Source: an uncultured Actinomycetota bacterium | GTDB lineage: Bacteria > Actinomycetota > Actinomycetes > JAHEKZ01 | Direction: 5' to 3' | Length of the DNA stretch: 64,000 bases | NCBI GenBank assembly: GCA_963829525.1 | Contig: CAWHIJ010000003.1 | Location: 2,400,001-2,464,000, forward strand | Part shown: positions 1 to 64,000 of the stretch, in pieces | How positions within the stretch are numbered: the first letter of the stretch is position 1 | Layout of the letters: each line of letters starts with the position of its first letter | Notes under the pieces: model-generated | What the model saw: the letters and a program-made list of their open reading frames with translations, nothing else | Databases searched by the model: none | What the model was told of the DNA's origin: nothing | Program-made: the position numbers and the translations under genes

Positions 1-382
1 CCTTCGCCTCGTGCAGGTAGCCCGTTCCGGGTCCATCGACCGGCAGGTCCATCGGCATGCCTGGGCTGACGAGCAGCACCGGGATCGAGTCGGAGTACGC
101 CTGCGCCACCGCGGTGGCCGCGTTGTAGACAGCCGGGCCACTCGTGACCACCGCGACACCTGGTCGCCCTGAGGTCCGGGCGTACCCGTCAGCGGCGTAC
201 CCCGCTCCCTGCTCGTGGGTGGTCGCCACCGTGCGGATGCCGTACCTCGTCAGGGCATCGAAGACCGAGAGGTTGTGCGTGCCGGGGATGCCGAAGACGA
301 CTCCGACATCGTGAAGAGCAAGCGCGGCAACGACGACCTCACCGCCTGTGACGCCGGTCAGATGCACAGCTTCGCGCGTCAC
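1..382 (-). CDS. Thiamine pyrophosphate-binding enzyme (acetolactate synthase-like), N-terminal part; runs off the window edge
   Basis: Manual translation: TGGEVVVAALA..VFGIPGTHNL..HEQGAGYAADGYARTSGRPGVAVVTSGPA..AYSDSIPVL, a classic TPP-enzyme N-terminal domain. GTG start overlaps the upstream SDR stop (GTGA). Confidence 0.9.
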   Translation of the reverse strand, partial: MTREAVHLTGVTGGEVVVAALALHDVGVVFGIPGTHNLSVFDALTRYGIRTVATTHEQGAGYAADGYARTSGRPGVAVVTSGPAVYNAATAVAQAYSDSIPVLLVSPGMPMDLPVDGPGTGYLHEAK

Positions 383-1200
383 CACGACGGTGTCGCCGAG
401 AAGCCGTACACCTGCTTGCCGAGCCACTGCCCACCATCGACAACCAAGGTGTCACCGGTGATGTAGGCGGCGTCGTCGGAGAGCAGGAAGGCCGCCGAGG
501 TGGCCACCTCTTCCGGGGTCGTGAAGCGCTTCAGCGGGACCGAGTTGGTGAGGCTAGCCCGGTCCTGCTCGGTCGGCCACAGGGCGGCTCCGGCACCCTC
601 GGTCTCTGTCGGGCCAGGAGCGATGCAGTTGATTCGGATCCCGTAGCGCGCCCACTCGACAGCGAGCGTGCGCGTCATCGCTTGAACGCCGGCCTTGGCC
701 GCAGCGCTGTGCACGACTCCGGGGTGGCCGGTCCATGCGTAGGTGGCGATCACGTTGAGGATCGAGCCGCCGTCCTCCCGCTCCTTGACGATGCGCGCGA
801 ATGACCGCGAGCAGTAGAAGGTGCCGTTCAGCACGATGTCGACGACGGCTTTGAACCCGCGCGGGCTCATCTCCTCCGCAGGAACCACAAAGTTGCCGGC
901 CGCGTTGTTCACGAGGATGTGCAGACTGCCGAGCTCGTCGGCGATCGACCCGAAGGCCTCCTCGACAGCATCGTGGTCGCGGACGTCGAGCGAACGCGTG
1001 GTGATGCGATCGGCATTGATCTCCGACTGCGCTCTTCCCAGCTTTTCGGCGTCGCGTCCGATCAGCGCCAGCGTGGCTCCGCCGGCCGCCAGGCGGTGCG
1101 CGATGCCAAGACCGATGCCACTGCCACCACCGGTGATGATCGCGACCTTGCCGGCGAACTGCTGTGGGTCGACGGCAGCGGTACTCAGGGAGGAGGTCAT
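379..1200 (-). CDS. SDR oxidoreductase, 2,4-dienoyl-CoA reductase-like
   Basis: TGGGSGIG NAD(P) motif, NNAAGNF, HSAAAKAGV, VVDGGQWL. Confidence 0.88.
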   Translation of the reverse strand: MTSSLSTAAVDPQQFAGKVAIITGGGSGIGLGIAHRLAAGGATLALIGRDAEKLGRAQSEINADRITTRSLDVRDHDAVEEAFGSIADELGSLHILVNNAAGNFVVPAEEMSPRGFKAVVDIVLNGTFYCSRSFARIVKEREDGGSILNVIATYAWTGHPGVVHSAAAKAGVQAMTRTLAVEWARYGIRINCIAPGPTETEGAGAALWPTEQDRASLTNSVPLKRFTTPEEVATSAAFLLSDDAAYITGDTLVVDGGQWLGKQVYGFSATPSW

Positions 1201-2387
1201 GACAGGACTCCGATCGTGGGGGTGGCGGCCAGTCGTCGAGAGATGATCAGACGCTGGATGTCAGACGTTCCTTCTTCGATCTCTTCGAGCTTGGCGTCCC
1301 GCATCCACTTCTCGGCAAGGAACTCGCGCGAGTAGCCCCAGCCTCCCAGGGTCTGGACCGCTCCCCAGGTGCAGAACATGGCCGCCTCGGACGCCACGAG
1401 CTTGGCCTGCGCGCAGATCGCCGCCGCGTCGAGCCCAGCATCCAGACGCTTGGCCGCACGCCATACCAGAAGCCGCGAAGCCTCGACGCGCGTTGCCATG
1501 TCAGCCAGCCGGAAGGCGACGGCCTGGTGCTCGATGATCGGCTTGCCGAACTGGTTGCGCTGCTTGGCGTACTCGAGCGCGTACTCAGTTGCGGCCCGTG
1601 CAGCGCCGGTCGCGGCCGCCCCGAGAATGGCGCGTGACGCATCAAACGTGTGCATCAGGCCATAGAAACCCTGGCCTTCCTCGCCGAGCCGGTCCTCTTC
1701 GGGTACGAAGACGTCGTCGAGGAAGAGCTCGGTGTTGACCAGTGCGCGTTGCCCCATCTTCTTCATCGGCTGCCCGAAGCTGAGCCCTTCGACGCCTTTG
1801 CGCATCATGAAGGCGGTAACGCCTTTGGAGCGTTGGGTCGGGTCTGTCTTGGCGAAGACGACATAGAACTCAGCAGACCCACCGTTGCTGATCCAGGTCT
1901 TCTGCCCACTGAGGCGGTAACCGCCATCGACCTTGACGGCTTTGGTCGTCATGGCGGCAGAGTCCGAACCGACCTCAGGCTCGGTGACGGCGAGCGACGT
2001 CATCGGGGTGTCGGTCTGCGCGAGCGGAGTGAGCCAGCGCACCTTCTGCTCCGGAGTCCCCAGCTCCATCACCGGGTGCGCGAAGAAGCCGTTGGAGGCC
2101 ACCAGGTTGCCGATGCCGGGGTCTCCGGCGCACAGCTCCTCTTGCACCAGGCACTGGCTGAACGTGTCGGTGAACCCGCCGCCGCCGTACTCCTCCGGAA
2201 GCATGAAACCCGTCAAGCCGACCTTGGCAGCCTTGTGCCAGATCTCCCAGGGCGTCTCGATGTCGGCCTCGTCGACCTCGCGGGCGATCGGCCGGATCTC
2301 GCGCTCGGCGAAGCTGCGGGTGAGCTCGACGATGGCCTGCTGCTCGTCGGTGAGCGGCAGCAGTTCTGTCGGCAGGTCGCGCAGCAT
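1197..2387 (-). CDS. Acyl-CoA dehydrogenase
   Basis: AVTEPEVGSD, GQKTWISNG, RNQFGKPIIEHQAV, GGWGYSRE..EIEEGTSDIQR motifs. Confidence 0.93.
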   Translation of the reverse strand: MLRDLPTELLPLTDEQQAIVELTRSFAEREIRPIAREVDEADIETPWEIWHKAAKVGLTGFMLPEEYGGGGFTDTFSQCLVQEELCAGDPGIGNLVASNGFFAHPVMELGTPEQKVRWLTPLAQTDTPMTSLAVTEPEVGSDSAAMTTKAVKVDGGYRLSGQKTWISNGGSAEFYVVFAKTDPTQRSKGVTAFMMRKGVEGLSFGQPMKKMGQRALVNTELFLDDVFVPEEDRLGEEGQGFYGLMHTFDASRAILGAAATGAARAATEYALEYAKQRNQFGKPIIEHQAVAFRLADMATRVEASRLLVWRAAKRLDAGLDAAAICAQAKLVASEAAMFCTWGAVQTLGGWGYSREFLAEKWMRDAKLEEIEEGTSDIQRLIISRRLAATPTIGVLS

Positions 2388-2427
2388 GGGGTCCTCCACG
2401 GTTGGTTCTCACCATCATGCCTGTCAT

Positions 2428-2439
2428 CTGACGCGTCAG
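2428..2439. promoter_or_regulatory. Putative TetR operator, copy 1 (CTGACGCGTCAG)
   Basis: Perfect 12-bp palindrome, repeated at 2505-2516, in the divergent intergenic region. Confidence 0.7.
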
Positions 2440-2502
2440 TCAACCCATGATGAATGCTGTTTCAGCAGGTGGAACCTCCAATACGCTTACATACTGGTCA
2501 AC

Positions 2503-2518
2503 AACTGACGCGTCAGTT
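2503..2518. promoter_or_regulatory. Putative TetR operator, copy 2 (AACTGACGCGTCAGTT)
   Basis: Perfect 16-bp palindrome 11 bp upstream of the tetR start. Confidence 0.75.
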
Positions 2519-2529
2519 AGTATTGACCC

Positions 2530-3123
2530 ATGAGTGTTGCAGCCGTTGAGGAGGACCGCCGTCGGGAGATTCTTGACGCCGCCGTGTCCGTCGTTGTCGA
2601 ACGCGGGTACGCCTCAGCACGGGTCTCCGACATCGCCAAGCGGGCCGGAACCAGCACCGGAACGGTGCACTACTACTTCCCCACCAAGGTCGACGTGCTC
2701 GACGCCGCGCTCCAGCACGCGTCCGAACGCTCCCACGCGCGCCACCGCGCTGAGCTGGTCGCGCTCACCGAGCCGCGCGAGCAGCTCTTGCGCCTGATCG
2801 ACCTGCAGATCCCCGACGCCGACATCGCCGACGAGTGGGCGATCTGGCTGGAGTTCTGGAACGAGGCACGTCGTCGCGACGAGCTGCGTGACCGCAACCA
2901 CGAGATCTACACCCGGTGGGTCAGCATGATCGAGTCGATCGTGCGCAATGGTCAGCGGCAGGGACAGTTCTCGCTCGACGCCGACCCAGCGGACTTCGCC
3001 CTGAGGTTCGCCGGGCTCTTCGACGGGCTCGGCATCCAGGTGCTGCTGCAACCGTCACTGGAGAACCGCTGGCGGCTACGTGCAGCGCTCCGCGGGGTGG
3101 TGGAGCGCGAGCTCCTCGCCTGA
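2530..3123 (+). CDS. TetR family regulator (BetI-type C-terminus)
   Basis: HTH: RVSDIAKRAGTSTGTVHYYFPTK; WLEFW motif. Confidence 0.92.
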   Translation: MSVAAVEEDRRREILDAAVSVVVERGYASARVSDIAKRAGTSTGTVHYYFPTKVDVLDAALQHASERSHARHRAELVALTEPREQLLRLIDLQIPDADIADEWAIWLEFWNEARRRDELRDRNHEIYTRWVSMIESIVRNGQRQGQFSLDADPADFALRFAGLFDGLGIQVLLQPSLENRWRLRAALRGVVERELLA

Positions 3124-3191
3124 TCGGTGCGGCGGCAGGGTCGGTGAGCCCTGCCGGTAATGTCGGCGGTACACACCTGAGGAGCCATCAC

Positions 3192-3672
3192 ATGCGAGTT
3201 CAAGCGCAGTCTTCGACCCGTCACGATCGCACTGGCGGGACTGGCTCTGCTCGGTCTCCTGGGTGCCTGCGGTGACAGCTCGACCACGGAGGAGAGCACC
3301 TCCGGCGAGACGATGTCGACGACGCCCTCAGCATCGGCGACCGACGACTGCGCCGACGTGACCGCCCTTCAGGATTCGCTGACGGCACTGACCGACGTGG
3401 ACCCGTTGGCCGACGGCACCGACGCGCTGAAGGCCGCGATCACCGACGTCAAGAGCAGCCTCGATGCGGCCGCCGCGTCAGCGTCAGCCACCCTGCAGCC
3501 CCAGGTCGACGATGTGAAGACGGCTTTCGCTTCGCTTCAGACGGCGGTGACTGGCCTCACCGCTGACAACCTCACCCAGAAGGCGCCGGAGATCAAGTCG
3601 GCCCTTACCGAACTGGGCGCCGCGACAAAGACACTTGGAACGTCGATCACCGACAACTGCGTGACCAGCTAG
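3192..3672 (+). CDS. Putative lipoprotein; apparent frameshift immediately after the ATG
   Basis: GGAG RBS and ATG at 3192. The adjacent frame reads EFKRSLRPVTIALAGLALLGLLGAC (lipobox) and continues into ORF 3313..3672. Confidence 0.65.
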
Positions 3673-3692
3673 CCTCGGCAGTTCGGCCGGGC

Positions 3693-3860
3693 TTACGTCT
3701 GCGGGTGGTCGACCAGCTTCGACAGGTAGAGCGGCTCACCGAGCGGCTCCATCACTGACAGCTGCGACTCGAGGTAGTCGACGTAAAGCTCCTCGTCGGC
3801 GAGGATCTGTTCGAAGATGGCGGCGCTGGTGATGTCGCCGACTCCGCGCATGTAGGCACG
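3693..3860 (-). pseudogene. bfr: Bacterioferritin C-terminal fragment
   Basis: MRGVGDITSAAIFEQILADEELYVDYLESQLSVMEPLGEPLYLSKLVDHP resembles actinobacterial Bfr helices D/E; roughly the first 100 aa are absent. Confidence 0.75.
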
Positions 3861-3962
3861 TACTGTCGGGTCAGGCTCACGCAGAAGCGGATATGGCGTC
3901 AAGCCGACCTGCGGTCATCTCTCGCTGTCCCGCTCACGACCAGCCGAGCTAGCCTCGGGACC

Positions 3963-4379
3963 GTGCGGATTCGACACCTGGTAACCGGCGACGTCGAGGT
4001 CGTTCTCGGCGCAGGTCACCTGTTCGACAACCCTCCGACATGGGCCTGGACCGAGGACTTCCTGCGTCGACGGGGCCATCACCTTCTCCTCGCCGAAGTC
4101 GAGGAAGCGCCCGCCGGATTCGTGAGCGGTATCGAGATCGCTCACCCTGACAAAGGCGTCGAGATGCTGCTGTACGAGCTCGGCGTCGACGAGCACTTTC
4201 ACCGACGCGGAATTGGCCGGGCACTCGTGGAGGCACTGAAGGCGTCCGCCACGAGCGCAGGGTGCTCGGGGATGTGGGTGCCCGTCGAGCAGGGGAACGA
4301 CGCGGCTACCGCTCTCTACCGCGCCACGGGGGCACAGGAGCCCGAGCCAGGCACCACCCTGTGGTGGAGCCTTCCGTAG
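3963..4379 (+). CDS. GNAT family N-acetyltransferase
   Basis: LYELGVDEHFHRRGIGRAL acetyl-CoA motif; NDAATALYRATG. Confidence 0.88.
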   Translation: MRIRHLVTGDVEVVLGAGHLFDNPPTWAWTEDFLRRRGHHLLLAEVEEAPAGFVSGIEIAHPDKGVEMLLYELGVDEHFHRRGIGRALVEALKASATSAGCSGMWVPVEQGNDAATALYRATGAQEPEPGTTLWWSLP

Positions 4380-4432
4380 CGAGCCGCCCGCCTCGTCTGG
4401 TTCGAACCGCGAACCCGTGATAGCCAAGAGCC

Positions 4433-5287
4433 ATGGAGCGCGACGGCAACGGCTGGGTCGAGTGCGAGCTCGGACACCGGCACTGGGGGCTGCACGGCGC
4501 AGCGGGCTTGCTGCTCCACACCGCCGACTCCGATGGCACGCTGCGTGTCCTGCTGCAGCATCGCGCCGAGTGGTGCCATCACGGGGGCACGTGGGGTCTC
4601 CCCGGTGGTGCTCGGGACAGCCACGAGAGCGTGCAAGAGGCCGCACTGCGCGAAGCCGTCGAGGAGACAGCGCTGGACGGCACCAAGGTCCGCCTCCGTC
4701 ACACGTTCGTCGATGACCACGGCGGGTGGAGCTACACCACCGTCTATGCAGACGCACTGACGCAACTGGAGACGGTGCCCAACGAGGAGTCGGCGGCCCT
4801 GGAGTGGGTGGCAGCGGACTGCGTCCCGGAGCTCCCCTTGCACCCCGGGTTCGGGCACACCTGGCGGGACGTCCAGCTGCCTCCCCTGACGCTCGTCGTC
4901 GACGCAGCCAATGTCGTCGGCGCGACACCGAACGGGTGGTGGAAGGACCGCACCGGGGCAGCAGCACAGTTGGGCGCGTCTCTCGCACCGTTGATCGCCA
5001 GTACGCTGCGCGCTGGCGACATCGACGGCGTCGTAACCTCGGTAGTTGTCGTGGTGGAGGGCCAAGCTCGGGACGCGATGCTTCCCGAGGATATCGAGAC
5101 CGTGCGTGCCACAGGCAACGGAGACGATGCGCTGGTGGAGGCCGTGCAGACCCTTGCTGCAAGACGGGGCCGCCTCGTGGTCGTCACCAGCGACCGCGAG
5201 CTGCGTGAGCGCGTGACCGCTGCGACGGACGGCGACGTGGTCATCCGCGGCGCTCGGTGGTTGCTGGACCTCATCGACCAGATCTGA
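4433..5287 (+). CDS. NUDIX hydrolase fused to a PIN/NYN-like domain
   Basis: Nudix box GGARDSHESVQEAALREAVEET. C-terminal LVVDAANVVG / VVVEG / GDDAL / VVTSDREL acidic PIN-like motifs. Confidence 0.8.
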   Translation: MERDGNGWVECELGHRHWGLHGAAGLLLHTADSDGTLRVLLQHRAEWCHHGGTWGLPGGARDSHESVQEAALREAVEETALDGTKVRLRHTFVDDHGGWSYTTVYADALTQLETVPNEESAALEWVAADCVPELPLHPGFGHTWRDVQLPPLTLVVDAANVVGATPNGWWKDRTGAAAQLGASLAPLIASTLRAGDIDGVVTSVVVVVEGQARDAMLPEDIETVRATGNGDDALVEAVQTLAARRGRLVVVTSDRELRERVTAATDGDVVIRGARWLLDLIDQI

Positions 5288-5290
5288 GGG

Positions 5291-6944
5291 TTATCTCGCG
5301 AAGACGCGTTCACCCTCGACGAAGGTTTGCGACACCTCGACGGTGCCGATCTCCATCGGGTCGACGGCGAAGGGGTCGCGATCGAGCAGCGCCAGGTCGG
5401 CGTACTTGCCGACTTCCAGCGTGCCCGTCACGTCATCGAGATGGTTCACCCACGCCGACCCCTGTGTGTAGGCAGTCAGCGCCGACTCCAGCGACAGGGC
5501 CTGCTCCGGCAGGAAAGCCTCCTTGCCGCCATGATCGTCGCCGTCCGGTGGCGGCATGCGGGTAACGGCGACGTGCGTGCCCCACAGCACGTCGGGACTG
5601 CTCACCGACCAGTCACTGCCGCCGACCAACCGCGCGCCCGCCCGTTCGAGATCACCAAACGGGTACTGCTACCGCCACCGCGGCTCACCGAGATAGGGAA
5701 TGGTCAGCTCGTCCATCTGTGGCTCGTGACAGGCCCAGAGCGGTTGCATGTTTGCCGCGGCGCCCAGTTCGGCAAAGCGCGGGATGTCGTCGGGGTGCAC
5801 CACCTGGATGTGCGCGAGGTGATGACGCAGGTCGTTCATCCCGTTCGCTGCTCGGGCAGCGGCAATCGCGTCGAGTCCTTCTCGAACAGCACGATCGCCC
5901 AGCGCGTGAAAGTGCACCTGGAAACCTTCAGCGTCCAGCGCAACCACGGCGTCGTTCAGCAGCGTCGGGTCGACGAAGAGAGTCCCGGCATTCGGCGGTT
6001 TGGCAGCCACAGGCATCCAGGTAGGGAGCGGTCATAGCAGCGGTGAAGTTCTCTGCAACGCCGTCTTGCATGATCTTGACGCTGGTGGCGCGGAACCGCC
6101 CTACCTCGCCGGCATCGCGTCGCTCCTTCAACTCAGCGATCTGCTCGAGTCCGCGGCTGCGGTCCCACCACAGCGCTCCCACGACCCGCGCCTTGAGGCG
6201 TCCATCGGCATCACCGCGCATGTACGCCTGCAGGTTGTCCGGGCGGCCGTTGACCTCACCGACGATGGCGTCCTGCCATCCGGTGATGCCGAGTGAGAAC
6301 AGGTATTCCTGCGCCACATCAAGCGCGCGGTCGTAGTCGGCATCAGTCGGGGGCGGCACGAGGTGACTGACCAGGGCCATGGCGCCCTCGTGCAGGCATC
6401 CGGTCGGCTCTCCGTCTGCGTCACGCTCGACGCGGCCGTCACCGGGGTCGGCGGTGTCGCGGGTGATGCCGGCCGCAGCGAGTGCTGCCGAGTTCACCCA
6501 GCCGCTGTGTCCGTCGCGGTTGGGCAAGAAGACCGGACGGTCCGGCACGACGGCGTCCAGCAGCTCTTTGGTGGGCGTTCCTCCGGGGAAGGCCTCCATC
6601 GACCAACCGCCGCCGAGAATCCACGGCAGATCGGGATTGGCGGCTGCGTAGGAGGCAACCGCCGCCACGCTCTCGTCAGACGTCGCGATGGCGTGCAGGT
6701 CGCACTGTGCCATCTGCGTTCCGCCGTATACGGGATGCACATGGGCGTCTTGAAAACCTGGTGTGAGCAGTCCACCACCGATGTCGATCACCTCGGTGGA
6801 CGGGCCGGCCAGCGCTCTCATGTCGCCGTCGGAGCCGACCGCCACGATGCGACCGCCGGCCACAGCGACCGCTCCCTGCTGGGCCGGTCGGCCATGACCG
6901 GTGAAGATGCGTCCTCCGACAAAGACCAGATCTGCGTGTGACAT
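5291..6944 (-). pseudogene. Metal-dependent amidohydrolase (Amidohydro_3), with a frameshift near 5995 and an in-frame TAG at 5669-5671
   Basis: PGFQDAHVH, KIMQDG, HFHALGDRAV, HHLAHIQ, GGSDWSV and GTLEVGKYADL are spread over three ORF pieces. May be intact in vivo. Confidence 0.85.
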
Positions 6945-7016
6945 GGGCGTCAGTCAACCAGCGCCGCGCCCATCATGCGCGAGCTTGACGAGGTTGGCGG
7001 CCTGCGTTATTTTCTT

Positions 7017-7039
7017 CGAAACGAAACCGTTTCGTTTCG
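7017..7039. promoter_or_regulatory. Putative TetR operator
   Basis: Perfect inverted repeat CGAAACGAAAC-C-GTTTCGTTTCG upstream of tetR-MFS. Confidence 0.75.
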
Positions 7040-7072
7040 TTCCTTTCCGTGACCGAGGCCGTAGGAGGTGCC

Positions 7073-7708
7073 ATGACGCCCCAGGCCGTCGTCGCTCGTC
7101 TGCGCCGCTCCGACGTCGCCAGGCACACCGAGATCCTCGACGCCACCCTCGGCGAGCTCCAGGAGTCGGGCTACGACCGGATGACGATGGACGCCGTCGC
7201 CAAACGCGCCGGTGCCAGCAAGGCGACCCTCTACCGCCACTGGCCCCGCAAGGCCGATCTCGTCGTGGCGGCAATCCGGCAGATGCGGGGCGATGCCGCT
7301 GACGTCTTGCCCGACACCGGCCGGCTTCGCGACGACTTGCTGGCCCTGCTCAGGGGCGCCCAGCCCCGCTCGGCCGAAGACCAGCTCTGCGTGATGCGCG
7401 GCATGGTCTCGGCCTGCGGTTCGGACGCCGAGCTCGCCACTGCGTTCTTCGAGCAGGTGGTCGAAACCAAGCGTTCAGCTGCCCTCGAGCTGATTCAGCG
7501 TGCCCAAACTCGCGGCGAGGTGTCAGAGGCAACTGATATCCAGTTTCTTGTGGATGCCGCTCCAGCGATGCTGATCTTCCGACACCTGATGACCCCGTAC
7601 CCAGTCGACGAGAACTACCTCACCCGTCTGGTCGACGAGGTCTGGCTGCCACTGCTGACAGCCAACGCCCCGGCTTCCCCTTCTGCACGTGTTCCTGTCC
7701 ACCCCTAG
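7073..7708 (+). CDS. TetR/AcrR family regulator
   Basis: MTMDAVAKRAGASKATLYRHWPRK HTH; AGGAGG RBS before ATG 7073. Confidence 0.92.
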   Translation: MTPQAVVARLRRSDVARHTEILDATLGELQESGYDRMTMDAVAKRAGASKATLYRHWPRKADLVVAAIRQMRGDAADVLPDTGRLRDDLLALLRGAQPRSAEDQLCVMRGMVSACGSDAELATAFFEQVVETKRSAALELIQRAQTRGEVSEATDIQFLVDAAPAMLIFRHLMTPYPVDENYLTRLVDEVWLPLLTANAPASPSARVPVHP

Positions 7709-7744
7709 ACCCAACCGCTCCCCCACCCCACCCTGAGGAGTTCC

Positions 7745-9300
7745 ATGTCGACCCCCGACAAGATCACCGAGATCGAAGAGCATGCGCACCGGCCCAAGAG
7801 CCTGGTACTCGCGCTCATCGTGATCTGTACCGCGCAACTGATGGTGGTGCTCGACGCCACGATCGTGAACATCGCACTCCCGAGCATCAAAGACGACCTC
7901 GGCTTCTCGCAGGCCAACCTCCAATGGGTGCTCACCGCCTACACGCTGGCCTTCGGCGGCTTCCTGCTGCTTGGCGGCCGCGCCGGTGACATCCTGGGTC
8001 GTCGCCGCGTCTTCATCTTCGGAATCCTGCTCTTCACTGTCGGCTCACTCGGCGGCGGCTTCGCGTGGAGCGAAGGGTCGCTGCTGGCGTTCCGCGCCAT
8101 CCAGGGACTCGGTGCCGCCATTGCCGCGCCCACCGCACTGTCGCTCATCGCCACCGAGTTCCCCGAGGGCAAAGAGCGCAACCGCGCAATGGGTGTCTAC
8201 GCGGCCATGTCTGGAGCCGGCGCCGCGGTCGGCCTGATCCTCGGTGGAATCCTCACCGAGATCGACTGGCGCTGGGTGATGTTCGTCAACGTCCCGATCG
8301 GGCATATTCATCGCACTCGTGGCGCCACGCGCGCTCACCGAAACCGAACGCCACACTGGCAAGTTCGACCTGCCGGGAGCAATCGCCGCCACCACGGGCC
8401 TGGCCATGCTGGTCTACGGCCTCACCCGCGTCGCCACGGACGTCGGCAAGAACGCCACCGCCGGGATCGCCGATCCAGCGCAGGAGGCTTGGACCAACAC
8501 CACGAACATCGCGATCATCGCCACCTCGGTCGTCATCCTCGCCGTCTTCATCGTCCTCGAGGCACGCAGCCGCCATGCGCTCATGCCGCTGCGAATCTTC
8601 GAGAACCGCAACCGTGCCGGTGCCTACGGCATCATGCTGATCATTGGTGCTGCCATGTTCGGGATGTTCTTCTACCTCACCCAGTTCGTGCAGGAGATTC
8701 TCGGGTACTCGCCGATCAAGGCCGGTTTCGCCTTCCTCCCCGTGAGCGTCTGCATCATCTTGTCCGCGGGTACCGCGTCACAGCTCATCACCCGATTTGG
8801 CGCCAAACCGTTCGCCTTGATCGGGTACTGCCATGACCGCGATCGGCATGATGTGGCTGGCGCAGATCCAGCCTGACTCCACCTACGTCGGAGGCCTGCT
8901 CGGCCCGATGATCGTGTTCGCGCTCGGTCTGGGCTTCACCTTCATGCCGCTGACCTTGGCGGCGGTTTCGCAGATCGACGAGAGTGACGCGGGAATTGCG
9001 TCAGGTGTCCTCAACACCACGCAACAGATCGGTGGATCGATTGGCCTCGCCGCTCTCACCACTGTTTCGGTGACCGTGTTTGCCACTCAGTTCGCCGACT
9101 TCATCAATGGCGGTGGGACGCCCCCGGCATCGGGAGCGCCACTCCCCGCTGAGCTGGTCACCGCTCAGGTCGACGGCTGGACGGCCGCGTTCCAGGTCTC
9201 CGCCTGGCTGGCGGTAGGTGCGTTTATCATCACCATCTTTGCCATCAAGGTGACGAAGGAAGAGGCCGCCCACGCCGGCCCCGTCGGCGGCGCTCACTAG
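7745..9300 (+). CDS. DHA2-family MFS efflux transporter, frameshifted near 8302 and 8831
   Basis: LDATIVNIALPSI, GGRAGDILGRRR, WRWVMFVNVPIG, ASGVLNTTQQIGGSIG in three consecutive frames. Confidence 0.88.
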
Positions 9301-9311
9301 TCGACAACCAG

Positions 9312-9357
9312 CAACGTGGTGGTGCGGTCGATCTAGCGGCCGCACCCCACCACGTTG
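9312..9357. terminator. Hairpin between convergent genes, probable bidirectional terminator
   Basis: CAACGTGGTGG-TGCGGTCG...CGGCCGCA-CC-CCACCACGTTG stem. Confidence 0.65.
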
Positions 9358-9362
9358 TTCGT

Positions 9363-10052
9363 TCAGCCGGGCGGCGGAGCGGTGCCACCGAGCCGCTGCG
9401 GTTGCCACCACTGTCCCGCACCGTCATCGGGGTACTCGTCTTGCGCACGTCGCACGAGTGCAATCACCTGTGATCGAAGTTCGGTGGCCGCCGCGTCACC
9501 GGTCAAGGTTGCTTCGATCGGTTCCCCGACGTAGACACTGACCGGTACGCCGCGCTGCTTGAGCGTGGAGTGCTCGTCGTAGGTCCAGAGCCGCTGGCTT
9601 CCCCAGACTGCCACCGGGATGAGCGGCGACTTGGTGGCTTTCGCCAGCCGTTCGGCCCCGGTCTTGAACTCCTTGGGCTCGAACGGCCGACTGATCGTTG
9701 CCTCCGGGAAGAGCCCGACCACCTCACCCGCCTTGAGCGCATCGAGCGCATCGCGAAAGCTCTGCATTCCCGCCTCACGGTCGACCGAGATATGGTGCAT
9801 GCCGCGCATCAAAGGCCCCGCCAACCAGTGAGCGAAGATCGGCTCCTTGGCCATGAACCGCACGTAGCGCCGCGACTGTCGAGCACCGAGGCCCACAAAT
9901 ATGAAGTCGAGGTGGCTGACGTGGTTCGACGCCATGACCGCAGATCCAAGGGCAGGAACGTGTTCGCCGCCCTCGACGCGAAGCTGTAGACCCAGAGCCT
10001 TAAAGGCGGTGAGGGTTGCAGCAATCACTGGTGGGTAGACAAGTTCAGACAC
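9363..10052 (-). CDS. 1-acyl-sn-glycerol-3-phosphate acyltransferase (PlsC family)
   Basis: NHVSHLD (HxxxxD), RFMAKE, LFPEAT; likely GTG start (VSELVYPPV). Confidence 0.9.
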   Translation of the reverse strand: MSELVYPPVIAATLTAFKALGLQLRVEGGEHVPALGSAVMASNHVSHLDFIFVGLGARQSRRYVRFMAKEPIFAHWLAGPLMRGMHHISVDREAGMQSFRDALDALKAGEVVGLFPEATISRPFEPKEFKTGAERLAKATKSPLIPVAVWGSQRLWTYDEHSTLKQRGVPVSVYVGEPIEATLTGDAAATELRSQVIALVRRAQDEYPDDGAGQWWQPQRLGGTAPPPG

Positions 10053-10083
10053 GGCAGTGAGCCTATCTGGGGACAATTCGGGT

Positions 10084-10896
10084 TTAGCGCGAGCGAACGG
10101 GAACGAAGCTCTGGGCAACGAGAAGAGCTGCATCGGCGCCTTCGGCGGCGAGAACGGCCGCCACGTGGTCCTCAACCGCTGACAACATCATTTCCGGGTC
10201 ACCCCGGTGCACCAGGCCACGCTTCTTTGCGATGACGGCAATCACCGTCGCGCGATGGATCGTCGCCCGGCGAGTTGACAGCTCACCCTCGTCAGCATCG
10301 GGGAACGCGTGCACAACCCCGTCACCGGCCGCGAGCTCGAGAAGTGCCGACCCAGCTCGGCGGCCGACTCGACCAGACTCAAGATGCCCAGACTCAAGAT
10401 GCCCAGACTCAAGGTGCCCAGCCGAAAGATGTGGGGCACCGAGGTTGAGCGCCCACACCGTCGCGTCCCCCACAGGGTGGACTACCTGAGAAGCGAACCG
10501 AGCGGCCTGCTCCCACCTGCCCGATTGCCAGCACGCCGCGACGCAGGTCTCGACCAGGTCGGCGATGCGTTCGTCAGATGCCCGCCACTCGAGCCATTCA
10601 CCGAGGCCGGCACGGCGAGCGGCCTCCGCCAGGTGCAGATCACTGGCCGCGGCCGTCGCCTCCCGGCTTACGCAGGCAGGGCATTGGGGCTCGGCCCACA
10701 CGTGGACCGCGAGGATGACGTCGAGCACCGAGTCGCCGAGGAACTCCATCCGCTGAAACTGCCGACCACGCCCGTCTCGCACGGCGTGCAGTGCCTCCTC
10801 ACTCGAAAGAGGCCCCAACACGGCTTCGATCTGGCCGCGTTCGGCGGCGGTCACCACGGCTCGAAGCCTCGGCGGCGGAGTATCCGGCAACGTCAC
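10084..10896 (-). CDS. RNase III-family protein with two tandem RNase III domains (second degenerate) and no dsRBD
   Basis: Domain 1: QRMEFLGDSVL..IADLVETCVAA. Domain 2: AGSALLEL..HAFPDADEGELSTRRA..AKKRGL..SAVEDHVAA. Confidence 0.78.
   Translation of the reverse strand: MTLPDTPPPRLRAVVTAAERGQIEAVLGPLSSEEALHAVRDGRGRQFQRMEFLGDSVLDVILAVHVWAEPQCPACVSREATAAASDLHLAEAARRAGLGEWLEWRASDERIADLVETCVAACWQSGRWEQAARFASQVVHPVGDATVWALNLGAPHLSAGHLESGHLESGHLESGRVGRRAGSALLELAAGDGVVHAFPDADEGELSTRRATIHRATVIAVIAKKRGLVHRGDPEMMLSAVEDHVAAVLAAEGADAALLVAQSFVPVRSR
10373..10417. repeat. 3 x 15-bp tandem repeat encoding (GHLES)3
   Basis: CCAGACTCAAGATGC twice, then CCAGACTCAAGGTGC. Confidence 0.95.
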
Positions 10897-13878
10897 GCAG
10901 AGACCACCAGCCGGCTGGAACCATCCCGGTTCGGCACCACAGTGATGCGCTCAGCAATACGCTCTTTGAGCTCAGGGACATGGCTGACGATGCCGACGAC
11001 GCGCCCACTGGTTCCAAGACCAGAAAGCACCGAAAGCACGTTGTCCAAGGTGTCCGGGTCCAGCGAACCGAAGCCCTCGTCGACGAACAGCGTCCCGAGG
11101 TCGACGCCACCAGCCTCCGCCGTCACGACGTCTGCCAGCCCGAGGGCCATCGCAAGTGAGCAGTAGAAGGTCTCGCCTCCCGAGAGCGTCCCCGGATCGC
11201 GTAGCTGGTCGGTGTGGGTGTCGCGCACGCGCAGCCCGAGACCGCTCCGCTTGTTGCCCTCACGGTCTTCGACGTGCTCAAGGGTGTAGCGACCATCACT
11301 CATGGTGGCAAGCCGATCGTTTGCCGACGCCACGACGTCGGCGAATCGTTCACGCAGCACGAATGTCGGCAGGCTCATCGACCGCACGTTGTCTGGCGGT
11401 AGACCCGCTCACCAGATCGGCCATTCGAATCACCGGCGCCGTCGATCGCTCAATCTCGGCGTGGGCGGTCAGCGCCGCATCGACCTCAGCGGCGCGCAGG
11501 ACGCTGTCATCAAGGCGCTGCCGAAGCTGGGCGAGCTGATCGTGCACGGCCTGTTGAGCAGCCTCGGAGTGAGCAACCACTGCGTCGGCAGCCCGCACGT
11601 CGATCACCTCATTGACGTCGACGTCGACAAGATCTGGGGCTGAAAGCTCGGCGCCAAGCTGAGCTCGTCGTCGGTCGGTCGCGTCGAGACTTTCGACAAG
11701 GGCAGACCTCTCACTCTCCTCAAGTCGAGCCGCTATCACCTCGTCGCGAGTGTCGAAGGGAGCGTCCGCCAGCTCAGTGGCCCACTCCGATGCCCGTATG
11801 TCGCAGTCGGCCTTCGCCGACTCTGCCGTCTGGGATGCCTCGGCCGCTGCGGCGAAGGAGTCGGCCTCCGCGTGGAGCGCCGCGATTCGCTCGGCAATAG
11901 ATCCGTGTCCCTCCAGTGCTGCAGCGACTCGCTGCTCGTCAGACTCCACCGCTTCCTTTGCAGCCTGAACCTCGGTCTGCAGCCGAGCTGACGCACCAGC
12001 AAGCTCAACACTGGCGGTGCGGTGCCGGGCGATGTCCTGCTCACGAGCGGCGATGTCAGCCTCGATCCGCTCGGCGTCCTGGGTGGCGATCTCCAGGTCA
12101 GCCACGGCAAGGTCGGCATTGACCAGCGCCAGCTGCGCCTCAGCAACTGAGACGCCATCAGCCCGGCCACGCAACTCTGCGAGCTCAGCTGCGACCTTGT
12201 TCGCCTCAGCCGAAGTCGCCTCGAGCGCGGCGGTCGCCTCGGCCAATCGCTCGGCGGCTGCGTCGACGTCCGACCGGGTCACATCGCCCGGCTTGCGCGC
12301 TGCTGGACGGGGGTGTTGGCGCGATCCACACACCGGACAAGGTTCGTCGGCGACCAGCCCAGATGCGATGTATCCCGCCATCCCGTCAAGGAAACGGCGA
12401 CGGATGTCGGTCTCTTCGGCCAGGCACTGCTGGGCAAGCTGGTGGGCTGCCTCTCGTGCTGCACCGGTCTCGGCTGCACGACCTTGCGAGGCGTCCAGCT
12501 CGGCGGTAGCCGCCAGCACCGCTGCCGCTGCCCGACGTGCGTCCGGCGCCCCAGTCCGCTCGCCACGTAGTGTCAACGCCGCCGCAAGTTGCTGCCGGAG
12601 GTCGGTGAGGACGGCGGGCGCCAGGACAAGTACCTCGTCGGCCTCCCTGCGCCGTCGCTCGACTTCGTCCTGCTCCGCTACCAGGACGGTCAGCCTCTGA
12701 ACACGCCCCGACAGCGTCAGCTCAAGCTCACGCAGCGCGGCAAGCTCGGCAGCGCGGTCCCGGAGGGAGCGTTCGCGTTGGTGCCATGTCTCTGCAGCCG
12801 ATTGCGGTTCAGCCAGGGCGGAGCGTCGTTCTGCCAGCACCGCAGCTGCTACATCGCGACGTTGCTCTGCCGCGGCTAATCCGTCGAGGAGTGGGACCAG
12901 CCGGGTCGCATCGTCAGCTCGAATCAGCCGAGCGCGGTCGGCGTCTCGCTGGTCAGCGAGGGAATCATGGGCGGCTAGTTCACCGCGCAGTGCAACCACA
13001 CGCCGTCGGGCTCGTTCGCGGGCCAGGCAGTCCGTCGCTCGCTTCCGTGCTTCCTCGACGATGCTCGTTGCCGAGGCGGCGGTAGCAGCAACTGTCTCAA
13101 CCTCGCGTCCCAGCTGATCAATCTGTTCGGCGGTTGCCCCGCCCAGCCCTCCTGCGGGCTTCTCGACAAGTGCAGCTTCGGCTTCCTCGTCGAGCCCGGC
13201 AGCTCCGCAGTAGGCACGAATGGCGCCAGCCACTGCAACGGCTGCGGCCACCTTGGACTGCCGCGCTGCCCTTCGTTGATCGACGAGCCGTTCAAGAACG
13301 GTGTCGTAGATCTCCGTTCCAAAGAGCCGCTGCAACAGCTCGCGCCGCACCTCAGGGGCTGACCGCAAGAACGTGGCGAACTCGCCTTGCGGGAGAACCA
13401 CGGTCTGGACGAACTGCTCCTGCGTCAGCCCCACGATCCTTGTCACCTCGCCGCCCACCTCGTCCAGCCTGGTGGATATGGGCTCACCGAGATCGGTGGA
13501 CGCGGCGCCCGGTGATGCGAGGAGCCAAAGCTTGGCCGACGCATTTTCTGTCGTCGTTCCGTCGCCGCGTCGTTTGGCGCGCTCGTGCTTAGGGGTGCGA
13601 CGGATGCGGTACATGCCATGGGCTGTGCTGAAGTCCAGCTCGACGAACGGCGTGACGTCTGGCCCTGCGACGTCGGAGTGCATGCGGTCAGCACTGGAGG
13701 TGCGCCCAGCCACGTCACCATAGAGCGCGAAGACGATTGCATCGATCAGCGTGGACTTACCGGCACCGGTCGGGCCTTCGAGCAGGAACAGACCCGAGGC
13801 GGCCAGCCGCTCGACGTCGACTTCGCAGGTCTGGGCGAACGGCCCGATCGCACAGAGGGTGAGGCGGTGCAGCTGCAT
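10893..13878 (-). CDS. sbcC: SbcC (Rad50-like SMC ATPase), frameshift near 11394
   Basis: Walker A GPTGAGKST, Q-loop VVLPQGEFA, zinc hook CPVCGS, signature LSGGETF, Walker B LFVDEGFGSLD, H-loop VSHV. Confidence 0.92.
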
Positions 13879-15071
13879 CAGGCGCTCCGGCCCTCGGCAA
13901 GTGCCCACTCATAGGCACTGGTGAACGTGACGAGCTCGGCCGATGAGATGTCACCACCGGTGACGTAGCGGACAAAGGCTTCGGCCACCTCCGCCGGCTG
14001 AGCCGGGACTTGTGACGATCGATCCTTCTGTTCGACAAGCGGACCGCACGCCGGAACGTGCCGGATCACCAGTGCCTCGGAGAACCTGTCTCGAACTTTG
14101 GCGACCATTTCAGATGGACGCGCCGCGTCAGTCACCGACACCTGCACCCAGGCGTGGGTGACGCTAATGAACTCATCCGAGGTGAGCAGCTCATCGAGAG
14201 TGCCGCCGATAGACGCCATATCTCGTGGTTGCTGCACAACCACCGACTCAGTGCCGCCAAAACCGTTGGGGCCTAGGTCGACCACCAGAAGCTGTTTTTG
14301 CTGGTTGACCTCGCTGAACGAGTAGCGCACCGGGGAGCCGGAGTACCGGACGTTCTCGCGTCCCACGCGCTGTGCCCCGTGCAAGTGTCCAAGTGCTACA
14401 TAGTCGAAGCCGCTGAAGACCTCACTAGGGACGCTGTCGACACCACCGACTCTGATGTCGCGCTCGCTGTCGCTGCGCTCGCTGTCGCCTTCGGTGCCCC
14501 GCACCTCTGCCGCCACGACGAACGCATGGGCCATGACCACCGCTCGCGACGCCGGCTCGGTAGCGCGACGAGCAGCGAGGTCGCCCCTGACTCGGTTCAT
14601 GGCCGCCGTCATGACGGCCTCGTGCGACCGCTCCAGCGGTTGGCCGCCATCGCTGAGCGCATGTCGAGCGACATCGGGGTCGAGAAAGGGAATCGGGTAG
14701 ACCAACACCGGACCAGCGGCATCGTGCAGCTGAATGGGAGTGCCAACAGCGCTCAACTCGGTGACGATATGGACGCCGTCGCGGAACAGGTCGGAGCCGA
14801 CACCCAAGCGCGTGGCTGAGTCATGGTTGCCAGGGATGACGATCACCGGAACGAGGGCGGAGAGCTCTTTGAGCGCATCCGACCAGAGGCGCACAGATCT
14901 CACGGGCGGCACCGCACGGTCATAGACGTCTCCAGCGATGAGCACCACATCCACCGAATAGCGCCTCACGCTGTCGACAACCTGATCGACTACGTGCTGC
15001 TGTGCCTCGTGCAGATCAACGCCGTGCAGTCCACGGCCCAGATGCCAGTCAGACGTGTGCAGCAGGCGCAT
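13878..15071 (-). CDS. sbcD: SbcD (Mre11-like nuclease)
   Basis: HTSDWHLG, AGDVYD, GNHDS, AHAF, LGHLH, YSGSP motifs. Confidence 0.95.
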   Translation of the reverse strand: MRLLHTSDWHLGRGLHGVDLHEAQQHVVDQVVDSVRRYSVDVVLIAGDVYDRAVPPVRSVRLWSDALKELSALVPVIVIPGNHDSATRLGVGSDLFRDGVHIVTELSAVGTPIQLHDAAGPVLVYPIPFLDPDVARHALSDGGQPLERSHEAVMTAAMNRVRGDLAARRATEPASRAVVMAHAFVVAAEVRGTEGDSERSDSERDIRVGGVDSVPSEVFSGFDYVALGHLHGAQRVGRENVRYSGSPVRYSFSEVNQQKQLLVVDLGPNGFGGTESVVVQQPRDMASIGGTLDELLTSDEFISVTHAWVQVSVTDAARPSEMVAKVRDRFSEALVIRHVPACGPLVEQKDRSSQVPAQPAEVAEAFVRYVTGGDISSAELVTFTSAYEWALAEGRSA

Positions 15072-15077
15072 GCGCTG

Positions 15078-15099
15078 ACGCTACCGACCGGCGCCGACA
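15078..15099 (-). promoter_or_regulatory. PafBC-type (RecA-NDp) DNA-damage promoter; leaderless sbcD transcript
   Basis: Minus strand reads TGTCGG-N10-TAGCGT-N6-ATG, matching TGTCGG-N10-TANNNT. Confidence 0.75.
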
Positions 15100-15144
15100 G
15101 AACGCGGGAGGCAGGCGTGGGATCTTTGGTGCGGAGCGGATCGA

Positions 15145-15750
15145 TCAGTAGATCTGTGAACCTGAACCCAAAGCAGCCGAGACGCCTGGTGCAGCATTCA
15201 GTGGGGCAGCGACGACAACGTTGCCGTGACGGACCCAACCGATCGCCGAGTTCGTCTGCGGGTCTTTGAGGAGTGCCGCGACCCACTTCTCAGCCTCGGC
15301 GGGCGACTCGAAGAGTCTGACCGCCATCGTGGCGTTGCAGGTGGCAACGTCCCCTGACACCGCCGCCCCGTTGCACACGATCCCGCCGTCCTCGAGGGCG
15401 GAAATCACCATTGTCGGATCGGACACGCTCGCCGGTAGGCCACTTTCACCGGATCCACTAAGTGCCCCAGCGGCCCATACCGCGCCGGCTGCAACTGCCA
15501 GTGCCAGGACCGCGCCGGTAACGATCTTGCCCTTGCCGCTTCCCCGGGGGGCTTCGGTGGTCTCCGCTTCCGCCGAGTCGTCGACGGGCTCCTGGGGAAC
15601 CTGGTCGAGCTCAGGATCGAGGACGGGCTCAACCACTCCGTCTGGGAGGACCGCGTCTTCGGCAGCCGAATCGGCGATCAGGGCGTCCTCAGCGAGCACT
15701 GTGCCCTCGGCCGCCTCGTCGACGGACTCGGACTTCTTGCGTGCGGACAC
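15145..15750 (-). CDS. Hypothetical membrane-anchored protein (acidic N-terminus, one TM helix, small C-terminal domain with 2 Cys)
   Basis: GGAGG RBS before GTG 15750; hydrophobic IVTGAVLALAVAAGAVWAAG. Confidence 0.7.
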   Translation of the reverse strand: MSARKKSESVDEAAEGTVLAEDALIADSAAEDAVLPDGVVEPVLDPELDQVPQEPVDDSAEAETTEAPRGSGKGKIVTGAVLALAVAAGAVWAAGALSGSGESGLPASVSDPTMVISALEDGGIVCNGAAVSGDVATCNATMAVRLFESPAEAEKWVAALLKDPQTNSAIGWVRHGNVVVAAPLNAAPGVSAALGSGSQIY

Positions 15751-15812
15751 GTAACCTCCCAGGTAGTCCCTGCGCTGGAATCGGCTCGCGGACGGTTGAG
15801 CCTTCGCCCTCG

Positions 15813-15828
15813 TCACCCGTTCGGCCCA
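15813..15828. promoter_or_regulatory. BldM-WhiI-like box TCACCCGTTCGGCCCA
   Basis: Matches TCACCCGnnCGGnnCA; near-copy at 19967-19982. Confidence 0.45.
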
Positions 15829-15875
15829 GTCCCAGAAGGGGACAGTTCAGTCACAGAGGTGGCCCACCTGGTCGG

Positions 15876-15903
15876 TCAACCTGCTGCCTCCAACAGCCGA
15901 AAC
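15876..15903 (+). promoter_or_regulatory. Sigma-28/WhiG/FliA-like promoter
   Basis: TCAA-N16-GCCGAAAC. Confidence 0.5.
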
Positions 15904-15947
15904 ACCAAGTGGGAAGCATGGGGATTCACGTGGGGAAGGGGCCGAGC

Positions 15948-16220
15948 ATGTCGGCAGCAGCAGACCGGATTGACATTTTGGACGAGGCAGGGCGATCGAT
16001 TGGCTGGGTCGACCCTCGCTCTGGCGCCCGCAACCTCAGCGACCCCGATCACGCCAAGGAGTTCGCCGAGATGGTCGACTTCTGGTTGACGACTGCTGGT
16101 GTCGACGGACCCGACGACGGCACCAGAGCGCCGACCGACCGATGGTCAGTCGCTGAGGTGCGTTTCCCCGACCCCCCAGTAATCCGGAGCCTGCTCATAC
16201 CGTTGCGCCCCCTCAGCTGA
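15948..16220 (+). CDS. Small hypothetical protein (~90 aa)
   Basis: ORF fills the gap before the ligase gene; purine-rich RBS; lies downstream of the sigma-28-like promoter. Confidence 0.5.
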   Translation: MSAAADRIDILDEAGRSIGWVDPRSGARNLSDPDHAKEFAEMVDFWLTTAGVDGPDDGTRAPTDRWSVAEVRFPDPPVIRSLLIPLRPLS

Positions 16221-16242
16221 CTCCTTTCGGCAAGATAGAGGC

Positions 16243-18222
16243 GTGACCGACACCCCTCTCTGGATTCCCACCCCGGATCAGACGCGACGCACGCAGGTCC
16301 ACGCTTTTCGCTGCGAGGTCGCAGACTCGTACGGAATCGACCTGCCAGACACCGCTGCCCTGCACTCCTGGTCGACCACGTCCGTCGGCGACTTCTGGGA
16401 CGCGGTCTTCAGCCGCTGGATCCTCGGTGACCGCGGCGCGGAACCAGCGCGAGTCGGCGACGACATGGAGGGAACCCACTTCTTCCCCGACGCGGCCGTC
16501 AGCTATGCAGAGAACCTGCTCGCAGGTGCCGACCGATCCGGGGCCGGCCCGGGTGCCACCGCCGTTACCTTCATTCGCGAGGACGACGTCCGCCGCACGC
16601 TCTCGTGGACCGAGCTCACCGACCACGCCTACGCCTTCGCCGCCTTCCTGCGGGCCAATGGCGTCGGCCCAGGTGACCGCGTCGCTGCATGGCTGCCAAA
16701 CACACCCGAGGTCCTCGTCGCCATGCTTGGCACGTCTCTTGTGGGTGGGGTGTTCACGTCGACATCCCCCGACTTTGGCGTTGCCGGAGTCCTCGATCGG
16801 TTCGGCCAAGTCGAACCCAAGGTGTTGGTCGGAACCGACGGCTACGTCTACGCGGGCAAGCACCAGCCGCGGCTCGAAAGACTGACCGACGTCGCCGCTG
16901 GTCTGCCCACCGTCGTGGTCACCGTCGTGGTCGGTGAGCTCGAGGCGAGCCCTGACTTGGCCACGCTGCCTTCTGCCGTGTTGTGGTCGGACGCGCTTAG
17001 CACCGGAAGAGAGCTCCCTCGGCCCGAACCGGTGCGGCTGCCGTTCTCTGCTCCCGGATTCATCCTCTACAGCTCGGGGACGACCGGAGCGCCCAAATGC
17101 ATAGTGCACAGCGGCGCTGGCCTCGCGCTCAAGCATGCAGTCGAACAACGCCTGCAGAGCGACATCGGATCAGGAGACGTGGTCTTCTACTTCACCACCT
17201 GCGGATGGATGATGTGGAACTGGCTCGTCTCTGCGCTTTCCTGCGGTGCGTCACTGGTGCTCTACGACGGCTCACCGTTCCACCCCGCCCCTGACCGGCT
17301 CTGGGACCTCGTCGACGAGTTTGGCATCACGTTTTTCGGTACCTCGGCCAAGTACATCGATGCCTCACGGAAGGCGGGAGTGACTCCGCGTGAGACGCAC
17401 GGCCTGGAGAGCATGCGGACCATCGCGTCCACCGGTTCTCCCTTGGTGGCCGAAGGCTTCGAGTACGTCTACAAGTCGATCAAGGCTGACGTGCACCTGG
17501 CGTCCATCTCGGGCGGCACAGACATCTGCGGCTGTTTTGTAGCGGGCGACCCCACCCTGCCGGTCTACCGTGGTGAGATCCAGGGGCCTGTGCTCGGTAT
17601 GGCAGTTGACGTCTTCGACGAGAACGGCGAGTCCCTCCGCGACTCTCCCGGATCTCACGGTGAGCTGGTTTGCACCCAGCCTTTCCCCTCGATGCCGGTC
17701 GGATTCTGGAACGACCCGGCCGGAGAGCGCTACCACAATGCCTACTTCAGCCGGTTTCCTGGGATCTGGGCGCACGGCGATTTCGCCTCTTGGACGTCAC
17801 ACGACGGACTGGTGATTCACGGCCGCTCAGATGCGACACTCAACGCCGGTGGCGTTCGCATCGGGACGGCCGAGATCTACCGACAGGTCGAGCGGCTCCC
17901 CGAGGTGCTGGAGGCATTGGCCGTTGGCCAGGAGTGGGATGACGACACGCGCATCGTGCTCTTCGTGCGGCTGGCCGATGGCGCGACGCTCGATGCCCAA
18001 CTGGTCGGGAACATCAAGCGGACCCTTCGGGAGAACTGCTCGCCGCGACACGTCCCGGCCAAGATCGTCGCCGTCCACGACCTCCCAAGGACGCGCAGCA
18101 ACAAGCTGGCTGAGCTGGCGGTCGCCGACGTAGTTCATGGTCGGGAAGTTCGCAACAAAGAAGCGCTGGCGAACCCAGAGTCGCTGGAATACTTCCGAGA
18201 CGTCCCCGACCTGGCCACCTGA
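16243..18222 (+). CDS. Acetoacetate-CoA ligase
   Basis: ILYSSGTTGAPKCIVH, FTTCGWMMWNW, SISGGTDI, GRSDATLN..GVRIGTAEIY, ALANPESL. Confidence 0.93.
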   Translation: MTDTPLWIPTPDQTRRTQVHAFRCEVADSYGIDLPDTAALHSWSTTSVGDFWDAVFSRWILGDRGAEPARVGDDMEGTHFFPDAAVSYAENLLAGADRSGAGPGATAVTFIREDDVRRTLSWTELTDHAYAFAAFLRANGVGPGDRVAAWLPNTPEVLVAMLGTSLVGGVFTSTSPDFGVAGVLDRFGQVEPKVLVGTDGYVYAGKHQPRLERLTDVAAGLPTVVVTVVVGELEASPDLATLPSAVLWSDALSTGRELPRPEPVRLPFSAPGFILYSSGTTGAPKCIVHSGAGLALKHAVEQRLQSDIGSGDVVFYFTTCGWMMWNWLVSALSCGASLVLYDGSPFHPAPDRLWDLVDEFGITFFGTSAKYIDASRKAGVTPRETHGLESMRTIASTGSPLVAEGFEYVYKSIKADVHLASISGGTDICGCFVAGDPTLPVYRGEIQGPVLGMAVDVFDENGESLRDSPGSHGELVCTQPFPSMPVGFWNDPAGERYHNAYFSRFPGIWAHGDFASWTSHDGLVIHGRSDATLNAGGVRIGTAEIYRQVERLPEVLEALAVGQEWDDDTRIVLFVRLADGATLDAQLVGNIKRTLRENCSPRHVPAKIVAVHDLPRTRSNKLAELAVADVVHGREVRNKEALANPESLEYFRDVPDLAT

Positions 18223-18232
18223 ACGCCGCGGG

Positions 18233-19706
18233 CTACTGCATGGCCGGACGGTTCATCCAGGTCTGGTGCATGCGTCGACTGCGGCGCCGCGCTGTTCGTC
18301 GGTGTCGGTGTCGGTGTCGGTTCACTCTCAACTCGGTGTCTCGGGTTATTCGCGGAGTGGTGGTCGGGTCGGTGGCAGTGGGTATCTGGTCGGGGTCGGT
18401 GTAGTGCCAGGGCTGGGTGTGAAACTTCCGGCCGGTGGGGGTGGTCCAGGTCATGATCGCCGGTGGGGTCGAGTTCGGCGTTCCATCCGGGGGTGTGTTT
18501 GAGGCGGTGGTGCCGCCGGCACAGGACAGCAAGGTTGGCAGCTGCGGTGGGGCCTTGCGGCCAGGGCACGGTGTGGTCGAGGTCGGTGCCGGCGCTGTCG
18601 GCGGAGCGGCGGCAGCCGGGGAACCGGCAGGTCACATCCCGGGCGCGGACGGCCCGGTCCAGCCCTGCTGACGGCCGGTAACGCTTCTCGGCTAGGTCGG
18701 TCAGGATCCCGGTGGTCGGGTCGGTCAGCAACCGCCGCGACCGTGACATGGGTTCCCATCTCAGAGCCGGTGCCGGACCCAGTGCCAGAACCCGGTGCCA
18801 TCACGTCCGGTGAGCTCGTCGACTTCGGTGGCGGTGACCGGTCCCAGTCCGGGAACCCAGCCGGGTTGGTCGCTGTCTCCGGTGATCGTGTCGGCGGGCA
18901 CGATCACCTGCAGGTTCACCGCCGGTGGCTGGGTGCGTCCGAGGAGCAGGTCGACCAGGGTGTCGGCGCGGCGTTGGTCCATGGTCCGGGCATCACCGGT
19001 GTCGCTGCCGCCTAGTTGCTGCGCGCAGCTGGTCAGGGTTTGTCTGGATCTGCCGGGCCTGCACCCCCGGCAGCAGCGCCCACAGCTCGCTCATGCCGTC
19101 CTCGCCGGGGGTGATGACCACCCGGCGGTCGGCTACAGCGCGTTGCCGGCGTTCCTCGGCCGCCCCGGGGTCCGCGGCGATCACCTTCCGGCGCAGCCAC
19201 TGCCGCAGCTGCGGCGCGGTCCGGGACCTGCCGGGCTCGGTGGCGTACCCGACCGCGTCAGTGGCCACGGACTGCGCGGTGGCTCGGTCCAAGACCGCGA
19301 CCTGCTCGGCGATCACCGCGACCTTGCGGGCATCGACCCGGCCGGCCCGCCACGCCGCAGCGACCACCGGCAGGTCGGCGACCCGGCACGCGGTGTCATA
19401 CCGGGCCACAGCGGCCATCTTCGTCCACCCCAGCAGCACCCCGATCTCATCGGGAACATACGTTTCGCGGCACTGCTGCGACCACATCGGCTCACCACCG
19501 GCGACCACTTCAGCCTGGTCAGCGGCCCGCGCCCGGACCCCCATCTGCACCATGATCTGCGCTTGGCGAGCGGCCAACATCTGCGCTGCCTGCTCACACG
19601 CCACCAGCTCGTCGCGAAGCGCATCATCACCGAGCCGCGCGACCGGTATCGCAGCATCAAGCAGGCCATCAACCTGCTCGACGATGCTGACCGTGGACGA
19701 GTTCAT
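18233..19706 (-). mobile_element. DUF222 + HNH endonuclease (REP13E12-like) gene with several frameshifts
   Basis: AGRVDARKV, RRADTLVDL, YRPSAGLDRAVRARDVTCRFPGC, DLDHTVPW, NLAVLCRRHHRLKH, WTTPTGRKF spread over four ORF pieces. Confidence 0.85.
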
Positions 19707-19713
19707 GCACGAC

Positions 19714-19736
19714 ACTCTGCCAGCCACCACCGACAA
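19714..19736 (-). promoter_or_regulatory. PafBC-type promoter of the DUF222-HNH gene (imperfect -10)
   Basis: TTGTCGGTG-N8-CAGAGT, 7 nt before ATG 19706. Confidence 0.55.
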
Positions 19737-19982
19737 GACGGCGCGAGTTTCCCCAGGCACAGCCTGCCGAAACTCCATCGACCACACGTCGCACTCGACA
19801 TCCCAAATCCGGCACCCAAAGGGACACTCGACGAGCAGCGACGTCAACCGGCTGTGCACTCGACGAGCAGTGGTCGGGGGTCAGGCTTGACGGTGCATGA
19901 GGCCGACATGTTGATCGGCCATGCGGGGGAATCGCATTCGCAGCCGGGTGACACGTTGCTTGCGTCACACCCGTTCGGTGCA

Positions 19983-20010
19983 GCAAGCGCGTCAACGCAT
20001 TCACCGAACC
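19983..20010 (+). promoter_or_regulatory. Degenerate sigma-28-like promoter, preceded by a BldM-WhiI-like box (19967-19982)
   Basis: GCAA-N16-ACCGAACC followed by GTG at 20018, the same layout as at 25268. Confidence 0.4.
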
Positions 20011-20017
20011 ACTAGAT

Positions 20018-20224
20018 GTGAACGTCAAAGGGGACGCACTGGCAGGCTCGACCAAGGGGGGAGCAAACGACATGGTGATGACGCTGCTCTCAGATCACGT
20101 ACCGCTTTCACTCCTGCACGACCTGTGGAGTCCGTACGGCCCAGAGTCCTGGGAGATCTTCGCTGTCGAGGCCGGCTGGCTCGACCCACGCAGCCTCGAT
20201 CGAGTCGAGCTGACGAGCGCCTGA
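20018..20224 (+). CDS. Small hypothetical protein, paralog of 25304..25507
   Basis: Shared motif LLxxxVPLSLLxDLxxPxGPxSxEI; alternative ATG at 20072. Confidence 0.7.
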   Translation: MNVKGDALAGSTKGGANDMVMTLLSDHVPLSLLHDLWSPYGPESWEIFAVEAGWLDPRSLDRVELTSA

Positions 20225-20299
20225 GGGCGATTTCGGGGGACGCCAATCCCGCTGCTAGAGTTCCCTCTGCTCCTGGGGTGCTGACGCCGCTGGAGCATC

Positions 20300-20372
20300 G
20301 CGCCGCTAGCTCAACTGGCAGAGCAGCGGACTCTTAATCCGCGGGTTCGGGGTTCGAGTCCCTGGCGGCGCA
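20300..20372 (+). tRNA. tRNA-Lys (anticodon CTT)
   Basis: GCGCCGC/GCGGCGC acceptor stem, GCGGA-CTCTTAA-TCCGC anticodon arm, GGTTCGAGTCC T-arm. Confidence 0.97.
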
Positions 20373-20385
20373 CCCGTTCTTGTGT

Positions 20386-20545
20386 TACTCCGGCTGATAG
20401 GTGACGTTTGGTCTTCGGTTGATCCCGGACAGTGTTTCGGTTGATGGGTTACAGCTGTTTCGGTTGAGTGGTGAAATTTCCTGCTCGCTTGAGGCTTGAC
20501 GGTGTCTCAGCTGATTGTTGACACCGTCTCGGTTGATCCTTGACA
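20386..20545. repeat. Seven degenerate 21-bp direct repeats (consensus TGTYTCGGTTGATNNNTGACA); possible IS481-like element end or MITE
   Basis: Copies start at 20386, 20411, 20433, 20456, 20481, 20503 and 20525. Confidence 0.85.
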
Positions 20546-20573
20546 CCTCGCTGGTTGCTGCTGCCGGCATTGA

Positions 20574-22563
20574 CTACGCAACACCCCCCAGGTCTTCGGC
20601 GAATTGGCTGTTATAGAGGTCTTGGTAGAAGCCGCCTGCCGCCAGAAGGTCAGCGTGCCTGCCACGTTCGATGATCCGCCCTCGGTCCATAACCAAGATC
20701 GTGTCGGCGTGACGCACCGTCGAGAGCCGGTGCGCGATCACGAAACTAGTTCGCCCCGATCGAAGCCTGGCCATCGCTCGCTGGATCAAGACCTCGGTAC
20801 GTGTGTCCACCGAGCTCGTCGCCTCGTCGAGGATGAGTACCGCGGGGTCAGCGAGGAATGCGCGGGCGATCGTCAGGAGCTGCTTCTCCCCTGCAGAGAC
20901 GTTGGCCGCCTCATCGGCGAGAACGGTGTCGTAGCTGTCCGGAAGCGTCCGGATGAAGTGATCGGCGTGGGCGGCGCGCGCGGCGTCCACAACCTGACCC
21001 TCCGTGGCGCCCTCGGCACCGTAGGCGATGTTGTCGCGGATGGTGCCACCGAAGAGCCAGGTGTCCTGGAGGACCATGCCGAATGTTCGCCGCAGATCGT
21101 TCCGGGTCAGATCGCGGGAGTCGAACCCATCGACCAAGATCCGACCCTTGTCTATCTCGTAGAACCGCATCAGCAGGTTCACCAATGTCGTCTTTCCGGC
21201 ACCGGTCGGACCCACAATGGCTATCGACTGCCCAGGGGCGACCTCCAGTTCCAGGTCCTCGATCAGCGGCTCATCCGCCTCATACCGAAAGGACACCTTC
21301 TCGAAGGTGATGCGGCCACGAGGGGATGTGAGCCTCGTCGGATGGGCTGGGTCGGGGAGTTCCTCGGCCTCGTCGAGCAGCTCGAAGACCCGTTCTGCCG
21401 AGGCGATCCCGGACTGCAGGAGGTTCATCACACTCGCGATCTGGGTGATCGGCATGGTGAACTGGCGTGAGTACTGGATGAAGGCCTGGACGTCGCCCAG
21501 CGACATCGCACCGGTCGCCACACGCAGTCCGCCGACGACTGCGATGGCGACGTAGTTCAGGTTGGCGATGAACATCATCGCCGGCTGGATGATGCCTGAT
21601 ATGAACTGAGCCTTGAAGCTGGACTCGTACATCTTGTCGTTCGCGACGTCGAAGTCCTCGACCGCTCGGTCTTGGTGCCCGAATACCTTGACCACGTCAT
21701 GGCCGGTGTACATCTCCTCGACGTGACCGTTCAGTCGTGCCGGTCCATTCCCACTGGGCCACGAACTGTCGCTGTGAGCGGCGGACGATGTACATCGTCA
21801 CGACGAAGGAGAGCGGAACGGTCAGCAGCGAGATCAGGGCGAGCAGCGGGCTGATCCACACCATCATGGCGAGAACACCGATCACAGTCAGTACCGAGGT
21901 GATCAGCTGAGTCAGTGTCTGCTGGAGCGTTGTGGAGATGTTGTCGATGTCGTTGGTCACCCGGCTCAGCACATCGCCTCGTGCGTGCGCGTCGAAATAC
22001 CTCAGCGGGAGCCGCCCAAGCTTCAGGTCCACCTCCTCGCGGAGGCGGAAGACTGTTCTTTGCGTGACACCCGCCATCAGGTAGTTCTGCCCCCAGCTGA
22101 AGAGTGCACTCAGCAGGTAGAGGAAGGACACCAGCACAAGGACATTCGCCAACGCTTGGTAGTCGACGCCCACGCCCGGCGTAACATTCATCGCGGAAAG
22201 CATGTCGGCCTGCAAGTTATCTCCAGATGCTCGGAGCATCTGGACGGCTTGTTCCTGCGTGACGCCCGGTGGGAGCTGCTTACCGACGAATCCGTCGAAG
22301 ATGATGTTGGTCGCGGTGCCTAGCAGCTTCGGACCGAGGATCGCGAGAACGACGCTCACGATGCCGAGGACCAGAACGACGAAGATGACCATCGCATCGG
22401 GACGTAGCCTGCCGGTCAGACGACGCAACGAGCCGGCGAAGTCGCGCGCCTTCTCTGGCGGCAGACTCATGCCCATCCCGCCAGGACCAGCACCGAAGGG
22501 TCCACCCGGACGACGCGGTGGCGCACCGGGACCGGGGGATGCAGAAGCCATGTGGCCGCTCAT
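20574..22563 (-). CDS. Heterodimeric ABC exporter subunit B (TMD+NBD), frameshift near 21738
   Basis: [41 protein letters not shown]. Confidence 0.9.
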
Positions 22564-24293
22564 GCAACTTCGTCCTCAGTGAGCTGTGAGAGGACGATCT
22601 CGCGGTAGGTGGGACAGTCGACCATGAGGTCGGCATGACTCCCGAGTCCGACGACTAATCCTGCGTCCAGGACGACGATCTGGTCGGCATGCATGATCGT
22701 GCTCACCCTCTGGGCGACGATGAGCACCGACGCCTCGCGTGTCTCACCCCTCAGTGCAGTCCTGAGGCGAGCATCCGTAGCGAAGTCGAGCGCCGAGAAG
22801 CTGTCGTCGAAGATGTACACCTGGGGGCGCCGAACCAGAGCTCGGGCGATGGCCAGCCGCTGGCGCTGACCGCCGGACAGGTTGGTGCCACCTTGCTCGA
22901 TGTCGGCGTCAAGCTCTCCGGGCATCGCGGAGACGAACTCCCGAGCCTGCGCGACGTCGAGTGCATGCCACAGCTGGTCCTCGGAGGCATCTTCTCTGCC
23001 GAACCGAAGATTGCTCGCAACGGTTCCGCTGAACAGCATCGACCGCTGGGGGACGAACCCCAACATCGATCTGACGTCGGACTGAAGCCTCGTTCGAACA
23101 TCCAGCCCGTCGATCAGCACTGCGCCCTCTGTCACGTCGTCGAGACGCGGTATGAGGTTGATGAGTGTCGACTTCCCCGATCCGGTGCTGCCGACCACGG
23201 CGGTGGTTCGGCCAGGGGCCAAGGAAAACGACACGTCTCGGAGCACGGGCTCCTCGGCGCCGGGATACCGGTACTCCACGTTCTGGAACTCCACAAGGCC
23301 ACGGGGAGGGCCCTTTGGCACCTGGGGAACAACCGGGTCGGCGATTGCGGTTTCCGTTGCCAGCACCTGTTGAATCCGCTCCGACGATACGGCAGCCCTG
23401 GGCACCATGATCAGCATCATCACGGCCATCAAGACCGACGTCAGGATCAGCATGATGTACGAGATGAAGGCAGTCAGGTTGCCAATCGGCATTTGACCGC
23501 TGCCGACGAGATGCCCACCGAACCAGACAATCGCCACCGTTGAGAGATTCATGATCAGCATGAGCGAAGGCATGGCAAGGGCAAACAGTCGAGTGACGCT
23601 CAGAGCAGTTGCCGTCAGATCCGCATTTGCCTCCGCGAACCGCGCCTCCTCCGACTCGGTGCGCACGAAGGCTCGGATCACCCGAATTCCGGATAGCTTC
23701 TCCCTCAGCACGGCGTTGATGCGGTCGATCTTCAGCTGCATCGATCGAAAGAGTGGGACTGCGCGCTTGACCATGAACCCGACCACTGAGGCCATGAGCG
23801 GGATGATGATCAACAGCAGCGCCGACAGCTCGGCGTTCTCACGCCAAGCCATGATGATTCCCCCAATGGCCATGAGCGGCGCCGAGATCATCATCGTCAG
23901 ACCGAGCAGCACCAACATCTGAACCTGCTGGACGTCGTTGGTGTTGCGGGTGATCAGAGACGGCGCCCCGAAAGCATTGAGCTCACGCAGTGAGAAACGC
24001 TCGACGTTCCGAAAGAGGCTGCCTCGCACGTCACGACCAAGTCCCATCGCCGCTCCTGCGCTCAGGTAGACACCGAGCACCGCACATGCACCGACCAAGA
24101 GTGTGACCACGAGCATGACGGCTCCCACGCGCACGATGTACGCCGCGTCACCCTTGACCACCCCGTTGTTGATGAGGTCGGCGTTCAGGCTAGGGAGGAA
24201 GAGGTTTCCTATCGCCTGAAACAGCAGCAGAAATGTGACGAGCACCAACTGCTTCCGGTAAGGGCGTAAGAACCTCCTCAGCAACGCCGTCAC
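22560..24293 (-). CDS. Heterodimeric ABC exporter subunit A (degenerate Walker B)
   Basis: GSTGSGKST, LSGGQRQ, IFDDSFSALD, VAQRVST. Confidence 0.92.
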   Translation of the reverse strand: MTALLRRFLRPYRKQLVLVTFLLLFQAIGNLFLPSLNADLINNGVVKGDAAYIVRVGAVMLVVTLLVGACAVLGVYLSAGAAMGLGRDVRGSLFRNVERFSLRELNAFGAPSLITRNTNDVQQVQMLVLLGLTMMISAPLMAIGGIIMAWRENAELSALLLIIIPLMASVVGFMVKRAVPLFRSMQLKIDRINAVLREKLSGIRVIRAFVRTESEEARFAEANADLTATALSVTRLFALAMPSLMLIMNLSTVAIVWFGGHLVGSGQMPIGNLTAFISYIMLILTSVLMAVMMLIMVPRAAVSSERIQQVLATETAIADPVVPQVPKGPPRGLVEFQNVEYRYPGAEEPVLRDVSFSLAPGRTTAVVGSTGSGKSTLINLIPRLDDVTEGAVLIDGLDVRTRLQSDVRSMLGFVPQRSMLFSGTVASNLRFGREDASEDQLWHALDVAQAREFVSAMPGELDADIEQGGTNLSGGQRQRLAIARALVRRPQVYIFDDSFSALDFATDARLRTALRGETREASVLIVAQRVSTIMHADQIVVLDAGLVVGLGSHADLMVDCPTYREIVLSQLTEDEVA

Positions 24294-24438
24294 TGGAGCA
24301 CCGGGCTCGAGCGCTGCATCACTCCTGGCACCGACAACACATTCCCAGAGCCTATGCGAGTTGCGTAGGCTCGTCGTCCAGATGACGCGGGGTGCCGCAA
24401 CCACGCTCTTCCTCCGAGCATCTGGCTACGCTGCCCGT

Positions 24439-25254
24439 GTGACCGACCTCGGGGATGCCGTCGACAGCGCCATCCGAGCAGCTGCGGACCATGCCGTCGT
24501 CCCGCGCTTTCGCACTCTCCAAGCCCACGCCATCACCGAGAAGTCGCCCGGCGACTGGGTCACCGACGCTGACCACGAATGTGAAGACCTGCTCACCACG
24601 GCGCTGCATGCCATCGAGCCAGGTGTCCCCGTCGTTGGCGAGGAGGCCGTCGCGTCTGAGCCCTCGCTGCTCACCGTCGCCCACGGTCACAATCGAGTAT
24701 GGCTAGTCGACCCGGTCGACGGCACCAAGGCGTTCATCGACGGCAGCCCCGACTTCGCCACCATGGTGGCGCTCGTCGAGGGGGGCATCACCACCGCCTC
24801 CTGGATCTGGCAGCCCATCCACGGACAGATGTTCTCCGCGTGGAGGGGGGAGGGCGCCAACTGCGATGGGGAAGAACTGCGCGCGCCAGGCGATCCCGGG
24901 CCACGCGTGCATTGGCAAGGTCTGCTGCGTACCCATGCCATGCCAGCGGTCCTACGCGCCGCATCGAACGCCAGCCTGGCGCGGGCTGGTCTGCAGCACA
25001 CGCAGGTCGCTGCGGCGGGCATCACCTATCCCAAGACCACCACTGGAGAGTTCGCATACGCCCTTTACTGGCGGACGCTGCCCTGGGACCACGCCCCCGG
25101 GGCGCTCCTCGCAGAAGAGGCCGGGCTCACCGTCCGGCGCCTCGACGGGACGCGGTACCGCCCGTTCGACGGGGGGCTAGGGGTGCTGACGGCCGCCACG
25201 CAGGAGGTCTGGGCAACGGTGCGCGGGGCCCTCCCGGAGGTTCTCGAGAACTAG
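24439..25254 (+). CDS. Inositol monophosphatase family protein
   Basis: DWVTDAD, VGEE, WLVDPVDGT, PWDHAPG. Confidence 0.9.
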   Translation: MTDLGDAVDSAIRAAADHAVVPRFRTLQAHAITEKSPGDWVTDADHECEDLLTTALHAIEPGVPVVGEEAVASEPSLLTVAHGHNRVWLVDPVDGTKAFIDGSPDFATMVALVEGGITTASWIWQPIHGQMFSAWRGEGANCDGEELRAPGDPGPRVHWQGLLRTHAMPAVLRAASNASLARAGLQHTQVAAAGITYPKTTTGEFAYALYWRTLPWDHAPGALLAEEAGLTVRRLDGTRYRPFDGGLGVLTAATQEVWATVRGALPEVLEN

Positions 25255-25267
25255 CCTGACGCAAGGC

Positions 25268-25295
25268 TCAAGTTCTGATCGAGGGTTGCCGAACT
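25268..25295 (+). promoter_or_regulatory. Sigma-28/WhiG/FliA-like promoter
   Basis: (C)TCAA-N16-GCCGAACT, 8 nt before GTG 25304. Confidence 0.55.
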
Positions 25296-25303
25296 ACATC
25301 ATT

Positions 25304-25507
25304 GTGATTACCTCTCCAGGGACTGCGCGAGCCTGGTCGCTGCTGCGCGCCGGCGTCCCCCTCAGCCTGTTGTGCGACCTCGCCGAGCCAGGCGGTCCGC
25401 CGTCCCGCGAGATCTACACCGCCGAGGTGGTGGCCGACGATGTCGACCGCGCCCACCCGCCCGGCCGATTGATCGAGCTGGCGGAGGTTTCGATCTTCTC
25501 GGCATGA
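25304..25507 (+). CDS. Small hypothetical protein, paralog of 20018..20224
   Basis: LLRAGVPLSLLCDLAEPGGPPSREIYTAE; stop overlaps the next ATG (ATGA). Confidence 0.7.
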   Translation: MITSPGTARAWSLLRAGVPLSLLCDLAEPGGPPSREIYTAEVVADDVDRAHPPGRLIELAEVSIFSA

Positions 25508-26526
25508 GCCTGCACGAACGCCGAACAACGACCGCCGGCCTGATCGCGGTCGCCTGCGGCCTGGCGCTGATGGGTGCCGTGCCGGCCGCCGGCACGGCCC
25601 TCGTATCCAGTGACGCCAGCACACGAGACGGCGTCGCTGCTGAGGCCCGCGCGGTTGCAGGTTGCTCGGTCTTCCCGAAGAACAACTACTGGAACGCCGA
25701 CATCAGTGAGCTGCCACAACACCCCCGAAGCGATGCATGGCTCCGGCACATGACCCCGCGCACGAAGCTGCACCCCGACTTCGGACGCGCCTTCGGCGCG
25801 CAGCCGGTGCCCTACGGGATCCCGGTCACCGTCGTCGGCGGTGGGCACCGCCGCGTCCATGTGGGGTTCACCTACGACCGAGAGAGCGACAAGGTGCGCT
25901 ACCCGTTCGGCAGCGACACCAAGATCGAAGGTGGCCGCAAGTCCGACGGCGACCGGCACGCGATCGTCGTCGACAAGTCGCGTTGCCGGCTCTACGAGAC
26001 GTGGAACACCCGCAACCGCGACGGACGGTGGCGGGCAGGATCCGGCGCAGTGTGGAACCTGGACTCCAATGCACTGCGGCACGATGGATGGACGTCGGCA
26101 GACGCTGCCGGACTTCCGATCCTCCCCGGACTGCTGCGCTGGAGCGAGGTACGCAAGGGCAAGGTCGACCACGCCATCCGCTTCACCACCGATATCACCG
26201 ACCGGCGCTACGTCTGGCCGGCCCGGCACCAGGCCGGTTCAGTCAACAACCGCAACTACCCGCCGATGGGCGCCCGGTTCCGACTCAAGGCCGCGTTTGA
26301 CATCTCGCAGTACAGCGCGCGCACCCGCGTCGTGCTGCGCGCCATGCAGCACTACGGGCTCGTGCTCGCCGACAACGGCTCGCCCTGGTACTTCCAAGGT
26401 GCGGCCAGCTCGAAGTGGCCGAACGAGCTGATCTCTGAGCTCAAAGAGGTCCCGGCGCGAGCCTTCGTCGCGGTCGACACCTCGTCGATGATGGTCGACC
26501 CGAATAGCGCCCGCGTCCACCCCTGA
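25504..26526 (+). CDS. Uncharacterised secreted protein
   Basis: Signal-peptide-like MSLHERRTTTAGLIAVACGLALMG; conserved-looking PYGIP, GDRH, SADAAGLPILPGL, HAIRFT, PPMGARFRLK, YGLVLADNG. Confidence 0.75.
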   Translation: MSLHERRTTTAGLIAVACGLALMGAVPAAGTALVSSDASTRDGVAAEARAVAGCSVFPKNNYWNADISELPQHPRSDAWLRHMTPRTKLHPDFGRAFGAQPVPYGIPVTVVGGGHRRVHVGFTYDRESDKVRYPFGSDTKIEGGRKSDGDRHAIVVDKSRCRLYETWNTRNRDGRWRAGSGAVWNLDSNALRHDGWTSADAAGLPILPGLLRWSEVRKGKVDHAIRFTTDITDRRYVWPARHQAGSVNNRNYPPMGARFRLKAAFDISQYSARTRVVLRAMQHYGLVLADNGSPWYFQGAASSKWPNELISELKEVPARAFVAVDTSSMMVDPNSARVHP

Positions 26527-26592
26527 CTCCAAGAAGGACGCGCATTCACCGCGCTCCTGCGCAACTAACTCTCCGTTCATCCCGGGAACTGG

Positions 26593-27219
26593 CTACGCGT
26601 CGCGCACGGTGCGCACGCCGAGCAGGCCGGCGAACCCCAGCAGCCCCACGCCAGCGGTGACGTCGATGCCCAACAGCGCGCGACGCCCGAGCCGACCCCC
26701 AAGACGTGACGCCACCAGCGCAAGGAGGACGAACCACGCGGCGCTGCCGACCATCACACCCGCCAGCAGCGACACCGCTGCCGTGGTTGAAGTGAGCAGG
26801 GAAGCGGTCGCCGCTGCGCCGAAGATGGCCGCCCAGGAGAGGATCGTCAGTGGGTTGGATGCTGTGGCGACCAATCCGGTGCGGTAGGACGCCACCCCGC
26901 TCAGCACCTCGACCGCAGCCTCTCCCCCGAGCCGGATCCGCCAAGCGTCCCGCAGAGTTCGCACGCCCATCCAGGCGAGCACGCCCGCACCAGCAACACC
27001 CACTGCGAGGCGGACGGGCTCGAGCTGGATCAAGGCAGCTGCCCCCAGAACACCGAGCGCCGCGTACACGACGTCCACCGTCGCCGCACCGGCACCGATG
27101 GCAGCAGCAGGACCGAAACCGTTCCGCGTTGCGGTGCGAATGCAGAGCAGCGAGACCGGTCCGACCTGCGCGGCGACAAATGCGCCGAGCATGACGCCGA
27201 CGACCAAGGCTTTCAGCAC
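26593..27219 (-). CDS. LysE family translocator
   Basis: AAQVGPVSLLCIR, TASNPLTILSW; hydrophobic profile. Confidence 0.85.
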   Translation of the reverse strand: MLKALVVGVMLGAFVAAQVGPVSLLCIRTATRNGFGPAAAIGAGAATVDVVYAALGVLGAAALIQLEPVRLAVGVAGAGVLAWMGVRTLRDAWRIRLGGEAAVEVLSGVASYRTGLVATASNPLTILSWAAIFGAAATASLLTSTTAAVSLLAGVMVGSAAWFVLLALVASRLGGRLGRRALLGIDVTAGVGLLGFAGLLGVRTVRDA

Positions 27220-27279
27220 ATACCGAGCATGGCAGGCGGGCTCCAATGCACGCATCCCAGTATCTGTCGGGCGCCCCCG

Positions 27280-27603
27280 TCAGAGGTAGAGGCCGGTGCT
27301 GTTCTCGACCCGAGCGGCAGCGACCGCGTGAATGTCTCGTTCCCGGAGGAGCACGAGGGTCTCGCCCTTGAGCTCGACCTCGCCGCGGTCCTCTGGCTCG
27401 AAGAGGACCCGATCGGCCAGCTGTACGGTGCGCACATTGGGGCCGACCCCGACGACCTCGGCCCAAACGAGTCGCTTGCCCACCTGAGCGGTTGCCGGGA
27501 TGACGATCCCGCCGGTTGAACGGCGCTCGCCGTTGGGACCGTCCTCCTTGACCAAGACGCGGTCGTGCAGCAGTTGGATCGGCAGCGCGTCAGCAGCCCC
27601 CAT
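27280..27603 (-). CDS. groES: GroES-like co-chaperonin (second copy, no adjacent groEL)
   Basis: LHDRVLVK..RRSTGGIVIP..EVVGVG..LLRERDIHAV. Confidence 0.85.
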   Translation of the reverse strand: MGAADALPIQLLHDRVLVKEDGPNGERRSTGGIVIPATAQVGKRLVWAEVVGVGPNVRTVQLADRVLFEPEDRGEVELKGETLVLLRERDIHAVAAARVENSTGLYL

Positions 27604-28031
27604 CAGCCGCGGTGGAAGATCTTGCGCAGCACGACGAGCGAAGTCAGTGTCCCGGCCACGATCGCGATCGGCTTGGCCTTGGGTGTGCCGTCTTCCTCGA
27701 CGAACACCTGCTTCACCCGGTCCATCGCGTCCTGGGCCAAAGACTGCGGCGCGAGCCGATCGGAAAGCTCATCCACCTGGTCGGCCAGGCGACGCTGGGC
27801 AGCGTCGATGTCGGACTGGATCTGCACCGGAGTCCGTTCCGGGGCGGCGGGCCCGTCCTCGGTGCTGGTCGGCTTTGCTTTAGCTGTCTTGGTCGACGCC
27901 GTGTGCTCGGCATCGACCGGCTTGGCATCGACCGGCTTGGCATCGGTTGGCTTCGCAGGGGTCGGCTTCGCCGGGGCTGCTTGGATGGGCTCGGCTGGCG
28001 GGGCGTCTACGGGGGTGCTTGGCTCAGTCAC
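27603..28031 (-). CDS. DUF3618-like protein with a Pro/Ala/Lys repeat N-terminus
   Basis: RTPVQIQSDIDAAQRRLADQVDELSDRLAP; C-terminal TM helix; 15-bp AKP(T/V)(D/P) repeats at about 27905-27975. Confidence 0.8.
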   Translation of the reverse strand: MTEPSTPVDAPPAEPIQAAPAKPTPAKPTDAKPVDAKPVDAEHTASTKTAKAKPTSTEDGPAAPERTPVQIQSDIDAAQRRLADQVDELSDRLAPQSLAQDAMDRVKQVFVEEDGTPKAKPIAIVAGTLTSLVVLRKIFHRG

Positions 28032-28121
28032 GTCCTAACCGTATCCGGGGCCGACTTGTCGCCTGCAAGCGACTCCGCGGCTGCTCGGAGCGCTCGTCGT
28101 CGGCCGGCACCGCTGGCTTGT

Positions 28122-28136
28122 TGCGAACAGTTTGCA
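28122..28136. promoter_or_regulatory. Fur-family-like (Zur?) 7-1-7 inverted repeat
   Basis: TGCGAAC-A-GTTTGCA (one mismatch) upstream of the metal ABC operon. Confidence 0.45.
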
Positions 28137-28167
28137 GGAGCAAGAGGGCTGCAGTAGCGTCGGCGTC

Positions 28168-29181
28168 GTGACTAACTCCGCTCGTTGTGCCTCTCGCTCG
28201 ATGTCGTCGGCTGTTTTCGCCGTCGCAGCCCTGGTTGCGCTCTCGGCCTGCTCTTCTGACCCTGAGAGCACTGGAGCGCTGAAGGTCGCCACAACCGTCG
28301 CGCCCATCACCTCCATCGCCGCAAACATTGGCGGCGATCGTGTCGACATCGAGGGCATCGTTCCCGAAGGCACCAACAGTCACACCTTTGAGCCCGCCCC
28401 CCAGGTGGCTGAGCTTCTCAGCACTGCTGACGTCATCCTGGTCAACGGCCTGCAGCTCGAGGAGCCGACGAAAGACCTCGCAGAGCAGAACAAGAAGGAC
28501 GGGGCCGTCATCGTCGACATCGGCGACGAGGTGCTGCCTCCCGAGGACTACATCTTCGACTTCTCTTTCCCCGAGGAAGACGGCAAGCCGAACCCGCACC
28601 TGTGGACCGATCCCAACTACGCCATCCAGTACGCCGAGGTCATTGCCAAGACATTCTCCGATGAGGACCCCGACAACGCTGGCTACTACGCCAAGAACCT
28701 CGAGGCGTTCACCAAGAAGGCAACCGCACTCTCAGATGCGCTGCGCTCCGACCAGATGTCAGTGCCCGAGGGCAACCTCAAGCTGCTGACCTACCACGAT
28801 GCCTACGCCTACTTCGCTAAGGACTACGGCTGGGACGTGATCGGCGCCGTCCAGCCGAAGAACTTCGAAGACCCGACACCTGAAGAAGTCGCGGCGATCA
28901 TCGACCAGGTGGAAGCCGAGAACGTCCCGACGATCTTCGGCTCCGAGGTGTTTCCCTCCGCAGTCCTCGAAGAGATCGGGCGAGCTACCGGAGCCCGCTA
29001 CGAAGACACCCTCCGCGACGACGACCTGCCCGGTGAACCCGGTGACGCTGAGCACTCATGGCTCGGGTTGATGAGGTACGACTATGCGACCATGATTGAG
29101 GGACTCGGTGGTAATGCCACCAAGTTGGAGTCGGTAGATGTCGCCGACGTGGCACCGGACGAGGCGGAGTACCCGCAATGA
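28168..29181 (+). CDS. Metal ABC transporter substrate-binding lipoprotein (ZnuA/TroA family)
   Basis: Lipobox LSAC; NSHTFEP, NPHLWTDP, YHDAYAYF His ligands. Confidence 0.9.
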   Translation: MTNSARCASRSMSSAVFAVAALVALSACSSDPESTGALKVATTVAPITSIAANIGGDRVDIEGIVPEGTNSHTFEPAPQVAELLSTADVILVNGLQLEEPTKDLAEQNKKDGAVIVDIGDEVLPPEDYIFDFSFPEEDGKPNPHLWTDPNYAIQYAEVIAKTFSDEDPDNAGYYAKNLEAFTKKATALSDALRSDQMSVPEGNLKLLTYHDAYAYFAKDYGWDVIGAVQPKNFEDPTPEEVAAIIDQVEAENVPTIFGSEVFPSAVLEEIGRATGARYEDTLRDDDLPGEPGDAEHSWLGLMRYDYATMIEGLGGNATKLESVDVADVAPDEAEYPQ

Positions 29182-29960
29182 CAGCGACGGGCGTCGGGCC
29201 AGTCATCCTCAAGCTCGACAACATCACCGTGGGGTACGAGCACGCTGCGGTTCTGCGCGACGTCTCGTTCCACGTCCACTCCGACCAGTTCACCGGCATT
29301 GTCGGCCCTTCCGGTTCCGGCAAGACCACGCTCCTCCGCACACTGCTTGGCGCACTGCGCCCCCAGCGCGGAACGGTGACCACCAAGCCAGGACTGCGGA
29401 TGGCGTACGTGCCGCAGCTCGAGACGGTGAACTGGAACTTCCCGGTGACGGTGTTCGAGTGCGTCCTCATGGCCCGCACCGAAGGTCGACAGTGGCCGCG
29501 TGCCAGCCGCACCGACAAGGCAGACGTGTCGGCGGTTCTGGACCGGCTCGGGATCGCCGACTTGGCAGGGCGGCACATTCGTCAGCTGTCCGGCGGCCAG
29601 CAGCAGCGAATGTTCATCGCCCGCGCCTTGGTGAGCAACCCTGACCTTCTGGTCCTCGACGAGCCGACGTCCGGCGTCGACGTCAGCACTCGGCACGATA
29701 TGTTGCACCTGCTCGCCGATCTGCACGAAGACGGCATCTCGATCGTGCTGACAACGCACGACCTCAACGGCATGGCCGCGCACCTCCCCCACCTAGTCAC
29801 GATCAACGGCAAAATCATCGCCGAGGGAACCCCGCACGAGGTCATCACCTCTGACGTGCTGGAGCGGACGTTCGGTGCCCGGCTTGAGGTGCTCGAACAC
29901 CTCGGCATGCCCGTCGTGATCGACGACTACCACCGCGTCGGTCCGCGAGCCGTTTCGTGA
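29178..29960 (+). CDS. Metal ABC transporter ATPase
   Basis: GPSGSGKTT, LSGGQQQR, LDEPTSGVD, THDL. Confidence 0.92.
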   Translation: MTATGVGPVILKLDNITVGYEHAAVLRDVSFHVHSDQFTGIVGPSGSGKTTLLRTLLGALRPQRGTVTTKPGLRMAYVPQLETVNWNFPVTVFECVLMARTEGRQWPRASRTDKADVSAVLDRLGIADLAGRHIRQLSGGQQQRMFIARALVSNPDLLVLDEPTSGVDVSTRHDMLHLLADLHEDGISIVLTTHDLNGMAAHLPHLVTINGKIIAEGTPHEVITSDVLERTFGARLEVLEHLGMPVVIDDYHRVGPRAVS

Positions 29961-30868
29961 ACGCCGCCCTGCTGTTCCTGGACACGCTGACGGGACCGCT
30001 GCAGTACGCCTTCTTCCAGAAGGGGCTTATCGTCGCCACGATCTCCGGTGCGCTCCTCGGCTTCGTCGGGGTCTACATCACCCTTCGTGGCATGAGCTAC
30101 ATCGGTCACGGGCTCTCACACGCGATCTTCGGAGGTTTTGCCGCAGCCTCCCTCGTCAGTGCCTCGTTCATCTACATCGGTGCCGGAATCTGGGGTGTCA
30201 GCTCAGCGCTGGCGATCAACTGGGTGACGCGCAAGCACCGCATCGGCGCCGACGCGGCTATCGGAGTGATCACGACGGCCTCCTTCGCCCTCGGTGTCGC
30301 TCTGCTTTCGTACTACGGCAGTTCGGGGCCGAGCTTTGACAACGCTCTCTTCGGCTCGATCTACGGAATTACCCCCGACCAGATCGTGATGCTGATCGGC
30401 GTCTCGGTGGCGACAGCGGCCTTCGTCTTCTTCCGCTACCGCTCGCTGCTCTTTACAACATTCGACCCCGAGGTGGCGGCCGCGTCCGGAGTCAACGTCG
30501 CGCGCACCGAGGCGATGCTGATGCTGCTGCTGTCGCTGTCGATCCTTGCGACGCTGACCGTGATCGGCGTCACGCTGGTGGCTGCCATGCTGGTGATCCC
30601 GGCGGTGGTGGCCCGGATGATCACTGATTCCTTCGGGCGGATGCTGATCATCTCGACCGGCGTCGGCGCATCCTGCGGACTTGTGGGCATGTACATCAGC
30701 TACTTCGCCGGCGTTCCGTCCGGCACCATGATCGTTCTCACCGGGGCCGCAGTCTTCTGCCTGGCCCTCGCATGGCAGGGTTGGCGTTCCCTGGCCCGGA
30801 CCGCGGGCCTGGACGACCACCACGAAGACGCGCTCGAGGCCGTTGCCTCGCCCACCAGGAGCACCTGA
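29957..30868 (+). CDS. Metal ABC transporter permease
   Basis: GHGLSHAIFGG, LFGSI, FDPEVAAASG, IPAVVAR. Confidence 0.92.
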   Translation: MNAALLFLDTLTGPLQYAFFQKGLIVATISGALLGFVGVYITLRGMSYIGHGLSHAIFGGFAAASLVSASFIYIGAGIWGVSSALAINWVTRKHRIGADAAIGVITTASFALGVALLSYYGSSGPSFDNALFGSIYGITPDQIVMLIGVSVATAAFVFFRYRSLLFTTFDPEVAAASGVNVARTEAMLMLLLSLSILATLTVIGVTLVAAMLVIPAVVARMITDSFGRMLIISTGVGASCGLVGMYISYFAGVPSGTMIVLTGAAVFCLALAWQGWRSLARTAGLDDHHEDALEAVASPTRST

Positions 30869-31353
30869 TGCCCGAGACACCACGCCTTTCCCCCGGCGAC
30901 AAGGCTCCGGACTTCACGCTCACCGACGACTCCGGTGCCAGCGTTCGGCTGGCTGACCTCCGCGGCGGCAAGGTGATCGCCTACTTCTACCCAGCAGCGA
31001 TGACTCCTGGATGCACGACTCAGGCGTGCGACTTCACGGCGGCCATGACCGACTTCACGACGGCCGGCTACACGGTGCTCGGCATCTCACCCGACAAGCC
31101 GGAGAAGCTAGCGAAGTTTCGTAACGAAGGCTCGCTCAACTTCACGCTGCTCTCCGACCCCACCAAAGAGACGATGACCGCGTACGGCGCGTTCGGTGAG
31201 AAGCAGCTGTACGGCAAGACTGTCGTCGGTGTTATCCGGTCAACCTTCGTGATTGACGAGGACGGCTTGATCGAGCAGGCGCAGTACGCCGTCAAGGCCA
31301 AGGGCCATGTCGCCAGACTTGCCCGCGAGCTCGCGATCCCGCTGCCCCATTAG
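30868..31353 (+). CDS. bcp: Peroxiredoxin BCP
   Basis: YFYPAAMTPGCTTQACDF; RSTFVID. Confidence 0.93.
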   Translation: MPETPRLSPGDKAPDFTLTDDSGASVRLADLRGGKVIAYFYPAAMTPGCTTQACDFTAAMTDFTTAGYTVLGISPDKPEKLAKFRNEGSLNFTLLSDPTKETMTAYGAFGEKQLYGKTVVGVIRSTFVIDEDGLIEQAQYAVKAKGHVARLARELAIPLPH

Positions 31354-31439
31354 CCAAGAGCGACGCATTCACGCGCGCTGCTGAAACAAGCTCCGCACTC
31401 ATCCTCTGGATGAGTGGTCGACGTACACTTTGGCGTCAC

Positions 31440-31521
31440 GCGGAAGTGGCGGAACTGGCAGACGCGCACGGTTTAGGTCCGTGTGCCTTCGGGCGTGGGG
31501 GTTCAAGTCCCCCCTTCCGCA
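31440..31521 (+). tRNA. tRNA-Leu (anticodon TAG)
   Basis: GCGGAAG/CTTCCGC acceptor stem, CACGG-TTTAGGT-CCGTG anticodon arm, long variable arm, GGTTCAAGTCC. Confidence 0.96.
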
Positions 31522-31522
31522 C

Positions 31523-32128
31523 TCAGGTCGAGCACGTCACCAGGAGGGCCGCGAGCGCGCGAAATGCGGCACCGCGGTGGCTGATGGCGTCCTTCTCGTG
31601 CGGTTCCATCTCCGCCGTCGTCCGGCTCTCGCCGTCCGGGCAGAAGATGGGGTCATAGCCGAACCCGTTCGTCCCCCGCGGCTCTCGGACCAGACCCCCT
31701 TGGAGCTCTCCACGTACTACCTGCTCCTGGCCACCGGGACGAGCAACAGCGGCCGCACACACAAACGCTGCGCCGCGGTGTCCATCTGCCACGTCAGCGA
31801 GCTGCGCGAGCACGAGCCGCAGGTTTGCAGCGTCGTCCCCGTGTTTGCCAGCCCATCGCGCTGAGAAGATGCCTGGCATGCCGCCGAGGACGTCGACGGC
31901 CAGACCCGAGTCGTCGGCGATCGCCGGCAGCCCAGTTGTCTCAGCGATCGCGCGCGCCTTCAACAGAGCGTTCTCCTCGAACGTCAGGCCTGTCTCGGCC
32001 ACCTCGGGGGCATCGGGAAAGGCGTCCAACCCGACAAGGTCGATGTCCAGACCGGCCTCGGCCAAGATCCGACGTACCTCAACAACCTTGTGGGCGTTCC
32101 GAGACGCCAGGACGACGCGTTGGCTCAC
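31523..32128 (-). CDS. rdgB: Non-canonical purine NTP pyrophosphatase (RdgB/HAM1)
   Basis: [34 protein letters not shown]. Confidence 0.94.
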
Positions 32129-32850
32129 CGAGCCAACGCCTCCTGCTGGAGGCGCGTCAGATCCCGGCACCCAGCCAGTGCAAGATCGAGCAGCGCATCG
32201 AGCTCGGAACGGTCGAAGGGCACGCCCTCGGCGGTTCCCTGCACCTCGATGAAGCGGCCGTCGCCGGTGCAGACCACGTTCATGTCGGTCTCGGCGCTGA
32301 CGTCCTCCTCGTAGCAGAGGTCGAGCACTGGCTCGCCGCTGACGACACCGACAGAGACGGCAGCCACCGAGCTCGCGAACGGGTCCGCGCCGGCTTTGAC
32401 GAAGCCCTGTTGCTGTGCCCAGCTGACAGCATCGGCAAGCGCGACATAGGCGCCCGTGATCGAGGCCGTGCGTGTTCCGCCGTCGGCCTGTAGGACGTCA
32501 CAGTCGAGGACAACAGAGTTCTCGCCGAGGGCCGACAGGTCGATCACTCCGCGCAGGGCCCGTCCGATCAGGCGTGATATCTCATGCGTTCGGCCGCCGA
32601 TCTTTCCACGGACCGACTCTCGGTCGCTCCTCGTGTGGGTCGAGCGCGGGAGCATCGAGTACTCAGCCGTTACCCAGCCGAGGCCACTTCCCTTGCGCCA
32701 TCGGGGCACACCTTCGGTGAGCGATGCCGTACAGAGCACCCTGGTGCGGCCGAACTCGACCAGTACCGATCCCTCCGGGTGCTCGCTCCATCCACGGGTG
32801 AAGGTCACCGGGCGGAGCTGGTCGGCCGTGCGGCCATCGGAACGCGTCAT
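32125..32850 (-). CDS. rph: Ribonuclease PH
   Basis: [49 protein letters not shown]. Confidence 0.96.
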
Positions 32851-32860
32851 GCGCCGAAGG

Positions 32861-33610
32861 CTACCCAGCGGCCTCGAACGTCGCTCCGGGGGTGGCGAGG
32901 TCGATCTGACCGTCGAAGACCGACGCAGCTTCGGCCATTGCCACCTTGGGGTCGTTCCACGGAGGAACGTGGGTGATCACCAGCCGCCTGGCTCCCGCAT
33001 CGCGCGCCAGTTGGCCGGCTTCGCGTCCCGTCAGGTGGAGGTCGGTGGGGTTGTCCGCACCGTCGACGAACGATGCCTCGCAGAGCAGCAGGTTCGTGCC
33101 ACGTGCGAGCTCGTCGATGGCTCGGCACGGGCCGGTGTCGCCGCTGTACACGATTGTCTGGCCGTCGACTTCGAAACGAACGGCGTAGGTTTCCACCGGA
33201 TGCGCAACGCGCTCAGCGCGCACCCGGAAGGGGCCGATGGACGCGGCGACCGAGAGCTCGCGGAAGTCGAAGGATCCCTTCATGCCCTGTGGCTCTTTCA
33301 TGCCGTAGGCAGAAGCCAGCCGCTCAGCAGTGTCCGATGGGCCGTAGACAGGCAGCCGTCCGGAGAAGTCGTACGGCCCGTAGCGATGCGCGACGTACAG
33401 GGCGGTGAGATCGATGCTGTGGTCGGCGTGGAGGTGGCTCAGCACGATTGCGTCGATGTCGGCGAGCTCGATGTGTCGTTGCAGGACGCCGAGGGACCCG
33501 TGGCCGAGGTCGACAACAACCCGGAAGCCTTCGTGCTCGAGCAGGTAGCACGAGGACAGGCTCTCTGGCCCGGGGATGCTGCCAGAGCACCCGACGACGG
33601 TCAGCCTCAC
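32861..33610 (-). CDS. MBL-fold metallo-hydrolase (Rv1339-like phosphodiesterase)
   Basis: SHLHADH, YSGDTG, THVPPW; conserved position between murI and rph. Confidence 0.88.
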
Positions 33611-34410
33611 GCAAAGGCTCCGGCTGCCTCGACTGTTGCCACCTCGGGGCCAAGGAACCTCGAAGCCAGCGCCGCGAAGGGAGCTGGGTCGCCGGTGGCG
33701 AGGAATCGATGCTTGGGAAGCGGAAGTGCCTCGTCGCGCAAGAGACCTCGCTCGGCGAGCACGCGGTAGACATCGCGTGCGGTCTCATCAGCGCTGGAGA
33801 CCAGCGTTACCTCGTACCCCATCACGTACGAGATGACGCCAGCGAGCAGCGGATAGTGGGTGCACCCAAGGACAAGTGTGTCGACGCCGGCCTCACGCAT
33901 GGGGTCGAGATACCCGTGCGCAGTGGCCAGCACCTCGGGGCCACCGGTGAGCCCCTGTTCGACGTACTCGACGAACTTCGGGCACGCCTGCTGAGTGACC
34001 TCGATGCGAGGTGCGGCGGCAAAGGCGTCCAGATAGGCGCCAGATGTGACGGTGGCCTCGGTACCGATGACTCCGACGTGGCCGTTGCGGGTGGCGTGCA
34101 CGGCGCGACGCACGGCTGGCTGGACGACCTCGACGACCGGGACGCGGTACCGCTCCCTGGCATCGCGCAGCACCGCTGCGCTCGCACTGTTGCACGCGAT
34201 CACGAGCATCTTTACGCCTTGCTCCACGAGATGGTCCATCACGTCAAGAGCGAAGGCACGTACCTCAGCGATCGGTCGAGGACCGTAGGGGCCGCGTGCG
34301 CTGTCTCCCACGTACAAGATCGGCTCGTGCGGGAGCAGGTCGAGGACCGAGCGCGCCACGGTGAGACCACCGACACCACTGTCGAAGATGCCGATCGGTG
34401 CGTCCGCCAT
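33607..34410 (-). CDS. murI: Glutamate racemase
   Basis: FDSGVGG, IACNSAS, LGCTHYP. Confidence 0.95.
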
Positions 34411-34537
34411 CAGATCAGCGTAACGGCGAGGCGACCGGGACACCCAGAGGTGGCGGCAGGTGGGCAGACGTGGCGCTCGAACGTCACCTTTGTGCGCGAT
34501 GACCAGGTTACGTGGTCAACGTGCAAGGTGGTGGCGG

Positions 34538-35789
<1,252 letters not shown>

Positions 35790-35814
35790 GGTGATCTCCT
35801 TCAGGTGCAGGTTC

Positions 35815-36243
35815 TTAGGCCGGTCTGTGGTCTAACGTTGAAACGATGCTCACTTCTTCCTCGGTGACGACGCCATCCACGATGCGAAACGAGCGGATCT
35901 CTTCGGTGTCTGGCTCCTTGGTTGATACCAGAACGTAGTGCGCATTGGGCTCGGACGCGTAGCTGACGTCGGTCCGCGACGGATAGGCCTCGGTGGCGGT
36001 GTGCGAGTGATAGACGACTACAGGCTCCTCGTCACGCGCATCCATCTCGCGATAGAGGCGAAGCAGGTCGATCGAGTCGAACTCGTAGAACGTCGGCGAC
36101 CTGGCGGCATTGACCATCGGGATGAACCGCTCAGGGCGATCTTGATCGATTGGCCCGGCGATGACCCCGCACGCCTCATCGGGGTGGTCCGTGCGGGCGT
36201 GGGCCACCATCGCGTCGATGAGGTCCTGGCCGATAACGAGCAC
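35815..36243 (-). CDS. mec: JAMM/M67 peptidase Mec
   Basis: PDEACG, YHSHTATEAYPSRTD. Confidence 0.92.
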   Translation of the reverse strand: MLVIGQDLIDAMVAHARTDHPDEACGVIAGPIDQDRPERFIPMVNAARSPTFYEFDSIDLLRLYREMDARDEEPVVVYHSHTATEAYPSRTDVSYASEPNAHYVLVSTKEPDTEEIRSFRIVDGVVTEEEVSIVSTLDHRPA

Positions 36244-36253
36244 AATCTCAAGG

Positions 36254-36811
36254 CTATGGGGCCGGGTCGCCCTCGCTCGGGCCACCCCGGTGGCCGGCCA
36301 GCACATCGATCAGGAGCCCCTGCAGATACGTGAAGAGCCCGTACGAGTGGTAGGCCTGCAGGTCCTCGCCCCCAGCCAGCACGCCCCCCTCAGTCACACC
36401 CAACCTGGTACCCAGCATGAGACGGAGGTCGTTGAGCGCCCCCAGCAGCGACCGCGCACCCGCGGCGTCGACGTCCCCCGGTGCGGTCGCCGCACGGCGA
36501 AGGGCCTCGGCATCAGCACGCTTGCGCTCAAGCAGCGCGGTCTGAGCGAACCTGCGGAACTCGGCGGCGGCCTCGGGATCGTCGAGGACACCGTCGGGCA
36601 GCAGTCGGGCCCGTACCGGGTCGGACGACAGCTCGGGTGTGTCCTTCATCGTGGCCGCCAGAGCTTCGAGGGGATCGGCCGGGATCTCCAGGGCTGGCCC
36701 GAGCAGGTCCTCGAGGTCGTCGACGTAGAGGTTGATCACCCAGGCCCACTGCTCGAGGTCGACCCGTACGCCGGTTCCATCCTGGCCAGATGGGGTGAAC
36801 TCCGGCGTCAT
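36254..36811 (-). CDS. DUF2017 family protein
   Basis: [30 protein letters not shown]; syntenic downstream of clpS. Confidence 0.85.
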
Positions 36812-37107
36812 TTGTCCTGCTGCATGGTGGCCCAGAGACCGTAGCCGTGCATGGCCGCGACGTCGCGTTCCATCTCTTCCCTTGAACCGTTCGAAACCGC
36901 CGACCGGCCTTCTTCGTGCACCTGCAGCATGAGCTCTTCAGCCTTCTTTCGGTCGTATCCGAAGTACTCCTGGAAGACGAACGACACGTAGGTCATCAAG
37001 TTGACCGGGTCGTTCCAGACGACCGTCACCCATGGGAAGTCGGGAGCGGGAAGCACCTCGGTCTCGGGGCGTTCGAGCTGACTGGGCGCGGTGGACACGA
37101 CGCCCAT
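36808..37107 (-). CDS. clpS: Clp protease adaptor ClpS
   Basis: [30 protein letters not shown]. Confidence 0.94.
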
Positions 37108-37194
37108 GGTGCCACTGGTGCCGACACCGCATCCACCCTGACATCCCGAGATAACACCAGGTGACAACATGGAGCCACGAACCAAGGAGGCACG

Positions 37195-38919
37195 ATGCAG
37201 ATCCCAGCCCGCACCCCCGGGTTACCAGAGCCCGCGCTGCTCGCCCGGATCCGCGAGGCCGTGATCGGTGACGACACCGTCATGCCTGGCCCCTATGGAC
37301 CGAGGCGCGTTACCTATGCGGACTACACCGCAAGTGGGCGGGCGCTCGACTTCATCGAAAGCTTCATTCGCGACCAGGTGCTCCCCCGCTACGCCAACAC
37401 GCACACCGAGTCGAGCGGCACGGGACGGCAAACCACCCGCCTCCGCGAGGACGCTCGCCAAATCATCACCGACGCCATAAGCGGTGACGACGACACCTGC
37501 GTCATCTTTTGTGGGGCCGGCGCCACCGGCGCCATCGATCGCCTCATCGCTGTGCTCGGGCTCCGGATTCCGTCAGCCCTGGAGGACGCCTACGGCCTCG
37601 ACGCACACATCCCAGATGTCGAGCGTCCCGTCGTCTTCACCGGGCCTTTCGAGCACCATTCCAACGAGCTCCCTTGGCGCGAGTCCATTGCCGAAGTCAT
37701 CCGAATCCCCGAAGATGCTGACGGTCACATCGACCAACGGGTGCTGGCCGAGGAGCTCGAGCGTTACCGAGATCGTCCGCTCCGGATTGGTGCCTTTTCT
37801 GCCGCCAGTAACGTCACCGGAATCGTCAGTGACACCTACGGGATCTCAGCTCTGCTCCATCGTCACGGTGCAATGGCTGTGTGGGACTTCGCCGCCGCTG
37901 GACCCTACGTCGACATCGACATGGTGGGGCCTGACGGTGAGGATCCACTGTCCTACAAGGACGCGATCGTCCTCTCGCCACACAAGTTCGTTGGTGGTCC
38001 CGGCACCCCCGGAATCCTCGCGGTACGTCGCCAGCTTCTGCACAACCGCGTTCCCGCTGTCGTCGGCGGCGGAACCGTCGCCTATGTGAATCCTGAGGAG
38101 CACGTCTATCTGTCTGACCCGGTACATCGAGAGGAAGCCGGCACTCCCGCCATCGTCGAGTCAATCCGTGCCGGACTCGTCTTCCAGCTGAAGGATGCCG
38201 TGGGTGTCGACGTGATTCGCGCCCACGAGAGCGACTACGTGCACCGCGCCATCACAGCATGGTCCGCCGTGCCAGAGATCGAAGTCCTCGGCAACCTCCA
38301 GGCTGAGCGGCTCTCGATCCTGTCTTTCGTCGTTCGCCGCCCGGGTGGTCGGTACCTACATCACAACGCCGTTGTCGCGTTGCTCAACGACCTCTTCGGC
38401 ATCCAGGCGAGAGGGGGGTGCTCATGCGCCGGCCCCTACGGCCACCGATTGCTCGGCATCGACGTTGAGCGCTCACACGAGTACGAACGCGCGATCACGG
38501 CCGGCTGCGAGGGCATCAAACCGGGGTGGGTCCGCATCAACTTCAACTACTTCATCGACGAGGACGTGTTCAAGTACGTTGTCGAGGCGATTGCCTTTGT
38601 CGCGCGTCATGGACATGCATTTCTGGCTGACTACGCCTTTGATCCTGATACGGGTCTGTGGCGTCACCGCGCAGAGCCAGATCAGGCCCCCCTCAGCCTC
38701 GCCGACCTGTCCTACGACTCCGAGGGCCGACTCACGCAGCCACCTCACCCCAAGAGAGCCGACGCCTCCGCATTCGGTGACTACCTTGCCGAGGCCTGCC
38801 GCCGACTCAGCGAGCGGCGGCAGATCCCCGTCACGGAAGACAACGCGCACGTCACGGCCGACTTCGATGCGCTTCGGTGGTTCGAGCTCCCGGCGGACTG
38901 TCTGGTGTCGCGGCACTAG
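37195..38919 (+). CDS. Class V PLP-dependent aminotransferase / cysteine desulfurase-like protein
   Basis: [28 protein letters not shown] (PLP Lys), [10 protein letters not shown]. Confidence 0.88.
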
Positions 38920-40055
38920 CCCGTCGCCAACGCCCGCCCGTATTGCTTGAGGAGTGGCCAGGCCCCGGACCCTTCGTTGCCGAGCGCCCAGATTGCGATA
39001 CCACGAAGGGCATAGTGGTCGACCAACGTCGCCTTGGTCTCGAGCGAGCGTGCATCGTCGTACCACGCAACCCTCTCGACGCGGCAGGTGTCGCCACCAG
39101 CAGAGTACTTCCGAACGTAGGTGAATCGCTGGCTCGTACCTCGCGCCTTCCACTCCGGAGTCGTTCCGATTGATCGAGCGAAAGACCTCATCTGCCGAGT
39201 CGTGCGTGACACCGTCTCGTATGCCTGTGCCGGGCACGTGCCCGAAATCTTCTTGCCGAACCAGTCACGCCCGTACGCAGGCATCCCCATCGAAATCTTG
39301 CGTGAGGTGATCACAGTGGATGCGTACGAAGCCACGTCGTTGACCCACCACTTGGGTGCCATGGGGCCCGGCGAGCCACCGCTCCAGTGGAAGTCATAGG
39401 TCATGATCCGAACACGGTCGGACTGACGGCCCAACGCCGGGTAGTTGAACACCCACCAGTTGGGATCGGTTCTTGAAGTTCGCGCGGCGACCGTCACCGA
39501 GGTGACCGCGCCCATGCGATCAAGGCGCGTATTGAGGTCACCCAGAAGTGCCGGATAGTACTTCCGCACCGTTGCTCTAGCCCGTGAGGAGCCGAAGTTG
39601 ATCGACTCGTAGTCGAGGTCAATGCCGTCGAGGTTGTAGCGGTCGACCACTCTGGCCAACGCCCGGGCGTGTGCGGCCCGACGATCAGGGTTCCTCAGTA
39701 TCCGGGCAAACTGATCTGCGGTCAGGTCTGTGGCGACGGTGGGGATGTTCGCAACGCCGGCACTCTGCAACGACCGACGCATATGGCGCCATTCGTCAGC
39801 GCTCGCCGTCAGGGCTATGTCGGTCCCCGAGTTGGCGTCAAAGACGAAGGGCGAGGCATCCTGGAAGACGTTAGCGTTGTTCACGACCGACCTTGTCGCG
39901 TCGTTGATGTTCCAGTACGGCAACCAGCCGGTGACGAACTTCTTCGGAGCCGGAGGATCTGCCGCGCCGGCTTGACCAGGGACCAGGACAGCAAGCACCG
40001 AGGCCGCTGCCAGACAGGCGACGAGGGGCGCGCCGATGCCACGCAGAACTCTCAC
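38916..40055 (-). CDS. Secreted GH18 glycoside hydrolase
   Basis: Signal peptide; LDGIDLDYE (DxxDxDxE); IMTYDFH; GIAIWALG. Confidence 0.88.
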   Translation of the reverse strand: MRVLRGIGAPLVACLAAASVLAVLVPGQAGAADPPAPKKFVTGWLPYWNINDATRSVVNNANVFQDASPFVFDANSGTDIALTASADEWRHMRRSLQSAGVANIPTVATDLTADQFARILRNPDRRAAHARALARVVDRYNLDGIDLDYESINFGSSRARATVRKYYPALLGDLNTRLDRMGAVTSVTVAARTSRTDPNWWVFNYPALGRQSDRVRIMTYDFHWSGGSPGPMAPKWWVNDVASYASTVITSRKISMGMPAYGRDWFGKKISGTCPAQAYETVSRTTRQMRSFARSIGTTPEWKARGTSQRFTYVRKYSAGGDTCRVERVAWYDDARSLETKATLVDHYALRGIAIWALGNEGSGAWPLLKQYGRALATG

Positions 40056-40068
40056 GAGAGAAACGTCC

Positions 40069-41835
40069 TCACTCCACGGTGACGGTCATGGCGGCGCTGG
40101 ACCCGGGAAGGTGCTTTGAGTCACCAGCGGCCACCACGCGTACCCGATGTACCTCGACGTTCCGGAAGGTCCCCTTGAGCGCGAACGAGCCATCCGCGGC
40201 CGTCTTTCTGGGGACCACGCTCACCCACCGCCGGTCTACGCGCTTCTGAAGCGTGACGGTGGTCCCTTCTTCGGCCGGAGCGACCGTCCCGGTGACGAAG
40301 AAGGTCTCACCCTTCGCGACTACGGGGTTAACGACCGCAGCTCGGACCACATGCCTCACCGCAGCGCCAGCCACGGGGGTGAGAGTCGTGGCCCAGTCCC
40401 ATCCCCGCACCAGCCTGAGGCGCCACTCGAAGGTGCGGTCGGCGACCTCGGGAAACGACACAGCACCCCCAGCATCGGTGGACGCGGTACCGGCGGCGGA
40501 CCATGCCTTGCCAGGAAGCCGCCGAAGAACGGTCACTTCCCGACCGGCAACAGGCAGACCAGACACCGAGAACTTCGCGTTGACCGTGAAGGCTGTTCCA
40601 TAGTCGAGGGGGGCCTCGGGATCAATGGACACCCGTGCCCGAGCCGGCGCAGGGGAAATGCTCTGCGCAAGGGCCTCGGCCTTCGACCACAGCGCTGGGT
40701 CCTCAACGCCGAGGCGCCAGATGGCGATGCCCTGAACCCCCAGCCGCTGGGCGAGCTGCAGCCTTTCCCTCGCCGAGCGTCCCTCCCCAAACCAGACGCG
40801 GCGCTGGACGACGCAGTTGCCGTACTGCGGATAGGGGCGTCGGTAGTCGAAGTGGTACTCGCCGGCGGAGTCACTCCAGACGACAGTCGCGTTGTACGTG
40901 TCGATCAGGTCGAGCGCCTCCTGCGCGGTGGGTGAAACGGTTCCTTTTGCCGCCTCCGGACAACTTCCCCTCAGTGTCTTGACATACCAGTTCTGCCCGT
41001 ACTGCGGGACCCCGATGGAAAGGGGGATGCCCCGGAACTCGGACTTGGCGTACTGGATGACATCGCGCGTCCAGCCAAGGGGCCCGATCGGTCCTGGAGC
41101 GGTGTCGCTGGTGCTGTAGTCGTAGGTCATGATCCGAGCCCGATCGACGCTGCGTCCGATCGCGTCGTAGTCAAAAACCTCCCAGTTGGGGTCCGATGCC
41201 GAGCGCCGAGCGGGCACCGCCACGGACAGCAGTGCGCCAGTCGCGTGGAGGCGAGTGCGAAGTCTGTCGAGGAAAATCGGATAGAACTTCTTGACCGCAG
41301 TACGGTCAGCGCCGACGTTTCCGACGTTCATACCCTCGAAGTCGATGTCGACGCCGTCGGCGCCGGTGCGCGCCACCATGGCGACGATCTCGTCGATCAA
41401 CGCCGCACGCCGGACGGAGTCCGTGAGCACTCCGGCCATTTCAGTCGCGTTCATGCCCTCGTCATTGATGCTCGGCAGGGCAGCGATTCCGGCGCCGTGC
41501 AACTCGGCGATGCCGCTGATCAAGGTGCTCTCTGGCTGCAGGTTGTCACTCTGGGGGCGGATGTGCGACTGGACCGTCGCCCGGTACCAGAAAGGTGATA
41601 TCTCCGCGACGACATCGGGGTGGGCGACGACCGACGCGACGCCACTGCTGAAGTTCCAGTACGGGATCCAACCCGTCACCATGCGGCGATCCGACAGGGG
41701 CGAGAGCCCAACAGTTGTGGCTGGCGACGTCGCTGCATCGGGCGACGGGATCGCGAGTGTGATGAGTGGAAGCGCTACCAATACAGCGAGAAGTGCTGTC
41801 GCCGCAGTTCTCGCTCCCGGGTACCACCACGCCAT
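40069..41835 (-). CDS. Secreted GH18 glycoside hydrolase with C-terminal beta-rich domains
   Basis: ADGVDIDFE, IMTYDYS, GIAIWRLG; likely start MAWWYPG. Confidence 0.86.
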   Translation of the reverse strand: MAWWYPGARTAATALLAVLVALPLITLAIPSPDAATSPATTVGLSPLSDRRMVTGWIPYWNFSSGVASVVAHPDVVAEISPFWYRATVQSHIRPQSDNLQPESTLISGIAELHGAGIAALPSINDEGMNATEMAGVLTDSVRRAALIDEIVAMVARTGADGVDIDFEGMNVGNVGADRTAVKKFYPIFLDRLRTRLHATGALLSVAVPARRSASDPNWEVFDYDAIGRSVDRARIMTYDYSTSDTAPGPIGPLGWTRDVIQYAKSEFRGIPLSIGVPQYGQNWYVKTLRGSCPEAAKGTVSPTAQEALDLIDTYNATVVWSDSAGEYHFDYRRPYPQYGNCVVQRRVWFGEGRSARERLQLAQRLGVQGIAIWRLGVEDPALWSKAEALAQSISPAPARARVSIDPEAPLDYGTAFTVNAKFSVSGLPVAGREVTVLRRLPGKAWSAAGTASTDAGGAVSFPEVADRTFEWRLRLVRGWDWATTLTPVAGAAVRHVVRAAVVNPVVAKGETFFVTGTVAPAEEGTTVTLQKRVDRRWVSVVPRKTAADGSFALKGTFRNVEVHRVRVVAAGDSKHLPGSSAAMTVTVE

Positions 41836-41865
41836 CGTCGTCTCCCCGCTCGTCTCGCGCGACAG

Positions 41866-43043
41866 GCTAACCACCAGCGTGCTGGAGCCCAACTCCATGC
41901 GTAGTCGGGGTCGTCTGCTTCAAGCGCCGCTGGTCCGAGGTCGAGTGGAGCGAACGTGTCGATCATCACCGCTGTCTCGTCGGTTGCCGCAACGCCCAGA
42001 CTCGCCTCGACCGCTCCCGGCTGCGGCCCGTGCGTGCATCCACTCGGGTGCAGCGTCAGCGAGCCCTGCCCGATCCCCGATCCACGACGGCTGGTGAACT
42101 CGCCGCCCACGTAGAAGAGCACTTCGTCGGAGTCGACGTTGGCGTGGTTGTACGGAGTCGGGATTGCGTCGGGGTGGTAGTCGAGCTTTCGCGGCACGAA
42201 GGAGCAGACCACGAAGTTCGGCCCAGCAAAGGTCTGGTGGACCGTCGGTGGCTGGTGGATCCTGCCGGTGATGGGCTCGAAGTCGGCGATGTTGAGCACA
42301 TAGGGATAGAGGCCCCCGTCCCACCCCACAACATCGAACGGATGATGGGCGTAGACAAACCGTGACATGCCACCTCGGGTCCGCACCAGAACCTCGACGT
42401 CCTCACCCTCCTTGAACAGGGGGGCGTCAGGAGCGCGCAGGTCGCGTTCGCAGTACGGGGCGTGCTCGAGAAACTGACCGCGCTTGGACAAGTACCGACT
42501 CGGCGCCCCCACATGTCCGCTCGCCTCGACGACCAGCAGGCGCAGCGGATCACCAGGTTCTGGTACGACACGGTAGGTGGTCGACGTCGGAACGACGACG
42601 TAGTCGCCGAGCCCGATCGAAAGGCTCCCGAAAACGGTCTCCACGACGCCGACTCCCGACTCCACGTACAGCAGCTCGTCACCTGTGCCATTGCGATAGA
42701 GCGGGGACGCCACACTCGCCACGCAGTACGAGACGCGTACGTCGCTGTTGCCGAACATCAACTTGCGCGCCATGACAGCGTCGTCCGTCGGTTCAACAGA
42801 GATCTTGTGGGCACGCACGTGTCTCGGTCTCAGCGGGTGATTGGGCCGCAGTCCTCCAGCGGGATCCGGCCAAGCCTCGATCGCACGCACGGCCGTGGGT
42901 AGGTACCGGTGATAGAGCAATGCCGACTCGCTGGAAAAGCCCTCTTGGCCCATGAGCTCTTCGGCGTACAGGCCACCGTCCGGCCGGCGGAATTGAGTGT
43001 GGCGCTTGCGGGGGATATCGCCGACGGTTCGGTAGTGCGCCAC
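41866..43043 (-). CDS. hmgA: Homogentisate 1,2-dioxygenase; 3' end probably frameshifted
   Basis: IPRKRHTQ, EELMGQEGF, HPFDVVGWDG, HQPPTVHQTF, PYNHANVDSDEV, HGPQPG. As sequenced the ORF reads on to 41775, into the GH18 gene. Confidence 0.9.
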
Positions 43044-43106
43044 TCATCCTCCATCGCCAGGCTCCCGGAATGGGGGCGTTCTCGACTTTCCGATACCGTC
43101 GCGAAT

Positions 43107-43928
43107 GTGTCAAGTATCAGCGGTCTCGCACTTTCCCTGATCGACGACGCGGCTGTCTTCCCGCCGGGCAATGCATCTCTCGCCGACGCAATCAGAATGT
43201 ATTACGACCGTTTCGAGACGAACCAGCAAGAGATCGTGGGCCCGCTGCTGGTACCGGCCTCCGCCGTGGAGACTCTGAGAGCGCTCGCGGATCCTGTTCG
43301 CATGCTCGATATCGCCCTCATCGGCGACACCGGCCTTGAAGGGCTTGCGGCGGCTCGTGACGCCCTCGAGCATGACAGGTGGATTACCGTGCATCACGTC
43401 GAGCTTCGTGCGTCATTGGATGGCCTGATCACCAAGGCGGTGGGCAACCTGCTCGACTCCTTGGCATTTACTGTTCCCACATACATCGAATTGCCAACTC
43501 CAGAGGCGCCTGCAGCACTTGCTGTCCTCGCTGATGACGGCGCGGAGCGGGCGAAGTTCCGCACCGGCCCGTACGACGTTCCATCGCCAGAGCAGTTGGC
43601 GGCCGCCATCGGTGGGGCGGTCCGGCTTCACGTGCCCTTCAAGCTCACCGGCGGTCTGCACCACGCGTTGCCCACTCACGACGAGGCCAGCGATCGACAG
43701 CACCACGGCCTGCTCAACGTCCTGGCGGCGACCGCAGCGGCCACTACAGGGGCAGATGACTTCACCCTTGCCGGGATCCTTGGGTCCCGAGATCCGGACC
43801 GACTACTTGCTCAGCTAGGCATCGTCGACGCTGGGGCCATCCGCCGGCATTTCAAGTCGTTGGGGTCCTGCAGCGTCGATGAGCCCTACAGGGAACTGGT
43901 GCGTTACGGAGTTGTGGAGGAGTCATGA
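43107..43928 (+). CDS. Conserved hypothetical protein upstream of fahA
   Basis: LIDDAAVFPPG, KFRTG, PFKLTGGLHHA, HGLLNVL, GSCSVDEP; ATGA overlap with fahA. Confidence 0.75.
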   Translation: MSSISGLALSLIDDAAVFPPGNASLADAIRMYYDRFETNQQEIVGPLLVPASAVETLRALADPVRMLDIALIGDTGLEGLAAARDALEHDRWITVHHVELRASLDGLITKAVGNLLDSLAFTVPTYIELPTPEAPAALAVLADDGAERAKFRTGPYDVPSPEQLAAAIGGAVRLHVPFKLTGGLHHALPTHDEASDRQHHGLLNVLAATAAATTGADDFTLAGILGSRDPDRLLAQLGIVDAGAIRRHFKSLGSCSVDEPYRELVRYGVVEES

Positions 43929-45145
43929 CTAGCTCATGGGTCGAGGGAGCGGACGAATCCAACTACTCATTGGCCGTCCTGCCGATGGGTGCGGCTGCTT
44001 TTGCCGACGGTGGCACTCCGCATGTCGTCACTCGAATCGGTGACCAGGTGCTCGATCTCCATACCCTGGCCCAGTCCGGGCTGGTCGTCGACGGGCTGGG
44101 TGGCCTGACCCGTTCGCCATCATTGAACGACCTCCTGGCAGCTGGTCGTTCGAGCTGGACTCAGCTACGCGCAACGCTGACCAACTGGCTCAGCGACTCC
44201 GCCTACCGCGACCGCATCGCAGCGCACCTGCATTCAACTGGTGCCGTCCGCATGGTGATGCCGTTCGACGTCGCTGACTACGTCGACTTCTACTCGTCCG
44301 AGCAGCATGCTCGTAACGTCGGGGCCATCTTTCGACCCGAATCCCCTGACCTCCCCGAGAACTGGAAGCATCTGCCCATCGGTTACCACGGTCGATCGGG
44401 CACCGTGGTGGTCAGCGGTACCGACATCGTGCGGCCACGAGGCCAGCGAAGGGCACGCGATGCCAGCGAACCGTCGTTCGGGCCCTCAACCCGCCTCGAC
44501 ATCGAGGCGGAGGTGGGGTTCGTCGTCGGTACGCCGAGCACTCTGGGATCGCCGGTATCAACCAGGGCACTGACCGACCATGTCTTCGGAGTCGTTCTGG
44601 TCAATGACTGGTCGGCACGAGACATCCAGGCGTGGGAGTACGTGCCGCTCGGGCCATTCCTCGGCAAGTCGTTCGCCACATCAATCTCGCCTTGGGTCAT
44701 CCCACTGGAAGCACTTGCCGCGGCACGGTGTCCGCTTCCTTCACAGGACCCACCGATATTCGATTACCTGCAAGACGACGACCCGTGGTGCCTCGACCTC
44801 CGGCTCTCGGTCACCCTCAACGGGTCGCTCGTCAGCGAGCCACCCTTTGCCACGCAGTACTGGTCGCCCGGTCAGCAGCTGGCGCACATGACAATCAACG
44901 GCGCGTCCCTCCGCACCGGAGATCTCTTCGCGTCCGGCACAGTGACGGGGCGAGAGCGCCACCAGCGCGGCTCGCTTCTCGAGCTCAGCTGGGGCGGACG
45001 CGAGCCCTTCACCCTCGATGACGGCAGCAAACGCACGTTCCTCGAGGACGGTGACGCCGTCACCATCAGCGGCTGGGCCCCTGGGCCCGATGGGCGGCGG
45101 ATCGGTCTGGGCGAAGTAACTGGAACGGTGCTGGCTTCTCGCTAG
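43925..45145 (+). CDS. fahA: Fumarylacetoacetase
   Basis: DYVDFYSSEQHA, PIGYHGRS, LDIEAE, NDWSARDIQAWEYVPLGPFLGKSF. Confidence 0.95.
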   Translation: MTSSWVEGADESNYSLAVLPMGAAAFADGGTPHVVTRIGDQVLDLHTLAQSGLVVDGLGGLTRSPSLNDLLAAGRSSWTQLRATLTNWLSDSAYRDRIAAHLHSTGAVRMVMPFDVADYVDFYSSEQHARNVGAIFRPESPDLPENWKHLPIGYHGRSGTVVVSGTDIVRPRGQRRARDASEPSFGPSTRLDIEAEVGFVVGTPSTLGSPVSTRALTDHVFGVVLVNDWSARDIQAWEYVPLGPFLGKSFATSISPWVIPLEALAAARCPLPSQDPPIFDYLQDDDPWCLDLRLSVTLNGSLVSEPPFATQYWSPGQQLAHMTINGASLRTGDLFASGTVTGRERHQRGSLLELSWGGREPFTLDDGSKRTFLEDGDAVTISGWAPGPDGRRIGLGEVTGTVLASR

Positions 45146-46569
45146 CGCGGATCCGCTGGCTTCGCACCATCGACCAACCATCTGGTGAAGAAGGCATCCA
45201 GCGAGTCGCCGGAAACCCGCTCTGCAACCCGCATGAATTCGCCGGTGCGCCCATTGCCGTTGGCGAAACGGTTGGCCCAGTGCCGCAAGATCTTGTTGAC
45301 CGTTGGCGCTCCCACCCGCAGGCGTAGGGCGAAGAGAGTCATCGCACCGCGCGAGTAGATCGGAGCGTTGAAGAGGTTGGCGTACCCGGGGTTTGAGACG
45401 TTGAGCTTCCAGAAGTTGCTGTCGCCCGGCCGTGCGTACGCGTCGTCAAACTGCGAGGCCATGGACGGCCCACCGTCGTGCGCCACCCACATCCACTCCG
45501 CGTAGGTAGCAAAGCCCTCGTTGAGCCAGATATCGCGCCAACGCTCGACGGCGACGCTGTCTCCGTACCACTGGTGGGCGAGCTCATGGGCGACGGTCGC
45601 GGGGAACCCCCGCCAACCAACGAGTGACTTGTCGTACGTCGGACGGGTCTGGTTCTCCAACGCGTAGTAGCTGCGGTGGTTGTCGACGATGCCGCCAGCA
45701 GACTCGAAGGGGTACTGGCCAAACTTGGACTCGAAGAAGTCGATGATCTTTGGAGTGAGAGCAAGCACGCGGTCGGTGCTTCTCGGAAAGCCGCGATCCA
45801 CATAGTTCAGCACGGGGATACCGGAGCTCGTTCGCATCCGATCGAAGCGCCACTTGCCGATCGACACCGTCGCGAGGTACGAGGCCATCGGGTCGCGGGT
45901 GCACCAGCTGAAGGTCGTCCACCCGTCGCGAGTGATCGGTGCACGCTCGGGCATACCGTTCGACACCGCTTGAAGCCCCTTGGGTACCGCGATCTTGGTG
46001 CAGATTCGAGCCTTGTCACTGGGGTGTTCGTTGACCGGGAACCAGAACATCCCCGCCTCGGGCTCACCCACGATGGTGGCGCCATCGGCGGTGTTGAACC
46101 AGCCGGACTTGCCAAGGTTCGGGTCGTTGAGGATCTCTGGCTTACCCCCGTACCGGACGACGACCGTGAAACGGGCGCCATCGGTGATGCCTACAACTGG
46201 CTGAACCGTCACCTCACGGTGATGCCTGCCGCCAGAACGACTGACCGCCGCCGTGACGCCATCGACTTTGGCCGAGTCGACGACGAGTCCGTAGAGGTCG
46301 AGGTTGAACGCAGACAACGACTGCGTAGCTGTCGCTTCAATCGTGGCAACACCCTGCAGGTGGTCGGTGCGCGGGTTGAAACGCAGGTCAAGGTCGTAGC
46401 GCCTCACCTGATAGCCACCGTTGCCCTCAGTCGGGACGTACGGGTCGCCGATTCCGATTGATCCGGGAGTGAAGCCTCCCCCGGCGACGGCCGCTCCACC
46501 AACCCCAAGGACGCTGACGATGAGGGAGGTCACAACAGCGACGCTGACGGCGATCGGCTTGCGGACCAC
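45142..46569 (-). CDS. Secreted M1 family aminopeptidase
   Basis: ALENQ, HELAHQWYG..WLNEGFATY, YSRGA. Confidence 0.92.
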   Translation of the reverse strand: MVRKPIAVSVAVVTSLIVSVLGVGGAAVAGGGFTPGSIGIGDPYVPTEGNGGYQVRRYDLDLRFNPRTDHLQGVATIEATATQSLSAFNLDLYGLVVDSAKVDGVTAAVSRSGGRHHREVTVQPVVGITDGARFTVVVRYGGKPEILNDPNLGKSGWFNTADGATIVGEPEAGMFWFPVNEHPSDKARICTKIAVPKGLQAVSNGMPERAPITRDGWTTFSWCTRDPMASYLATVSIGKWRFDRMRTSSGIPVLNYVDRGFPRSTDRVLALTPKIIDFFESKFGQYPFESAGGIVDNHRSYYALENQTRPTYDKSLVGWRGFPATVAHELAHQWYGDSVAVERWRDIWLNEGFATYAEWMWVAHDGGPSMASQFDDAYARPGDSNFWKLNVSNPGYANLFNAPIYSRGAMTLFALRLRVGAPTVNKILRHWANRFANGNGRTGEFMRVAERVSGDSLDAFFTRWLVDGAKPADPR

Positions 46570-46613
46570 GTGAGAATCCCTTCAGAGGAGGTGGCCTCAC
46601 CCTAGTGGTCCTC

Positions 46614-47846
<1,233 letters not shown>

Positions 47847-47868
47847 TCAATCTGTACAGTCAGATGAC

Positions 47869-48354
47869 ATGAAGCAGCCAATTGATGCACTGGACGCCCG
47901 TATCCTGGCCTTGTTTCGGACCGAGCCGCGGATCGGCGTCCTCGAAGCCTCCCGTCGCTTGGTGGTAGCCAGGGGAACCGTGCAGGCCCGGTTGGACCGC
48001 ATGGAGGCGCAGGGCATCGTGACCGGTTGGGGACCTGACGTCAACCCAGTTGCCCTCGGGTTCGAGGTCAGCGCTTTCGTCACTCTGGAGATCAGTCAGC
48101 GCGGCCACCGCACCATCGAGACGGCCCTCGCCGGGCTACCTGAGGTGTTGGAGGCCCACACCATCTCTGGCTCGGGCGACATGCTCGTCCGCGTCGTGGC
48201 CCGTACTAACGCCGATCTTCAGCGTGTGGTGGACGCGGTGCTCGACATCGACGGCGTCGAGCGGTCGAACATGGTGATCGTGCTGGCAGACGGTGTTCCG
48301 TACCGCACGACACCCTTGCTCGAGCGAGCTGCCAGCGACAGTGAAGACTTCTAG
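47869..48354 (+). CDS. Lrp/AsnC family regulator divergent from hppD
   Basis: LDARILALF..ARGTVQARLDRM; HTISGSGD. Confidence 0.9.
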   Translation: MKQPIDALDARILALFRTEPRIGVLEASRRLVVARGTVQARLDRMEAQGIVTGWGPDVNPVALGFEVSAFVTLEISQRGHRTIETALAGLPEVLEAHTISGSGDMLVRVVARTNADLQRVVDAVLDIDGVERSNMVIVLADGVPYRTTPLLERAASDSEDF

Positions 48355-48369
48355 GGAGCCCGAGACTGA

Positions 48370-48938
48370 CTAAGAGGCCGCTACCATCCTTCGAAGCTGG
48401 AACGAGGCGAACACCTCAACGATGCCCGAGGAAGACCAGCCAGAGTCCGGTGACCCAGACGAGGGCGTTGAGGGTGATTGCCGGCCAGGCCAGGACGACG
48501 ATGCCGGCGATCAGGCTCAAGCGCTCCGATGAAGATCACCCAGCCGCGCGCCGGCATCCCCGGGTTAGCGATGCCCTCTATCAGCTCGGCGACGCCGCGA
48601 ACCACCCAGCCGACACCGACGAGAAGGGCGAGAACAGCCACAGCCTGGCTGATGCCGCGGAACGCGACGATTCCCAGCAGCACCGAGAAGAGTCCGGCGA
48701 TCGCCGACAACACCCTCATACCGGTGTCACCGGCATCACTGGAGAAGCTCGCCACGAGCAAGAAGATGCCGCTGAAGATCAGGTAGATGCCAACAATGAC
48801 AGCGAAGAAAGCCACCGACTGCTCAGTGAAGACCATCAGGATTACGCCGAGGGCAATCGTGGCCAGACCGAAAGCAAGCGCCGCGCCAAAACTGCGGCCC
48901 AGCATGCCTTGCAACTGATCTGTCGATGTGGTGCTCAT
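48370..48938 (-). CDS. HdeD/DUF308 membrane protein with two apparent frameshifts near the 3' end
   Basis: Repeated short TM units. Removing single extra bases near 48520 and 48426 restores SLIAGIVVLAWP..GIVEVFASFQLRRMVAAS*. Confidence 0.75.
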
Positions 48939-49684
48939 AGCCGCCCTGCCTCCGTCACGCGCCGTAAGAAACGCCTCGTGCGCTCCTCTTGCGGTTCGGA
49001 GAGTACCTGCTCAGGCGGGCCGAGCTCGGCAACCTCGCCGCCGTCAAGGAAGGCAACACGGGTGGCCACTTCGCGAGCGAAAGCCATCTCGTGCGTTGCC
49101 AGCACCATCGTCAGCCCGGCGGCCTTAAGGTCTCGGATCACGCCAAGCACTTCCCCGACCAGCTCTGGGTCGAGCGCCGAGGTGATCTCGTCGAAGAGCA
49201 TGATTCTTGGCTGCATCGCCAAAGCCCGCACGATCGCAACGCGCTGCTGCTGTCCGCCGGAAAGCCGATCGGGGTATCCACCGGCCTTGTCGGCCAGACC
49301 AAACCGCGTGAGCAGCTCTGTGGCCTGCGTCTCAGCCACGTCGCGCGAATGGCCCAGCACCTTCCTCGGCGCCAGCGTGATGTTGTCCATCACGCTGCGG
49401 TGCGGGAAGAGGTTAAACGACTGGAAGACGATCCCGATGTTGCGACGGGCCGCGTTGACGTCATAGCCGGGCCAAGAGATGTCCTCGCCCTCCAAGATGA
49501 CCGCCCCAGAGTCGATCGGCTCCAGAAGATCGATGCAGCGCAGCAGGGTCGACTTGCCGCATCCAGATGATCCGATCAACGCGACGACTTCGTGCTCGTC
49601 GACATCGAGCGAGACACCACGGAGCACCGGGTTGTCGCCGTAGGCCTTGTGCACGTCTTTCAGCTGAAGCGTCGGCTCGGTCAA
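48935..49684 (-). CDS. Polar amino-acid ABC transporter ATPase
   Basis: GSSGCGKST, FQSFNLFPH, LSGGQQQR, FDEITSALDPE. Confidence 0.93.
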   Translation of the reverse strand: MTEPTLQLKDVHKAYGDNPVLRGVSLDVDEHEVVALIGSSGCGKSTLLRCIDLLEPIDSGAVILEGEDISWPGYDVNAARRNIGIVFQSFNLFPHRSVMDNITLAPRKVLGHSRDVAETQATELLTRFGLADKAGGYPDRLSGGQQQRVAIVRALAMQPRIMLFDEITSALDPELVGEVLGVIRDLKAAGLTMVLATHEMAFAREVATRVAFLDGGEVAELGPPEQVLSEPQEERTRRFLRRVTEAGRL

Positions 49685-50544
49685 AGCCCACCGCCAGCTG
49701 CTGCGCTCCGCCGCCGCTGGCGGTCGGCCATCCAGTCGGCCCACCGGGACAACGGAACGGTGAGTAGAACGTAGAAGAAGGCGGCCACGACGAATGGTGT
49801 GTAGTTGAAGACGTCGAAGGCGTAGATCTGTGCTGCCCTCGTCATCTCGACACCGGCCCCGACGATAGCAATCAGAGCCGTGTCCTTCTGCAGTGCGATG
49901 AAGTCGTTGAGCAATGGGGGTATCACCCGTCGCACGGCCTGGGGTACCACCACGTATCGCAGGCTCTGGTACTGGTTCAGACCCAAAGCTCGGGCTGCCG
50001 CACGCTGGCTGGGATGAACCGACTCAAGTCCAGCGCGCAAGACTTCGCTGACGTAAGCGGTGTACGAGACGACGAGGGCGAACCACGCCCAGAAGAGACG
50101 CGAGTCCGACAGACCTTCGAGGTTCAGCGCCGGGATTCCAAATGCGAACATCAAGATCAACAAGATGGTTGGGATACCGCGAACCACATCAGCGTAGGCG
50201 ATGGCCAGGAAACGGAGGGGTGTGAAGACCGGAGCGGACAGTCCCCGGACCACCGCCAGCAGGAGTCCAATGACCAGGATCACCGGCTCGGCTGTGAGGA
50301 ACAGAATCACCGTGAGCTTGAGGCCGGTCAGAATCTCTGGCAGAACTTCGCGCGCGTGGAACCCGTTGAAGAACGACTCCCGCACGGCCGGCCATCCGGG
50401 TGAGGTGACGATCAGCACCAGCAGCGCGCCGAGGACAAGGATCGTGCTCGCTGTCGACACTGCCGTGTTCCGGCGCCTCCGCTTGGAGATGGCGTCCAAC
50501 CGTGCCGGGTCGTAGACCGGCACGGCGTCGGAGGTAGCTGTCAC
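49681..50544 (-). CDS. Polar amino-acid ABC transporter permease
   Basis: RGIP, AYVSEVLRAG..AARALGL, PQAVRRVIPPL, KDTAL. Confidence 0.92.
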   Translation of the reverse strand: MTATSDAVPVYDPARLDAISKRRRRNTAVSTASTILVLGALLVLIVTSPGWPAVRESFFNGFHAREVLPEILTGLKLTVILFLTAEPVILVIGLLLAVVRGLSAPVFTPLRFLAIAYADVVRGIPTILLILMFAFGIPALNLEGLSDSRLFWAWFALVVSYTAYVSEVLRAGLESVHPSQRAAARALGLNQYQSLRYVVVPQAVRRVIPPLLNDFIALQKDTALIAIVGAGVEMTRAAQIYAFDVFNYTPFVVAAFFYVLLTVPLSRWADWMADRQRRRSAAAGGGL

Positions 50545-50566
50545 TGGACCGCGCCGACGCGTCGGG

Positions 50567-51433
50567 TCAGCTCAAGATCGGCGCGTCGGAGTACTCGGTC
50601 ATCCACTGGTTGGTGATGTCGAGCAGCTCACCGGAATCGGTGAGCGCCCCAAGTGCCTGGTTGACGCAGGTGACCAGTGGGTTGTCCTTCTCAAGCGCAA
50701 GACCCCAACTCTCAGCAGCGTTGGCAGCCGGTAGCTGCCCGACGACCGTCCCCGGCACCTCCGCTGCAGCGAGGTAGAGGGTGGTCGGCAGGTCGGTGAC
50801 GATCGCATCGATCTGACCGTTCACCAGGGCCTGGGTCGAGGCGGTCGTGTCATCGAACACGTCAACCTCCTGAGTGGGGGCGATCTGGCTCTCGACATCA
50901 TCGGACGCCGTGGTGCCGATCTGAACACCGATCTTGGCGTCTTGCAGTTCGGCGAGGGACGTGACGTCGGCGAACTCGCTGTCCTTGAGGACGAGCACCC
51001 CGTTGGAGGCTGCGTAGTACGGGTCGCTGAAGGTCACTGCCTCCCCGCGCTTGGGAGTGATCGAAATTTGGTTGATGGCGAAGTCGAAGTCCTTCGCGCC
51101 CGGAGCGGCCAGCTGGCTGAAGCCGGCAAAGGTCCACGCGACCTGGTCCTTGGCAAACCCCATCTCCCTCGCCACCGCATAGGCCGTTGCCGACTCGAAG
51201 CCCTTGCCATTCGTTGGCTTGTTGTCGATGACATACGGGGGGTAGGCAGGATCGCTTGTGCCCACCGTGAGTTTGCCGTCCGTGACCGTGGTGATGTCGG
51301 CACAAGCGTCCCCGCTGGTCGTGGTCGCGGCCGGTTCATTCTGCTCTTTAGCGCAGGACGAGAGCGCAAGGACGGCTGCAACCGAAGCGGTGACCAAAAC
51401 GGCAGAGCGGAGCGATGTGCGGGCGATGCGCAT
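50567..51433 (-). CDS. Polar amino-acid ABC transporter substrate-binding lipoprotein
   Basis: Lipobox LSSC; LTVGTSDPAYPP, ISITPKR, FSDPYY, IGVQIGTT. Confidence 0.9.
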   Translation of the reverse strand: MRIARTSLRSAVLVTASVAAVLALSSCAKEQNEPAATTTSGDACADITTVTDGKLTVGTSDPAYPPYVIDNKPTNGKGFESATAYAVAREMGFAKDQVAWTFAGFSQLAAPGAKDFDFAINQISITPKRGEAVTFSDPYYAASNGVLVLKDSEFADVTSLAELQDAKIGVQIGTTASDDVESQIAPTQEVDVFDDTTASTQALVNGQIDAIVTDLPTTLYLAAAEVPGTVVGQLPAANAAESWGLALEKDNPLVTCVNQALGALTDSGELLDITNQWMTEYSDAPILS

Positions 51434-51499
51434 GGGGCCTCCGAGGCTCGTGGGTGGAGGTGTCCTCCACCTGACATGCAGATGAACGTCGCCCGAAGC

Positions 51500-51619
51500 C
51501 TAGCGCCGGGCCACCACCCACGCGCGCAGGGTATCGATCCGATGCTGCAGGTCGCTGGCGTTCGCCAGCGGCACGACAGGGCCACCCAGCGTGGCGAAGG
51601 GCGGGTATCGGTAAGTCAC
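51500..51619 (-). CDS. Candidate 39-aa leader/upstream ORF
   Basis: GTG...TAG = MTYRYPPFATLGGPVVPLANASDLQHRIDTLRAWVVARR; TAGGCT -10-like hexamer just upstream. Confidence 0.35.
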   Translation of the reverse strand: MTYRYPPFATLGGPVVPLANASDLQHRIDTLRAWVVARR

Positions 51620-51690
51620 GGGGGCACGAGCCTAAGGACCTCGATGCCCAATGAGCACGACCCCAACCCGCTCGGCGTGTCAGGCCCTGA

Positions 51691-53118
51691 TCAACCCGAG
51701 TTCGCACCTGCGGGGCGCGGTGACACCCGGGGGGACAGGACCGTTCCGATCACCGCGATCGTCGTCATCACCAAGAAGATCGTGAGGTAGACGCCAGAGT
51801 CCTGGCCAGCCCGGGCATGCGACGTCGCGAAGATCACCCCGCCGAGGCCGGTGGCCAAGATGACGCCGAGCGAGTCAGAGATCTGCAATGCTGCCGAGTT
51901 CACTCCTTGCTTGTCGGGAGGTGAGAGCTGCAGGACCAGGACGCCGAGCGATCCGTACAAGATGCCCATCCCGAAAGAGCCGATGGCCCATGTGAACGCG
52001 ATCACCTGCCACGAGACGGCCTCCAGGGCGACAACACTCGAGAGCGCGAGCCCAGCCGTGGTGAACGATGCCCCGATCACCACAAGTCGATCACGTGTGA
52101 TCGTCAACGTCGGGCGACCCTGGATCCAGCTGCCCAAGAACCATCCGATCGCTGCACCGGAGAGTGAGCCACCCGCAAAGACCGACGAGAGCCCTCGTTC
52201 GCTGACCAGCATCAGCGGGACAAACCACTCGGCCGCAAAGAATGACCCAGCGAAGACGCCACGAATCAACACCACGGTAGGAAGACCTCGCCGCGACATG
52301 AGTGTTCCCTCGGGCAGCAGCCGGGGGACGGCGTATCCGAGCAGGCCAATGGCGAGGGGTGCGAGAACCAGTGACCAGGCATCGAGTAGCTGTCCAGACA
52401 CCTGCAGCAGAACAACTCCGACCGCGGCGAGAAGCGCCAGGCGTTTGCGTCCTGCCGCCGGGTCGGCGTCCGGGTCCGGCTCGACGTGCATCGACTGAAG
52501 CCGCGGTATCAGTACGGCCCCGACTGGGATGAGCAGCAGCAGGACGCCGAAGAAGACCCAGCGCCAGCCGAATGCGTCTGTGATGAGTCCGGCCACGAGA
52601 GGACCAACGATCCCCGGGACCACCCACGAGCCGGAAAGTGCGGTGAATACCCGCGGCCGCATGTCCTCTGGGTAGGCCCGCCCGATGACCACATAAAGCG
52701 CCACGATCGCGGCGCCGAACCCCAGACCCTGAAAGGCTCGCCCAAGCAGAAGCACTGGCATCGTCGGGGCGAAGCCGCAGACCAAGGTCCCCAGGACGAA
52801 AGCCACGAGCCCGGCCGACAGCGGAGGCACCGGGCCTCGACGATCCGCCCACCCGCCGGCCGCAGCCATCGCGTACAGGCCAGCAGCCGTGACGGCGGTG
52901 GAACCCCAGGCGTAGAGGGGGAGGCCATCTAGCTCTCGCGCCGCAGTGGGCATCGCGGTGATGACGCCCATCGCCTCAAAGGCCACGATCGTCATCACCG
53001 AGATGACGCCAAGGGTGAGCACGCGGTACTGCGGTCCGAAGATGCTTTGGGGTCCGGTCCGCGGTTGCTGCTGCCCAGGCCTGATGCCCGTCATGTCTGG
53101 CTCAGGTCTCGTGGTCAC
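51691..53118 (-). CDS. MFS transporter
   Basis: AFEAMGVITAMP, GWADRRGP, GRAFQGLG, GWRWVF. Confidence 0.88.
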   Translation of the reverse strand: MTTRPEPDMTGIRPGQQQPRTGPQSIFGPQYRVLTLGVISVMTIVAFEAMGVITAMPTAARELDGLPLYAWGSTAVTAAGLYAMAAAGGWADRRGPVPPLSAGLVAFVLGTLVCGFAPTMPVLLLGRAFQGLGFGAAIVALYVVIGRAYPEDMRPRVFTALSGSWVVPGIVGPLVAGLITDAFGWRWVFFGVLLLLIPVGAVLIPRLQSMHVEPDPDADPAAGRKRLALLAAVGVVLLQVSGQLLDAWSLVLAPLAIGLLGYAVPRLLPEGTLMSRRGLPTVVLIRGVFAGSFFAAEWFVPLMLVSERGLSSVFAGGSLSGAAIGWFLGSWIQGRPTLTITRDRLVVIGASFTTAGLALSSVVALEAVSWQVIAFTWAIGSFGMGILYGSLGVLVLQLSPPDKQGVNSAALQISDSLGVILATGLGGVIFATSHARAGQDSGVYLTIFLVMTTIAVIGTVLSPRVSPRPAGANSG

Positions 53119-53147
53119 CTCACCAGCGTATGCACACGCTCAACGAG

Positions 53148-54083
53148 TCACCCGGCGGATCGGAAGGTAGCCCACTGGCTCAGCATCCGGTCCGCTTGAC
53201 CTGCGGTGAAGCGATCCATGCAGATGTCGTTGCTGTAGTCCATGAAGTTGTGGATGGGGTCAACACCGTCAGCTCGGCATGAGTCACGGCCGTCAGGGCA
53301 TCCATAACCCGGCCTCCGCTCAGCCGGAGTGTCCGCAACGAGGTCGTTCTTCGGAGCACACCCATCCTGGAAGGTGTGATAGAGCCCCAACCAGTGACCG
53401 ATCTCGTGAGTTGCGGTGTCGCCACGGTTGTATGGAGCAGCCTTGCCGCCGGGCATCGAATCGGTCAGAAGCACGACGCCGTCGTTGGTGGGGTTGTTCT
53501 CATACCGCTGCGGGAAAGTTGCCCAGCCGAGCAGGTCACCACCGATGTTGGCCGCGTAGATGTTGAGGGTGTCGGCACCACCAACACGCAGCGCAGCCTT
53601 GGCCTCTGCCTCGGCCGCACTCCTGAACTTCATCGTGGACCAGGCGCTGTTGACCGTGATGTCTGTCGCCATCAGCGAAAAACGGAACGGCGTGCTGAAC
53701 GCCTTCGTGCTGCTACGACCGGAGTATCCACGGTTGAGCTTCCGAATCTGAAGGTCCGCCAGTTCCTCTCGGGCGATCTGCTCCTCGAGGGAGAGCTTCG
53801 TGGCGGTGATGAAGTGGATGTAGGTCGGGACCGTCACCTCGCCGCCCAGCCGCGCCTGCATGGTCGGCACCTCGCGGAGTCGCTCGGTGTGCGGGTCGAC
53901 GCGAACCTCATCGGTTCCCCTGGCGCCGGTCTCCGCCGAGTGCGGCTTGAAACAGTCGGCGGCAGCGCGCTGGACAGCACCGGTGCCGGTCGGAGCAACC
54001 GCGGCAACCCCAGACGCGAGGAGCGCGAGGGCAGCAACAACTGCAAGACGGGCCCCAGAGCGGGCGACGGAACGGACCGACAC
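53148..54083 (-). CDS. Secreted M43 (ulilysin/pappalysin-like) zinc metalloprotease
   Basis: HEIGHWLGLYHTF, Met-turn NFMDY, FTAGQADRM. Confidence 0.9.
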   Translation of the reverse strand: MSVRSVARSGARLAVVAALALLASGVAAVAPTGTGAVQRAAADCFKPHSAETGARGTDEVRVDPHTERLREVPTMQARLGGEVTVPTYIHFITATKLSLEEQIAREELADLQIRKLNRGYSGRSSTKAFSTPFRFSLMATDITVNSAWSTMKFRSAAEAEAKAALRVGGADTLNIYAANIGGDLLGWATFPQRYENNPTNDGVVLLTDSMPGGKAAPYNRGDTATHEIGHWLGLYHTFQDGCAPKNDLVADTPAERRPGYGCPDGRDSCRADGVDPIHNFMDYSNDICMDRFTAGQADRMLSQWATFRSAG

Positions 54084-54212
54084 AGATGACCTCCAGGACA
54101 CGGGCAGAAACAGCATGTCGAGATTATGGCGTTGCGCCTAGGGCAGATCGGGTGATCGCCACGGGGCTGGGGACAGTCCATTGCTCCGCGGAAGGGGCAA
54201 AACCGAACTGGG

Positions 54213-54497
54213 TCAGGGCGTGCGTTCTCCGCCGCCACCGGGAAGGGACTCGTAGATCTTCTGGCACTCCGGGCACACCGGGAACTTCTGCGGGTCGCGG
54301 TTGGGGATCCAGACCTTGCCGCATAGAGCAATCACCGGGGAGCCAGTGACTGCGCTCTCCATGATCTTGTCCTTCTGGACGTAGTGGGCGAAGCGCTCGT
54401 GATCGCCCGGCTCGACCGACGCTTCCTCCACTCGCTCGTCGAGGAGCGTGCCAAGGCCGCCATTGTCGGTGTCTGGGCCGAGAGGATCTGTCGTCAC
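54213..54497 (-). CDS. DUF3039 family protein
   Basis: GDHERFAHYV..ALCGKVWIP..FPVCPECQKIY. Confidence 0.9.
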   Translation of the reverse strand: MTTDPLGPDTDNGGLGTLLDERVEEASVEPGDHERFAHYVQKDKIMESAVTGSPVIALCGKVWIPNRDPQKFPVCPECQKIYESLPGGGGERTP

Positions 54498-54515
54498 GGC
54501 ATGAAGTGTAAACCG

Positions 54516-55112
54516 TCAGTTCAGCGACGGATCTTCAGGAAACGTCGCCACGATCGCCAGTCGGGGAGGCTGACGGCGAAGAACCTGCTCCCAAAGGCGC
54601 GCAGGGTCTTCGGACGACAGATCACCTGGCTCCGCATCGACAACGAACCAGGACCCTTCACCGATCTCCGCCTCGAGCTGTTCTGACCCCCAACCGGCGT
54701 AACCGGCGAAGACCCGCATAGACGCAATCTCTCCGGCGATCAGCTCAGCCGGACTGTCCAGATCAACGAGCCCGATTCCGGCGTGCACATGACGAAACCC
54801 CAACGGCTCGTCTGCCTCGTCGTGGCCACCGGCTCTCGCTGCGAGCGCGAGCGCGCTGTCACGGCCGACCGGACCGCCTTGGAAGACCACCTGCGGAGGG
54901 GTGGCGTAGAGGTGCCAGTCAGGCAGGATCTCACTGACGTCGGTGGTCGATGGCCGGTTCAGCACGACGCCAAGGGCTCCGCTTTCGTCGTGATCGACGA
55001 GCAGCACGATGGTGCGCGAGAAGTGGGGATCACCGAGCTCGGGCGAGGCAACCAGCAGACGCCCGGTGAGGGTCTGCTCGATCCACGCATCCTCGATGCT
55101 CGACTCGTCCAT
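54516..55112 (-). CDS. YqgE/AlgH (UPF0301) family protein
   Basis: LLVASPEL.DPHF, GVVLNRP, GGPV, FAGYAGW..QLEAEI, DPSLN. Confidence 0.9.
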   Translation of the reverse strand: MDESSIEDAWIEQTLTGRLLVASPELGDPHFSRTIVLLVDHDESGALGVVLNRPSTTDVSEILPDWHLYATPPQVVFQGGPVGRDSALALAARAGGHDEADEPLGFRHVHAGIGLVDLDSPAELIAGEIASMRVFAGYAGWGSEQLEAEIGEGSWFVVDAEPGDLSSEDPARLWEQVLRRQPPRLAIVATFPEDPSLN

Positions 55113-55156
55113 GTCGCCATCCTCACCCAGAATGACCGCGGTCTCCAACCCTTGAC

Positions 55157-55546
55157 TCACGCGTCCTCGAGCGATTGCAGCGCCGTCTTGAGTCGATCCG
55201 CTGCCTCGCTGGCGACGGTTCAGGCATCGTCGCCAGCAACGCTCATCATCCCCATCGGGTCGACGGCCTCAACCAGCACTCGGTCGCCATCCTGCCGCAC
55301 CACCACATTGCAGGGCAGCAGGACGCCGATCGAAGCCTCGGCGCTTATGGCCCGGTAGGCGAGCGGAGGATTACACGCGCCAAGGATGAGGAACGGGCCG
55401 ACGTCAGCGTCGAGCTTGGCCTTCATCGTGGCCCTCACATCTATCTCGGTGAGGACGCCAAAGCCCTGCTCGGCCAGAGCGCCTCGGGTGCGTGCGACGA
55501 CGTCGTCGAAAGGGGCCGCCACGTGGGTCTTGAGTGAGATCTCCAT
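55157..55546 (-). CDS. DUF302 family protein with an in-frame TGA at 55220-55222
   Basis: GFGVLTEIDV, ILGACNP, LLPCNVVV; the frame continues TVASEAADRLKTALQSLEDA* after the TGA. Confidence 0.8.
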
Positions 55547-55552
55547 GGAATA

Positions 55553-55568
55553 ATACCCTAGGGGGTAT
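55553..55568. promoter_or_regulatory. CsoR/RicR-type operator
   Basis: ATACCC-TAGG-GGGTAT inverted repeat with C/G tracts, between divergent DUF302 and trxA. Confidence 0.7.
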
Positions 55569-55612
55569 AGTTGAATCGATCAACTGAACTGTTCCGACCA
55601 AAAGGAGACCAG

Positions 55613-55990
55613 GTGTCAACCCTGACCCTGACCAAGGAGAACTTCGCCGAGACGATCGGTGGGAACGACATCGTCGTCATCGACTTCTGGGCGGCCTGGT
55701 GCGGTCCCTGCCGTGCCTTTGGCCCGGTCTTCGAGAGCGCCAGCGAGGCGCACACCGACGTCGTCTTCGCCAAGGTCGACACCGAGGACCAGCAGGAGCT
55801 GGCCGGCATGTTCGGGATCACGTCGATCCCAACCCTGGTCGCCTTCCGCGAGAAGGTTCTCGTCTTCGGCGAGGCGGGTGCCCTTCCGGCTCCGGAGCTG
55901 GAGAAGGTGCTGACCGCCGTCAAAGAGCTCGACATGGCAGACGTCCACGAAAAGGTGGCTGAGCAGCAGAAGTCCGCTGAAACAGCCTGA
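55613..55990 (+). CDS. trxA: Thioredoxin
   Basis: FWAAWCGPC, SIPTL; AAGGAG RBS before GTG 55613. Confidence 0.93.
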   Translation: MSTLTLTKENFAETIGGNDIVVIDFWAAWCGPCRAFGPVFESASEAHTDVVFAKVDTEDQQELAGMFGITSIPTLVAFREKVLVFGEAGALPAPELEKVLTAVKELDMADVHEKVAEQQKSAETA

Positions 55991-56023
55991 CCCCGTAGGC
56001 TTCCCGCAATCAAGGGAGGCTCC

Positions 56024-57253
56024 ATGGTGTTTCGCGTCGAGTCAGAGGTCGGGCAGCTGCGGCAGGTGATCGTCCACCGGCCGGGCCTGGAGATGGACCG
56101 TCTCACCCCGAGCAATGTCCACAGCCTGCTGTTCGACGATGTCCTCTGGGCCGAACGCGCCATCGAAGAGCATGACGCGTTCACGGCCGCGCTAAGGGAC
56201 CGCGGGGCTCACGTTCACTACTTCAATGAGCTGCTTGGAGAGGCACTGCGGTTGGAGGCGGCCCGCGAGTTCCTCCTCGAGCGCGTGGTCCACGAAGAGA
56301 CCATGGGCCCCAATCTGGTGTCACCGCTGCGGAACTTGATCGCCAACACCGAGCCGCAAGAGCTCGCCGACTTCATGATCGGCGGGATCCTCAAGAAGGA
56401 CCTGCCGGCACCGGAGTGGCCCAGCCTCCTGTGGCGTCTGCTCGACGACGAGGACTTCGTCCTCACCCCGCTCCCCAACCACCTGTTCCAGCGAGACAAC
56501 TCCGCATGGGTCTATGGCGGTGTCTCGGTCAACCCGATGGCCAAGGCCGCGCGCAAGCGTGAGGCGATTCACTCCCGACTCATCTACGGCTTCCACCCCA
56601 TGTTTACCGCAGCCCACGATGACATCGTCATGTACTACGGCGACGACGACGAGGTGCACGACCCGGCCACCTGCGAAGGTGGCGACATCCTGGTGATCGG
56701 TAACGGAGCCGTCATGATCGGGCTCAGCGAGCGCACCACGCCACAGGGGGCGGAGATCCTGGCCCGCAACTACTTTCGCCTCAGCGGGGGTGCGGTGACG
56801 CGCGTCATCGCCGTCGACCTACCCAAGACTCGGGCCTTCATGCACCTCGACACCGCCATGACCATGCTCGACGCCACCACGTTCATCACGTATCCGTACC
56901 TACCGGCCGAGATGCGTAGCTACACACTCACCCCAGGAGACGACGGCGCACTCACCATCTCGCAGAACGAAGACCTCTGGTCAGCGGTTGCCGACGCGCT
57001 CGAGATCGATCGCGTCCGGGTCCTCTCAGTGTCTCAGGACATCAGGGCAGCCGAACGTGAGCAGTGGGACGACGGCAACAATTTCTTGGCGCTGTCCCCC
57101 GGTGTCGTCATCGGCTACGAGCGCAACACCACGACCAACCGGTACCTCGAGGAGCAAGGCATCGAGGTAATCGCCGCGGCGGGCAGCGAGCTGGGACGCG
57201 GCCGCGGCGGGCCGCGCTGTATGACCTGCCCGATCGAGCGCGCCCCGATCTGA
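56024..57253 (+). CDS. arcA: Arginine deiminase
   Basis: [50 protein letters not shown]. Confidence 0.95.
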
Positions 57254-57260
57254 CCCAGCC

Positions 57261-59084
57261 TTACGCCTGCTGCGCCGCCTCTAGACGCGCGCGGAGCCCA
57301 TCGAGCTGCCCGCGCAGCGCCGCTGGCAGATGTGCACCGAACTTGGCGAAGTACTCGTCGGTGAGCTCGGCCTCGTCGATCCACGTCTTCGGCTCGACGG
57401 CGAAGAGCTCAGCGGTCTGCTCGTCGGTGAGTCCAAGCCCGTCGAGGTTCATCGAACCGTCAGCCGGAAGCTTGCCGATCGGCGTCTCGATCGCCTCTGC
57501 GTCGCCCTTGAGCCGGCGGATGATCCAGTCGAGGACGCGGCTGTTCTCGCCGAATCCTGGCCAGAGGAACTTTCCGCCAGCGTCCTTGCGGAACCAGTTG
57601 ACCTGGTAGATCCGCGGCAGCTTGCTGGCGTCAGTGGCCTGTCCGACCTTGAGCCAGTGGCCCCAGTAGTCGGCCATGTTGTAGCCGCAGAACGGCAGCA
57701 TGGCGAACGGGTCGCGCCGCAGCGCTCCGACGGTGCCTTCGGCCGCAGCGGTCTGCTCGCTGGAGACCGTCGAAGCGAGGAAGACGCCGTGCTCCCAGTC
57801 GAACGACTCGTTGACCAGTGGCACGTTGGTGGCGCGACGGCCGCCGAACAAGATCGCGTCGATCGGGACACCCTTGGGGTCTTCCCAGCTGTCGGCGATC
57901 GACGGGCACTGCGAGGCCGGAGCGGTGAAGCGGCTGTTCGGGTGCGACGAGGGCTCGTCCGATGCCGGCGTCCAGTCGCGGCCCTTCCAGTCGATCAGGT
58001 GCGCGGGGGCCTCGTCTGTGAGGCCCTCCCACCAGACATCACCATCATCGGTGAGCGCAACGTTGGTGAAGATGCTGTTGCCCCAGAGGGTGTCGATCGC
58101 GTTCTGGTTCGTTGAGGCACCGGTGCCGGGCGCGACCCCGAAGAACCCGGCCTCCGGGTTGATGGCGTAGAGGCGCCCGTCGTCGCCGAAGCGCATCCAG
58201 GCGATGTCGTCGCCGACCGTCTCAACGGCCCAGCCGGGAATCGTCGGCTGCAGCATGGCGAGGTTTGTCTTGCCACAGGCGCTGGGGAAGGCTGCCGTGA
58301 TGTGGTGCGCCGTGCCCTCGGGTGAGGTGAGCTTGAGGATCAGCATGTGCTCGGCAAGCCAGCCCTCGTCACGCGCCATGACCGACGCGATGCGAAGCGC
58401 GAAGCATTTCTTGCCGAGTAGCGCGTTGCCGCCGTAGCCGGAGCCGTAGGACCAGATCTCGCGGGTCTCGGGGAAGTGGACGATGTACTTGGTGTCGCTG
58501 CAGGGCCAGGCGACGTCCTGTTCGCCGTCGGCCAGTGGAGCGCCAACGGTGTGAATGGCAGGAACGAAGTCGCCGCTGTCACCGATGAGGTCCAGGGCGG
58601 CCTTGCCCATTCGCGTCATGATCCGCATGTTGACGACGACGTACGCGGAGTCGGTGATCTCGACACCGAGCTGCGAGATCGTGCCACCCAGCGGTCCCAT
58701 GCTGAACGGAACGACGTACATGGTGCGGCCGCGCATCGAGCCGTCGAAGAGCGGACGGAGCGTCTTGCGCATCTCGTCCGGAGCCATCCAGTTGTTCGTC
58801 GGGCCGGCATCCTGCTCGCGCTCGGCACAGATGTAGGTGCGGTCCTCAACCCGAGCGACGTCCTTGGGGTTGGAACGGGCCAGGAAGCTGTTCGGGCGTT
58901 TCTCCTCGTTCAGCCTGATGAACGTCCCGGATTCGACGAGCTCAGCAGTGAGCCGGTCCCACTCCTCCTGCGAGCCGTCCGCCCAGACCACCCGGTCGGG
59001 CTTGGTGAGGGCGGCGATCTCCTCGACCCAGGCCAGCAGCTTGGCATTCTTTGTGGGCGCTTCAGCAAGACCGGGAATCGTCAT
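57261..59084 (-). CDS. pckG: Phosphoenolpyruvate carboxykinase (GTP)
   Basis: [49 protein letters not shown]. Confidence 0.97.
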
Positions 59085-59189
59085 GGGAACCTCTCCAGCG
59101 GGACGCGGCGGGATTATGGCTCTCAGGGTGCCCTAAGTGGACGAAATCCTCCATGCGGTTGGCTCAATTCCACCCATATCCAGGAGGTT

Positions 59190-59238
59190 TGTGAGCAACT
59201 CCACATGGTGGAACTGCTCAGAAGGTGACCTTGCTCAC
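59190..59238. promoter_or_regulatory. Two CRP/GlxR-like sites upstream of pckG
   Basis: TGTGA-gcaact-CCACA (59190-59205) and GTGA-ccttgc-TCAC (59225-59238). Confidence 0.55.
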
Positions 59239-59249
59239 GGTGGCGGGGG

Positions 59250-60620
59250 CTACTGAGCCGTCCGCCGGAGCACCACTCCTGGCAGTCCGCCCGATGGTCG
59301 CAGCGTGACGCCGAAGTCCGGTCGCACCGACGTCGGGCGTTTCGGCCTGGCCCTCAGCACACGAGCCAGAGTCGCCACGACCAGAGGCGCCTCCATCAAG
59401 GCGAGGTCGCGGCCAATGCAGAGGCGTGGCCCCGCCCCGAACGGCAGGTAGGTCAGGGGGCCGGTTCCCGACTCACTCGGTGACGTCTCCCCTAGGAACC
59501 GGTCCGGGTCGAACCGGTCCGGGTTCGGCCACCACTGCGTGTCCCGGTGAATGGCGTACGGCGAGATGATCACGGTGGTCCCTGCCGGCAGCTCAAAGCC
59601 ACCGAGGACATCCGACTCGAGGCTGCGCCGGGTGATCACCCATGCCGGGGGGTAGAGCCGCAAACACTCATCGATCACAGCCCGGGCGTAGGGCAGACGC
59701 TTCAGGATGTCGACGTCCCACCCCGACGACTCAGGATCTGGCAGCCCATCCACCTCGGCTTGGACACGTTGCTCCGCTTCCGGGTGACTGGCGAGCAGCA
59801 CCCAGGTCCAGGTGAGGGTGGCGGCCACGGTCTCGTGGCCGGCAACAATCAGGGTGACCACCTCGTCGCGCACCTCCCTCGCCGACGCGAGCCCCTCGTC
59901 CATCGCGGTGATCAGCAGCCACAGCGTGTCCGTCCCCGGCTTTCTGCCCCGCCTGGCCGCGATGACGTCATCAACGGCTGCGTCGAGCACCTTCATCGCT
60001 CCGCGGAAGCGGCGATGACCAGGTGTCGGCCATGACTCCGGGATGGGGAGCGGCTGCTGCGCCCTGGAAACAACCACGTGCAGCGCGGTCATCACCGCGC
60101 CCACCAGATGGTCGGCCCGACCCGCAAGATTGCCGCCCAGCAATGTCGCGGCGACAATTTCCAGCGTGAGCTCGAGCATCGCCGCATCGAGGTCGAGCTC
60201 GGTCTCCACCCCCTGGTGGACGGTCCGCTCGACCCACGCGGTGCACACCTCGTGCACCGACGTCGCCATCGCCGCGACCAAGTCGTGGTGGAAACCGGGC
60301 GACATGACGCGGCGCATCCTTCGCCAGAGGTCGGCATCGGACGCCAGCAGGCCGGTCCCCGTCACCAAGGCAAGCGTGTCGTACTGAATCGTCCGCTTGC
60401 CGTAGGCCTTGTGGTTGCCCTGCAGCACCCGACGGACCTCCACCGGGTCGGAGATCAACCACACCTCACTGCGCGGCATCGGGAAGCGCACCACCGACCC
60501 ATAGCGCTGGGCGCACTGGGCCAGAAATGCTGGTGGCATCGAGCGCATCAACCGGATGTTGCGCAGCATCTCAGGGCCTTCTGGCCCTGGAGGCAGCTGG
60601 CGGTCCGGGGCGACACTCAC
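59250..60620 (-). CDS. Cytochrome P450
   Basis: AGHETV I-helix, ECLR (ExxR), PDRF, FGAGPRLCIG heme motif. Confidence 0.94.
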   Translation of the reverse strand: MSVAPDRQLPPGPEGPEMLRNIRLMRSMPPAFLAQCAQRYGSVVRFPMPRSEVWLISDPVEVRRVLQGNHKAYGKRTIQYDTLALVTGTGLLASDADLWRRMRRVMSPGFHHDLVAAMATSVHEVCTAWVERTVHQGVETELDLDAAMLELTLEIVAATLLGGNLAGRADHLVGAVMTALHVVVSRAQQPLPIPESWPTPGHRRFRGAMKVLDAAVDDVIAARRGRKPGTDTLWLLITAMDEGLASAREVRDEVVTLIVAGHETVAATLTWTWVLLASHPEAEQRVQAEVDGLPDPESSGWDVDILKRLPYARAVIDECLRLYPPAWVITRRSLESDVLGGFELPAGTTVIISPYAIHRDTQWWPNPDRFDPDRFLGETSPSESGTGPLTYLPFGAGPRLCIGRDLALMEAPLVVATLARVLRARPKRPTSVRPDFGVTLRPSGGLPGVVLRRTAQ

Positions 60621-60732
60621 ATCAGCAGCCTAGGCAGCATCAGGGCGACTCGCGGCGTGGGTGCGTGCACTCGACCCCAACAAGAGGCACTCTGGGCGCC
60701 TAAAGGACCTCCCCTTCCCCGAGGAGCCGAGC

Positions 60733-61083
60733 ATGCAGGACGTCACGCACCCGCACCACCCGCACGAACACCGCGTCTGGGTCGTGCCCGACACGACGCT
60801 CGGACGCTGGGCGGTCTTCGTCTTCACCATCGCTGCTGTGGTGGCCATCGCCTCCCCCTTGGTGGCATGGGTTACCCAGCACCTCGTCGAACCCGGAGCA
60901 GGAACACCCTGGTTCTTCGCTCTGTGGGGGTCGACTCTCGTTGGATTGGTCGTGGCAACCGGCGCCGGTGCAGTCGCGGCCATCGCGCTGCTCCGCGACC
61001 ACGCCGTGCTCCTCCTGGCGCCAGTTGCGGTGGCCGCGCTCGGCGTCGCGGCTCTGGTCACCACGAACGGTGTGCTGAGCTAG
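60733..61083 (+). CDS. Small hypothetical membrane protein
   Basis: GAGGAG RBS; three hydrophobic segments; His-rich N-terminus HPHHPHEH. Confidence 0.65.
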   Translation: MQDVTHPHHPHEHRVWVVPDTTLGRWAVFVFTIAAVVAIASPLVAWVTQHLVEPGAGTPWFFALWGSTLVGLVVATGAGAVAAIALLRDHAVLLLAPVAVAALGVAALVTTNGVLS

Positions 61084-61087
61084 GACG

Positions 61088-61708
61088 GTGACCGAGACCC
61101 TCGTCGACGGCGACCTGCTTGACCGCGGCGAGGACGGTCTACTCCGCTGCTTCTGGGGCGGCAGCACCGAGGAGTACCGCGCTTACCACGACACCGAGTG
61201 GGGCCGCCCCGTCCGCGACGACACGCGACTCTTCGAGAAGATCTGCCTCGAGGGCTTCCAGTCCGGGCTCTCGTGGCTGACCATCCTGCGCAAGCGCGAG
61301 AACTTCCGCGCCGCCTTCGCGGGATTCGATGTCGAGGCCGTTGCGTCTTTCGGTGATGCCGACATCGAGCGGCTACTGCAGGACGCGGGCATCGTCCGCC
61401 ATCGCGGCAAGATCGAGTCGACGATCAACAACGCACGGCGCTGCATCACGCTGCTTGGCGGCGACGAGACCCTGACCGAGGTGGTCTGGGGGTTTGCGCC
61501 CGAGCCCCGATCGCGTCCGGCGGTCATCACCCAGCAGTGGGTGATGGGCCACCCTCAGACACCAGAGTCAGCAGCGCTCTCCAAAGAGCTCAAGCGTCGG
61601 GGCTGGAGCTTCGTCGGCCCTACCACGATGTACGCCTTCATGCAGTCGGTGGGCGTCGTCAACGATCACCAGGCGTCGTGCCATGTCCGCACTGCGGGTA
61701 GTCGGTAG
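61088..61708 (+). CDS. tag: DNA-3-methyladenine glycosylase I
   Basis: RC.W..YHDTEWG, LEGFQSGLSW, FVGPTT, NDH..C. Confidence 0.94.
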   Translation: MTETLVDGDLLDRGEDGLLRCFWGGSTEEYRAYHDTEWGRPVRDDTRLFEKICLEGFQSGLSWLTILRKRENFRAAFAGFDVEAVASFGDADIERLLQDAGIVRHRGKIESTINNARRCITLLGGDETLTEVVWGFAPEPRSRPAVITQQWVMGHPQTPESAALSKELKRRGWSFVGPTTMYAFMQSVGVVNDHQASCHVRTAGSR

Positions 61709-61737
61709 CCTGCAGGCACCTCGACACCGGAGCCTCC

Positions 61738-62229
61738 ATGACCCACACGTACACCTATGCGGTCTCCCCCAGCACGCTGCTGGATGCGCTCGCCAACCTC
61801 GACTACCTCGCCGCGCGCAGCGAGCGCTTTGGGGGTGTCGGCGCTCCGACCACCGAGCGCGCCGCGGAAAGCGTGGTGATCACGGCTGTGCGCCAGCTTC
61901 CGATGGACAAAATCCCGGCAGCAATCAAGGGCTTGGTCGGTGATGGCCAGATCACTCAGGTTGACACCTGGTCAACCATCTTGGACGCCGACGGAACGTT
62001 GCGCGGAACCTGGCGCGCCGAGCTGGGCACCGCCCCGGCCATTATCGGTGGCGACTACTCGATCGAATCGACGACCGATGGCAGCAGCTACTCATGCACG
62101 GTCAATGTGAAGGTCAAGGTGCCTTTCGTCGGCGGCAGGATCGAGCAACAGGTACGCGGCTATCTCGACTACCTCATCACCAAAGAACAAGCCTTTCTCG
62201 GCGACTGGGTGGGTCAGAGCCGATCATGA
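61738..62229 (+). CDS. DUF2505 (SRPBCC-like) protein
   Basis: VKVKVPFVGGRIEQ C-terminal motif; size and pattern fit. Confidence 0.75.
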   Translation: MTHTYTYAVSPSTLLDALANLDYLAARSERFGGVGAPTTERAAESVVITAVRQLPMDKIPAAIKGLVGDGQITQVDTWSTILDADGTLRGTWRAELGTAPAIIGGDYSIESTTDGSSYSCTVNVKVKVPFVGGRIEQQVRGYLDYLITKEQAFLGDWVGQSRS

Positions 62230-63254
62230 GCGGCGTCCGCGACATTCGGCTCTGCATTTTGGGGTTCGGCTACGTCACACAAAGGTTCTGCGAACTCGTG
62301 CGTGACCGCGAGGGAGTGTTGGCGCGCGATTATGGCGTCCGGTTCCTCGTGAATGCCGTTGGCACCGGCAGACACGGCTCGTGGCTGGACCCCGAGGGCG
62401 GAACACCAGCCGACGTGCTCATGGCCTTCCGCGCCAATGGAGACCGGTTTCTGTCCTCTGAACGAACTGGTGAAGATCTCATCGCGGCGTCCGGCGCCTC
62501 GGTCCTTGTCGAGTCGACGCCGTTGCGGCACGGTGGGGAGTTAGCAATTGCCCACATCGACGCGGCCTTCGATGCCGGGCTGGACGTGGTCACCGTCAAC
62601 AAAGGCCCGATCGCCTGGGACTATCGACGCCTGCGCGACCGCGCCGACGCAGAGGGGCGGCGGCTGCGGCACGAGGGCGTCACGATGGACGGCTGTCCCG
62701 TCTACAACCTGGCCGAGTTCTGCCTTCCGGGCGATCGGGTGTTGGGGTTCCGTGGCGTCCTGAACTCCACCAGCAACTACGTTCTGGACACCATGGCTGA
62801 AGGCGCATCGCGAGAATCTGCCATCGCAGAGGCGGTTGAAGCGGGATTTGCCGAGACGGATCCCACCAACGACCTTGAGGGTCACGATGCCGCAGCGAAG
62901 GTCGCCGCCCTGGCGAACGTCCTTCTCGATGCGGACATCACGCCAGATGTGGTCGCCCGCGACTCGATCGCGGAGTTGAGTCAGGACGACGTTGCAAAGG
63001 TGGTCGCCTACGGAAGACGCCTTCGCTTGATCGGCGAGGCGCAGCGCAACGACGACGGCGACGTGACCGCGCGGGTCACCCTCGAGCCCGTCCGTAGCCG
63101 AGACCCGATGTACTGGATATCCGGGACTTCGTCAGCCATCGTCCTTGAAACCGAGCTCGCCGGCACCGTCGAGATCGTCGAACGTGACGGTCAGCTCACG
63201 CAGACCGCGTATGCGATCTACGCCGACTTACTCACCATCGCGCGTGGCATCTGA
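62226..63254 (+). CDS. hom: Homoserine dehydrogenase (no ACT domain)
   Basis: LGFGYV, VVTVNKGP, GVLNSTSNYVL, GFAETDPTNDLEGHDAAAK. Confidence 0.85.
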   Translation: MSGVRDIRLCILGFGYVTQRFCELVRDREGVLARDYGVRFLVNAVGTGRHGSWLDPEGGTPADVLMAFRANGDRFLSSERTGEDLIAASGASVLVESTPLRHGGELAIAHIDAAFDAGLDVVTVNKGPIAWDYRRLRDRADAEGRRLRHEGVTMDGCPVYNLAEFCLPGDRVLGFRGVLNSTSNYVLDTMAEGASRESAIAEAVEAGFAETDPTNDLEGHDAAAKVAALANVLLDADITPDVVARDSIAELSQDDVAKVVAYGRRLRLIGEAQRNDDGDVTARVTLEPVRSRDPMYWISGTSSAIVLETELAGTVEIVERDGQLTQTAYAIYADLLTIARGI

Positions 63255-63345
63255 TCGCTCTGAACTCTTTCGGCTTGCGAGTGCACCAAAAGAACGAGAA
63301 GCACTCCCCCGTGACCGAAGTCACTCAGGTCGGGGGTTCTTGGGC

Positions 63346-63370
63346 GTTTGGCGGGCTGGTTGCAGGGCAT
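63346..63370 (+). promoter_or_regulatory. SigB/SigF-type promoter
   Basis: GTTT-N15-GGGCAT, followed by an AGAAGGAG RBS. Confidence 0.5.
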
Positions 63371-63400
63371 ACCAGTCAGTAACCCAGAAGGAGAAGCGAC

Positions 63401-63615
63401 ATGAATCCGATGATCCCCGCCAGCAAGCGCACGTCTAGCGTGGTCCGCGAGCAGACAGCCGAAGATCAGACGGACCTCCAGGGCACGACCACGAGGTGGA
63501 CAGACCACAGGAACACCCGTCCGTCGATGGTCCGCTGATGGATCGGTGGCTCGACCGGCTGGTCACGCGCCTCTTTGACGCGCGCCTGCCCTGGACCTGG
63601 GATGAGTGCCAGTAG
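63401..63615 (+). CDS. Candidate small protein (45 aa as sequenced; about 71 aa if one G is restored near 63481)
   Basis: Strong RBS and ATG; a second frame continues ..PLMDRWLDRLVTRLFDARLPWTWDECQ*. Confidence 0.4.
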
Positions 63616-63670
63616 AACCAATCTCCGGGTATGGAAGGCTGGCAGTTAATCCAGACACCACGGAGGGCAC

Positions 63671-64000
63671 ATGCGCCTGCTGATCATCGGCGGCACCCAG
63701 TTCGTCGGACGCCACATTGCCGAGATCGCACTCGAGCGGGGACACCAGGTATCGGTCTTCCACCGAGGCAAGACCAACGCCGACGCCGTGCCGGAAGCAG
63801 AGCACATCTTGGGCGACCGGGACCACGACCTCGAGAACCTGGCAGACGGCCACTGGGACGCAACGATCGACGTCTGCGCCTACGTTCCTCGTCAGGTGGA
63901 CCAACTGGCCGAAGCCCTCGGCGAGCGGGGCGGGCGACATGTATTCATCTCGACAGTCTCGGTCTACGCCGAGCCGTCGCCGCCGAACTCAGATGAGGAC
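63671..64000 (+). CDS. NAD-dependent epimerase/dehydratase, partial
   Basis: MRLLIIGGTQFVGRHI..FHRG..GDR..FISTVSVY; GGAGG RBS. Confidence 0.9.
   Translation, partial: MRLLIIGGTQFVGRHIAEIALERGHQVSVFHRGKTNADAVPEAEHILGDRDHDLENLADGHWDATIDVCAYVPRQVDQLAEALGERGGRHVFISTVSVYAEPSPPNSDED

Follow-up and report, generated by a model that had tools for sequence, protein, structure and literature searches.

On the minus strand of the window (the whole stretch of DNA that was analysed, 64,000 nt from an uncultured sediment actinobacterium), the genes sbcD and sbcC and a gene for an RNase III with two fused domains follow each other behind a promoter-like motif. The features of this locus are:

15078..15099 (-): promoter-like motif TGTCGG-N10-TAGCGT of the RecA-NDp/PafBC type; read from the letters, kept in relatives
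13878..15071 (-): sbcD, 397 aa, Mre11-type nuclease subunit; TIGR00619 and phosphoesterase motifs
13876..13880 (-): junction TGATG of the sbcD stop and the sbcC ATG, one base in common; read from the letters
10893..13878 (-): sbcC, Rad50-type ATPase; TIGR00618, ATPase motifs and zinc hook
11394..11400 (-): extra base that breaks the frame of sbcC, located somewhere among these 7 bases
10896..10893 (-): GTG start of the RNase III gene overlapping the sbcC stop (GTGA); read from the letters
10084..10896 (-): gene for a 270-aa tandem RNase III, two fused domains, no dsRBD
10471..10773 (-): RNase III domain a, approximately residues 42-142; Pfam stretch and invariant columns
10746..10732 and 10563..10549 (-): signature of domain a, EFLGD and ADLVE
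10373..10421 (-): tandem repeat (unit of 15 nt, 3.3 copies) that codes for (HLESG)3; TRF
10111..10371 (-): degenerate RNase III domain b, approximately residues 176-262; profile and alignments
9363..10052 (-): PlsC-type acyltransferase gene; PF01553, 97.9 bits

An earlier note on this DNA had called the three genes correctly, as judged by the family models TIGR00619, TIGR00618 and PF00636. Its promoter motif (15099..15078) and its two gene overlaps (13880..13876 and 10896..10893) were found again on the minus strand, and both overlaps are conserved. The one-base overlap of the sbcD stop with the sbcC ATG occurs in all 11 relatives that were read (ten times as TGATG, once as TAATG), and the four-base overlap between sbcC and the RNase III gene in 11 out of 12 relatives (nine GTGA, two ATGA; it is lacking at locus L018). 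Thus, where GTG has changed to ATG a start codon is still kept at this junction. The sbcDC genes are present in a single copy in the genome, and the whole neighbourhood is chromosome that is syntenic in relatives. The acyltransferase gene, located 31 nt downstream of the RNase III gene and on the same strand, may be a fourth cistron.

SbcD scores above the respective cut-offs of TIGR00619 (164.8 bits, cut-off 77.65), PF00149 (52.3, cut-off 21.5) and PF12320 (25.4, cut-off 24.4). Its calcineurin-like phosphoesterase set (D-x-H, GD, GNH, GH-x-H) is complete, and the motifs DWHLG, GDVYD, GNHD and GHLH are invariant in 11 sequences. The N- and C-terminal parts of SbcC match positions 1-194 and 899-1040 of TIGR00618. 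The Walker A motif GPTGAGKS is located at 13776..13753 and the zinc hook CPVCG at 12339..12325, and the C-terminal lobe holds the LSGGE signature, the Walker B/D-loop LFVDEGFG and the H-loop IVSHV. The locus thus resembles SbcCD of E. coli and other bacteria in having sbcD ahead of sbcC, with the two genes overlapping, and in its phosphoesterase motifs, Walker A/B motifs, signature and CxxC zinc hook. It differs from these in the coupled third cistron and in an sbcC that is frameshifted in the assembly.

The one-base insertion in sbcC had been overlooked in the earlier note. The gene (13878..10893) measures 2986 nt, which is no multiple of three, and falls into frames of 842 and 164 codons. 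The frame is thus interrupted in the window, whereas relatives have it whole (a single frame of 994 codons, calculated from the coordinates of loci L013 and L158), as does a contig of the public run X2. The extra base is missing from all eight relatives aligned and from contigs of three out of four public runs (X2, X5 and X7, where the letter is omitted at 11398 or 11400), and the contig of run X2 shows no other difference over 463 nt. Since the relatives and this otherwise identical short-read contig do without it, the extra base probably stems from an error in the assembly or from variation between strains. If it is real, this strain makes no intact SbcC. One might go further and regard sbcC as a true pseudogene in a decaying operon: the frameshift is present in the assembly, and the contigs of X1, the run that covers the locus best, end exactly at this site, which could also reflect a mixed population. 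However, the 164-codon downstream part is 96-98% identical to close relatives at the protein level with all ATPase motifs intact, and the metagenome locus L158, 94% identical, has the intact 994-codon frame. Together with the contig of run X2, this makes a pseudogene improbable.

A probable promoter of the DNA-damage type

The motif TGTCGG-N10-TAGCGT is followed by 6 nt and then by the sbcD ATG at 15071. It is the sole match in the window, where 0.02 would be expected (100 shuffles). The position of the -10-like hexamer, ending 6 nt before the ATG, implies a leaderless mRNA. In 12 of 12 relatives such a hexamer lies 6-7 nt before the sbcD start, and nine of the 12 also retain the upstream element as TGTCGG or TGTCAG. 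We take the motif to be of the RecA-NDp/PafBC type. Genome-wide there are 17 matches, which equals the approximately 16.3 expected from base composition. The case for a promoter rests on the identity of the genes behind the motif and not on the number of matches. Six matches stand 62 nt or less upstream of genes for DNA repair, namely recA, uvrA, uvrB, radA, a DEDD exonuclease gene and sbcD. Furthermore, a tandem pair of WYL genes resembling pafBC, with a four-base overlap, lies 2.7 kb from a gene of the Pup-ligase family; a match to an NCBIfam model was not obtained for this pair. The genes sharing the motif and the presence of the WYL pair bear out the PafBC promoter proposed earlier, and a PafBC/RecA-NDp-type promoter of sbcDC is supported on sequence grounds.

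According to the excerpts available of the pertinent literature, PafBC acts via RecA-NDp (PMC6789036), the motif reaches into other Actinobacteria (PMC8223512), and sbcD has already been named as a gene of the PafBC regulon in Mycolicibacterium smegmatis (PMC11348249). Our locus is like the regulon of mycobacteria in its non-palindromic upstream element combined with a TAnnnT-type -10, in that recA, uvrA, uvrB, radA and sbcD follow the motif here too, and in having the pafBC-like pair beside pup-ligase genes. It is unlike the latter in its host, an uncultured sediment bacterium, and in the third gene of the operon, which goes unmentioned for mycobacteria in the excerpts of these papers (PMC6789036, PMC8223512, PMC11348249).

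With the operon under a damage promoter, the RNase III would be made together with SbcCD upon DNA damage. The co-induction proposed in the earlier note would thus follow from the anatomy of the operon. The locus turned up in no public run registered as RNA. Co-expression of the RNase III gene with sbcDC after DNA damage is well supported, the induction itself being deduced from the arrangement of genes and motif, and an internal promoter for the RNase III gene is possible.

The arrangement might also be an anti-phage module, a possibility raised in the earlier note, with SbcC as an SMC-like sensor and with SbcD and the RNase III as nuclease effectors. Lamassu and other SMC-like defence systems likewise have a gene for an SMC/Rad50-fold ATPase beside nuclease genes, and the ATPase fold of SbcC is similar to LmuB and SMC-like defence ATPases (PADLOC LmuB, E 1.4e-18). 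However, both parts of SbcC give better matches to models of sbcC, SbcD is marginal (E 0.005) and the RNase III matches none of the PADLOC models, a null result that would be compatible with an undescribed defence system. Unlike in such systems, the genes are canonical sbcCD occurring once in the genome, in a conserved chromosomal context instead of a variable island, and behind a DNA-damage promoter common to recA, uvrA and uvrB. The defence reading is therefore extremely unlikely.

Architecture of the tandem RNase III

The third gene product matches PF00636 with 48.9 bits (cut-off 27) in two stretches, one of them at residues 48-125, and remains with 48.2 bits below the cut-off of 166.25 for the Rnc equivalog TIGR02191. 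For its 270 aa Pfam returns RNase III families only and no dsrm, PAZ, helicase or platform domain; in the same test, the canonical rnc locus L142 from another genome does show dsrm. Elsewhere in the genome analysed here, a canonical RNase III is matched as well (C3:2267470-2267913). Among 1.84 billion representative proteins, 24 clusters belong to the tandem family at E <1e-30 and 69 do so at E <1e-10, and most homologs are 255 aa long.

The two domains have no BLASTP similarity to each other. In domain a the residues E51, D55, D113 and E116 are invariant in alignments of 24 and of 41 homologs, and in the 41, with identity down to 18%, G54 is invariant as well. In domain b, R and S replace E and D of the first motif, D243 is kept and A replaces E; by this per-residue mapping, a reading of the alignments with homologs and with the Drosha profile, three of the four acids are gone. 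The (HLESG)3 repeat falls into the interdomain linker, which is modelled with low confidence (pLDDT 52 for residues 161-170), and 15 or 30 nt of it are missing from the strain contigs of X5 and X7.

The AlphaFold2 model (pLDDT 91.9, pTM 0.91) has its best structural matches in Drosha, DCL3 and Dicer, over 239-258 of the 270 residues (for instance, Drosha 5b16 with Z 18.9 and rmsd 4.1 A over 252 residues), versus about 125 residues and Z 12-13.6 for single-domain bacterial RNase III. The family profile is collinear with Drosha RIIIDa plus RIIIDb (E 4.6e-30). The protein is thus predicted to be a Drosha/Dicer-like intramolecular dimer. Because the four metal-binding acids are complete in domain a only, the enzyme would have one catalytic centre, with domain a active, domain b dead and a single strand being cut.

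With the Drosha/Dicer core the protein shares two RNase III domains per chain and the superposition of its 270-aa model (Z 15-19, approximately 250 residues). It differs from this core in being bacterial, in an identity of 14-18%, in the lack of PAZ, helicase, platform and dsRBD, and in having catalytic residues only in domain a. The architecture either has a common ancestry with the eukaryotic one or originated independently. With bacterial Rnc and Mini-III it has in common the RNase III signature and the catalytic acids, here in domain a, and with Mini-III also the absence of a dsRBD. As described in the available part of a 2021 review (PMC8708148), Rnc and Mini-III have one domain per chain and form symmetric homodimers with two active sites. 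In contrast, the protein described here is a fused asymmetric pair with one predicted site. The same part of the review assigns one catalytic domain per chain to bacterial RNase III and two only to Drosha and Dicer (PMC8708148); with two domains in one bacterial chain, the present family stands outside of this scheme.

The loss of the catalytic set in domain b could also indicate a protein that binds RNA or serves as a scaffold and is no nuclease at all, as is reported for maize chloroplast RNC1, which likewise has two RNase III domains and lost catalytic residues (PMC8708148, available part). However, both domains are reported as inactive in RNC1 (PMC8708148), which we compare by its description, whereas domain a is conserved here. 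Its four acids, invariant in 41 out of 41 homologs that are as little as 18% identical, show the pattern that a working site would be expected to have, and a scaffold function appears very unlikely.

Distribution and gene context

The order sbcD-sbcC-RNase III was found at 12 out of 14 loci from 14 related genomes, belonging to three genera of one family, and at five out of 12 metagenome loci at the family level. Since all of these genomes come from a single family with conserved synteny all around, the 12 linked loci do not count as separate events. In the two genomes of genus g2 (88% and 90% complete), the RNase III is retained and sbcD was not found. At three metagenome loci 288-713 nt are available upstream of the RNase III gene and contain no sbcC. 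Outside the family, sbcCD is nearby in none of five genome loci and in neither of two further loci (L141 and L143). The seven loci without sbcDC have no damage-promoter motif. In other lineages the homolog has a MaoC-like gene on one side and an SSB-like/EttA pair on the other. Conversely, sbcD is found in 14 out of 21 other families of the class, in whose genomes the two-domain RNase III was not found; weak partial RNase III matches only were obtained, in 4 of the 21 families. Thus, the condition under which the earlier note would have given up its reading, homologs in unrelated contexts, applies in part: the link to sbcDC is limited to one family, and the distant homologs have other contexts and no promoter motif.

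One reading of this distribution is an adjacency by lineage accident, in which a housekeeping enzyme of RNA maturation or decay, a fused dsRBD-less Mini-III-like paralog, receives read-through from sbcDC without functional meaning. The persistence of the RNase III without sbcDC and without the promoter motif in unrelated contexts agrees with this, as does the PlsC-type acyltransferase gene, which is the most constant neighbour of the RNase III gene within the family. The canonical RNase III match elsewhere in the genome was also counted in its favour. However, the exact four-base overlap and the turnover of its start codon would not be expected across genera whose proteins are 44-58% identical, and a mainly damage-activated promoter would poorly serve a housekeeping enzyme. 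We consider such an accident rather unlikely.

Another reading is a dedicated accessory of SbcCD, either bound to the complex or active at the lesions on which the complex works, that clears away RNA (R-loops, hybrids, nascent transcripts or break-derived dsRNA) and so frees hairpin and end processing. It would be the bacterial counterpart of a link reported for eukaryotes, where MRN recruits DROSHA and DICER cleaves damage-associated R-loops (PMC8015226 and PMC12374970, in the parts available). This parallel, the damage promoter at the head of the operon, the overlap with sbcC kept in 11 of 12 relatives even through the change from GTG to ATG, and the lack of intergenic space for a separate promoter all point in this direction. 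So do the homolog directly before an SSB-family gene in another lineage and the single predicted site, which would suit a substrate with one RNA strand. Against an accessory stand the genomes and metagenome loci described above that keep the RNase III where sbcD or sbcC was not found, the missing linkage outside the family, and the many families with sbcD in which the two-domain enzyme was not found. Furthermore, we know of no RNase III enzyme that cleaves RNA:DNA hybrids. A dedicated accessory is therefore unlikely, although partnership with SbcCD and a shared role in repair are possible.

Proposed function and meaning

Summarizing, we favour with moderate confidence a chromosomal sbcDC damage operon that has recruited an autonomous, one-site tandem RNase III. 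The single sbcD-sbcC operon would be read as a leaderless mRNA from a PafBC/RecA-NDp-type promoter, and in this actinobacterial family the RNase III gene would be its third cistron, joined to sbcC by the four-base stop/start overlap and presumably coupled in translation. Its most probable activity is the cutting of a single strand in an A-form duplex, either in dsRNA or, possibly, in an RNA:DNA hybrid, where the RNA strand would be cut. The enzyme would have been recruited in this lineage as an enzyme in its own right and not as an obligatory subunit of SbcCD; the basis for its autonomy is its retention in g2, where sbcD was not found, and the other gene contexts in other lineages. Its substrate and any role at DNA lesions are inferred.

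A more far-reaching version would be a bacterial module of Mre11/Rad50 plus a Drosha-like enzyme, in which PafBC induces SbcCD and a one-site RNase III. At the lesions that SbcCD processes, this RNase III would cut either duplex RNA derived from the break or the RNA strand in an R-loop or hybrid. We regard this module as doubtful. If it were true, the fused two-domain RNase III would not be confined to eukaryotes. If the link is incidental, the locus is an sbcDC operon of the PafBC type with nothing unusual about it except its passenger gene. The tandem RNase III itself, small, compact and modelled with high confidence, could stand in for the asymmetric RIIIDa/RIIIDb core in minimal form. Should it indeed have one site, it would be a natural enzyme that nicks duplex RNA in a strand-specific manner. 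The coupling of its gene to sbcDC behind a damage promoter poses the question whether bacteria, like eukaryotes, use RNase III at lesions.

A PafBC-type leaderless sbcDC operon

The earlier note had described a candidate DNA-damage system, a PafBC promoter followed by three translationally coupled genes, sbcD, sbcC and a tandem RNase III gene. The promoter motif and both junctions are present in the window as claimed.

Elements of the operon (window coordinates)
15099..15078: motif tgtcgg-N10-tagcgt, with 6 nt between it and the sbcD ATG
15071..13878, minus strand: sbcD, 397 aa
13880..13876: sbcD/sbcC junction TGATG
13878..10893, minus strand: sbcC, 2986 nt
10896..10893: sbcC/RNase junction GTGA
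10896..10084, minus strand: two-domain RNase III gene, 270 aa (its product is called RNase below)

In a family scan SbcD reached 164.8 bits with TIGR00619 (cut-off 77.65), the two parts of SbcC matched positions 1-194 and 899-1040 of TIGR00618, and the third gene scored 48.9 bits with Ribonuclease_3 (cut-off 27) in two stretches. The expected phosphoesterase motifs were located in SbcD, as were Walker A, the CPVCG zinc hook, the signature motif, Walker B and the H-loop in SbcC. The overlap of the RNase start with the sbcC stop is found across genera, with turnover between GTG and ATG, the RNase proteins being only 44-58% identical. Sigma-70 and terminator models, whose range does not include actinobacterial promoters, gave 0 promoter-like sites and 0 terminators on the minus strand of 9000-16300, and Rfam had 0 family matches on 9000-16500. 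Most relatives also have, upstream of sbcD, a homolog of the 223-aa ORF at 15145-15816 (minus strand), which has 0 matches in Pfam or PADLOC; at L020, a locus where sbcDC is missing, the homolog is located directly before the RNase gene.

The sbcC sequence is not one frame, as 842 codons are followed by an overlapping frame of 164 codons, and it holds one extra base that is absent from all eight relatives aligned. Contigs of four public sequencing runs (X1, X2, X5 and X7) were placed on the locus. The X2 contig omits one letter at 11400 and shows 0 other differences over 463 nt, and the strain-level contigs of X5 and X7 omit one letter at 11398. X1, the run in which the locus is best represented, is undecided because its contigs end and restart exactly there. 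Furthermore, the 164-codon part has 96-98% protein identity to close relatives, and a 94% identical metagenome locus (L158) has an intact sbcC frame of 994 codons, by arithmetic on its coordinates. Therefore, it is very improbable that the broken frame marks a real pseudogene in the window's strain, and we take it for an assembly error or a minor variant rather than for decay. A further split gene, for an MFS transporter, lies at 7745-9300 (plus strand) as two ORFs of 363 and 155 aa that share ATGA at 8833-8836. The match to Pfam MFS_1 is limited to residues 28-186 in the first ORF and to the beginning of the second, and in comparison with related loci the middle part is in another frame in six and collinear in two. 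This may reflect more indels in the assembly or a real difference.

The motif upstream of sbcD, in an intergenic region of 73 nt (15144..15072), is unique in the 64-kb window, with 0.02 occurrences expected from shuffles. When the upstream regions of 12 relatives were aligned, all 12 proved to have a hexamer of the TAnnnT type at a distance of 6-7 nt from the ATG; this is the geometry of a leaderless transcript. The exact TGTCGG-N10-TAGCGT occurs in six of them, TGTCAG-N10-TACCGT in three, CGTCGG-N10-TACGGT in one, and the -10-like part only in two. Throughout the genome, TGTCRG-N10-TANNNT, whose letters we take to be the consensus of RecA-NDp, the PafBC-activated promoter motif, has 17 matches versus 16.3 expected from base composition, so that the count by itself is uninformative. 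Six of the 17 are located at most 62 nt before repair genes.

Repair genes preceded by the motif (NCBIfam score, above cut-off, where given)
recA: 574 bits
uvrB: 1057 bits
uvrA: 1567 bits
radA: 496 bits
DEDD exonuclease/UvrC-like protein: 873 bits
sbcD

An exact 6-nt spacing from motif to start is common to uvrB, the DEDD exonuclease gene and sbcD. Two divergent copies of the motif lie about 300 nt apart at C3:1512887 (minus strand) and C3:1513200 (plus strand; C3 is the own-genome contig numbering), one of them, with the leaderless 6-nt spacing, before a DEDD exonuclease/UvrC-like gene and the second before a 107-aa ORF without family match. The genome also has two overlapping WYL-domain genes at C3:1772923-1775093, for which NCBIfam holds no model as a pair, and Pup-ligase-family genes 2.7 and 6 kb beyond them on the same strand, an arrangement like that of pafA-pafB-pafC.

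According to the respective papers, PafBC activates its targets via the non-palindromic RecA-NDp motif (PMC6789036), this motif extends to other Actinobacteria with recA and uvrA under it (PMC8223512), and sbcD is among the PafBC-regulon genes raised in a dnaQ mutant of M. smegmatis (PMC11348249). Predicted damage control of sbcDC by a PafBC-type promoter is thus well supported at the sequence level; this part is already known biology and not new. Induction and translation of the RNase would be coupled to those of SbcCD.

Bacterial RNase III proteins with two domains and a single conserved active site

From 5.8 billion proteins, 95 relatives of the RNase were retrieved (E up to 0.001); the named ones all belong to uncultured Actinomycetes or Actinomycetia genomes, and most have 255 aa. 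When 1.84 billion representatives were searched with a profile, 24 clusters had E <1e-30 and 69 had E <1e-10, the weaker matches reaching eukaryote-length proteins, and a protein atlas returned generic RNase III clusters only, all scoring <0.9. Pfam detected no dsRBD in the RNase, its Rnc equivalog score is far below the cut-off, and a separate canonical RNase III match exists elsewhere in the same genome.

In the first domain (a), the residues E51, G54, D55, D113 and E116, which constitute the RNase III signature and the second acidic pair, are invariant, both among 24 close homologs and in a set of 41 that goes down to 18% identity. The second domain (b) aligns with RNase III domains, but without these catalytic residues. 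In the HMM alignment, which is collinear with Drosha, the stretch LGA.VLE of the family falls on EFLGDSIMQ and its D..Q/A on D..E; in our own mapping the equivalents in the window's protein are R179, S183, D243 and A246. Domains a and b gave no alignment with each other in BLASTP.

An AlphaFold2 model of the RNase (pLDDT 91.9, pTM 0.91) is confident except for linker residues 161-170. The best 19 Foldseek matches are chains of Drosha, Dicer and plant DCL. With a second structural aligner, Drosha 5b16 gave Z 18.9 and an rmsd of 4.1 A over 252 residues, other two-domain enzymes Z 14-18 over 239-258 residues, and single-domain bacterial enzymes Z 12-13.6 over only 118-127 residues. Since the residues of domain a are invariant, domain b is without them and the model fits the two-domain enzymes, the RNase as predicted is an asymmetric fusion of two RNase III domains, in which one catalytic centre is intact. 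In RNase III each domain cuts one strand, and heterodimers with one dead subunit nick. Having one intact site, the RNase would, we infer, cut one strand of a duplex.

In a 2021 review all bacterial enzymes are placed in the single-domain class, Drosha and Dicer being the two-domain enzymes; maize RNC1 is mentioned there as two-domain and inactive (PMC8708148), whereas the RNase of the window keeps one conserved site. No described bacterial tandem RNase III was found in a literature search directed at main texts, mostly from outside subscription journals. The RNase belongs to a known enzyme family, in which its architecture represents a new variant.

Two smaller features were seen in the protein. 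A 15-nt tandem repeat at 10373-10421 (3.3 copies) encodes the peptide HLESG three times in the disordered linker; the strain contigs of X5 and X7 omit 15 and 30 nt in this region, a close homolog (P0006) carries a longer array and a single copy is the rule among homologs, so that the repeat is in-frame and variable in copy number. H65, C72, C75 and H140 (10672-10704 and 10477-10479) are invariant in the 24 close homologs and not in the wider family; these two histidines and the CPxC pair may together bind a structural metal ion (zinc) in domain a.

Genomic neighbourhoods of the RNase gene

Within the window's family, 17 of the 19 other genomes hold an RNase homolog, and 21 genomes of 21 other families in the class gave only four weak partial matches (E 5e-6 or weaker). 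There, sbcD is present in 14 of the 21 families (13 of 20 without the unpublished genome G025), and no member of the two-domain RNase family was found. The order sbcD-sbcC-RNase was found in 12 of 14 loci fetched from 14 family genomes, covering the genera g1, g3 and g4. As most of them also have their flanking genes in common, these represent one inherited arrangement, not twelve. The two loci of genus g2 have the RNase gene without sbcDC, and sbcD was not found anywhere in these two genomes (88% and 90% complete). In one genome that is 96% complete (G017), neither sbcD nor the RNase was found.

Gene content of the family genomes (n=20)
Both genes: 15
RNase only: 3 (two g2 and one fragmented g1)
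sbcD only, at contig end: 1
Neither gene: 1

One genome, 69% complete (G005; contigs C3 and C15), has three sbcD and two RNase matches with 63-67% identity to the window, probably redundant strain contigs in the bin. No described sbcCD-RNase III operon was found in the main texts covered by the literature search.

A species-representative collection yielded 12 loci with family members. Seven of these repeat the sbcDC arrangement, several being the same genomes as in the set of 14 loci; the other five, from four uncultured Actinomycetes genomes and Geodermatophilus pulveris DSM 46839, have no sbcCD within 7 kb. The four uncultured genomes have in common the order MaoC-like, RNase, SSB-family, EttA. 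This order, with a MaoC-like dehydratase, characterizes a second actinobacterial lineage (L038-L041, L166-L168), and at L038 a gap of 20 nt separates the end of the RNase gene from the SSB-like ORF. The window's genome also has an SSB-like/EttA pair, at another place and without the RNase gene. Twelve family-level metagenome loci comprise five with sbcC directly upstream, three with 288-713 nt upstream and no sbcC, one too short to tell and three of the MaoC/SSB/EttA type. Two further genomes from one genus of another class have the RNase, with no match to sbcCD in the 6.7-13.6 kb retrieved; in one of them (L141) the neighbours of the RNase gene encode an acyl-CoA synthetase, a DnaJ-PASTA protein and a rhodanese. 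The relaxed promoter motif is absent from all seven sbcDC-less loci scanned.

A profile scan of the phylum (401 genomes, E 1e-14) matched 242, most of them caught through their canonical rnc, to which domain a alone corresponds; of the 150 matches listed, beyond which the scan had 95 more, the only two-domain members are G363 and G251, of one genus. The tally of 401 includes the unpublished genomes G187, G382, G375, G265, G213, G121, G307, G278, G041, G127 and G057, and none of the loci read is from an unpublished genome. G407, at first sight a two-domain member, was rejected, since its gene is a canonical rnc that includes a dsRBD and precedes fpg, smc and ftsY. A gene for an AMP-binding enzyme near the RNase gene at several distant loci was likewise not taken for a meaningful link: actinobacteria have many paralogs of this kind, and the identity is no more than 21-28%.

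Thus, the linkage to sbcDC, which the earlier note had proposed to follow across genera, is kept in g1, g3 and g4 and gives way to other contexts in g2 and outside the family.

Relation of the RNase to SbcCD

The RNase could be a fixed subunit of SbcCD. Its presence in g2, where sbcDC is apparently absent, and its other neighbourhoods elsewhere argue against this, and we consider it unlikely, and less likely than an autonomous enzyme. A complex prediction with SbcD 1-340, the N and C lobes of SbcC and the RNase as partner (score 0.00, mark 0.32) is evidence neither way. Because the RNase persists in one genus with sbcDC apparently absent and has other neighbours elsewhere, we lean towards an autonomous enzyme, which the window's family would have placed under its damage operon. 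That the RNase gene is a purely accidental neighbour of sbcDC seems rather improbable to us.

In the second lineage the RNase gene precedes an SSB paralog, which brings it into contact with DNA metabolism for a second, independent time. This keeps alive a bolder, less probable reading, in which the RNase would cut RNA at the DNA lesions on which SbcCD acts. Such a role would have a eukaryotic echo, as MRN recruits DROSHA and DICER cleaves damage-associated R-loops, according to two reports (PMC8015226, PMC12374970). What the earlier note had observed holds for the promoter, sbcDC and the tandem RNase, and its interpretation finds partial support: a functional tie of the RNase to SbcCD may exist, whereas for the suggested defence module we found no support.
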